Source of the DNA: Paramecium tetraurelia | Lineage: Eukaryota | Reading direction: 5' to 3' | DNA: 54,870 bases | Assembly: GCA_000165425.1 (NCBI GenBank) | Contig: CT867989.1 | Location: forward strand, 248,001 to 302,870 | Shown: positions 1 through 54,870 of the stretch, one piece after another | Numbering within the stretch: position 1 is the stretch's first letter | Layout: each line of letters begins with the position of its first letter | The notes under the pieces: model-generated | Database searches by the model: none | Told to the model about the DNA's origin: nothing | The model's input: only the letters and a program-made list of their open reading frames with translations | Program-made: the position numbers and the translations under genes

Positions 1-715
1 TAATCATATTGACTACGTTATTGGGAGCTTGTATGAGTCTCTGAACATCTACTTAAATCAAATTAGTAATTTCTCCTATAGACCTTTCAGTGTTGCTTAA
101 CAATGAAATCTTGAGACATTTACTCATGATTTCTAAACTAATGACTGACATTATATCATATCCATAAACTTTCTTGATTAAATTTGTATTATTTTTACCA
201 TCATGAATCTTGAGTGGGACATCGACAATAAATTGAGTATTCTTATTAGCATTACTAGGAAGATAAGTAATAAAGCTTAATGATAATCTTTATCTGATTC
301 ATAAATGTATTCAATTATGTATTTTGTTAATAACGGCATAGCCAATTGACTAAAAAGTACCACCAATTAAATTAGAAATCCTTTCAAAAAATACTCTAGT
401 TCATTAGCAAATAACATACATAAATAATATTTCAATATCAAATCAACTAAATTTTACTTTTTTTTTAGTTTTAAATGTTAAGAAAACTTGAGATGCCTAA
501 AATATGATTATTGCGAAGATTCCAACTCATTAATTAGACTTTCATCCAATCCTTGTCTATAAGCTTTCTAAACATTTAAATTAAATACTTACATTCATTA
601 TGGGATATACATAAACGAAGAATAATTTTTTAAACCAAGAAGGCTTTCTTAAGACTATTCCTTCTTCAAACATTATAGTTTATTAATTCTCCCAGATTAT
701 AGAGGCAGAATCCAT
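1..715 (-). CDS. ABCC/MRP-type ABC transporter, N-terminal part (runs off window)
   Basis: Code-6 translation MDSASIIWE...KPSWFKKLFFVYVYPIM...PLLTKYIIEYI...SIGEITNLIQVDVQRL matches the ABCC lasso/TMD1 region; three ~25-nt GT-AG introns. Confidence 0.85.
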
Positions 716-1450
716 TATTAATTAATTTAATTTCTATTTTTACCTATTACAATATTCAAAATAACAATTATTTTTTTGTAACCTTTTTGTTTCCATTATT
801 TCAATTGCCATTAGCATTCAGTTAAAACCTTATCTAGAAGTGTTTTTTATTCTTTAAGTTTTCATTATAATCATTATAGCTATCTATATACATAACTTAA
901 AAAAACAAAACATAAAATAGGTTTATAAATTTATATATTTATTATAATTTAATAAATTTCTCAAGTGCACTTTGCATCCTAATAAAACGAAATAGTGTTT
1001 AATTACATTACTCTGTGAAATCTTAGCTTACACCTCTAAGTTTTCTAATTTTGGATTATTGAACTTGTTAGCTCTCTATAAATCTCAAATGATAGGAACA
1101 TTAACACATTACATTGACTAACGAGTGATTTAATCTAATAATTCATTAAAATAATTGTAGTATTTAGAAATGTTGAAATGAATGTGTAATTTTATTTTAC
1201 AAATCACCCTTTATTATCCTACAACAATTCTTAAAAATAAACTAATAGTACAAGATTCTACCCAAAAGATGGGAATCTTTTATAAAAATGAAGAAAGCAG
1301 AGATATACTTCAAATAATTATAATAAGCCTCTCATATGTTTTCTAAAATATTATATATTAAGATACTGTTATTTAGATTTTTGCTACTATTTATCAATAT
1401 GAACATATTTTCTTACATATTTGTTTATATAAAATACATATATTAATTTT

Positions 1451-3034
1451 TCATAAAGAGAGTTTCCATATTTTAATAGATTAAGTAGATGTAGCAATAA
1501 CATACTAATTTTCCTTTAATATTAATTCAGATCCAGGAGCACCATTATTCTCATTTGAAAATGTTAAAACCGGTTTTGTTTCCTTGATATCCCAGATTTT
1601 CAGAGTGTAATCATTACAAATTGACCCGAAATATTCTTAATTCTAAGCAATAGAAATGCTCCAGATCCAATTTTTACTATGACCTATGAATTCTCGAAGC
1701 AATTCATAATTATTGCCATTCCACAATTTTATCAACCCATCATAACCACTAGATATCATCAACTACCCATTCTGCAAATAATTAATAGATGATCCTCCAT
1801 ATTCACATTAATGTCCCTTCCATTAATGGAGTATATTTGCTGATTGCTAATCATAAACAATAATGAACTCATCCCTTCCTATGGTTGCAACTCTATTAGA
1901 TTTGATAGATATTGCACAACCATAGACATTTTGAGTATGTCCTTTGTAAACTTATTATGGCAATTTCTTATCAATATTCCATTAGATTGCTGTTTTGTCT
2001 GCACTGCTTGACAACAGAAACAGGGAATCTTCACTGAATGTGAGTCTATAAATGTAATTAGTGTGACCTCTGAATATAATTGGAGGTGCATTCCAATTGT
2101 TGCAAATCCATCCATATATTTCAAAGGGTTTTGATCCTCCAGCCACTAAATATTAATCATCTGGAGAAAACTTAACACTATAAACTTATTAGGTAGATAT
2201 CAATAATTCCTACTGGCAATTAGCTGATTTGAAATCAACAACTAAAACATATTTATCACTGCCTCCTATTGCTAATAAATCTAACTTATTTGAGATATCA
2301 ACAGATGATATTTTTTATAATTATTTTTTATAGAATTATTCTATAGGTTGAGTCTTACAAATATCTTATTTCTGTAAATTTTCATATGAATTCAAGATTT
2401 CTAGGTATTTGCTATTTTGTTATTTGAAATATTCTTTGAATTTTTAAATTTACGCATTGTGCAACTCAACACCATATTGCTCAAATAGATTTATATCTTC
2501 AGCGAATAATATTGTTTATTTCAACAAATTATCTGAATATTATTAGAAAGACTTAAAATTGTTTGTGTAGATCTCCTATTTCCAGAAGTATTTACCAAAA
2601 AACTAATCTATATTACCAATCACCAAATCTCTAACTGAATTGTATTCTTCTAAATTTAGTTTTTCATTCTTTACATATGTTTCAACTAAAAGTTCTAATA
2701 GTGACTCTTCTCTCTGCATCTTACAAATATCCTTAAGTTCTTGCATTATTTATAACAGCTTTTTTTGAAGAAACTCAATTGATAATTTAATCCTTTTGTG
2801 ACTAGTTTTGTAAATATTGTTATTAAATTCTTTCTCTTGTTCATATGCTTTTAATACTAGTTCATCCAATTTTTGCACTTCTATACAAGCGTGTTACAAA
2901 TGATTCCCATATTTACAAACTTCACACATTCCTTTCTCTTTTTATGTACAACCTGGCTCAATGCAAATGTACTACACATGTTGATGATCGTGATCAATTT
3001 GAGTGCATTCGATTGAATGTCTTAACTATTTCAT
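1451..3034 (-). CDS. WD40-repeat protein with N-terminal Cys/His-rich (zinc-binding-like) segment and coiled coil
   Basis: MKQLRHSIECTQIDHDHQHVQYICIEPGC...CEVCKYGNH; C-terminal repeats such as RGHTNYIYRLTFSEDSLFLLSSSADKTAIQWN; ends KIWKLSL-TGA. Confidence 0.85.
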
Positions 3035-3053
3035 AGTATATATTTTAATTAAA

Positions 3054-3320
3054 ATGACTGAAATCAATTTTTTGAAAAGGAAATTTGAAAGTCTGCGGAT
3101 AGTTGATGATGAAGCCCCAAAAACTACTAAAAAACCCTTTATTCAAGATGCAGATCTCTATCTATTGGGTAAAAAGATTTAATCCATTCATTTGGTTTAG
3201 CCTTTGTAATCAATGATCAAGAAACCTGATATCTACTAAACTTGTTTTCTAAAGAAGGAAAACTACAATCCTTTTTTATATATAGATCGACCTATCACAA
3301 AGGAAGAGGATGAGTTGTGA
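3054..3320 (+). CDS. Small hypothetical protein (88 aa)
   Basis: Uninterrupted code-6 ORF MTEINFLKRKFESLRIVDDEAPK...ITKEEDEL-TGA with coding-like composition. Confidence 0.65.
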
Positions 3321-3661
3321 TATATATATGATTATAAATTATATGTATGCTTTATTAGGACAGCTAATTTGATGACACCCATTTTATACTAATAACATCA
3401 TTTTTGAAGTTTGCTAATTAGGTTTAATGCAGAGAATGTGCGACCAATTATCGTAGATCTGAGAAGCAATTAAACATATATATATCTAGGATTTCTTCAT
3501 ATATATAAGTAAATTAATAAAGGGTTTTTGAATTTAAGTGCACTTAAAATGGGAGAATAGTTCTGATCCCGCCCAAAATATTAATAATACTGGATTGAGT
3601 TTCATATTTATGTTGGAATACATTTTGATGTAATTTTAATAATTATTATAATATAAAAATA

Positions 3662-4143
3662 ATGGAGCAATTTGAACAGCAAAAGGAGAGTTAGAATACT
3701 GGAAGAGACGGCAGAGCGATAAATAAGAGAATAAAGAAATAGAAGACAAAGAAGTAGCAGCCTAGTGAGTAGCCAGTTGAGGATTGCAGCATTTGTTATG
3801 GTTAGATCGTAGACAAAGTAAATTTGACACTAATTAATGACAGGGTATCATTTAGGGATGTTAGCATACGTATTGTTTTAAGTGCATTGAGATCTGGGCC
3901 TAACAGAATCTAACTTGTCCATAATGTAGAGTCCAATTTAGTCAGATTTTGAGGGTGTGGAAATAAGGTAAGGGGAAACGATAAAAAATGTATGATTTTC
4001 ATGCAAATGAGGTGAATTCGGATGAGGATGAACTGATTTCTCTGGATTTTTTGTATTAGCCAATAAGATTAATGCCATACTTTACAAGGATTTGGAGCCT
4101 TCCCTTTGTAAATTTGATATTGATAAGTTCGGATTCAGAATGA
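3662..4143 (+). CDS. RING-finger (C3HC4) protein, putative E3 ligase
   Basis: CSICYGQIVDK/GIIQGCQHTYCFKCIEIWAQQNLTCPQCR after removing one short intron. Confidence 0.88.
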
Positions 4144-4211
4144 ATAAAAATTTACATAAATGTAATTTTTACTAATTGAATATTCTAATAGTGAATGGTT
4201 AATTCATTATT

Positions 4212-7200
4212 ATGATTATTTTTTTATTTTTTCTTTAAACATATTAATTAAGATTCAATATAACTACTCCTGAGGGGAATCCATCTGAATTTATAACCCT
4301 TTAGACCTATTAGACGGTGAAATTGAAGGTGGAGTTGGGAAATTATTAATTGAATTCGGAAAAGATATTGCTTTATATAACTGATTAGATTTCACATGAG
4401 ATAACTTAGTCATGCACTCTAAAACTCATGAATAGATAGGCAAACGAATTGAAAATATACGTCAATGCCACAAATACTGAAGAAGATTCAATATTGACAT
4501 CGATAACAATAGTATTTTTAATTTTAATTTCATAGTCAGCAATAATAATATCTCCAGCAAGAGGCATATTAACATAGCCCAATCTCTTTCCCATAATATT
4601 GAGTTAGAAGCTGATTGAATCCTACATGATGCCATTCAATTTGCCGACTAATAAAATATACAACTTGGATGTGTTGAATGAGGATTTGGAGATGCCTCCC
4701 CAGAATTAGACTCCATTTGGATAGGAGTTCTGGTAAGAATATCAAGAGAAGGACATATCTATAATAGCATTGACCTGGATTCCATTCATGGGCAATTGTA
4801 GAGATCAAGGCTATTACTTATATTTGTATAACCTATTGGAAAATGCAACCTTCTGTGATTTGGTAGCCGAGGAAGATACCAAGGTAGTTTCCATGGTGCC
4901 AACAAACGGATTCAACGCAAAAGGGGATTCCTGCAATATCAATTTGGAGTGTTACTTCTTAGAGAATTTGATGGTTGAGTATGAAGGGAACAAATGGTGG
5001 CAATCTGAATAAGACTCCCTATTCTACTTAAGTAAATACGCTTTGAATTACAAAATCTTGGCTGAAAATTCAGACGATTCCCAAACCAACTATTTCTACA
5101 ATATAATACAAGCCTAAGACGAATCCTTAATATCTGTCCAGTTCATCACAGCTGGTGTTATCAAAAATAGTTATCCGACTGAATTTACCTTTCAGATTCT
5201 CTATAACCAAATATCTCAAACAGAAAAGTAGATTGTTTCAGCAATAATAACAGCATCTAATTATCAAAAAGTAACATCAATTATAAACAAATATACATTG
5301 AATATTGTCTATCGGCCTATGGATTATTTGGAATTAATAAACTCATTTTAATTTGATATCACTTTGTATTTGGTCTTATATCTAGTAATCGGAATTTTGA
5401 TTAATTTTGGTATATTTGTGATTTGGGTAATCAATAAGTCAATTTCAATAATCCCAGATCCACCCAAATTGAGAATCTATTAAACATTTATTGTTGCTTT
5501 CCTACCTCCAATTACTGGAGTCATTAGAGCAACCATCCCTATTGTTGTGTATGTGCTAATATTGGATAACCTGTTTGCTCATGATTTGTTCTCCGGAATC
5601 ACATATAATTATGATGGATTACCAACTAATTTTGATAATTCATAACAATATCAATATGGGAGAGTTGGACTTATGTTGGTTGTGTCTGGAATCATTATAA
5701 TGAAGATAGCATGTAAATTATGTATTCCAAAACCTATCGATGAAGATTGGGGAATTATCAGATCCAATTTTGAGAAGAAAAACGAAGAGAAATATTTTGA
5801 TTTTAGTATCAGCGAAGAGGAATCTAAGGAAAGTCCTATGAAATAAGATGAAATCAGAGAAGCTCAGGTTACCTCCAAAAATGTTGACAATAATCTTCAA
5901 TCCAACAGTATTAGTAGACAAGGCTCCTTGTTTTCTAAATAATAGCCTGTCATTCCAGGATCTGCTCCTCCCATTACCAAAGAGAAAGAACCAACCATGC
6001 CAAAGAATTCACTCTTCAAAAAAGCCACCATTCTCAAACAAAGCAGTTCTATCAAAGATAATTAGTCATTGAAGGATTCCATAAGTCCAGTCCAACTCTT
6101 ACAAAGATAGTAATCATTTATGTTATCATACCCATAGAAATTCCTCATCTGGAAATCCCCTTGATAAAAAGTAATCCATCTTCAATTAAGCCCAATAGAG
6201 TCAACAACCTTAAATCAATCAAAATTAACAAGCAGAGGAAGAGGATATCATAGATATATTAAAGGATAGCTTAATAAGTAAAGATTATCATTATTAATTA
6301 ATTTGTATTATGATAGCTGCAATTTTATTATTCTTTTTGGGATTTTCATATGAACAATTATTCTATAAGAATATCTATTACTTTTTGATTGTCCTGCAAT
6401 TTATTGAATCCTTTGTGTATTGGCTTCTCAGTGAATATCTATTAGAAGAATAAACACTCATCCAACCGTTGATGGCCTGTTTGGAAGTGGTCCAATTCAT
6501 CATGTTTATGGCTGCTGAATCTTTCTAGGAATTTGTTATCTCCTTCGTAATCAGACTCTCCCTAATCATTGTGTTCAGAACCTACATCAATCCGATCATA
6601 AGGAATTTCAAACATTTTAAAAAGAAGCTGATGAACTTCATGAATAAATGGCAACCTTTCTTTAGTTTGGAATAAGAATAAGAGAAACAACCAGAAGACA
6701 ATATCTCATTTTATTTAGGATAACACACTGATTCCAAATTCACAGAAGACCAATCAGTTGAATACGTTATCCAAATGACTCTGGGTTTCAGTAGTAAGGT
6801 TCATGCAATCTTCATCAAACCTATTGTTTTGGTATTCATCAAATTATTTGAGAAAGAGTCTTAGATTACTAATAATTACTACATTGGTTTCAGAGAGTTT
6901 AATTATTATATCTACTTTGCGTTTTTTGTCATCATCCCTTAAATCTTTATAGACATCTATGTTTTGAATAGTTTAGAGATGATCTATGGATTTAAGTTAT
7001 TCGATTACTTTGATTATTGTAAATATCGAAATGATTTCAGAATCCAAAAGTTCTTTGAACACTCCCTAACTTATGATCGTAGTATTGATGCCTAGTATCG
7101 ATCTATTGATAATATGAAATTCACAGATCAGTTCTATTATAACGGCAGTCTCGTCATATATAGCATACTCCTTTGCATTCTCGGAACCACTATTATGATC

Positions 7201-8181
7201 AGAAACAACTATGTTCTGTATTAAGACCCAGCCATTTTCCTAATCATCCTCTTTATCTATATCTTTATTACCTTGCTCTAAAACATGATGTTGTACATCT
7301 GGAATAAAATAGATGTCTGGAAGATTAAAGATACAAAGTAAAAGTTAAATTTGGATTCCCTCGAAGAATTCTTAAATCCTGCAAAGGAAAATATTGAATA
7401 AATAATAGAGGTTGATGCTTTCAAAAAGCATTTCATTAAATTAAACAAAGATTGGCTAGTCTCTAATATGGAATTGTTTATAAATGTAGATCAATTCACA
7501 TAGCATGATGAATTTCTATTGTAGACATACTAATTATTATTGAATGATGAGAGGAAAGCTTAAAAAGAAATTATTAGGAATGAGCAAATGATTAAGAAAC
7601 AAAAGGAATTAGAATTGAAATCCAAGAAAAAGAGGAGGAAGACATCACAATCATAATCCATGATTAAATCTCAAAGAGATATTGAAGAAATAGATGGATA
7701 TTAACATACGATTAGAATCAAAAGATCTTAGGCTGAAAATTTAAGAAAGATTGTATCGATTTGGTATTACAAGGCAAAACAGACACTCTTCTTAAAATAC
7801 TTGGTGTCAGATGTTTTAGCCCAAAATCAGGCTGAACATTGTAAAAGGTGTGGTTTAGACATCGAATTAAGAGTAGTTGAATTGATACCATTTGAAAAAA
7901 TGTCAAATCAATTTAAATACAGAATTATGGGAACTCCCTTTAATAAATTTGAATGGATTAAATACTATGAAACCCATTAAAAGTTTGTTACTCTATGTAT
8001 TGATTGTGAGAATGCTTATAAAAGTAGATTTCTATAAAGATAAAATTAAAGTGCAAACGATGTGGCCAAATTGGCATCATAGAACTTTGTAGCTAAAGCA
8101 TTTGTATTTAAATGGCTTTATGCTGCTAGAGCTAGAATGCTACACAAAAAGTCATTAACAGTAGAAAAATTAACCTATTGA
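4212..8181 (+). CDS. Large (~1,300 aa) multipass membrane protein of unknown function
   Basis: Signal-like N-terminus; Cys-containing ectodomain (LTWIPFMGNC...CDLV...GDSCNINLEC); two blocks of hydrophobic helices separated by a polar loop; 28-nt intron at ~6110. Confidence 0.8.
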
Positions 8182-8218
8182 TTTATATTAACAATTTTAG
8201 TCAGAAAAATAGATTATT

Positions 8219-10104
<1,886 letters not shown>

Positions 10105-10136
10105 TTAATAATTAAATATATTTTAGTAATTATAAG

Positions 10137-11366
10137 TCACTATTTCCTACTTCCGATTCGAGAGTTTATCATTTCATTCAGAATCTCTAATTTCTAAGTC
10201 ATCATCCTATTGAATTGTTCATTCTCCCCTTTCACACTCCCTCTGCTCAACGGTTCCTTTATCTGAGATGGGGTCTCCACCTTTTTTAATTGGTTCCGAA
10301 ACTAACTCAATGGAGTTGATTACTCTTCTTCAACCGTGGCTTCAATTAAAGGTTCAGCTGATAAATACTTCTTATTCTTTGGGGAAGGAGATTTCACCTA
10401 CGCCTTATCCAAATTGTGAATAATTGAATAGAGGGTTCTCCCTACTTGTCTACTGATCTCATATTGGAAATTATCATATTGGAATTGAATATTATCATCA
10501 ATATGCTATGATTATTGAATTTGTTCGTATTCATTTGAAATTGATTTCTTGGCTTCGGCCAAATTTTATTTGTTCAAAATACAATCCCTGAACTTTTGAA
10601 TGCTTTCATTGAAAATGAGTTGCATCTCTTCACAAATTGAATTGATCATGGTTTGAATGGAGTAACACTCTTCATTTAAATTCGGAATAGATTCAGACTT
10701 CTCTCTTCTGTAAGAGTTGTTGGAGAACTTCGTCTAAGTCGATTTCATTGAGTTGACATTCTATTATTGTTTTGGTTTGAATTTATCTGGCTACTTCACT
10801 CTCACTTCCTCTATTTGCAATGTCTGTATCATAAATTATAGAGTATCATAGTCCTTGCAAACATCGAATACTGTATCTTGATTCTATAAAGATGTGTTAT
10901 AATACAATTATACTTTATTTAACAGTTAGATGTTCGCCTTAGCATTCAATAATAAAGCCACAGTCTCTAAATTTCCTCTCTACGCTGCAATCATCAAAGG
11001 AGAGAATCCTTTCTTGTATACTCAAATTAAATACTTTGTCCTGCTAGTTTACATCAGCCCCATGGTTCAACAGAAAATCTGCAGTCCTACGATAATTGTA
11101 AAATGAGCAAATCCATAATGGCGATTGATTTAACTACATCAACCTATATATCTTACTCTATTTGTCTTATTGATATCAGCACCTTAGACAATCAATCTCT
11201 CGATCATAGCCCCATCATTTTTACGACAAGCTATTGTCAAACAAGTTTGTCCTGACTTTGCATTCTCCACATCTATTAAATTAGGATGTTGCTGGAGTAT
11301 TTCAATAACTTTATTAACATTCCCTTATTCAACCTTCAGAAATAAGACTTGCGCAGTGCTATTCAT
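10137..11366 (-). CDS. Ankyrin-repeat protein
   Basis: MNSTAQVLFLKVEQGNVNKVIEIL...SGQTCLTIACRKND...GADINK, followed by further ankyrin repeats (SPLWICSF, SPLMIAA). Confidence 0.88.
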
Positions 11367-11394
11367 TAATATTTTATTGATATTATATATAAAT

Positions 11395-12502
11395 TCAATC
11401 AGTAATAACAGATTCCCCTTTATGAATCCATCTAACTCTCTTCCCTTGTTCCCAAATTCCTTGTTTCTCCACATTCGATTCCCCTATGTAAACTCCTATT
11501 CCATGTTGTTTCCCATTCTACCATTATCCACGATAAATCTAATAATAAACGTAAATTGTACTCTCCCATCAGGCCATTTGAATTCTCCATAGCCATCCTT
11601 TTTGTCATTTTTATACTCTCCTTTGTATCTTCTGCCATCTAACCATGTGAAAATCTATTACTCAAATATATTCATATACTCCTTGGCCATCCATTTTATT
11701 ATTCTTCCATGCCCCTATGTACTTTCTCCCATCAAACCAGGTGTACTCTCCATAGCCTTGAATCAGATTGCTATCGAAATCCCCTATATACTTAGAGCCA
11801 TCCTTCCATTGAAACTCCCCATGACCATGCTTCTTGCCCATAGAATATTGTCCTTTAAAAATGGAGTTATCTGGCCAAGTTTCAATGCCATCTCCATGTT
11901 ATTTGTCATCAACCCATTAACCTACGTATTTTGCACCATCCGCATGTATATAGGTTCCCCTATTATCCATAATAATTTACATATCCATTAGCTTTATCAT
12001 TCTGCCACTCTCCAACATAAACATCTCCACCACAGTGGATTAATCTGCCTATGCCTTAGGCAGAGTTCTTTTGCCATTAACCTTCGTATATTGATCCATC
12101 TATCCATATTTAAGTACCTTAACCATGTTTCAATCCATTTTTGTATTGGCCATAATAGACTGTTTAATCATTGTATTCATATGGTCCTAATTTAGGTAAA
12201 TCTGGCTCTAAGATTTCTGGAAATGGTCCTTATTCCTCATGTACTTTTTTTGTTTTTTCATTAAGATAATTGGGCATTCTGGATAGTTTGGCAACCATGG
12301 TCAAAGGGGCGTGTTCATTAGTACAATGGTATTGATTTTTCATAGATTTCATGTCCTTTCTAACCTTGATTCCTCTGAAATAAGATTGAATTTTGATTGC
12401 AGCCCTTTCAACTTATAGGGAGTTGTTCTACAAGTCTGTAACTAAAATGATTTGCGGGTTCTGTCGATCTAGCATTTAATTCCCATTACAACAATTTCCC
12501 AT
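11395..12502 (-). CDS. IQ-motif and MORN-repeat protein with N-terminal MGNCC acylation motif
   Basis: Starts MGNCCNG; IQ motif [16 protein letters not shown]; tandem YxGxWxxGxxHGxG MORN repeats. Confidence 0.9.
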
Positions 12503-12537
12503 AATATTTTTAATATAATCATAAATAACAGTCAATA

Positions 12538-13643
12538 TCATTATAAAAGTAATGAAAATAAATTTTCAACAAAGTTGTGCTAAACACAGTAATTGGTGAC
12601 TTCCTTAGCGAAACCATCAAACTTGAAGGTTCTTCTCTCCTCCATGATTAACAAAACTGGAGTAACAATTTGCAACATCTCATAACTCATCTATGATAAG
12701 TCAACCTATTCTGTGTTCAGTTCGCCCTTCTACTCCTTGTCGAGCATGTTGAATAGCTTTCTCAAGGAGGCTCTCCAAACCTATTGCACAACACTTTGAT
12801 CAGCACATGGTAAATTCAATACATAAGAATTATTACTACTAGATCAGTTAGACTAATAACAATACTCTGGGGTTTTATTGTAAATATCTTTGTAGGTTTT
12901 GCTTACATTCTTTTCGTTTAAGATTTCATGAGATCTCTAAGTAGTCTTGGGATGATATGTGTATGACTTATTTGATAAGTCTTAAGATTGTTATTTCTAC
13001 GTCCTCAGGTCTTGTAACCTTTTTTCTTTCTTCTACCCATAATCGATCAATCTCTATTCGACACTATTATCTTGTCGTTTCTATTTCTATTAATATTGTA
13101 TCTAGTCTCTTACAACTATCTATTCAGAATTCTTGTTGATTTGGGGAGTGAAGGTCAACTCGTTCTCGTCTCTAGGCTTCAATTGTTTGATTTCCTTCGC
13201 ACTTCTGTCTCTCAATATCTTGCTAACTATCAATAGATTTCCCTATCTTACCGTCTTATGAGAAATCTCTACAATGTGATCTACTGCTTATCAATGGACT
13301 CTTCTTTTAACAACTTTGAGTTGAAATCTAACTATTCTATTTATAAGGAGTTGAATTTGTAGAATTTCTGAAATAATTTGATTTCTGGTCGTTTGTCACC
13401 TTCTATTCATTATTTAAAGTGTGTTATGCTTATTATTTATGTTACGATATGCTATCAATCAACTTCAATAGATAGCGGCCAGGGAGGTCATGTTTTGATA
13501 CAAATGCAATACCCAAATCTCTGGGATCATCACCTTCATAAATGTAAATCTAATCTCTCTCATCTTGTGAGATCTCCACTGTCTATAATCAATCACTCAT
13601 AGTTTACCATGATTGCCAACAAAGTTCCATTATTATTTTGCAT
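12538..13643 (-). CDS. Hypothetical protein with C-terminal EF-hand-like segment
   Basis: MQNNNGTLLAIM/TVEISQDERDQIYIYEGDDPRDL...; C-terminal LFNMLDKEQKGEL; short GT-AG introns. Confidence 0.7.
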
Positions 13644-13704
13644 ATTAATATATTATTGATCTAACTTAGATTTTATATTCATTTCTATAATAATTCAATC
13701 AAGA

Positions 13705-14748
13705 TCAACCGCTACTTTTCACAAACTTCAAAACTATTGGAGTAGTTATCACTCCGATCGCAATTAATCCAATTAAAATAATGCAACACATTTTCTAATT
13801 TATAATACCCATCTCTTACCTTTCTACTCTTCTTATGGATCTCTTGTTCCTTAGCCAATCTTTTCTCCCCTCTTTCAATGTAATTCTTTGCTTTATTCAA
13901 ATTTTGTTCTACTCTCTATCATAAATCAATACCTATGCTCTCTATTTACTCTCCTTATTAGTTCACCAAAAAGGCAATCTCCGATAACATTTGAAAACAA
14001 TACTGAGTACTCTAAAATTCAGCAAATAGAATACCTTCTCTAACTTCTAAATATCTTAATATTTATCTTAAATATCCTGAACTCTGTAGACTAATTGCAA
14101 AGATGGTTAACCTAGAGTCTCCTTCATCACCATCTTCTCTAATCCTTAGGGATCTTGAATAATGTCTGTTTTCTATTTTTCTGTCAAATTAGGTTCTAGT
14201 ATTTCTAACTATTCAATATGAATAGCAATACTTATCTTTTCATCTTCTTTTGAATAGTCTTGTTATAATTAAAGATAGTGTTCTGACCAGATTACAATAT
14301 AGTTGCCACTTCCTGTTGTATTGCCTTCTAATTGTAATTCATAGCTCTAGTTTCTGGTTCATCAGGATCACTTTCTTTAACTAATTTATCTATTTCATCA
14401 AATAACTTTTTTATTTCAGCCGTATTCTTATTAATTTATGATTGCAATTAATCAACTTTCTTCATTGATTCTATATATATAGCTGTTCATAAAGTACAAC
14501 CTTTCTCTTTGCTAGTGGATGCTGCTGTCTAAATAACTTCAGTCAATCTGCTGATTTCTTCATTGCTATTTCTTATCAATTACAATTTCATTCTAATCAA
14601 TGAACTTTTCTTTTAAAAATCAGGCATCATTTCAGCTATCGATTATCTGTTGGAAGGTATCAATTCTATCGTTATGCCATTCTACTGAGCAGTCTAAATT
14701 AGTCGATACAGTTATTACTTCTTTTAACTAATAGTATAGATCATTCAT
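13705..14748 (-). CDS. Syntaxin (Qa-SNARE, syntaxin-1-like), ~297 aa
   Basis: Removing six 23-30 nt introns gives an in-frame product with Habc helices, the SNARE motif IAFLVNQQGEQIESIEQNLNKAKNYIERG and a C-terminal TM KKMCCIILIGLIAIGVITTPIVL. Confidence 0.92.
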
Positions 14749-14889
14749 TATATTAAATAATATATATATATGTTAGATTAGCGTCAAACATTAAGTGATA
14801 TAAATAGGCTCAGAAACACTCCCTACATCTATTATAAGCAATACTAATCTATCGACAATAATCAATAATATGATACAAAATAAGTTAAA

Positions 14890-15352
14890 ATGATCGCCAG
14901 ACCTAATGTAAGGTATTAGATGATGTAATTTCTGAATGTAGATCCTCTCATTTATTAACAGACACGAAAACCTGTCCAAATTGCAATAAGATCAAAAAAA
15001 ATTGAGACAATCAAGTCAACAACGGGAAAGAACCAAAACTCAATCAAATTACAGGGCCTTCAGTCTGAATTAAAAAGCACCTTCTAATTCCAGAAGTCAA
15101 CCTGATTTGACTGATGACAATCAAAGTGTTTTTGTACCATATCGACAAAGAAACATTTCATAAAATAGTATCTCGATTTCATATGATAATTCTGAAAAAA
15201 AAAAGAGCTTTTTACCAACTATGAATAATAAGGATCCAATGTTGCAAACATTTGGCAAATAAGTTATCATCCTCAAACCCAAGAGATTCCCTACTGAGAT
15301 ATTTTAAGGAAACGTGAGCAAGATGAAGAAGCAATTCTAATAAAATTATTGA
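14890..15352 (+). CDS. Hypothetical protein (~144 aa)
   Basis: MIARPNVR/SSHLLTDTKTCPNCNKIK...KKQFQQNY-TGA with one 29-nt intron. Confidence 0.65.
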
Positions 15353-15376
15353 AATATTTATTTATAACTAAATATA

Positions 15377-16720
15377 ATGGAAATCTCTTTTGATTTCGAC
15401 CTCAAACTAATTCATTAAATAGGTCATGGAGCATTTAGTTAAGTATTTCTAGGAGAATACGATTCCAAAAAAGTAGCTATTAAAGTACTCATTTTTTTTA
15501 ATTATACAGGTAATGGATCCCTGTTACATTGAATAATTTAAAAAAGAAGTTGAAATTTTAGAATCCATCCATCATCAAAATTTTGCTTAATACTATTTTG
15601 TATTTCTAATATTCTATTAAAGAGTAAAGAAGGTGAAAGTTCTTTATATATTGTCTAAGAATTCTTGGAAGGCAAAACACTGACATAGTTGATTAAAACT
15701 GTTGAAATGGAAGAAGCACATGTAAAACAAATCATCACCGAATTACTTAATGCAGTATCTTATCTGCATTCCCAAGATATTATCCATCGAGATATCAAAC
15801 CAGGTATTGCATCTATTCCTACTAGATAATATAATTATTACGACTGAAGGATAACTCAAACTCATCGATTTCGGTCTTAGTTCCCATTCAGAATCTAAAT
15901 TATCTTATGATAAATGCGGAACTCTGCTGTTTATGGCCCCTGAAATGATTTTTAAACAACCTTATCTTAAATCTGTTGATATCTGGAGCTGTGGAATTAT
16001 TGCTTACTAGTTGATCAACAAGAAACACCCCTTTTGGGATCCATTAGAATCTACTTCAACTTTCATTTAAAGAGTTCAATAATTCAACCCTAATTTCTCT
16101 GGGATGAATGAATACCAAAGATCTTTCTTTTTAAAATGTGCTGCTTATTCGCCTGAAGCTAGAATGAATGCCACTCAGGCTTTACAACATCCATGGCTAT
16201 CAGGCAAAGGAGAATTATGGTAACCAATCACAATGGCTGATATGAAAACACTTTTTGATAATAAAATGAAGACCATTTATTATATTAAAACTCTGATGAT
16301 GATGAAATTTTTATGCCAAGAAGTTTGGAACTATAATGTTACCAAGTGAATTTAGTAATTGTGAATTTAATGACTCCACTGCAGATACCAATACTCACTT
16401 TAAATTAAAACTCTTAAGAAGTAGTTCTCGAAACCCCTCATTCATTAAATAAGTTCGTAGCACAAGTACTATCTTCTTTGAAGGCAACAACTTGCCATCA
16501 CCTATTAGATTTACTCATCACAATAAAAGAGCTTCTATTTCTCCAAATAAAACAATGTTGCATTCTGAGTCAATCCAATTCGGCTAATTTGCCAAAAGAA
16601 ATACATAAGTCATAAAGTTGCCGTAATATATATTTAATTAATTATAGTCCATTGTCAAATTCTCCTGTTATGAAAAAGCAAAGAAAAAGCAATTTAAATT
16701 TTAGATTAAAATAGTATTGA
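15377..16720 (+). CDS. CaMK-like Ser/Thr kinase; C-terminal tail separated by an apparent +1 frameshift at ~16316
   Basis: IGHGAFS, VAIK, HRDIKPDN, DFG, CGTLLFMAPE. As written the frame stops at TGA 16347-16349, but the +1 frame continues through a canonical intron to TGA 16718-16720. Confidence 0.88.
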
Positions 16721-16857
16721 AATTGTTTATTTAACTTTGTTTGAATAGAAAGAATATCTTATCATCAATATTAATTTTTGATTGCAGTCAAAACATTTCT
16801 TAAATTAATTAATTATTAATATTAGAATACAAAATTTATAATTTATAAAATTTATAC

Positions 16858-18645
16858 TCATCTATTGGTTGTGATAAATGTTTTCGCAAAATAGAAGTCT
16901 TGAAGAGTCTTAAGTCGTTTTCCAAATTCATTCGATGCTTAGGGCAAAGAAGTGTCATGTTGAGAGGATCCCAGTTGAGTAGTCACAAATGATCCCATTG
17001 AAGACTTGATCTGTAGACAAACTTCTCTATTTGCTTAAAATTACTTAAATCTCATTCTTCTATAAGACTTTAAGACTTAGCATTCAAGGGCTAAATTACT
17101 TTAGGAATTAGATTTATATAGATTAATAGGAGGAATTGTACTATGACTTTTTGTTTGAGATTATTTCTTTTACTTCAGCAATTCAATTTGTTTCTTATGA
17201 AAGATAAACATATTTTCAGTCTATGGAGTAATCTTCTGTACTAATTAAATTATTGGAATTGACAATATCAGTAGTTGTGAACATTCCTTTCTATTGAGAT
17301 CTCAGAATCTTAGAGTTAAGTGTGCTAGTGTCTCTATACAATTCGTCTATTGTGACTCTTTCAGTATTGGTAGAATCAGGATACTGTAATTTTTCCAATT
17401 CGTCAGCTAGTCGTTTTTGGAATGTTTTCGAATAGGTACTTCTCCCTTCTTTATAAGTAAGACTTTATTACAAAAGACTTCTCTTTTAAAATTTTAAGAA
17501 AATCAGGATGATTTTTCCTTACAATATTAAAAGCATCACTTTCCATATAATAAGCAAGAGTATTATCAGAAGTCATACAAGAATAGAGTCTCACAGGGTT
17601 GTTGTCTATGAGTTCTGCTTCTCCGACAAAAGAGTTATCGGAAAGTTAAGAAAGAGTAACTTTTTTTTTAGGTTTTATTTTTGATTAGAATATAGAGGGT
17701 TCTTTAATCTTGCCATGCAAAGTATCTTCATCGTAAGATCTATAAATTTCGACTCTTCCTCTAACAATCAATAAAAAGAATTTAGGTTCATCTCCCTCCT
17801 TCCATAAAAATGGTTTATGGGGCAAATTCAATTTTTTAAAAATATTAAATAAACTTGGTAACAATAAATTTACTGACACCCACAAAAATACTTAAAAAGT
17901 ATTCAAAAGTTTGATTCTTTTCCTTGATAGATCTTTCTCCAACGCTTTTAAAATCTTGTCTATTCATAGTTAAAACATGAAGTTCATCAGATAAAACTAA
18001 AATGCTTGCAGTACGTGGTTTATCAGAAGATAATGCCATATCACCGAAGGCTTAACCTGAGTAAAATTAAAAGACTTTTTTATAAAGACAAATTCCATCT
18101 TTGAAATACATATTATTGATTTCGAATGGATTCCTTTAAGAAGCTAATAGTAATTCCATTTAAAGGTCTTGAGGCCTTTTTTTCTTTTTAAATAAAGCTT
18201 CATAATCTAATACTTCTTCTTCAAATGGGTTCATGTTACTTTTATAGGTTTCAATTACATCTCGATCATTTGCAATTTCTTCCTATGACTTTGATATGAA
18301 GACTCCAACCTCTCCAAGTAATATTAAATAAACTTTGTCTCCATATTCCCCATAATTAAAAACAATTTGTCCTTTGCTAAATTATTCATATTTGAAATAT
18401 GAACAAGCCTGAGCAGCAAATTCTTCTATTTTCGTTCCTTCAGGGCAGTTCTTTTTTAGAAATTCAATTTAAGACATCATGGGAGCAATCTCCTCTAAAA
18501 GTGATTGTTATGTAATTCTTGTATAGGAGCGATATAAATTGAGAGGAATCTTCAAGTTCTCTTAATTTTTCTTTCTTTATTGATTGTCATCTACTTTTTG
18601 ATCTTAAATTACAGATTTCTTCAAGTTTTTGGTTGATTAATTCAT
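16858..18645 (-). CDS. Tandem cyclic-nucleotide-binding-domain protein carrying three apparent +1 frameshifts (pseudogene or assembly errors)
   Basis: VFNYGEYGDKVYLILLGEV, FGDMALSSDKPRTASI, LWKEGDEPKFFLLIVRGRV; frame breaks at ~17808, ~17431 and ~17248 relative to the paralog at 21442. Confidence 0.8.
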
Positions 18646-18674
18646 TATAACAATAATAAAAATTATCAATAATT

Positions 18675-19376
18675 ATGCAAACTATATAGATTCTCTTAGA
18701 CTCCAGGTAACCCAACTTCTTTTTGATTCATGTAAAAAATAGATCCATCAAAAATCCATACTCCTCAAATTACTGCAACCGGTTGTATCTAAAATCTTTC
18801 CTAAATATTTATCTGCATTAATACTTGAAACTTATTGCTTTATATTCATTATTACTAATAAAAGAAAAAGGAAAACCAATGGATCAAAACTATAATGATA
18901 ATAACATCCTCTTCTCGTTTTTTTAAAATTTACTTGCCATTATTGTTGCTAATAATTAATCTTTCATTTAGTCTAGATTCTCATCTTAATTCAAAATATA
19001 AAGCAATTTATATTTGTAATAATAAAGATTTAATATCTTTATATCATATCTTGTTATTCTAACAGCAATATTATTGATTTTTACAACTTTTTCAAACAAT
19101 TTAATGATTTTTATTTATAGAGAGTATCCTTATAGGATTAAGATTTGTCATTAATAAATTTCTAAAGTTTTTAAGTAAATTATTTGTGAATTAAAAATAG
19201 ATACTATAAAAGTATGCATATGGATTAGTTTTAAGCTATAAAGTGAAGTTATAAAATAGTAACAAATAATTGCGTTTATCTTATTTTATAGTCTCATTGA
19301 CATAGATAATGTATAAATATGCATGGACAATAAATGTAAATATAAAACATCATATAAATTTATCAATTTAGTTTGA
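18675..19376 (+). CDS. Possible hydrophobic hypothetical protein or decayed gene
   Basis: TGA-free code-6 frame of ~233 codons starting 29 nt from the divergent ATG at 18645; very AT-rich, no recognisable motif. Confidence 0.3.
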
Positions 19377-20718
19377 ATTAATGATCTCCATATTTTTCTT
19401 TATTAACCCTATATTCTGAATTGAATTTGATAGGCTTAGACATATTTTTATATGGAAATATCAAATCCAATATAAAAATGGCAATATAATCAATTATGAG
19501 TAATATCAATAAATATAATCCAAATATTGGACCATTGCTTTAACAAGCCTTGATTCTAGCCAATAAAGATGGATAAGGAGATGATAAAATTTTATTGTAC
19601 ACAGTTTCAGCTCTTTCAGCCACCATATGCCAACTGTACATTTTAGCTACCTACTCATGGTATTAATGTGATGGCACATTCTTAGCAATTGGAATGGCTA
19701 CTGCCAATTTTTCACAGATGTCATCTGGATCAGGCTTAGCAAAATTTACCATGTTTTTAGGTAAAACCTCAACTACCCCTCCTACATTAGTGGAAACAAC
19801 AAATAAGCCACAAGAGGCAGCCTCAACAATAGCAATACAAAAGGCTTCTGTTAATGAAGTGTTCAAAAAGATGTGACCTCTTACTAGTACTTCTCTGACT
19901 TTATGACCAGGCACTGATCCTAACTTAATTGTTAATATCCTTATTACCATCTCAACTCTGTCTGTCAAACCATGTTTTTTGATGCTTTCTTCTATAATCT
20001 TCTTCTTTGGTCCATCTCCTCCAATGATGAAATAGACCTAAGGAAACCTCTTGCATATGGTTGGTACAACATCTACTAATAGATCCACTCCTTTTCGAAA
20101 AGTCAATCTGCTAATGACAACAATGTTGACTGTATTGAGTGGATACCTCTTAGATGGATCTGGTTTGAATCTACTGCAATCAACGGCATTAGGAATTACA
20201 CTTATGTTTCTAGGATCTAATGATGCTCTCATACTTAAATTTTCCTTGCTTATATGAGACACAGAAACTGCATGATCCACTTCACTCAAAATGAATTTCA
20301 ATATTTTGTTAACATGAAATGAAGCAGCATCATTAAATGCAAATAACGAATGATCTGTAAATACAGTTTTGTACCCCATAGATTTAGCATGCAATAATAA
20401 TTCACCTCCAAAAAATGATGTAGCTGCATGTGAATGCACAACATGAATTTCTTCCCTTAATAATATTTGTCTTAATAATGGCAAGCTCCCCATGTATGTA
20501 AATAGCACAACTTATTCATGTGCTGGCACAAAAGGACAGTAATACACCTTCAAGCCATTTGTCATGTAGCGTACACCAGTCCTATTGTCGTATTTATGGG
20601 TAATTATGATCACTTTGTGACCTCTCTCCATCAAACACAGTCCCAATTGAAATATGTGCATTTCAACTCCTCCTAGTCTTGGGTAGAAGAAATCACAGAT
20701 GAGACAAATGTTAACCAT
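19363..20718 (-). CDS. PIGA: Phosphatidylinositol N-acetylglucosaminyltransferase subunit A (GPI biosynthesis)
   Basis: [69 protein letters not shown]-terminal TM; 24-nt intron 19924-19947. Confidence 0.97.
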
Positions 20719-20994
20719 TTTATTATATATTTTTTAATTTTATATTACAAACTTAGAATATTTTAATTAATTAGATGTGGAACTTAGTTGTGCGTGTTGC
20801 TTTTATTCAAATAATTCCCTCTCTTTGGGTATTTTAAAAATTTTCCGTATATTTTTATATATCATGAATGAAATGAAGCATAAATAAATACATTAATTTA
20901 ATGGCTTTAAAATCATATAGAACATTCTAATTGATTCTAGTTAATTCTCATTCTGAATTTAATTGCCATAAAAATTGCCCTATGACTTTAATAT

Positions 20995-21378
20995 ATGAAT
21001 TATTACAATATACTTGGTATCTAAAATACCTCATCTCAAGAACAAATCAAAATAGCGTTCAGAAACCTTGCAAAAATGCATCATCCAGTAAATTATGATT
21101 GATTATACAAGGACAAGAACCCATAATCAGTGTAATTTAGAATAATCTCTGAAGCTTACCGAATCCTTTCAAACCCTCAATTAAGAGCACGATATGATCA
21201 GTCTTAGTAATAATATGAAAAACAACTATAAATATACAAGTTAATAAGAAATTTTATTAATGGGAATGGAGAGATCCCTCTAATTCATTCAAAGGATCTT
21301 GAATCTAATCAAAATGAATCTAAGACCCTCGATATATAACAAATCTAGAAAAAAAAAATTCGAAAGACTCAAAATTGA
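20995..21378 (+). CDS. Small DnaJ (J-domain) protein
   Basis: MNYYNILGIQNTSSQEQIKIAFRNLAKMHHP/DKNP...FRIISEAYRILSNPQLRARYD; the HPD motif is split by a 24-nt intron containing an in-frame TGA. Confidence 0.9.
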
Positions 21379-21441
21379 AATTCTCATTTTATATTACTTT
21401 TTTTGTTCAATATTATATCTGTGATATATATATTATACATT

Positions 21442-23367
21442 ATGTAAAATAAAACATCACTAGTTTTTGATTAAGCTTAGAGATATGCGAAAATTAAAAA
21501 AGAAAACGAAGAATTGCTTTACTCAACATTGAAGTTATATTAACAATATGGAAAAATTGATGATCCCAATCTGATTGCAACAATTCTCGATTCTCTCTAA
21601 ACAATCGAATTCTTTAAATAAAATTGTCCAGAAGGCATGAAACTAGCTGAATTCGTTTCCAATGCCATTAAATATTTCAAATATGAATAATATGATTATG
21701 GATCCCCCATATTTCATTATGGAGAATACGGTGATAAGATGTTCATCATTTTGAAGGGAGAAGTTTATGTCTTCGGACCAAAACCCCAGGATGAAATTAA
21801 CAAAGAAATGGAATAACTTAAATAATAGGAAGAAGGTGAATTGGTTATTAAAGGATAAAAAAGGTAGTTAACTACAAATGTAGATAACTTACTCAAAATT
21901 TAAGACTCCAGATATTATAAAGATGGAGTTCTTCTCTATTAAAAAGTAAACTTACTCTCTCTAACTAGATTTTTCAATACTACTCAGGACAATGTTTTGG
22001 TGACGTAGCCTTAACATCAGACAAACCCAGATCTGCTACTATTATCGTATCATCAGAAAAGGTTTATTGTTTATCTATGCGAAGAAATGATTTTAAAATC
22101 ATCTTCTAAAAATCAATCTAATAGGCTAGAAACACTATTGAATTCTTTATGAGAATCTTCCCAGGAGCTCTTCAATTTAATCTCTCCAAATTTATTTAAT
22201 ATTTGCGACCTGTTGTCTTCCAAAGCAAAACCATTCTTTGGCAAATTGGAGATGAACCATAGTTCTTCTTCATTATTGTTACTGGAAGAGTAGAACTCTA
22301 CAAATACATGGATCTTGATACTTTAACAGGTAAATCCAAAATTAATGATGAAATCAAATAAGGATTATTTGTAGGCAAATAATAGTATAAAGCTAAAATA
22401 GTTGTATGATTAATCTTTATATAAAAAGCTTAGTTAATTAGCAGAAGGTAATATAGTTGGTTAGGAAGAGCTTCTGGAAGATTTTCAAAAAAGATAATAC
22501 TATTGTGAAGTAGTCGATATCACCAATGCCTATTACATGGAAGCAAGTGATTTTAGAGCAATCAAAGGAAATCATCAAGATATCATTGACTGTTTGAGAG
22601 AGAGAGCCACTGTTAATAAAGATTATATAAATAAAAGAAAACAACTAATACTTCACAATTTTAAGAATTATGATTCGTATTTGAATACATTGACTTAAAA
22701 CTAGACAAGCAAAGAATAAAAATTAAAGGAGATTTTCTCAGTACCTAATAAAGATAACAAATCCAATTCTTTATGTGTGAGATCCTAAAAATAAATTAAA
22801 GGATCTCAAAATGAGATTCTCCAACAACACATTGCTTTTGATTAAAAAAGGAAGTTAGTTGAACCTTAAGAAAAAACAGAATTAAGATTTATCATAAATA
22901 ATAATAATTTATCCTACATAAGAGAAAGATTATAAAGATAATAATAGCCGGAAAGAAATAGTCAATCACCTTAAAAGCATGTGAAAAATAAGGTCTTGAT
23001 TTCTCAAATATTAAAGAAATACTAGAATAAAAAGGTACTTCATGAAAAGAAAGATAAAAAGAGAAAATCAATATTTGTAACTTCATCTTAGTCATCAATT
23101 GGGTAGACTGTGGAAACTGAAAACTCAGTAGATTTGTTAAGATAAAGATAAAGGACTTCGATCTTAAGACCAAGTTATGTGCAATTAAGAGGGAGAAAGC
23201 AGTCAGGAGAAAAGAGTAATAATAATAATACTACAACAATTATAAATTTAACAGAAGTGGAAACAAGAACACATTAATAAACAATGCATTTAATAACTAA
23301 TGTGACACGCATGACTCCAAATAGCACTAAATTTTTTAAAACAATAAGATCGATTTCAGGGAAATGA
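21442..23367 (+). CDS. Tandem cyclic-nucleotide-binding-domain protein (intact paralog of 16858-18645)
   Basis: IFHYGEYGDKMFIILKGEV, FGDVALTSDKPRSATI, LWQIGDEPQFFFIIVTGRV; two introns (23 and 25 nt) keep the frame. Confidence 0.88.
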
Positions 23368-23372
23368 TAAAA

Positions 23373-24741
23373 TCACTTTATAAAATTCTCAATGACTTAA
23401 TATGCTGCCTTAGGGTTATCAGTGGGTATCATATGACCTGCCTTGTAGATTGTAGCATATGAAAAGTTCTCAAAAGTCTTGATGTAGCCATGAGTTTCAA
23501 CCTTGTTTTCTTCTCCTTAAATTGGGGAAGTAATAAATTGTTTTTTAGCATTTTTCCATTAATACTTGTATTTCCAATCAATCTAGTAAATCCAATTCCA
23601 TGCTCCTGGTGTATTAATTATGTAATCTAGCTATCCATTTAACAATAACACCTTATATTATCTCTCTAATAACAGTTAAATGTCCTTTAGTCTACTTTCA
23701 CCAATATCTTTTTGGAAGGCGTTATAAATCTTCTCATTAGACCTCTAAAATTTTGTTATTTCTGATGAGAATTGTTTGATATAGTTATTTAAGAAATCCG
23801 CCCAAGAATAATCATACTCATCAGATCCTTTGTATTTTCGAATATTGTAAACATTAATGTTACCAATCTATTCTATAAATTTATCATCTGTCATAAGATC
23901 TAATTGTTCTGCTCCTTTGGCATATTCTCCATTCCTAATATATGATTATCCAACTGCCCCAATCTTCTACAATCTATTCAAATCCAATTAAGAAATGGCT
24001 CCAATGCTGTATAAGTAACTATGATAATAATTCAATTGATTTTCAGTATCAGTTATTCCATCGATAATTGCAATTCCTTTGAAATTGACCTTATCTAAGG
24101 TTTCCTTATCCTATAGTAATCTTGTAGCAAATGCTGGTATGTAATGACCTGCATAACTCTCCCCAAAAATATAAGTATTCACCAAATCTAAGCCATTCAA
24201 TCTCGTATAGATCGACTTAAGTGTTTCCACAAAGTAATTAGCAGCCTAATCACTATTGGTGACAACATTTTCTTTATCAGCTTTACTCATACCAGCACCA
24301 AATGGCTAATCAATGAAGAGTAAGTGCATCACCTTATTCCAAGAATATTCCTGTTATATGATAATTATTTCTTACTCTCTTTTTCACTATGTAGGGCTTG
24401 TCTTTTGCTGCTGTATCTGGGTTTTTCGTTATGACCCATGGACCAATTTCCATATAGTTACCAAGTTAACTGGATGATCCTGGACCTCCATTCAACCAAA
24501 CAGCCAAAACATCTCCTTTCTGTATTGCTTCAAGATTTGCTGTTCCTTCTTTTAATATCAAATGATAATATATCGATCCAACATCCTTAAATTTTACATA
24601 ATCAGTTTCTGTGTAATAAGGTAGATCTTCTCCCATCAACTCAGCAAAAAAGCCTAAAATTTTATTAATTTTGTTACTAGTTTAATCTGTGCACCTGACA
24701 AACACTAATGATGTAATTATGAGTACTAATATAATTTTCAT
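23373..24741 (-). CDS. Serine carboxypeptidase (peptidase S10)
   Basis: Signal peptide; WLNGGPGSSS, FIDQPFGAGMS, GESYAGHYIP (catalytic Ser), AGHMIP (catalytic His). Confidence 0.95.
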
Positions 24742-25100
24742 TAATTAAATTTTTATATATTATATATAGAATATGTTGATCAAAAAAGGGTCTCTTGCGA
24801 ATTAATTAATAAATAAGCAAATTCAATACTATTTTCTTATCTTTTTACTATTGGTATAGCATCTTGTTCTTAATACACATTTTTAAGTCTCAACAAAGAC
24901 AAGGTCGATATTTTTAACTTCTCGTGATATCCACTTCCAATAGAAATTGTTAGTATTGCAGGTATTCTTTTGGGGTAAAATTTAACCCTCTCAGGAGATA
25001 TTATAATTATCAATTTCTAAATGATGTTCTATCAATAGTCAGTTATGATCATAAACAAAAAATCTAAAATAATGTATATAGTTTAAGTATATCAAATAAA

Positions 25101-25701
25101 TCAAAATATGAAGAGAAATTCTAGATTAATGTTAAAATTAATAAAATCATATGGCTATGGAGGGTTATTTTAATCTTCGTTCTCTTGTATTTTATTTCGT
25201 GCCTTTTGCCACCTTTGATAAATACTATTTTCTTGAAAAGGGTCTTATTCTTTTGCAGGCAATAGATGAACCATCCCAGCCAAGCATTACCCATATTGTT
25301 CTATATCATTGACATAGTTTTTGGCATTGCCTTTGATTCACTTTTCAACAATAACTTCTAGTTGTTCTCATGCATAGCTAATGAATGCGCGGGTATGATA
25401 AGATTCTTTTGGATCTTGTTCTAAAATAGGTCAAAAAAAGAAGGACAATGTTATTTTTTCTAAATTCCAGATCTTTTGTATTATTTTCTATTTGCCAATC
25501 ACTTCTGATTCGAACATCTGATGCCTGATTTTTGGAATCTCAACAGCATAATCAACATAATTAGAAGTATGCCGATAATTTTAAACATACAAGGCATAAG
25601 CTTACGAATTTAAATATTTTTGAAGATCCAAATGGTCATAAAGTCTCTTCATTTTCTTTGGGTTGAGTTGAACAATAAGAAACAAAATAAGAAGGATTCA
25701 T
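25101..25701 (-). pseudogene. Possible decayed gene remnant
   Basis: Visibly more GC-rich than flanking intergenic DNA. The protein-like frame (PILEQDPKESYHTRAFISYA...CLAGMVHLLPAKEQDPF) is broken by in-frame TGAs at 25431, 25368 and 25338; no family recognised. Confidence 0.3.
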
Positions 25702-26707
25702 AATAAATATTATTTTAAATATATTAACAATATTATTTTTATTGTGAGAAATAAGCTTAGAAAAGGATAATGAACTTCTTATTTAAATCTAAAAAGAGCA
25801 TTCTGTTGGTAATTAAAATTGGATACAAGCTGAAGAAAATCAAAGAATATTTAAGAAGGTTTAAAAGACAATACTGAAATAAGTTTGGATTCAGAATCGC
25901 TAAAGTGCTTGGCAATTTAGAAAAGAGTACCTCACAACAGAAATATCTTCAGTCAGGTAACTTCTGGAATAAACATGTATTTACAAATAGAAATTATACA
26001 ACAGAAACTTTCAAAGATTAAAATTGTTATTAAAGATAGGAATGACTTATAATCAATAGAAATTTTTTTGAAAAATTGATTTACTTTGTTAAAATTAATA
26101 GAGATGCAGATTGTCTTAAGTAGTATTTAAGGTTCTATTGTAGGTTATTATTAAATTTGTTGAAATCTAAAACAACTGATGTAAGGATTGTGAATCATAT
26201 CTCAATGTTAAGCGCTAAAATTCAAAACAGCTATTCACTTAGTTGAAGAATCAAACTTAATAAATAAAAAAAATGTTTAAAAAATTATTAATTCCTAAAC
26301 TTTCTTCTTCTATGTTAATAAGTGATTCTATTGATTGAAATGAATAGAGTAATAAAACATAAAATTTCTGTTGAGATACCAAATATTTAAACTGTTTTTC
26401 TATGACTACTTTTACAGAATTTTCAAATAAAAAAATTCTGTAGTGCAAATCGTAACTCGAAAAAATGGAAAATCTTATATAGTGATTTTATTAATTTATC
26501 AAATATTTTATTATGATAATATTAAATTTTTCGGATAACAGGTGTTTTCATTAAGTAGTTAAAAATTGAATATAAAATGTTGTTGTTTATTGAAAGAATA
26601 TAAATTAGAATGAAAATAAGTCTATTATAAGACTATGAGACATTTTACTTTATTTTTATAATTGAAATAATTACTAAATTACTTAATTTAATTTAGCTTA
26701 ATTTCAG

Positions 26708-29700
26708 TCAATCAATTTTGCTCGCTATCTTTTCATCCGCTTTCTACATTCTGGATTCAAAAATGTATTTTTTAATTTCATCTAACATAACTATTTCAAT
26801 AGCTTGTAATAATTTGTTTGAAAACAGTTTTTTGGATGTAGATTTGAAATTATCAATTTCTTTCGGGATGCTTTACATAGCCAATAATAGAATTTATTTC
26901 AAGATATCATTAAAATTTTGATTTTTCAAATATTAATTGAACACATTTAAGTATTGTGGTTTGAATGTTAAGCTATCATCCATGATCATTCCTTCCCTTT
27001 TCAGATAGTCAATAATATTTTTCACTAACTCATGTTATTCAAGTTTTTCGGCTTCTTTAAGTTGATGTTGTTATTAGTTAAATAAGTCTCTTTTCTAATT
27101 AAAGTCAACAATCATCTAATACTATAATTATATTATACCTAATTCATATGATCGATTTCCTATTATGATTTATTTCCTAATTTACATTAGTCTGATCGAG
27201 ACTTTACTTATTGTTAATAATTAGTTAGATTTTGAAGCTCATTTTACAATTATTCAAGTTTTGCATTATAATGTTGTTTGTATTCATTTTTTAATATCAT
27301 TTCTAATGGATCTTTGTATTTTGATTAAGCTCCTAATTCATTACATAGATTGTAAATAACAGGCCTCATGATACCTTGATAAAATTTATTCATAGATTAG
27401 GAATTTGAAATTTATAGTTAATTGCATGCATTTTGCACATTCATATTTTAAACATTAAAACTCTAACTTAGTAAAGCTTATATCATTTTATTTGTGATTG
27501 TTTTAAACACCTACTCTTAATCACACAATTTTTGGTAAAAATAATCAAGAAAGAAGGCAATTCTTTGGATTTCCTAATCTTTTTAATAATAATCTAACAT
27601 CTTAGTGGAGAAATAATTTAATTCATTGTTCATTGCCTCCTTATATTGGTTATAATCTTCAATATCATTTTTCACTTGCTTATACTTTTTATTTCCTTCT
27701 CTTAAACCGATTTCAATCACTTTTTTTTTAATTGAACCATTTTCAGAACCTTATTTACATTTAGCCATTGATAATTTTATATATTTTTATGCAAGTTAGC
27801 AAAAACACTTTTTAAAACCATCAACACTACCTTTACTCTCTTAAAAGGATTGACTTATGATTTCTAAAACACCAGAATCTAATTCGTTATAATTTTAAAA
27901 TAAATTCTCAAGTTCAGCATAGTTAGTAGCATTCTATACAAGTTTTATTACGTCTTATAAAGATTGATATTTCTATTCTACAGCTTATTATTCTAAATCA
28001 GTCAACCAAAAACCAGATTTTTTTAATCCTTCAATAGTAACTTCAGGGATTTTTTTCAAAAATTCAGTGATTCCAATTTTTTTTAATGTTTTCATAGAAG
28101 TTCCACCAAGTTGAAGAGCTTCCTTGATTCCTACAGGTCCTGCCAAAGCTAATGAAGCTGCAATATTAATAACTTTTTATTATCCCCAAGTTCCCCAATC
28201 AATTTTTATTCCTTTCCATGCTGATTGAACGGCAAGCAACATGTCAGCGATACCTTCACTTATTAAGGCTTACCCTATAGGCAAAGCAGCCCCAGCTGTG
28301 AATGCACATATTGCACATCCAACTACAAACTAACACAACCCAATGGCAAACATTGCTATATATTCAAAAAAACTTTTTTCTTTTTTCTTTTTATTCAGAC
28401 TACCAAGTTTAGGTAACGGTCCGTCGTCAATCACTTCTTACTAATCTTTTATAGATTGTTCTAAATCACCATTTTCTTTTTCATCCTTCATAATCACTGG
28501 TATCCAACTTAAATCAAGTACTTCATCATTAGGATTGAAGGTTTTCAAAGTGTTTAGAATAGAGTCGATGTTTTGAATTACTTTATTATACACTTTTAAA
28601 TGATTATTAATCTTACTCTCAATAGTATCTTTTTATACATTATTTTACTTGATAAATTCAATAGCTGATACATTAGTTATTTCTGAATCTTTTGTTAAGT
28701 CTAAGTCGGGTAATTCTAGATTTTATTTAGGAACCTTAATTTCGGACTATTAAAAATCAGGCAAATTTTAATTATCTTAAAACTATTCTACTTAAATCCT
28801 GTTCAACTTAGAAGCAGTTGCAAATCCTTTTTCATCATTAATCTTAGTGAGAAATAAAGATTTTGCTTTTTCCAATGTTTAAATAGCTTCTTTACTGCTC
28901 CCATGTTATATTTCACTTAAACCTTTGTAATATTATACCTAAGGATCGTTTTCAGATATTTCAGCTGCCTTTTAAAATGTCTTTAAATCGTCCTTTTACA
29001 GTCCTTGATATACCAAATATTTTGGATTTTATCCTTCATCAGAATTCAACCAATTTTCAATTTCATCTTCATTTAATCCAGTCTCTTGAAATTGTTCCAA
29101 ATAAAGACCCCATTTCTCTTCTAAAATTTAAAAGGCGGCCCTATTTTCGTTTATTTTTACTTTGCTCTTTGCTAATTAACAAAACTTTTTAAAACATTTG
29201 TCCTCATTTAATAATTTTTTCATTTCTAATTCTATTTCGTTTGAATAGTATTATTCACTTAGATCTCTAAAGAATGTAAGGACTTCTAAATAATTTTTGC
29301 TTTATTTTTTCTAACTTGTTGAATAATAATCCAAGGCATCCTAAATCGTTTTGAGTTAAGTGAGACCTCCAACAAATAAATTTTCAGGGAAACTTACAAT
29401 TAGTTCTGCAGTACCCAATTTACCTTACCTTGCTGTTCTACCAAATCCTTGAAGTTAAATTCTTATATTTCGAGGTAGAAAAGACATTATGACATGAAGA
29501 CCACCATTCTTTTCTAATTCTTCATTAGTTGTTAAATCGGTCCCCCTTCCGGCCAAGTTTGTGGCAATGATAACAGATTTAGGTCCAATTACCTTCTTTA
29601 ATTCCTATTGATCATCTGTATAAGTGATAGATTATATTTTATATTTTTTTAGATAAACATCTATTTTTTAAACATCCTAAATTGTTTGATTAATTATAAG

Positions 29701-32592
29701 CACAGCCCTCCCTGAATTCAATTGTTATTATACCGATTTTTAAATTTCTTAATACCACTCATCTTTACTAAGAGTTGCAATACCTGGTTAGATTTTCAAA
29801 AGTCTTTTCTTAAATGGTGGCATGAAAACAAAATCGAGTGTGTACGATTTGGCTAAAAGATTCTAAGTAACTTATGATCCTAAGGTGCCAGTAAGGCCTA
29901 GAAGTTGATTCTGATACCTTTTAAAGAAGCCAACATTAGATAAGTAGTTAGTACTGATTCTTAAAGGAGTGATTGGAAGATTGTGTTTTAATTAAATAAA
30001 TTAATGAAGTCCTTTCTGCCATTACATATTATCCTTATGCACTACTCCAGTATTTTGAAAATCAATAATTCTAACATTATTATTGTCGATTAAATAATGC
30101 TTGCTCTCTTGAAAATGAAATTTAGCTAAAATTGCGTTTTCAATCCAGGTTTTTTTCATAAATTTGATATAGTTTATTCGAAATTTTGGTATAAAATTGT
30201 ACACGACTTGTTTAAGTTAAAGATCTAAGGTTTTTTCAACGTATTCATCTAAATCAGTAGTATAATATTCGTTTTCATTCATAATCATAACTTTTTTATC
30301 AGTTGAGAGATTGGGCAGTGATTTACAAATTTCATCCCAAATCAATCGAAGAACTTTTGTTAGATCCAGCATTCCAGGAATGGGTGTGCTTAATAGTGTC
30401 TTATTACTATTGCCATCTATAAGCATAGAGTCTACTTCATCAACTATTATATATCCCTATTATCTACTTCCCATAGTTCCTAATTCTGAATATTCATGTC
30501 TTAGTATGTCAGCTTAGAAACTATGAGGATCTCCATAGATAACTTGAGATTCATAACATGGAAACATCTTTAGTTTCTAATTTTAGGATCCATTAATATT
30601 ATGAGCAACCGATATAGAAAATAATTTATAAAACGAGGCTAATTCTTGTGCATCCCTAATAGCCAAAACTGGAGAACTAGTTACAATGTCCACATTAACT
30701 TTTTTCTTTTTACACAACAGAATTGCAAGCATAGCTACTATTAAGGTTTTACCTTCTCCAGTAAATATTTAGGCTAAGCGACCTTGGTTATTCTCATGAC
30801 TATATAGTTCTACAACAGATAATAATTAAACTGGTCTTGGATAGTAGGAGAAATGCTTTTTAACTTTTGTACATAACAAGTATAGATCTTGGTATTCCAA
30901 TTATGGAGATTTATTAAAATCAAGATTTGCTGTATCAATTTATTGATTCTAAAAAGAGCTGTATATTTTAATGAATAAATTTTAAATTTCTAAATTATTT
31001 CTCCTGTTTAGCTATTGAAATTCGGCAAAGAGTTGCTCAATTTGTTATTTTTCATACAGCATATTATCTGATTATTATTTAGTAATGTTTTCTTAAGTGC
31101 GCTTTTAAGCTAAAATCTTACTTTCTCCTTCAAAAATTTTTAGTAGCTAAACAAACTCTTCAAATGATTCAAATTCACAATTTAAGACATTTTCTATAAT
31201 ATCAATGTTATAAACAGATTATTAAATATATTAAATAATACTATTTATTTCCTTATTACTATTAATTCTTTACTTCAAGTAGTTTCTTATCTTCATCAAT
31301 TATTATTGGTTTGTTTGTTATTGTTATTGATTGAAATTTTATAGGTTTAATTGTTATTGATTTAATTATTATTGATTTTATTGTTATTGATTCAATTATT
31401 ATTGTTATTTAATCTAATCTTTTTATCCTTCTTGGACTTTAAGCTAGTTTTCCCTTTGAACCCATTTTAATAATTTTTCCCAATCTGGATTCTCAATCAA
31501 AATAAAATTAATAATTGCCTCAGAACTCTAAAATTACTAGATTTATTGATATAAAAAGGATTATTATTCTTCAGAGAAATTTAATGAACACAAAATGGAA
31601 TAGAAGCTTTCATTTTCTAGATCTGACCAATTTTTATTTTCTTTCTCACCTTACATAAAAAAAATAATATATGTCAAACTAATGATATTCTAACTTTCAA
31701 TTAATTCTGGAATCCAAATTCTATTAGAATTTATTTTGTTAATCTTTATTAAGATTTGATTAACGCAAGTAAGAAAATCTCAGATATTCTGAGGTCTTTG
31801 AGATATCTTTAGTAGCTAACAAACAGAATGACTGATTCTTCTAGAAATTTAAGAATATTCTTATTTCTATACTATATATCTATAATTCTATTACTAATTA
31901 ATGAGAATTTATGAAAGTAATTTCAATTACAAATAAATTATCAGATAAATGGCAAAAATCATTTTTATTCCTATTGCTCGTAAGTTAAAAATTTAAGAAT
32001 ATTGAAATTAGGAATACTGTTGAAGTATTTTCCAATATTAAATTTCTAAAGTAATTTGAGAGAAAAAAAGAAACTGATTTGTCATTATTTTACTTTATGT
32101 TCTTAAAATTAAAAGATGCTCACATCCTGACAAGAGGAATGAAAATCTTTCAGAAAATGATTCAACCATTTTAAATGTTTCTTAGATCTTATAAGTAATA
32201 AATTTTAGAATTGCATTCTGAATTTGATTTAATTATTCGTTTACATGTATCTAATGGAAATACTTTTATGAGTTTAAAAGGAACTACAAATTATTATACA
32301 TATGAAAATATTCTAGAATTTTATATATTGATCAACAGAGTGGTTAAAATCTTTAGATTGCTAAACATTTAATCTAGCAAAATTCACATTTATAAACTCT
32401 TAATTTATTAAAGTCTGATTTAAATTCAATAGAGATGGATACATTAAAATCATTCTCTCATCTTTTATATAAACATAGACTGGTATTAATTCATTAATGT
32501 CACTTCTTAAGAATTTAATATAATTAAAAAATTTATAATAAATTTAACAGATTAATTAATCTTAAAAATATTATTTAAACATCAATATTCAT
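26708..32592 (-). CDS. Giant (~1,950 aa) SecA-like DEAD ATPase with TPR and hydrophobic C-terminal segments
   Basis: [85 protein letters not shown]. One 23-nt intron near 27120 makes the span a multiple of 3. The start codon is less certain. Confidence 0.85.
31296..31412 (-). repeat. Degenerate ~15-nt tandem repeat encoding a Gln/Asn-rich linker
   Basis: Repeated ttgttattga(tt) on the + strand; encodes QQLNQQQQNQQQLNQQQLN largely with TAA/CAA codons. Confidence 0.75.
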
Positions 32593-32807
32593 TATAATTT
32601 AAAAATGTTCTGGTTTTCTTAAATTACCAAATAAATATCTTCTTAAAACATTTGATTCCACATTCTTCTTTATATTAAGTATAGAAACAATCAGGAATCT
32701 GGAGGAAGCAATCAATAATAAATTTGGATAGTAGTCATTTCATATCCCTTAATTATCTTTTTTGTGACACAAATATAAAAAAAATACTGCTTGTTAAATT
32801 GACATAT

Positions 32808-33330
32808 TCATTTTTATATACCAATGAACAATTCAAATTTGATGTTCTCTTTCAGATTTGTTTCCTCTGGATACACCTCAAAATCATAATCATGTGATCT
32901 AGCTCCACCAAAATCTTAAGGGGTTAAATTTTGGTAATGATTACCAAGCGTCAATCACAACTTTGGGAATAGGACCTGGTCCACAATCCAAACGGCAGAA
33001 ATGATGAGCAGGTACTGTTACAGCTACTAATCCTTCTGGTAAATCAGTGACTTCACTCACCACTTCTCCTAAGACCATTTTGTATCTGATTTCCTCTTGG
33101 TTTTCAGGGTTTTAGTAATCATAATACATACAATAAGTTCTTTTAGGATGTATACGATGTGGAATTAATTCATGGACCTATTTATCAAAATATTCCTCAT
33201 ATGCCTTTCCAATTTATCCTGTTTTTGGATCTTATTCTTCTTTTTAGATGATATTCCGCATCAAGCCAACTAGAGTGAATGTTTATAATTCAACAACTGT
33301 TCTATTTGGTATTTATGCTTATGGATCCAT
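32808..33330 (-). CDS. GyrI-like / AraC effector-binding (Cass2-type) small-molecule-binding protein, intronless, with a +1 frameshift
   Basis: VVELQTFTLVGL...GQIGKAYEEYF...IPHRIHPKRTYCMYYDY...GEVVSEVTDLPEGLVAVTVPAHHFCRLDCGPGPIPKVVIDAWQ [shift] DFGGARSHDYDFEVY...FELFIGYKK; the span is 523 nt (3n+1). Confidence 0.8.
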
Positions 33331-33744
33331 TATTCAATGATATATTATTTAAATTATAATTTACTTTCAACCTTCATGCATAATTATATACTACGTTTTA
33401 CACTATAATCAATATTCTATATTTAAAAATATAGAATATATATAAATTTAATTTTAACAATAACATTATATTTTTATCATCTTATTAAGAATTTGAAGTA
33501 AATGTCAAAATAACAAATATAAATGTATTTAATCACAATTTTATAAATATTATCCATCAATCGTTTAATTACCTTATTGATACCTTTTTCTCTAAAACCT
33601 CATTCCAAGTTATCAAATATTTTCCATCATTACATTCCGATATATTGGCTTGAATTCTTAAAGAGGTTTAATATAAAGTTATAATCATTAGAAATAACTT
33701 ATTTTACCTTTGTTAAGGTAACATGCACTCGGGAGCGAGTAGCG

Positions 33745-33894
33745 NNNNNNNNNNNNNNNNNNNNNNNNNNNNNNNNNNNNNNNNNNNNNNNNNNNNNNNN
33801 NNNNNNNNNNNNNNNNNNNNNNNNNNNNNNNNNNNNNNNNNNNNNNNNNNNNNNNNNNNNNNNNNNNNNNNNNNNNNNNNNNNNNNNNNNNNNN
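33745..33894. other. Assembly gap (150 N)
   Basis: Run of N. Confidence 1.
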
Positions 33895-34133
33895 CATTCA
33901 ATATTCTGTTTAGGATAATAAGACTGCCATTCACAACCATAAAATCTCCATAAAAATTGATGGCATCTCATCTTTTAGTGCAAATCTATTTCAGAATATC
34001 CTTTTCATTTAAATTGATAATTAACTTTAAGTGATTTATAATAAAGTACTTTAGTAAACAATCAACATTAATTCATCAATAATTTATTTCAATCCACAAT
34101 TTAATATAATATATTAATTAGATTTAATATCTG

Positions 34134-36930
34134 ATGAAATCATATTTTATGTGTTTTGTTATTCTAGGAATTTCATTCGACCAACAAAAGCATATATACA
34201 TATCATTTATGTTTAATCATCCTTTATTAAATAAACTAACAGCTGTTATAGGATTTTTTACAATTTACATTAATCTATTTAATCAAAAAAAACTCTTGAA
34301 TTTGATGATAGTTGTCAAAAAAAAATCATTGTATATTATAGCAAATAAGGATTAAATTTAATGTATCAATATCAAATAAAGTGGCCTTATAGTTCTGATT
34401 TTAATATCAGTATTTTCGATAATTCAAGGTTGAATTAAATCTGCTCGATATAATAACATGTCTTTATAAAAAATTACAACTTGTTGTAGTATAATACTGA
34501 TTACAATTTTCTTTTATTAAAAAATGACAATTATATTTATAAGTACAATTGTAATGGATAACAGTAATTAATTATTAACATAAAATAATCGAAGGTATAT
34601 TAATATAAAAATTCAATTCTTATATGGGGCCATTAAGGAATATTAAGATTATTTAAGTTTCATACAAATGAGACATAAATTTTAAAATTTGAATTTGAGA
34701 GTCAAATAATCGATATTATTTAATGTAAAAATATAATTATTGTATATGCAAAAAATAAAAACGAAATGAAATTAATTGATTTTGATGCATAAGATAATAA
34801 TATCAATAACATTTAACTTGAAAGAATATTATATCAAATATTTAATGCCTATCAAAAGAACAATTAAACAATTTAGCCATTTTATTTTGCAAAGATTCCC
34901 GAATATATTTTCTAATTTTTTGATTAGTTGATAATTTTTAGTAATAAATAAGTTCATTAATTTCAAATAGAATAAACATAGATCGTTTTTTTTTAATTAA
35001 AGATATCCCATACCTATTATATGTTTGGAGTACATCTGATAAAAAATTAAATAATTGAATACAAACTTGATCTCGAATAACTATCAATTCTGAAAGTTGT
35101 TGATTTGAGAGAAAACGAAATCATTAGACCAATAGAATACTAAATTAATGAAAATTATTTTAGTATAGGAGTTCGAAATGACATGAAAACTTACATTTTA
35201 TTATTCGCAATTTAAAAATAATAGTCACTTAAATTACTAAATACTATTCAAATTGCAAGAGATTCATTTTTTTTCCAAAAATAGTATTTGATTTACTATG
35301 ATAAAGAAGACAATTTAATGATTTTCAACATGGCAGACTTTGAGATATAAATTGAAAATGTTAGGTAGTTTAAAAGTCAGAGGACATCATTTAATTTCAA
35401 TGTTGTTCCAATAAATTCAAATGAATCTAGCCTAAGTTTATAATTCACTTTAAGTAAATATCCATATATTGTTATGAATTGTTAAAAACAACAAACAATG
35501 CCTCTTTGTATTATTCTTTCCAAAACAAAACTAAAATTTTGCCAACTAAATATTTTTAAGGTCCTATTGACACTCTCAAAATACTTGAAAATGATATATT
35601 TTAGATTGAAGGTCCATTGTTAGTTTCTAAGGTTTCTCTTGAAGTTGAAGAAGCTAAAGTATACACTATAAATCTATCGACTATTTTTACGAAGACTAAA
35701 TATTTCAGAATTATATACCTATCATTTTAAAATTCTACTATGTTATTCTTTAATAAAGAGAGTCTATATAATATATAGATTCAAGAAAATATATTATTAT
35801 TAGATATCATACTAGTAAATCCTTAATAAATATTGATGATACTTAAGAATGATAAAACTGAAATTTTTAGAGGAGTGATTTATTAGATCGATGAAGTTAC
35901 GCATCAATTATAAAAGGAACCTCGATTTGATGTCTAGTTGGATCTTGATACTATGTCCAAAGAATTTTAATGTTTTAAAACTGGAAATTTAATTTTTATT
36001 AAAGGATTGAAAACTTAAGTAATTTATCAAATAGTTGGATTTAGTTTGAAATCAATTCCAAACAAATTCGATATTATTGAGATTCTTAAAATCAAAGGCG
36101 ATAATTAACTTTATGTTTCACTCTCCATCAAGGACAATTATGTTCTCTTTTTCTAAATTCTGCTTATTAATGAGTTTCAACTTGAATCAAAAGTATCTAC
36201 GACTCTTTACTTTGAAAATATACTAAATTAGCTTATAAACCACATTATGTACTAACAAATAATTTCTTTATATAATTTTCGTAATTTCCAATTTTTAGAA
36301 TGCCTGATTGAAGATGGACAAGTTAAAATCACAGGGTTGTAAATGAATGGGGAAATCTCAGTCATCAGCGAAATTATTATTCAAATGGAAGATTCTAGTA
36401 TCTCTTACAAACTATTAAAAATTACAAGAATTAATATCAAACCAGATCGGATGCAGCAAGTATATTATTGTTAAAATAAATTAATTCTAAGATTTTTATC
36501 TGGTGAAACGTACTTTTACGATTTAACAGGAGATTAAGTTATCACAGATTATATGGGAAGATAGACAGGATTGTGGTATAGTTATCATGTACTTAATACT
36601 ACTCATGTTATTATCTACTCATATTTGGAAAATAAAATAGTTATTGCAGAAATTGGTTATGAAATTCATGTTAATGAAGGATATTCAGGAAATCATACAT
36701 TTACATTAGTTGCTGAAAACAAGTTATCATAAATACAAATAAATTTAACAATAATTGATATAAATCATGATCAGATAAAGGATTAGAATGTTATAATCAT
36801 TTATCTCTTGATATTTATTTTAGCTTTAGTTTTATATTATCTTATTAGAAGAATGAAATTAAAATGCAAATCGCTAAATACTTAAAAAATTAATGGAATC
36901 GAATTGAATAATCAAGAATAATGTGACTGA
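34134..36930 (+). CDS. Type I single-pass membrane protein of unknown function (~900 aa); 5' structure unresolved
   Basis: Signal-like start MKSYFMCFVILGISF; long TGA-poor frame; C-terminal TM VIIIYLLIFILALVLYYLI followed by RRMK. A frame change near 34.2-34.4 kb needs an intron or indel. Confidence 0.6.
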
Positions 36931-36996
36931 TTGTCAAATGCTATAGGATGATAGGATACCTATTTTATAATACAAAAAATTGAATATTATATGTTT

Positions 36997-38282
36997 TCAT
37001 AAAATATCAGTAAAATTTATTGGCAACTCTTTAATCTGAGTTGAATAGTATTATTCAATTTAATTTAGAATTTTGAAGTCTTCTGACCTTATCAAAGTAA
37101 TGGCCACTCCCTTTCTTCCAAATTTACCCTTTCTTCCAATCCTTAAAATGTATAATTCCTTTGAGGTTGGTACATCATAATTGATAATCAAGGATACATA
37201 TTCAATATCAAGACCTTTGATAATAATATAAAACAATACATCTTCTTAAAATATCAGTACCAATCAATACTCTTTTAATTCCTTATTTATAATCCCTCAT
37301 AATCTCATTCCTTTATTGTTAACTCATACCTTCATGTATTTAAACTACTGTAAAATTGCTTTCTAACATTTTATTCACTAACCATTCACATTTTTATTTT
37401 GTTTGGCAAAAGATAACTGATTAGGTAATAGATGCTATCTCGTATAAATCGCATAAAGTCTCAAACTTCCAATCCTCTTTATCAACTTGAATAAAAAACT
37501 ATTGAATTCCTTCTAATGTCAGTTCATTTCTTTTGTCCATGATCACAAGTGGATTGTTGAAGAATTTCTCAATAAAATCTAGTATATCTTAAGATAAAGT
37601 TGCTGTGACTAAGACATACTAAGGTTTTGGTGGCAAGTATTTAAAGATACAATAAACCAATGATTTAGATTCATCAATCAACATTTCATCAGCTTCATCC
37701 AAAATTATCATTTTTAAATGAGCAAAACTAATTTCCTTTCTCTATACTAGTTCAAAAACTCTATCAGGAGTACCTAATACTATTTAAACCCCTTGTTATA
37801 CGACACTAATATCATCCTAAATAGAATTTCCTTCAGAACACGCATGAACTATTTTATTTATGTATATTTTACTCGAAACATTAAGAAATTTGCCCAAAGC
37901 CATTATTAAGCCTGCATTTTCTTCTGTTAATTTCCTTGTTTTCTACAGAATCAAAACCTAGATTTTTCTAAAAAGTATTATAAAATGCTTCTACTTTACA
38001 GATAAATCAAAGATCGATAGTACTGATAAACTCATTACTGTTGTTTTCCCTGTACTCCTAAAATTCTAGATTACAACATCTCTACCCTAAATCAGTGGGA
38101 CTAATGCTCTCTATTGAACTTCTAAGGGTCGTATAAAACCAAAAGCATTGATGCCTTTGTTGATGATTTATTATACCTCTCAAAAGTTCTTTCCTTAGTT
38201 TCATAGATTCAAAAGTTGATTAAATAATTGGTTCTTCATTGGTTTTCCATTCTACATTACCATATAGATTTTATATATCCAT
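36997..38282 (-). CDS. Divergent eIF4A-III-like DEAD-box helicase (395 aa)
   Basis: [73 protein letters not shown]; introns of 22, 27, 24 and 25 nt leave 396 codons. Confidence 0.92.
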
Positions 38283-38821
38283 AATTAGTTATTTAATGAT
38301 TTATTAAATAAAACCCAAAACTAATTTGAATTTTCCTTTATGATATTAAGAAGAGTCGCTATAAATTTTGAAAACTTCATAATAATTCAATTAATAGAGT
38401 ATTTCTTTATATATCATCCATTCTTTCTATAAACTTCGTATTTTAACATACAATTACATTAGCATTGAATTAATTTAAAATCTGAATCAGAATATAAATA
38501 AAAAAGAATCAAATTATGAATATTGAAAATAAAGGAATATTTATTAGGAAGGATCAAAAAAATTTAAAATTCAATCTCCATCCAATTTTACACTAAATGA
38601 AAGCAACACTTTGTTATTCACTACGTATAATTATTTACAAGATTAGTGTAGAAATGTGTCAAATATTTTTGAGTTCCTAAATGTTCTTAGCCTCAACTAG
38701 ATTTACTTTTTATTTTTGGCTATAATATATCTTTATTATAATATAAAATTGAAGATTTAATTATATATATTTCCTTTTTAATACATCTAAAATTTGATTA
38801 ATTTATCATTCTATAAATAAA

Positions 38822-40218
38822 ATGACGCAAAAAGCTTAAGTATAACTATATCATATAGAAGATTAATTAGAAATATGACCAAACTAAGGAAAAATTGAAT
38901 CAATAAGAATAAGAAAAATAGTCAATCAAAACGAGTTCGATTATACTATAATAATAGTAAACTAGTGATGCACTCAAATAAACAAATGAAAATTAGACAT
39001 CCATTGTAATTCATGTGAGCAAACCCATGGAAATTAAAAAATCGTAATTCAAAAGTTACATGGTATACACTATTGAAGGATCAGATGCTTGGGGAACGTT
39101 TAAAACAGAAAGAAGATTTAAAGAATTTTATAATTTAAGATTATCCCTTTAGAAATTTTGGATTGGATTTTATATTCCACCTCTTTCAGAAAAAATATTA
39201 AATCCAAATAAGGATCAATTAAAAGTTAGGCATAAAGTATTAAACTATTTTGTTAAAAGAATTTCCTCAATATAGTATTTATATTATTCTGTATAATTTG
39301 CAAAAATATTTTTGAGGCCAAATGAAACTGAAATATGCAAAGTATAAATTAATTTGATACTAGGTTATGGAAAGCTTAAAACCAACTGATTTTCTCTATT
39401 AAATTTAGGTCATGAAGTAGGTTTTCCAAATAACTTCAGAGTAATATGATGAAAAGAGGCTGTAGATTTATTTAAAGAATGTTTAGACGTTCTTATAAAA
39501 CTCTAAATTTCTCTTATTTAAATTATCTAGAAAAATTTAGGAAATGATCAACAGTAGCGCAACATTAAAAGAAAAGATCAATTCTGTTACTGGTGCTGAA
39601 TCTGAATAATCTGAAAAATTTGCTATGTAAGATAGCATAGAAGACTAAGATGGAAAGATGAAAAATTATGAAATAGGTTTAAAAATTCATTCAAATTTAG
39701 AAAATATGGTATTTTTACATTCATAATAATTTAGATGTTCACTAGAGATAAGTAATTAGAAAAGATCCACGATTTAATAAAAACAGAATAAATGGATATA
39801 AAGGCATTTCTGGAAGGGTTTAAGCTTAGATTAGAAATGGTGTATTAAAAAAATAATGACAGAGTTAAATAGAAATAATGGGAAATTGAAAAATTAGATA
39901 TTGAGTATTTGAGTTTAAATGATCAATACTAAATAAAATATATCTAAGAGAGTGTATATTTTTCATTATTAGTATTTTCAGTGCAGCATAGAGATCAATA
40001 AATTCAATCACTTTAACTTATTCATGATGAATTTAGAGGTAAAAAAAGTATTTGAGAAATTTAAAAATGATAAACATTAATCCTACTTAACAATCATCAA
40101 GGATATAGCTGATTTGGAGTTATCAAACTTTTCAATAATGAATCAAACTTGGAGAGGAATTGAAAACCTTGCATAATTAAAATTAGATAAAAAAACAAAT
40201 TATTAGATGTCTCAATGA
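38822..40218 (+). CDS. PX-domain (sorting-nexin-like) protein; 5' exons unresolved
   Basis: YMVYTIEGSDAWGTFKTERRFKEFYNLRLSLQKFWIGFYIPPLSEK followed by a coiled-coil region. Confidence 0.8.
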
Positions 40219-40526
40219 ATGATAAATTGAATCAGTAAAATAAAAATATTTTTTCTTCCTCATTCCAATTAGACATTATAGTTTAAGGTTTATAAATATA
40301 TTCCCGTTCAATATTATTCGCAGTTTCAAATTTCATGAAAATAAATATAAATGTATTATTATTTAGTTTTAATTACTCATTACTCATTTTAAATCATTGC
40401 TACTATTAAAATATATATGTTCACTTAATATGATAATTTTAATTTAATCATCTACTGCAATACAATAAATCAACTTATTATATTATAGAATAATTAATTT
40501 TCATTCAAATTTTAAGAGACTTGATA

Positions 40527-42230
40527 ATGTTTTCGCCACAAATAATAGAAAACCTAAATGATTACTAGTGCTCCTAGAATCATAATAGACCTATAAAGTC
40601 AGCTTGTATTTAACCAAATTACCCCCAAAATAAAAGATTTTTCTGTGAAGAATGTTTAAAGGAAATCACTATTGAAGTACATCCTTTAGGTTAGATAAGG
40701 TAAAAAATTGAAGATGACCTGAAGACTTCCATCTAGTAATGTGAAATCTAAATATCTCCTTTTTTAAATATGCTCAGGTAATTAGAGTAGAATATTTGTT
40801 CCTTAAAAGAATATATATTATAGGAAATCAACAGTTTAATTAATATAACTTCAGAATCAATATCAAAAATTGAGACATTGATAAAAAAATAATTCAGTTA
40901 TAGTTTCATAGACACTTTGGAGAAATTGTCAAAACAGACCCCTATTTACTTCTAACCCCAATAATTAATCCATAATATTAAGGCATTCAATAATACTTGG
41001 ATTAGCTAATTGGATGAAAGATTAGGTAAATTCTTGCAATTTGAACAAAGTAAGAAAGCTGTCGAGATTTTAAATAATATCAAACACCAATAATCATTTA
41101 CAAATACATTTGTCTCTTAATAAGATAATCTTTTCTTTTATTCACATAATGCTTCATAGGAAATCTAAAAGAACATTAAGATTGGTTAGAATGTATTTTC
41201 TATTAAACATCCATATTGCTATGCAATTGCTATAAACAAGGAAAACAATATCATTGTTACTTCTTCCAATAAAAATTTAAGCATATTTTAAATCGGTCAA
41301 GGATCAATTAAGCTAGAACAACTTTGTGAAAACAAGTATTCTAAGTTCATAGTTACACTTACTTTCTTTAAATCAGCCACAGCAAACAATACATTCATCT
41401 CTGGTTCCTAAGATTCAAATATTGTCATTTGGATTTAAAATAGAACTATTTAATCACAATTTTCTTGGGAACCAAAGCTTTTATTACAAGGACATGCATC
41501 TTGTATTAACTGTCTGATTGTTAACTCTTTTGATTCAATTATTATCAGTGGATCTGACGATACCAAAATCAAATTTTGGTCTCCTGAATAGTCTTCTAAT
41601 AAATGGTATTGTTAGCAGACTATCAGAGAGCATTCGAACAGTGTTTTTGGGTTGTCCATCAATTCATAAGGGAATTAATTAATTTCATGTGGTAGAGATA
41701 TGTTAATATTGGTAATGCAGAATTAAAATAATTAAAACTGGTAAATTAAATAAAAGATTTAAACTTAGAATTATGGGTACAGATTAACCTTCATTAATGA
41801 AAATATATTTACATTTTAACCTCACCTGAAGAATAAAAGTGAAATAGAAATATTCTAGATTGATCCAAATACAAAAAACTATATAAAATTAAGAAATTTG
41901 TAACTTTAGGGAACTAAAATGACTTGCTATTATTATTTTCCTTAAGTTTACATCCCCTAATTAAGTATGCTGATTACTAAGAATGGACATTATGTGAACT
42001 TTATTAAATTTTAATTTACTTCATAACACTAGTTTTAAGATTGCAAATTAGAAGCTGCATTAGATTTTGGTGTGCTAAGTTATGGGGAGATCTTTGGAAC
42101 AACAAGTGAAGATGGAGAATACTTAATAACTTGGGATCTGTTATCTTAATGTATTCAAATTAAGAATTCGATAGAAGTATCGCAAACTTATAATGATGTA
42201 TTTAGAACCTATTCTTATGTTTCAATATGA
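40527..42230 (+). CDS. WD40-repeat protein with N-terminal Cys/His segment (567 aa, intronless)
   Basis: MFSPQIIENLNDYQCSQNHNRP...FCEEC; QGHASCINCLIVNSFDSIIISGSDDTKIKFW; the 1704-nt span is in frame. Confidence 0.88.
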
Positions 42231-42655
42231 TTCAATTTCCTAAAGGCTTTTGAATATTTAAAATAATGTAAACAAGATATTAATTAGTAACAATTTGTTC
42301 TGCTTTAAAAATATGATAAATTCTCAATTTTTAATTTAATATTTATTATTATCAAAGTATTAGAAGAGTTGTATCTTACTGTATCATATTTCATTATGAT
42401 TTTTTTATTGTTATATACATTTTTATAATATGACACTGCCAATCCTTCACTGATCACAAATTGTTACCGAGATATTAAGAAAATTTACTTCGAATTCAAG
42501 ATACTCATTATCACTTATACAGAATTATTTATCTTAATTTTCATCTAGAAGTATATTATTATTGTTAACTTTAAGACATCTCTCAAACTCTTCTCAAACT
42601 AATATATTCATAAGAAATTTATTGATTATATATTTTAAAGTTCCTAATAACTAAA

Positions 42656-45600
42656 ATGATTTCTTTTAAGGTAACATTGTTACTTTTCCTGTTTTGCATT
42701 TAGACGAAAGGGATTGATTTATGTAATGAGTATGAAAGATTTGAAAGTTGTGTTTAGAGTGATAGTAATAAATGCAAATGGGATGGAATTAGGAAGCTTT
42801 GTGAAAGAACTTTTGATTTTTAATAAGGGTGCAGTCTCAGTTTGAATAGGAAAGCTTGCATTAGACAAATTGGGAATGTAATTGGTTAACCAGCTAAATG
42901 TATAACAACTATTCTAAATTAGGTCGCTTTTTATCAGTATGTGAAGACATACCCAATTTAGAAACAGAGAGATGTGAAAACAATCTCTCAAAGTCTGGGT
43001 GCATCTCAATTGCTAATCCAGAACATATTTGCTATTGGAAAGACAATAGTTGTCATGTACTACCTCGAAATCAATGGTATTAAGTTAAAGAGGACTTTGA
43101 TTAAGTTTAATATAGTGTTTCAGCTTGTTCATAAATTGAGAAATATTTAATTATTCATAGTAATCTGTTATGGGATTTGATATCTTATACTCCAGATTTA
43201 TTCACAGAAGCAAACAATTCATTCAAAAAGGAAATGGGTTTAGAAGTTACTGATGATATCATATTTGATGATCCAAACACGGTTTCTTTACAAAATAACT
43301 ATCAATTCTCGAATGGCTCATTTGCTTGGTATACAATTAGGGAGTCTAAGGAAATCACTTTAACAAATTGTAATATATGGTTTTGATAATCGTAGTATAG
43401 AAATCCTATAGATATAGGTATGGATGCGTAGCTATTGAGATAGAAAACGATAATGATTACTTCAATCTTATCACAATTACAGATGAGCAGAGAGGGGTAA
43501 ATCACTTATATTGCAAATATTTGAGTAGAAATCCAAACATTGCAGATGACTATGTATTTTCTGATGGAGTATGTAAGAAATTTAGCAATCTTGACTTAAA
43601 TGACATTTAAAAAACAGTCAAGTTGAATTTAAGTTGTAAATCACTGGACTACTATTAGTGTATTTATTTTGATTCAATCTCTTATACATGCAGATTAAAG
43701 GGATTAAATTATGAATATCCTTGTGTGGTTTAAGAAGATGATTATGTGGCTGATTGTGAAAATGCTTTTTGCACTGTTAAATAATGTTCAAAGTTAACAT
43801 TTCATTATTTGGACACGGATACAAACAAATGTAGTGATAGTTGTTCGTAATTCCCTCTAAATAGTTAGAGTGCATGTGAGGCAGTAAAAGGATGTAAGTT
43901 TTTAGGGACGAGTTAAAGGATTATGGAGAAGAGTTGTTCTCCTAATGATGGGTGTGATCATTTAGGCATTGAGAAGATGTATTGTATATTTTTAAAGGAT
44001 CAATGTGGATGGGATGAATTATAATAACGATGTTATAGAATAAAGGATGAAGAGTTCAAATTGATGAGATGCAGTTAAGCCTTTAATGCCTAATCTTGCG
44101 TTCTCATCACTTTAAGCGACTAAATATGCTTTTGGAATTCCATAATACTCTAGTGTTAAAATGTATTAGAATAGCCAATTCTTATATATTAAACATCTTT
44201 AATGGATTTATAACGTGTTAATCCTTTTCTTTTAATTTTAACGTAAGTAAGTAATGAAAACTTTTGCAAATATCAATAATCATTTCCAAGTGAATATATT
44301 CCAAGTGAAGGAAAGTGCAACCTCATTTAATCATAAATTTAATCAAAAGATATTACACATATCAACATGAATGCATGTCTTTAATTTTATCCTGGATTAA
44401 AAAGGTGGGATTCTTTAACTCAACAATGTATAAACCTTTTAGAAGTAGAAATTAAAGAGCTTGATTGTAATACTTAAGTATTTGTTAATAATTAAGTATG
44501 TCAGAAATCTAAGGTGGTATTACCTGGTTATCAATGTGTTTATGATCGATAAAGTCATTCTTGTAAAGAATTAGAATCTACACAAATTCAATCTTTTGGA
44601 TGTGTTGGATATGGTTTTAGAAAAGAGGTTTGTTTATCTCTAAATGGACCGAGAGTTTATTGTAAATTTTCAGCAGGAATCTGTCAAGAAATTACTGAGA
44701 GTGAGATTAACTCAGTTCGTTGTTCATCCCTATAAAATGTGAACTCACAAGTGTGTAAATTATACACCTAATCATAAACTGTTTGTTTGTATGATAAATC
44801 CATTAAATCTTGTTACACTCCTAGTGTTTATGTTAAAATAACCTATTAATCAGATATAAATCGATATGGTTGCCAATAAGTCTAAGACACCTTAACTTAT
44901 TTCGACTTAGTTAAAAATGAATGCATTTCATTTAGTGAAGATGAGGATATTTTGTTGTCTAACTTGGAATGTGCATAAAATTATATTAATCAAAAGACAT
45001 GTTTGTTAATTACTAAAAGTGGTTAAAATTGTTTTTGGGATACAGTTGAAAATAAATGTAAAAATTATTCGGGTAATTTTTCTAATTGTGGAGATCAGGA
45101 TCAATTTACAAGCAGGATTTGCTAGGCCATTGTATAAAATGTGTAAAAATAATTAATAAATGATAATTATTGTACTTATTTTGATAACAAATGCCAAACC
45201 AAATCTACTACTCTATCAGATTGTGGAGAATCTGAAAAAATGAATGTACTTAGATGCAGTGGATTAACTGGATTAAATCAAGCTGGAGAATACATTTAAA
45301 TGTGTGCATTTATTGACTTCAAATGTACTTCATTAATAGATGATTCTATGGATGCTTTTATAGTTCTGAACCAGATATCGTGCTCTTAGGCCAACTTGAA
45401 AGCCTGTTCAAAAGTATAAACTTATGGAAAATATTGTTAAGTGATTGACTATGTTTCTAACAATTATTTCATAATCGATAAGAAATGCGTATAGGTTGAT
45501 AATAATAATCAATCATGTTAAATCATTAATACTAATTTCCAGAAAGATTAAATAAATCCCAATCATTGCATAAGAGCAAATGACAGTTGTTACTATGATT

Positions 45601-48600
45601 AATCCATCGGATGCTAATCACCAATTAATGATGATTTGGAATGTGACACTCCAGGATTATCATATTCCGGTTGTATTCTAAACACAAACAATCATAGATG
45701 TGCATTTTATAATTCTAAATGCCAATATTTTCCAACATATTCAACTATTTCAAATTGCAAATATCTAAATTAACTAGCTTGTTCCAATTATCAATTTAAA
45801 GACTGTTATTGGAATGGTTCAATGTGTGATGTTTCTTATGATTATGGTAGTGATTACTCTTGTATTTTGAATTAGAGTAATCTATTTATTGTTTCAAATG
45901 GTTCCACGTGTATTTATGAAGAATAAGAATCAAATTACTAATTGTACACATGTGATAGCAAATTAAATTAATTTGGTTGTGGATCAATCCCAAATTAATA
46001 TTGTTAATTTATTTAAAACTAATGCTAATTTTATTCCACCACTTAATGTGAAGATTCAGGAACATCATGTAGCTTAAATAACTCATTAAATCTGAAATGC
46101 GTTCTCAAAGATGGTAAATGTTTTCATTTTCCATACAATCATCACTAATGTGATTTCTTTGATGAAACTAATTATGAATTCTGTCTCCAATATCCTGATT
46201 GTGTTTATGTAGATTAAAAATGTTAATAAATTTATTAAAATAGATCTTATTGGTATTGTTATTATTTAACCCAACTTGAATGTCTTATACAAAATAAACA
46301 ATATTCATGTACATGGGAAAATGAACAATGTATTGAATTTGAAGGTTCAGCTTGTCCATCTCTTGACGGATTTCATTCATATGACGCTTGCTCAAAGTTT
46401 AACAACTGTTATTATGGATATACTAAAAGTGGCTTGGGTTTTTGTTATTAAGATGCAAACTTTGAATCACTAACATGTGAACAGTTAGATTAAATCTTCT
46501 GTCTTGATGATATGACTCATCTAAATTCTTCACTTATGTGTTATTGGGACTAATCATGCAAAAACATAAATAACACAGAAGAAATGTAATGTGAAGATCT
46601 ATAAAACTTTTAGTCAAGTTATCCAGCTTGTGCATCTTTAAATTAGGAACTCTGCATGTACTCATTTGTAGATAAGAAATGCAAGCTTATATAAGAGTAT
46701 GTTTCAATAACAATTTGCTAAGGAACAACATCAAAATAATGCTCATAAATAAAAAACACTTGTTACTTTAATAAGTCTAAATGCTAAACAAAAGGAATAC
46801 CAGAACAATTAAATAAATATGGATGTATTACTTAATCTGGATCTTGGAAATTCACCTATTTCACTTGTTATAAATTAACTAATGAAATGCAATCAAGTTG
46901 CATCAATCTGTCAAAGGAGGCTTGTTTGGGTGATCTCACAAAGGAAATAAGTTGCCAATGGATAAACCAAAAATGTATAAATTTGTTTTAGGATTAAAAT
47001 AAAAAACTATTGTCATGTCAAAATCTGAATCAAAGGGCTTGCTTAAATGTCAGTCTATCAAATATCTTATGTATTTGGAATGAAACAATTAAAATTTGTG
47101 ATTCCCTTAATATAAGCAACACTGATTGTAGTCTTAACAATTTAGATCCCCTAATGTCTGTTAGTGTATGTGCTAGTTCAACAACTAAAAGCTGTGTGAG
47201 GCATTATGATAAAACCAAATGTACAGAAATCAAAGTGAAATTGGATGGCTGCAATCTCTTTGGATTGAATAAATAGGCTTGTATATCATTAACAAAAGCA
47301 CCTTGCTCTTGGATTTAAGTTGGGGATGGAGGATATTGCAATGATGTTAACATATATACAACGTTATGCGAGGACTTTGTAAATTAATCGGCTTGTCTAA
47401 ACATCTAAACATAAGGATAAGTTTGCAAATGGGAAGAATCAACTTAATAATGCATCAATTACAAATTCACATCTTGTGAATCTGCCAATAACGAACATTC
47501 CATCATGGCTTGTAAAGGTGTTACCGAAGAAGCATGTTATTATGATCCCTGGCAGAAGTCATGCAATCAAATCTTGTCAACTCCAAATATTTGTTCAAGT
47601 AATTTCAATTCTCGGGCTTGTATACTGTCTATAGAAGTCTGCGTATGGCAATCAAATAGATGTTACAACAATCCAAATTTAAATTGCCTAAATTACAATA
47701 CAAAAATTAAATGTCTTCAAAGCAATGCATAAAATTGTCAATGGCTTGATAATAAATGTCAATAGTTTCAACCTCTTGTAATAAAAGTTTATTGCTACGA
47801 ATTACCAACAAATATTAATAATTTTGCTTGCATGAATAACTCAATAGATCCCTGTTGTTTTGATTCAAATTTTATGTAATGCTATGCAGACTAAAGTAAC
47901 AAAATTGCAAAAATTTATGAATGGTCAACAATAACTACTATTCTAGCATTTCAATAACCTGGTTAAGAATCCTCCATCTTAAATGGTAAATGTGAAGAAC
48001 TTAAAAATCCAAATTACTGTTTAAAATCACGTATTCCAAATATATCATGTATTTGGAATGATTCTTGTTAAGAGGTCACTTAATTTGATAATTTATCTTG
48101 TTAAGACTCTCTCAACATCTGGGGATGTTTGAATATAACTAATGAAAATTAGTTTTGTTTCTGGAAAGATTAAAAGTGTTTAAATTGGAATACTTCTCTA
48201 GGTATTATGGAAAATGTTAATAAAAATGTCTGTATTTAATATAGCATAAATAGCATTTATGAATTAAATTCTTGCGTTGAGAAATCAATTGAATCAATAT
48301 AATGCACATCTGATGGAATAAGTAAAGCAACATGTTTATCCATTCCAAATAAATAATGCAAATGGATCACATCTTGTATTGATTTTACTTAAACTACTGA
48401 AACAAAATGTCATGATTATACAAATGTAACATATTATGTTTGTTAAATGACTGATTTGGCTTGCAATTATGATTAAGAATAACATAATTGTATTGAAATT
48501 TCAAAAGAAATTATTGGATTTGGAGTCTCAAAATCAAGCTGTGTATCAAATAAGAATATTTCCACGTTTTGGAATAGTAACGGTTGTTAAGAACTGTATG

Positions 48601-50126
48601 ATTTTATTGATTGTGATACTTCATTAGTTGTCAATGAATTAGCATGTCGTAAAAATGTAAAAAATACAGCATGCCTTTATGACTCAATTTCTAATCGTTG
48701 TAAGAGCAACTTCAACAGATAGTCATTACAATGTAAGACTTTAGGATTAAATCTACTGGGTTGCATACAGGTTTAGCAAGAACCTTGTATTTTTAAGGAT
48801 AACAAATGCTAGGTATTTACAGGAACGTCATAAATTTGTATGTTTATTAATCTAGTGAATTCCAAAGCCTGTGCATCAGTCATCAATTAATAATGCTCCT
48901 ATGACTCAATCAATTTCAAATGTTAATCTCCATTAATCAATGAGAATTATTGTAATGTTTCAGGAGTCAATAGAGATGCTTGTGAAACTAATACACTTTG
49001 TATGTGGAGTCAAGACGACTTAGATTGTAAGTGCAATTCAGATCAGAAAATTGATACTTGCCAATTCTCGAATATTACATAATGCAGGTCTAATAGTAAA
49101 TGTTATTTCGATCTTGATATTTACAAGTGTATTAAGAAGTAATGTTATCATCTAAAGGAAGTTGAATGTGCTGCAATCATGGATAATAAGACTTGTTACT
49201 TAAGTTAAAATAATAGTTGTCAACCAGCAACTAAATGCGAGGATATTATTGATTCAAAACAATCATGTTCAACTATTTACATTGATTTATAACCTTGTGT
49301 TTAGGCAGGTGCTTCCTGTATATCAATTAACAATTATAGCAGTTATTGTTCGTATTCAGATTGTTCAAATTCTAATTGTATTTTTAAATATGGGGCATGT
49401 AAATTGAAGACGTGTGATGATTACACTGCCCAAGAATGCCAATTAGTTTAAGGTTGCTATTTAGATTAGGAAAAAACATGCCAATAATTACTTGTATGTA
49501 GTCAAATTACTTAAGAGATCTATGGAGATCAAGTCACGTATATTTGTAACAAGTCATACGTTAATGGTCTTATATGTAATTGGTAGAGATACTCCTTGTT
49601 AGATGATACTGAAGTATGCACCAATCAGTATTGCGAGTAATTTATTATTATTTATTGTAGAATCTATGGGTCATCAACTACACTTTGTTAAGGGAATGAA
49701 ATCAATGGATATTCATGTGTGTTATTTAATTAATTAGTTTGCAAGTAATGTGAATATATAACAGAACCATGCTTTTGCGATTAATAAAAAAATGTTTGTT
49801 TCTATCAAAATGGCAAATGCAATTCTATTCTGTGTTCTAATTATTTAACTAAAGATACATGTTCCTAAGTCTCGGATCGTTGTTATTGGAGCACTTCAAC
49901 TGAAAATAATTCACAAATTAGTCTTTGCTTAAAGTCATGCGAAAAAATCATGGATGCTATTGAATGCAACAGTAGATCTAATGAATGTTATTTTGAAACT
50001 TCTAAGGGATTATGCGTAAAAGGTTAAAAATAAATACCAAATTTGAGTTCTGAAATTGTAATAGAGGAATTTTATGCCATTATCATACAAGGGTATATTT
50101 TTGTATTTTTGATTATTTTTATCTGA
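42656..50126 (+). CDS. Giant cysteine-rich surface protein (~2,460 aa), probably GPI-anchored
   Basis: Signal peptide; dozens of CxW/CxY Cys-periodic modules; terminal hydrophobic tail FYAIIIQGYIFVFLIIFI-TGA with no cytosolic tail; three short introns. Confidence 0.88.
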
Positions 50127-50809
50127 AATTGTTGTTAATATTTTCTTGCATCAAATTTCACTATTTTCATCACTTTTTTTTTTGTCATTTTTTTTAATGA
50201 TTTTTTTAAATATTATTAATCTCATAGTATTATGTCCAATCAACATTACACTTAATCCAATATTCTTACAATTGATAATGTAGAATTTAAGATACATCTC
50301 ATTATTAAATGTAGTATTTCTAGTTTTAACATTCTCTCTATTCATATTCTCAGGATTTGATAATTAAATTACAATAACACAATTTACAAAGATGCAATTT
50401 GAAAATATAATGAGTAGACTCAAAGATATTTATCTAAGATTTGCTCGGTAAATTTCTCTTAAATGTAAATTAAAAATAGCTAATTATATGAAATATTTCT
50501 TTTTCATTTTAGATTCTCAATCAAAATTAGTTTTTTTAGTGATCTAAAGCTTAATAATATTTTAATGATATAATTGATTGTTCTTAATTTTGAGAACCTA
50601 ACTTTTGAATTTACAAATAGGAAAGGGTATGAAAATTAAAAATACCAAAAGCAATTTTCAAAAGCATAAATAGATCTAACTAATCTTAGAGAAATATGGG
50701 AAGTATTTAAAAAAATTATCCCTATGAATTCAATACAGGAAGGATGTATGAATACTCACATAGATACTCATTACTCCAATTGCAGCAATATTAAATTGAT
50801 TATAATATA

Positions 50810-53509
50810 ATGTAATTATTAACATCTTTAACTATTAACGCAGAAAGTAAAAACACATAAGCTAAATCAACTAAGACTTAGAACACGCAGACATTCAAAG
50901 TGCATTTTTATCCCAAACAATATATAATTGAGACAAATCAGAAAACCATAACAATAGATAAACATTTGATTATTGATAGGGACAATGGGAATCTGTATGA
51001 AAAAGGTATTTTGTGTAAGTATACATGTAGATGGAGCACCACCTTAGAGTGAACATCAATAAATGGCTTTTTCGGCTTTTTTAGGTACAATTTACATTCT
51101 GGATAAACCTTTCTTATTGTTAGTGGAGGAGGCTGAATTAATTTGTACAATAGACGAATAAGATATATTTTAGATTGCCTCAGTGGCATTCTTACCTTAT
51201 GAACCAAATGAAAAAATTATGTAATGTGCTAAGGCTAATGAAATTTTAAAAATGATAGGGCATCTAAGGAAATTATTGATTATGGGATTCTACTTCTCTT
51301 ACGGATATGATTTGACATTATCGAAAGTAAAATAGAAGATCGAGGAGAAGACTGAAGAGAAATTCTTATGGAATCTGAATTTGATTAGAAATCATCTTAA
51401 GTAATAAATAGATAGGAAATGGTTGACCAATATCATACAAGGATTCATAAATTATTTTTATTTGTACATCAATGGAAAAAAACTAGACTTCTATTTGATG
51501 AGCAGGAGATCAAGTAAAAGAGCTGGTACCAGATATAATGCAAGAGGTATAGATGATGATGGTAATGTTGCCAACTTCGTGGAAACAGAATAGATTATAT
51601 ATTATAATAATCATTGCTGTTCTCATCTTTAAGTGAGAGGGAGTGTCCCTATATTTTGGAATCAAAGAGGATTGTTGACAGAAACTAAATTGATGAGGTC
51701 AGCAGAATTAACCAAAAGTGCATATAAGAAACATTTCAAAGGTCTTTTGGAAGATTATTCAAGGGTTATTTGTTTGAATTTGATGGCCAAAAAGAAAAGT
51801 GCAGAATAGATGGTTACAGAAGGATTTGAAGAACAAGTAAAATTGAATTCGGATGAATTAAATGGAAATATCAGATATGAGTGGTTTGACTTTCATCATG
51901 AATGTAAAAACAATGATTTTTCATAATCTAACCCATTGGTAAGGAAATTGATGGAACATATTAAAAACTTTGGATTCTACTTAGAAGACTTAAAAACTAA
52001 AAAGGTTTTGTCAGTCTAACATGGAATCTTTAGGACCAATTGTATGGATTGTCTTGATAGAACCAATTTCATCTAAACCAAAATAGCCATGAGTGTTTTC
52101 GATTTATCAACAAAATAATTAGGAGTGGATTTCTAAAATCTTTTAAAAATGTCACCCATAGAAGCATTAGATGAAGATTCAAGCAAAATTACAAATTATT
52201 TCATATAGTATTTCAAGAACATTTGGGCAGACAATGGTGACATGTTATCAATCCAATATACAGGAACTGGATCAACTCATACCAATATTACTAGAACTGG
52301 ACAGAGAGACATCACTGGTTCTTTAGATCATGGTACCAAGTCATTGATAAGATTTGTGAATTAGAATTTTGTGGATAATGATAAATAAGAGGCCATTGAT
52401 ATTTTATTGGGCAATCATGCTGATATCACTGCCTCATATAGTAAATAGATAGATGAAAAGTTAAAATCAAGATTTTAGGATTTTTGCAGCTTTTCTGATC
52501 GATCTATTCTGGTGGTAACTTGGAATGTAGGAGGACAAACTGTTTCATAATCTTACGATTTAAATAAATAGATTGTTGATTACGCTGCTGACATTATTGT
52601 AGTTGGATTACAAGAAATGGTTACTTCTGGAACTGGACTGGTGGTTGGATCAAATTAATATCTATAAGATTGGGATAAGTTGATTGCCAATAATCTAAGA
52701 TAGAAGGATAAGTATATCTACATTAAATCCAAAGAATTGTTGGGAATAGGATTGTTTATTTATGCTAAGGAGAGATTTCAAGACAGAATCACCAAAGTTA
52801 GTTATGATACAATTAAACTGGGTTTCTTGGGTCAAATTGGAAATAAAGGTGCTGTAGTAATTAAAATGTTGATTGATGATACTTTAATCTGTTTTATCAA
52901 TTGCCATTTAGAACATGGATAGAAGAGCCTCTCTACTAGATTGCAGAGTCTCAAAGATATTCATTAAAATATTTTCAACCAAATAGGAATAGGGAAGAAG
53001 AAAGAAGAGAAAATTGAATAATGTGATTATCGAATCTTATTTGGAGATCTAAATTTCAGAATCAACTAAGAAGCAGACAAAGTCATCACATCCACTCAAA
53101 GACACAAATTGTTTATAGATTAGAGTAGAATACATGAAGCCAAGGAAACTCTTTAGTATATAGTTCATTTAATATTAGAAACTTGTAAAAGTATGATGAA
53201 ATAATGAGTAATCGAGAACAAAATTAATATCTAAAGTAGTACAAAGAATCTGATATTAACTTTCTCCCTACATATAAATTTGAACCCTATTCAAATATAT
53301 ATGATAAATTAAGAACCCCATCTTGGACCGACAGAATCTTAGTGGGGTAGAATGAGCATTGTGAACACAAATACCAATATTACAAATGCCATGATATCAA
53401 TTATAGTGACCATAGGCCAGTTAGTGCTTTAATTAATGTAAGGACCAGAAAAGAAATTGCAGAAAAGAAAGCAGAAGTCATTTAATCAATTTATAAAAAT
53501 GAATCATGA
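50810..53509 (+). CDS. Synaptojanin-like phosphoinositide phosphatase (Sac1 domain plus inositol 5-phosphatase)
   Basis: [37 protein letters not shown] (CX5R), [41 protein letters not shown]. Confidence 0.95.
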
Positions 53510-53514
53510 TATAA

Positions 53515-54480
53515 TCATCAGAATATAGCAAAGAATTTTAAGTTTTTTGTTAGAATTGTGATTCCAAACCCCCCATATATTCAAGTAAGGCTCTTTTCGT
53601 TTTTTTCTTCCCTATCTTTTTTATGAAATGATAGTATTGTTCAATATTCCTCATTAATTTTAATACGATAAGTTTAATCATTATACCCTAAGAATTCTCC
53701 TTATTTGATAGTGTAAATAATATCAGATCAGTTCCATTCTACTTATAATAGTGTTTCAAATCTATAATCTGATTATTATTAGGTAAAGAGCACTATATTG
53801 ATTAATTTCTTACTTAAACTCGAAACTTGAATTCAAATCAAAATTAATTATATATTTCAATACCTCTCCAAAGATTGAAAAAGCAAATTACTCTGTAGTT
53901 TAAAATTGCAAATTCTCCAAAGTCTTCCAATATTAAAGTTGAATTTATATTATTCTCAGTTTTTAATCTATGTTCAACTTTTATTTATAATAGTTTATTT
54001 CATTCTATAATAATACTTAAACTATTCCTTCCACTTTCTTGTTTGTTTCCATTAATCTACTGTTACATTTTCAATACTGTATTGCTACACAACATGTAAA
54101 TTTTATTAAGTTAATAATCTTCAATGGTTGTATATTATTTCATAATAATGTTATTTATATTACTCCTTTTTCTTAATTAGAAAGCAATGTAACTCAATAT
54201 AAACTGATGTATTAGAATTTGAGAAAAAGTTACTTTCATTAAATGTCTAAGAATTTATCTCTTTTAACTTATTGAAATAAAGTAAATTGTATTTTTTAAC
54301 TAAATTTTTTCTAATTGTTTTTTTGTATTACAATTGTCCTTTTTTAGTTAATTCCAAAAATAAATGAATTTTGCTCATAACGCTTATATAGAGAGTTTCT
54401 CTAAAAATTAAATGAATCAATATTTTATGAATTTATCCCTTTTATTAAAATAATTGATTATTCACTTATGATAAATTTCA
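53515..54480 (-). pseudogene. Possible decayed or truncated gene
   Basis: Protein-like minus-strand stretch (CSLPNNNQIIDLKHYYKQNGTDLILFTLS...KRALLE then, in another frame, YGGFGITIL); no clean start or stop model. Confidence 0.25.
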
Positions 54481-54870
54481 TAAATCATATTAAAATTCTT
54501 CCTAAAATCCAAAATTTTAAAGAAATACTATTAATAGCCAATTGAGTAAAAAATCTATAATTAAATTGATAATATAATATATACATACTGGATCAACAAG
54601 ATATGATTATTTTATTGACTCTATAATGTGAAAAAGAAATTTCTTTTTATAGTATATTTGAGTTTTATTGAGTCAATAAAATAGTCTTATTTTGTTGACT
54701 CAACACATTTATATATATTATATATAAATTTATGTATATATTTTTACTAAATGAGCTGCCACAAACGACATTTTCATTGAATTACTTTTGATTGTTTCCT
54801 TATTAAATTGATTATAAAGTAGTTTTTAAAAACTGTAATTTCCCACTAGCATTATCCTAATTTTTGTTTC

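What the first reader, a model, noticed from the sequence alone, without database searches (positions are those of the whole stretch)
26708..32592. Giant SecA-like ATPase in a plastid-less ciliate
All SecA motor motifs are intact ([47 protein letters not shown]). Canonical SecA needs bacterial or plastid SecYEG, which this host should lack, and this protein is about twice normal SecA length. Order: unknown N-domain, polyQ linker, SecA motor, TPR ([38 protein letters not shown]), hydrophobic hairpin, helical tail. SecA-like genes are annotated in some eukaryotes but I know of no established function. Inference: a repurposed polypeptide-threading motor for defence, toxin delivery or membrane insertion.
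Basis: partly seen in the sequence, partly recalled or inferred. Interest (0 to 1): 0.72.

Follow-up and report, generated by a model that had tools for sequence, protein, structure and literature searches.

The report
Toxin-type protein carrying its own motor
This Paramecium gene encodes a bacterial-style protein-pushing motor (SecA) fused to a membrane-inserting hairpin; in bacterial symbionts and their phages the same design ends in swappable toxins with antidote genes, which suggests a toxin family that carries its own motor and has been taken up by eukaryotes.

Summary
The gene is real but shorter than reported: minus strand 31656-26708, one 23-nt intron, 1641 aa, weakly expressed and spliced; 31657-32592 is not part of it. 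All ATPase motifs are intact and the predicted fold follows SecA through motor, clamp, scaffold and a finger-like helix pair, without the wing. It belongs to the giant 'eukaryotic SecA' clade reported in 2013 with no known function. New here: the motor is tied to a conserved hydrophobic hairpin (83 of 83 long hairpin proteins carry the motor), followed in most relatives by a shared stalk and a highly variable tip (nucleases, ADP-ribosyltransferases, amidase, OTU). Two phage-borne copies, 96% identical, have swapped tips and different abutting genes; one is a WHH nuclease with a SUKH immunity gene and an orphan cassette. That is a polymorphic toxin system with a built-in SecA motor, found mainly in bacteria living inside eukaryotic cells. 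The Paramecium copy keeps motor and hairpin under purifying selection but has an unrelated helical tail and no toxin tip. Best reading: a domesticated, self-inserting ATP-driven translocase used against bacteria; its role in Paramecium is inferred, not shown.

The parts
26708..31656 (-). Whole gene, 1641 aa (exon 1 31656-27139, exon 2 27115-26708)
   Evidence: Spliced CDS equals P0002; RNA on the minus strand
27116..27138 (-). 23-nt GT-AG intron
   Evidence: 23 letters left out at 27116 in one contig of run X3; paralogue L009 has an in-frame 24-nt insert at the same place relative to its annotated protein
30907..31656 (-). N-terminal region, residues 1-250, Paramecium-specific, no signal peptide; polyQ at 31291-31416
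   Evidence: 0 of 106 non-Paramecium homologues match; no hydrophobic stretch before residue 297; dN/dS 0.43-0.48
29377..30906 (-). SecA motor: NBD1 with inserted preprotein-binding clamp (PPXD) and NBD2, residues 251-760
   Evidence: Pfam; hhalign to E. coli SecA 503 columns, E 6.9e-49; dN/dS 0.13-0.16
29038..29376 (-). Scaffold helix and short two-helix-finger-like pair, wing domain absent, residues 761-873
   Evidence: Model aligns to 6itc_A up to chain residue 769, Z 35.8, rmsd 3.4, 561 aligned; no sequence match to SecA here
28774..29025 (-). TPR-like helices, residues 878-961
   Evidence: Model helices; Pfam TPR hits at the same position in relatives
28384..28629 (-). Long helix and beta-hairpin preceding the membrane segment, residues 1010-1091, after a disordered linker
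   Evidence: Model; conserved part of alignment A3
28102..28383 (-). Basic patch and Gly/Ala-rich hydrophobic helical hairpin, residues 1092-1185; family hallmark
   Evidence: 86 of 106 distant homologues; 1279 representatives at E<=1e-3; dN/dS 0.21-0.32
26711..28101 (-). All-helical tail, residues 1186-1641, Paramecium-specific, no toxin tip
   Evidence: No match to the family stalk, none among shorter proteins, no clear fold match; dN/dS 0.39-0.56
31657..32592 (.).

Best explanation
The protein is a eukaryote-domesticated member of a polymorphic toxin family that carries its own SecA motor. Proposed cycle: the protein is made in the cytosol (no signal peptide); its basic patch and hydrophobic hairpin insert into a target membrane and supply, probably as an oligomer, the conduit that SecY supplies to ordinary SecA; the motor burns cytosolic ATP, grips its own downstream chain with the clamp and finger and pushes the C-terminal passenger through. 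In symbiont and phage relatives the passenger ends in an exchangeable toxin and the next gene gives immunity. In Paramecium the passenger is a tip-less helical domain, so the output is most likely membrane insertion or damage at a bacterium-containing vacuole or an intracellular bacterium (cell-autonomous defence). Shown: gene, expression, intact motor residues, purifying selection, motor-hairpin coupling, toxin tips, tip swap with immunity gene in relatives, distribution. Inferred: ATPase activity, pore formation, cis-threading, direction of transport, antibacterial role. My odds: family is a SecA-bearing polymorphic toxin system 0.8; this protein is an active self-inserting motor 0.55; defence role 0.4.
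For: Catalytic residues kept in this protein and in 74-76 of 77 family rows for K303, D406, E407, D409, D414, R704, R732, R740, R743. 83 of 83 hairpin-module proteins with >=900 aa upstream have the motor. After the hairpin, tails share about 450-500 aa (mean about 30 BLAST partners) and then diverge (1.7-5 partners in the last 150 aa); 101 tips fall into 58 clusters. Toxin-type C-terminal Pfam domains in 11 of 106 homologues and 7 of 42 further proteins. L094/L095: 96% DNA identity, last 160 aa 22% and 14% identical, L095 tip WHH nuclease (E 7.7e-17) followed by SMI1/KNR4 (E 3.7e-23), an orphan cassette 69% identical to toxin residues 3340-3399 and DUF6980, then 99% synteny resumes. Strong hairpin hits (E<=1e-10, training genomes removed) in 20 of 693 Rickettsiales, Legionellales and Chlamydiota genomes against 0 of 752 Rhodobacterales, Burkholderiales and Flavobacteriales; 5 of 301 Cytophagales, all with 0.9-1.2 Mb genomes. 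Best PDB sequence matches of the hairpin are pore-forming hairpins AopB, MakA and NheB, though none is significant (E 0.059-0.33).
Against: The Paramecium tail does not match the family stalk (scores below shuffles), has no toxin tip, no clear fold match and shows no abrupt tip swap between 8 Paramecium pairs. None of the 30 named non-Paramecium eukaryotic homologues has a nuclease, ART or amidase tip in the precomputed Pfam column; two rotifer proteins give only weak OTU hits (E 6e-4, 2e-3). Only 1 of 8 abutting small genes has a recognised immunity family. Hairpin likeness to pore formers is below significance and Gly-rich hairpins resemble each other by composition. The distribution contrast may reflect shared habitat and gene exchange, not ATP need. 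Expression in the three raw-read runs is very low (43-96 reads over 9 kb) and no infection data were seen.
Confidence: 0.45

Rival explanations
1. Self-export through the producer's own Sec channel: the motor docks on Sec61 (SecY in bacteria), the hairpin is an internal signal anchor, and the tail is pushed out and displayed on the cell surface or in a lumen, like a contact-dependent toxin or surface antigen.
For: Sec61alpha is present; clamp, scaffold and finger-like helices are kept; motor-anchor-passenger order is that of SecA fused to its preprotein; self-secretion was proposed for SecA-bearing giant bacterial proteins.
Against: Wing lost and finger tip variable in length and sequence; the hairpin module is conserved far beyond an ordinary signal anchor; this route would work in any bacterium, yet strong hits cluster in intracellular lineages.
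Confidence: 0.25
2. Membrane-anchored unfoldase or insertase acting in trans on other Paramecium proteins (housekeeping or organelle biogenesis); the tail is a client-binding or scaffold domain.
For: Orthologues in five Paramecium species and several paralogues; no toxin tip; all regions under purifying selection.
Against: Patchy spread with eukaryote and symbiont sequences intermixed; very low expression; tail and N-terminus evolve about three times faster than the motor; relatives are toxin-tipped.
Confidence: 0.15
3. A nucleic-acid helicase or sensor of the SF2 type that only resembles SecA.
For: Pfam DEAD and Helicase_C hits; DEAD-box and RIG-I structures match at Z 23-25.
Against: The 22 best fold matches are all SecA (Z 27.6-36.3) and include the peptide clamp; Foldseek E 5e-27 for SecA against 2e-7 for the best helicase.
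Confidence: 0.06
4. A decaying horizontally acquired remnant with no present function.
For: Low expression; loss of the toxin tip; one degenerate paralogue in the genome (L013).
Against: Intact catalytic residues, motor dN/dS 0.13-0.16 at dS above 1, spliced transcript, full-length orthologues in other species.
Confidence: 0.07

Closest known systems
Eukaryotic-type secA genes (Wolbachia wBol1_1091/1092, wHa; insects, Daphnia, Tetrahymena, Polysphondylium, Amoebophilus) - Duplouy et al. 2013, PMC3639933; phage WO module, PMC5062602
   Same: Same clade by description: giant proteins, SecA domain far from bacterial SecA, exchanged between eukaryotes and symbionts. A Wolbachia member (L030) carries the hairpin.
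   Different: The passages read describe transfer and, in PMC5062602, a 'secretion' category only; no hairpin, stalk, variable toxin tip or immunity gene is mentioned there.
Canonical SecA (E. coli, B. subtilis)
   Same: NBD1, PPXD, NBD2, scaffold and finger-like helices; catalytic and gate residues.
   Different: No wing, finger tip not conserved, no SecB/zinc tail, fused TPR, hairpin and passenger, no SecYEG in the host, separate long branch.
Polymorphic toxin systems (Rhs, CdiA, LXG; Zhang et al. 2012, PMC3482391)
   Same: Constant delivery part, variable C-terminal toxin, adjacent immunity gene, orphan cassette, shown in relatives L094/L095.
   Different: The delivery part holds an ATP motor and a membrane hairpin; this Paramecium member lacks tip and immunity gene.
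SecA-bearing giant proteins of Actinobacteria and Omnitrophota (PMC8195603; 10.1101/2023.11.21.568195) and Amoebophilus effectors with SecA-like domains (PMC3482391)
   Same: SecA motor without wing inside a giant protein with membrane segments; self-secretion proposed.
   Different: Different architectures as written there (WXG, HTH arrays, MFS, glycosyltransferases; tens of thousands of residues); relation to this clade not tested here.
Hydrophobic-hairpin pore formers and translocators (AopB/SseC, MakA/NheB, pre-toxin TM domains PT-TG, DUF4225)
   Same: Gly/Ala-rich hairpin; weak profile and feature matches.
   Different: No match is significant; none carries a motor.

Membership tests
Canonical SecA translocase | DEAD motor with catalytic, gate and arginine-finger residues | tested here: met
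   equivalents of E. coli Q87, K108, D209, E210, D217, R509, R566, R574, R577 (their roles are recalled, not from a call)
Canonical SecA translocase | Preprotein cross-linking domain inserted in NBD1 | tested here: met
   PF01043 E 3.4e-6; fold alignment
Canonical SecA translocase | Scaffold helix and two-helix finger | tested here: inconclusive
   Fold alignment reaches B. subtilis residue 769, but no sequence match and the tip is variable
Canonical SecA translocase | Helical wing domain / Pfam SecA_SW | tested here: not met
   No SecA_SW hit at E<=1; only 6 residues between scaffold helix and next helix in the model
Canonical SecA translocase | Bacterial or plastid SecYEG partner in the same cell | tested here: not met
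   8 of 9 SecY-family loci examined are Sec61alpha-like (36-100% to L098); E. coli SecY hits none
Giant eukaryote/symbiont SecA-like clade | Groups with eukaryotic and symbiont giant SecA proteins, apart from bacterial SecA | tested here: met
   Trees (42-row clade, SH-aLRT 99, quick search)
Giant eukaryote/symbiont SecA-like clade | Conserved hairpin module downstream of the motor | tested here: met
Giant eukaryote/symbiont SecA-like clade | Shared stalk after the hairpin | tested here: not met
   0 of 13 Paramecium tails hit the stalk profile, which hits 165 of 191 tails (144 of them trained it)
Polymorphic toxin system | Variable C-terminal toxin domain on a constant delivery part (relatives) | tested here: met
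Polymorphic toxin system | Cognate immunity gene and orphan cassettes (relatives) | tested here: met
   L095 SUKH plus orphan cassette; one clear case; L018 and L038 show only partial repeats
Polymorphic toxin system | Toxin tip and immunity gene in this Paramecium gene | tested here: not met
   No tip domain; no tip swap among Paramecium pairs; neighbours scanned are ordinary genes or have no Pfam hit
Polymorphic toxin system | Toxicity neutralised by the immunity protein | not testable with these tools
   Needs a bench test
Hairpin pore formers / T3SS translocators | Significant sequence or fold match | tested here: inconclusive
   E 0.059-0.33; atlas 0.83-0.86
Hairpin pore formers / T3SS translocators | Oligomeric pore in membranes | not testable with these tools
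   No complex prediction was obtained

The most novel reading that the evidence does not exclude
A self-powered injection device in one polypeptide: released into the ATP-rich cytosol of a eukaryotic cell, it inserts its own hairpin channel into a neighbouring bacterium or vacuole and uses its SecA motor to thread its own C-terminal cargo through, needing neither SecY nor a secretion needle. Intracellular bacteria use it against each other, and ciliates, rotifers, insects and fungi have repeatedly taken it up as a cell-autonomous immune weapon; the Paramecium version has replaced the cargo with a membrane-acting helical domain.
Probability: 0.3. Interest if true: 0.9.

Novelty: new variant of a known kind. 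Interest (0 to 1): 0.75.

Why it matters
Giant SecA-like genes are scattered through protists, rotifers, arthropods, fungi and their symbionts and have had no function since they were noticed in 2013. Reading them as polymorphic toxins with a built-in motor makes that question testable, adds a possible motor-driven delivery route to the known toxin entry routes, tests whether SecA can work without SecY, and offers a candidate for bacteria-derived innate immunity in a genetically tractable ciliate.

Tried and rejected
N-terminal extension to 32592: rejected. Sequence-level match of the post-motor helices to SecA scaffold/finger: none; only the fold supports it. Paramecium tail as the family stalk: no match; tail among shorter proteins: 0 of 5840 candidates; fold searches of the tail model gave no Foldseek hit at E<=0.001 and only generic helical hairpins at Z<=9.7, which does not exclude a relative. 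Family stalk against PDB and Pfam: nothing coherent. The apparent break in paralogue L010 is an assembly gap. L018 and L038 repeats are not clean orphan cassettes. Ciliate sequences as one clade: rejected, p-AU 3.6e-5, but the group was named after the first tree was seen. The sister relation of the Paramecium clade to OTU-tipped P0018/P0020 did not hold in the second tree. No RNA holder was on record in the run list; the lay gave the evidence. A homo-oligomer prediction of the hairpin was not obtained, so pore formation is untested. Three look-ups of earlier scan findings returned nothing. Paper search was too loose and gave nothing relevant; PMC8163844 and PMC3113570 mention SecA only in unrelated contexts.
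Full report
1. The gene. The window is ciliate DNA (TAA and TAG read as Gln). The protein database holds the identical protein, P0002, 1641 aa, which its source names as Paramecium tetraurelia. It maps to 31656-27139 and 27115-26708, with a 23-nt intron between. The intron is left out in one contig of run X3, which covers 26827-31636; three oligo-dT runs give sparse reads (95, 96 and 43 over 9 kb) oriented as a minus-strand transcript. The stretch 31657-32592 is not part of the gene: 13 of 13 aligned Paramecium homologues begin at the Met of 31656 (P0012 left out as truncated), similarity to the C336 paralogue ends 12 nt upstream, and 31821-32422 has no RNA depth, no paralogue, no Pfam hit and no favoured coding frame.

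2. Anatomy. Residues 251-760 are a SecA motor with its peptide clamp. The catalytic and gate residues of E. coli SecA have counterparts here and in nearly all of 77 family rows (their roles are recalled). An AlphaFold model of residues 250-1230 (36 sequences, pLDDT 79) matches SecA best: 6itc_A at Z 35.8, rmsd 3.4 over 561 residues, up to chain residue 769, against Z 25.1 at most for DEAD-box helicases. So the scaffold helix and a finger-like helix pair are present in the fold, although no sequence match shows them. The wing is gone and the finger tip varies between members. Then come TPR-like helices, a disordered linker, a helix with a beta-hairpin, a basic patch, a Gly/Ala-rich hydrophobic hairpin, and a 455-aa all-helical tail. 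There is no N-terminal hydrophobic signal. Against own-genome paralogues dN/dS is 0.13-0.16 in the motor, 0.21-0.32 in the hairpin module, 0.39-0.56 in the tail and 0.43-0.48 in the N-terminus (dS 0.9-1.6, so rough). The genome has three close paralogues, one distant 3000-aa member with a hairpin (L012) and one degenerate motor (L013). Its SecY-family loci are Sec61alpha-like (8 of 9 examined).

3. The family. 6307 of 7999 scored candidates match the motor; the best 120 are 14 Paramecium proteins and 106 others from Tetrahymena, bdelloid rotifers, arthropods, a hemichordate, Gigaspora, Rickettsiales, Cytophagales and unnamed metagenomes. The hairpin module is found in 86 of these 106; many of the 20 misses end soon after the motor. 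A profile of the module hits 1279 representatives; among the best 150, 83 of 83 with at least 900 residues upstream carry the motor, and 14 of 67 shorter ones. Motor and hairpin therefore travel together. After the hairpin most members share a stalk of about 450-500 aa and then diverge sharply; 101 tips fall into 58 clusters, and rotifer tips fall into several. Recognised C-terminal domains are OTU, Scabin-like ADP-ribosyltransferase, RES, LHH, Tae4 amidase, Ntox50, Ntox17 and Endonuclea_NS_2 in 11 of 106, and AHH, WHH, lipase, OTU and Endonuclea_NS_2 in 7 of 42 further proteins, the shorter ones of the 150.

4. Polymorphic toxin hallmarks. Two IMG/VR contigs, L094 and L095, near a terminase gene and grouping with Rickettsia and Tisiphia proteins, encode 3557- and 3555-aa members 96% identical in DNA, whose last 160 residues are unrelated. 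L095 ends in a WHH nuclease, followed at once by a SMI1/KNR4 (SUKH) gene, an orphan ORF 69% identical to toxin residues 3340-3399 and a DUF6980 gene. L094 has a different small gene; then synteny resumes at 99%. SUKH proteins are described as immunity proteins of nuclease toxins (PMC3113570, title and abstract start). P0090/P0265 and P0060/P0071 show similar abrupt tip changes among 19 non-Paramecium pairs printed (partial proteins can mimic this). 8 of 19 bacterial or phage loci with a downstream ORF have a same-strand gene of 144-383 aa abutting the stop, but only one is of a recognised immunity family.

5. Distribution. With hits at E<=1e-10: Rickettsiales 18 of 301, Legionellales 6 of 198, Chlamydiota 2 of 200, Cytophagales 5 of 301 (all 0.9-1.2 Mb genomes), Flavobacteriales 1 of 251 (the centre genome), Rhodobacterales 0 of 251, Burkholderiales 0 of 251 (groups are named from the record titles of the centre loci; weaker hits in 1, 1, 5, 1, 1, 0 and 1 further genomes were dropped). 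Removing the genomes that trained the profile (matched by ORF length) and the Flavobacteriales centre leaves 20 of 693 against 0 of 752 (Fisher p 4e-7; relatedness not corrected). Eukaryotic and symbiont sequences are intermixed in two quick trees, apart from E. coli SecA; this genome's two types do not form one clade. The direction of transfer is not settled.

6. How it most likely works. The order motor, hydrophobic anchor, passenger is that of SecA fused to its own substrate. A motor acting from outside a target needs ATP outside the target, which the eukaryotic cytosol offers; this fits a family limited to eukaryotes and the bacteria inside them (inference). I therefore favour: hairpin inserts and forms the conduit, motor threads the C-terminal passenger. 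The hairpin's best PDB matches are all pore-forming hairpins (AopB, MakA, NheB) but below significance; atlas hits to PT-TG, DUF4225 and SseC are leads only. The Paramecium copy departs from the family: its tail has the length of the stalk but no match to it, no tip, no homologue among shorter proteins and no clear fold match (modelled on paralogue L009, pTM 0.45). It works like the delivery half of such a toxin but fails membership as a toxin-immunity system itself. Defence by membrane insertion is my best guess for its role (overall 0.45); self-export via Sec61 (0.25) and a trans-acting unfoldase (0.15) remain open.

7. What is known. PMC3639933 (passages) reported the eukaryotic secA clade, including Tetrahymena, and transfers to Wolbachia and Amoebophilus, with no function. 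PMC5062602 and PMC9203015 (passages) list these genes in the phage WO eukaryotic association module. PMC3482391 (one passage, first 300,000 characters held; its held supplement has 1,214 characters and no hit) notes SecA-like domains in Amoebophilus effectors. PMC8195603 (passages and supplement hits; one file not searched, one cut) and 10.1101/2023.11.21.568195 (passages) describe SecA domains without wing in giant actinobacterial and Omnitrophota proteins and propose self-secretion. PMC4256840 (passage) lists a Legionella SecA DEAD-like protein; PMC11077975 (passages) describes rickettsial C-terminal toxin/antidote modules, with no helicase mention. In ten searches of the open library I found no description of the motor-hairpin-stalk-tip design with immunity genes, and no study of the Paramecium gene. 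Subscription papers and unseen supplements (Zhang 2012 full tables, Duplouy 2013 files, bioRxiv supplements) may hold it.

8. Verdict. Real, expressed, conserved gene; known sequence clade; new and well-supported reading of that clade as motor-bearing polymorphic toxins; role of this tip-less copy inferred. Interest 0.75.

Noticed in passing
L048, L051, L066, L079 (and about 35 similar loci among L039-L093): A separate 620-700-aa motor-only SecA paralogue in Planctomycetes, Rhodobacteraceae, Burkholderiales and Gammaproteobacteria sits in operons with HlyD-type adaptors (some GAF-fused), an M50 peptidase-HlyD fusion, an outer-membrane efflux protein and, in L048, a large adhesin: looks like a type-I-like secretion system driven by SecA.
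   Followed up: partly
L012:1-9201 (G000:C591): Second, distantly related family member in the same genome, over 3000 aa with a long N-terminal extension; groups with Tetrahymena thermophila, crustacean, rotifer and Legionellales proteins.
   Followed up: partly
L013:2394-5969 (G000:C91): Degenerate motor (motifs altered, clamp region largely missing) in one open frame with a C-terminal WD40 propeller.
   Followed up: no
L030:3-2795: In Wolbachia wCon a second, very divergent SecA-like ORF lies directly upstream of the giant gene, as in the wBol1 pair.
   Followed up: no
L018:13106-15368, L020:12854-13642: TPR genes abut the giant gene; in L018 the second TPR ORF ends in an 83% copy of the giant protein's last 72 residues.
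   Followed up: no
L027, L035: Family members in a Methanobrevibacter and a Stappiaceae MAG group with beetle and hemichordate proteins; possibly misbinned eukaryote or symbiont contigs.
   Followed up: no
window 43377-50126 (+): 2249-aa cysteine-rich repeat protein with a C-terminal hydrophobic end, like a ciliate surface antigen (recalled likeness); no Pfam hit.
   Followed up: no
window 31657-32900: Unexpressed AT-rich stretch with long TGA-free frames on both strands (328-aa plus-strand ORF 31911-32897) and an 87-nt 76% match on C9; probably not coding.
   Followed up: partly
window 33745-33894: 150-base run of N (assembly gap).
   Followed up: no
G000:C88, C369, C43 (L130-L132): Three divergent Sec61alpha paralogues (36-59% to the main type) beside six near-identical ones; candidates if the Sec61 rival is tested.
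   Followed up: partly
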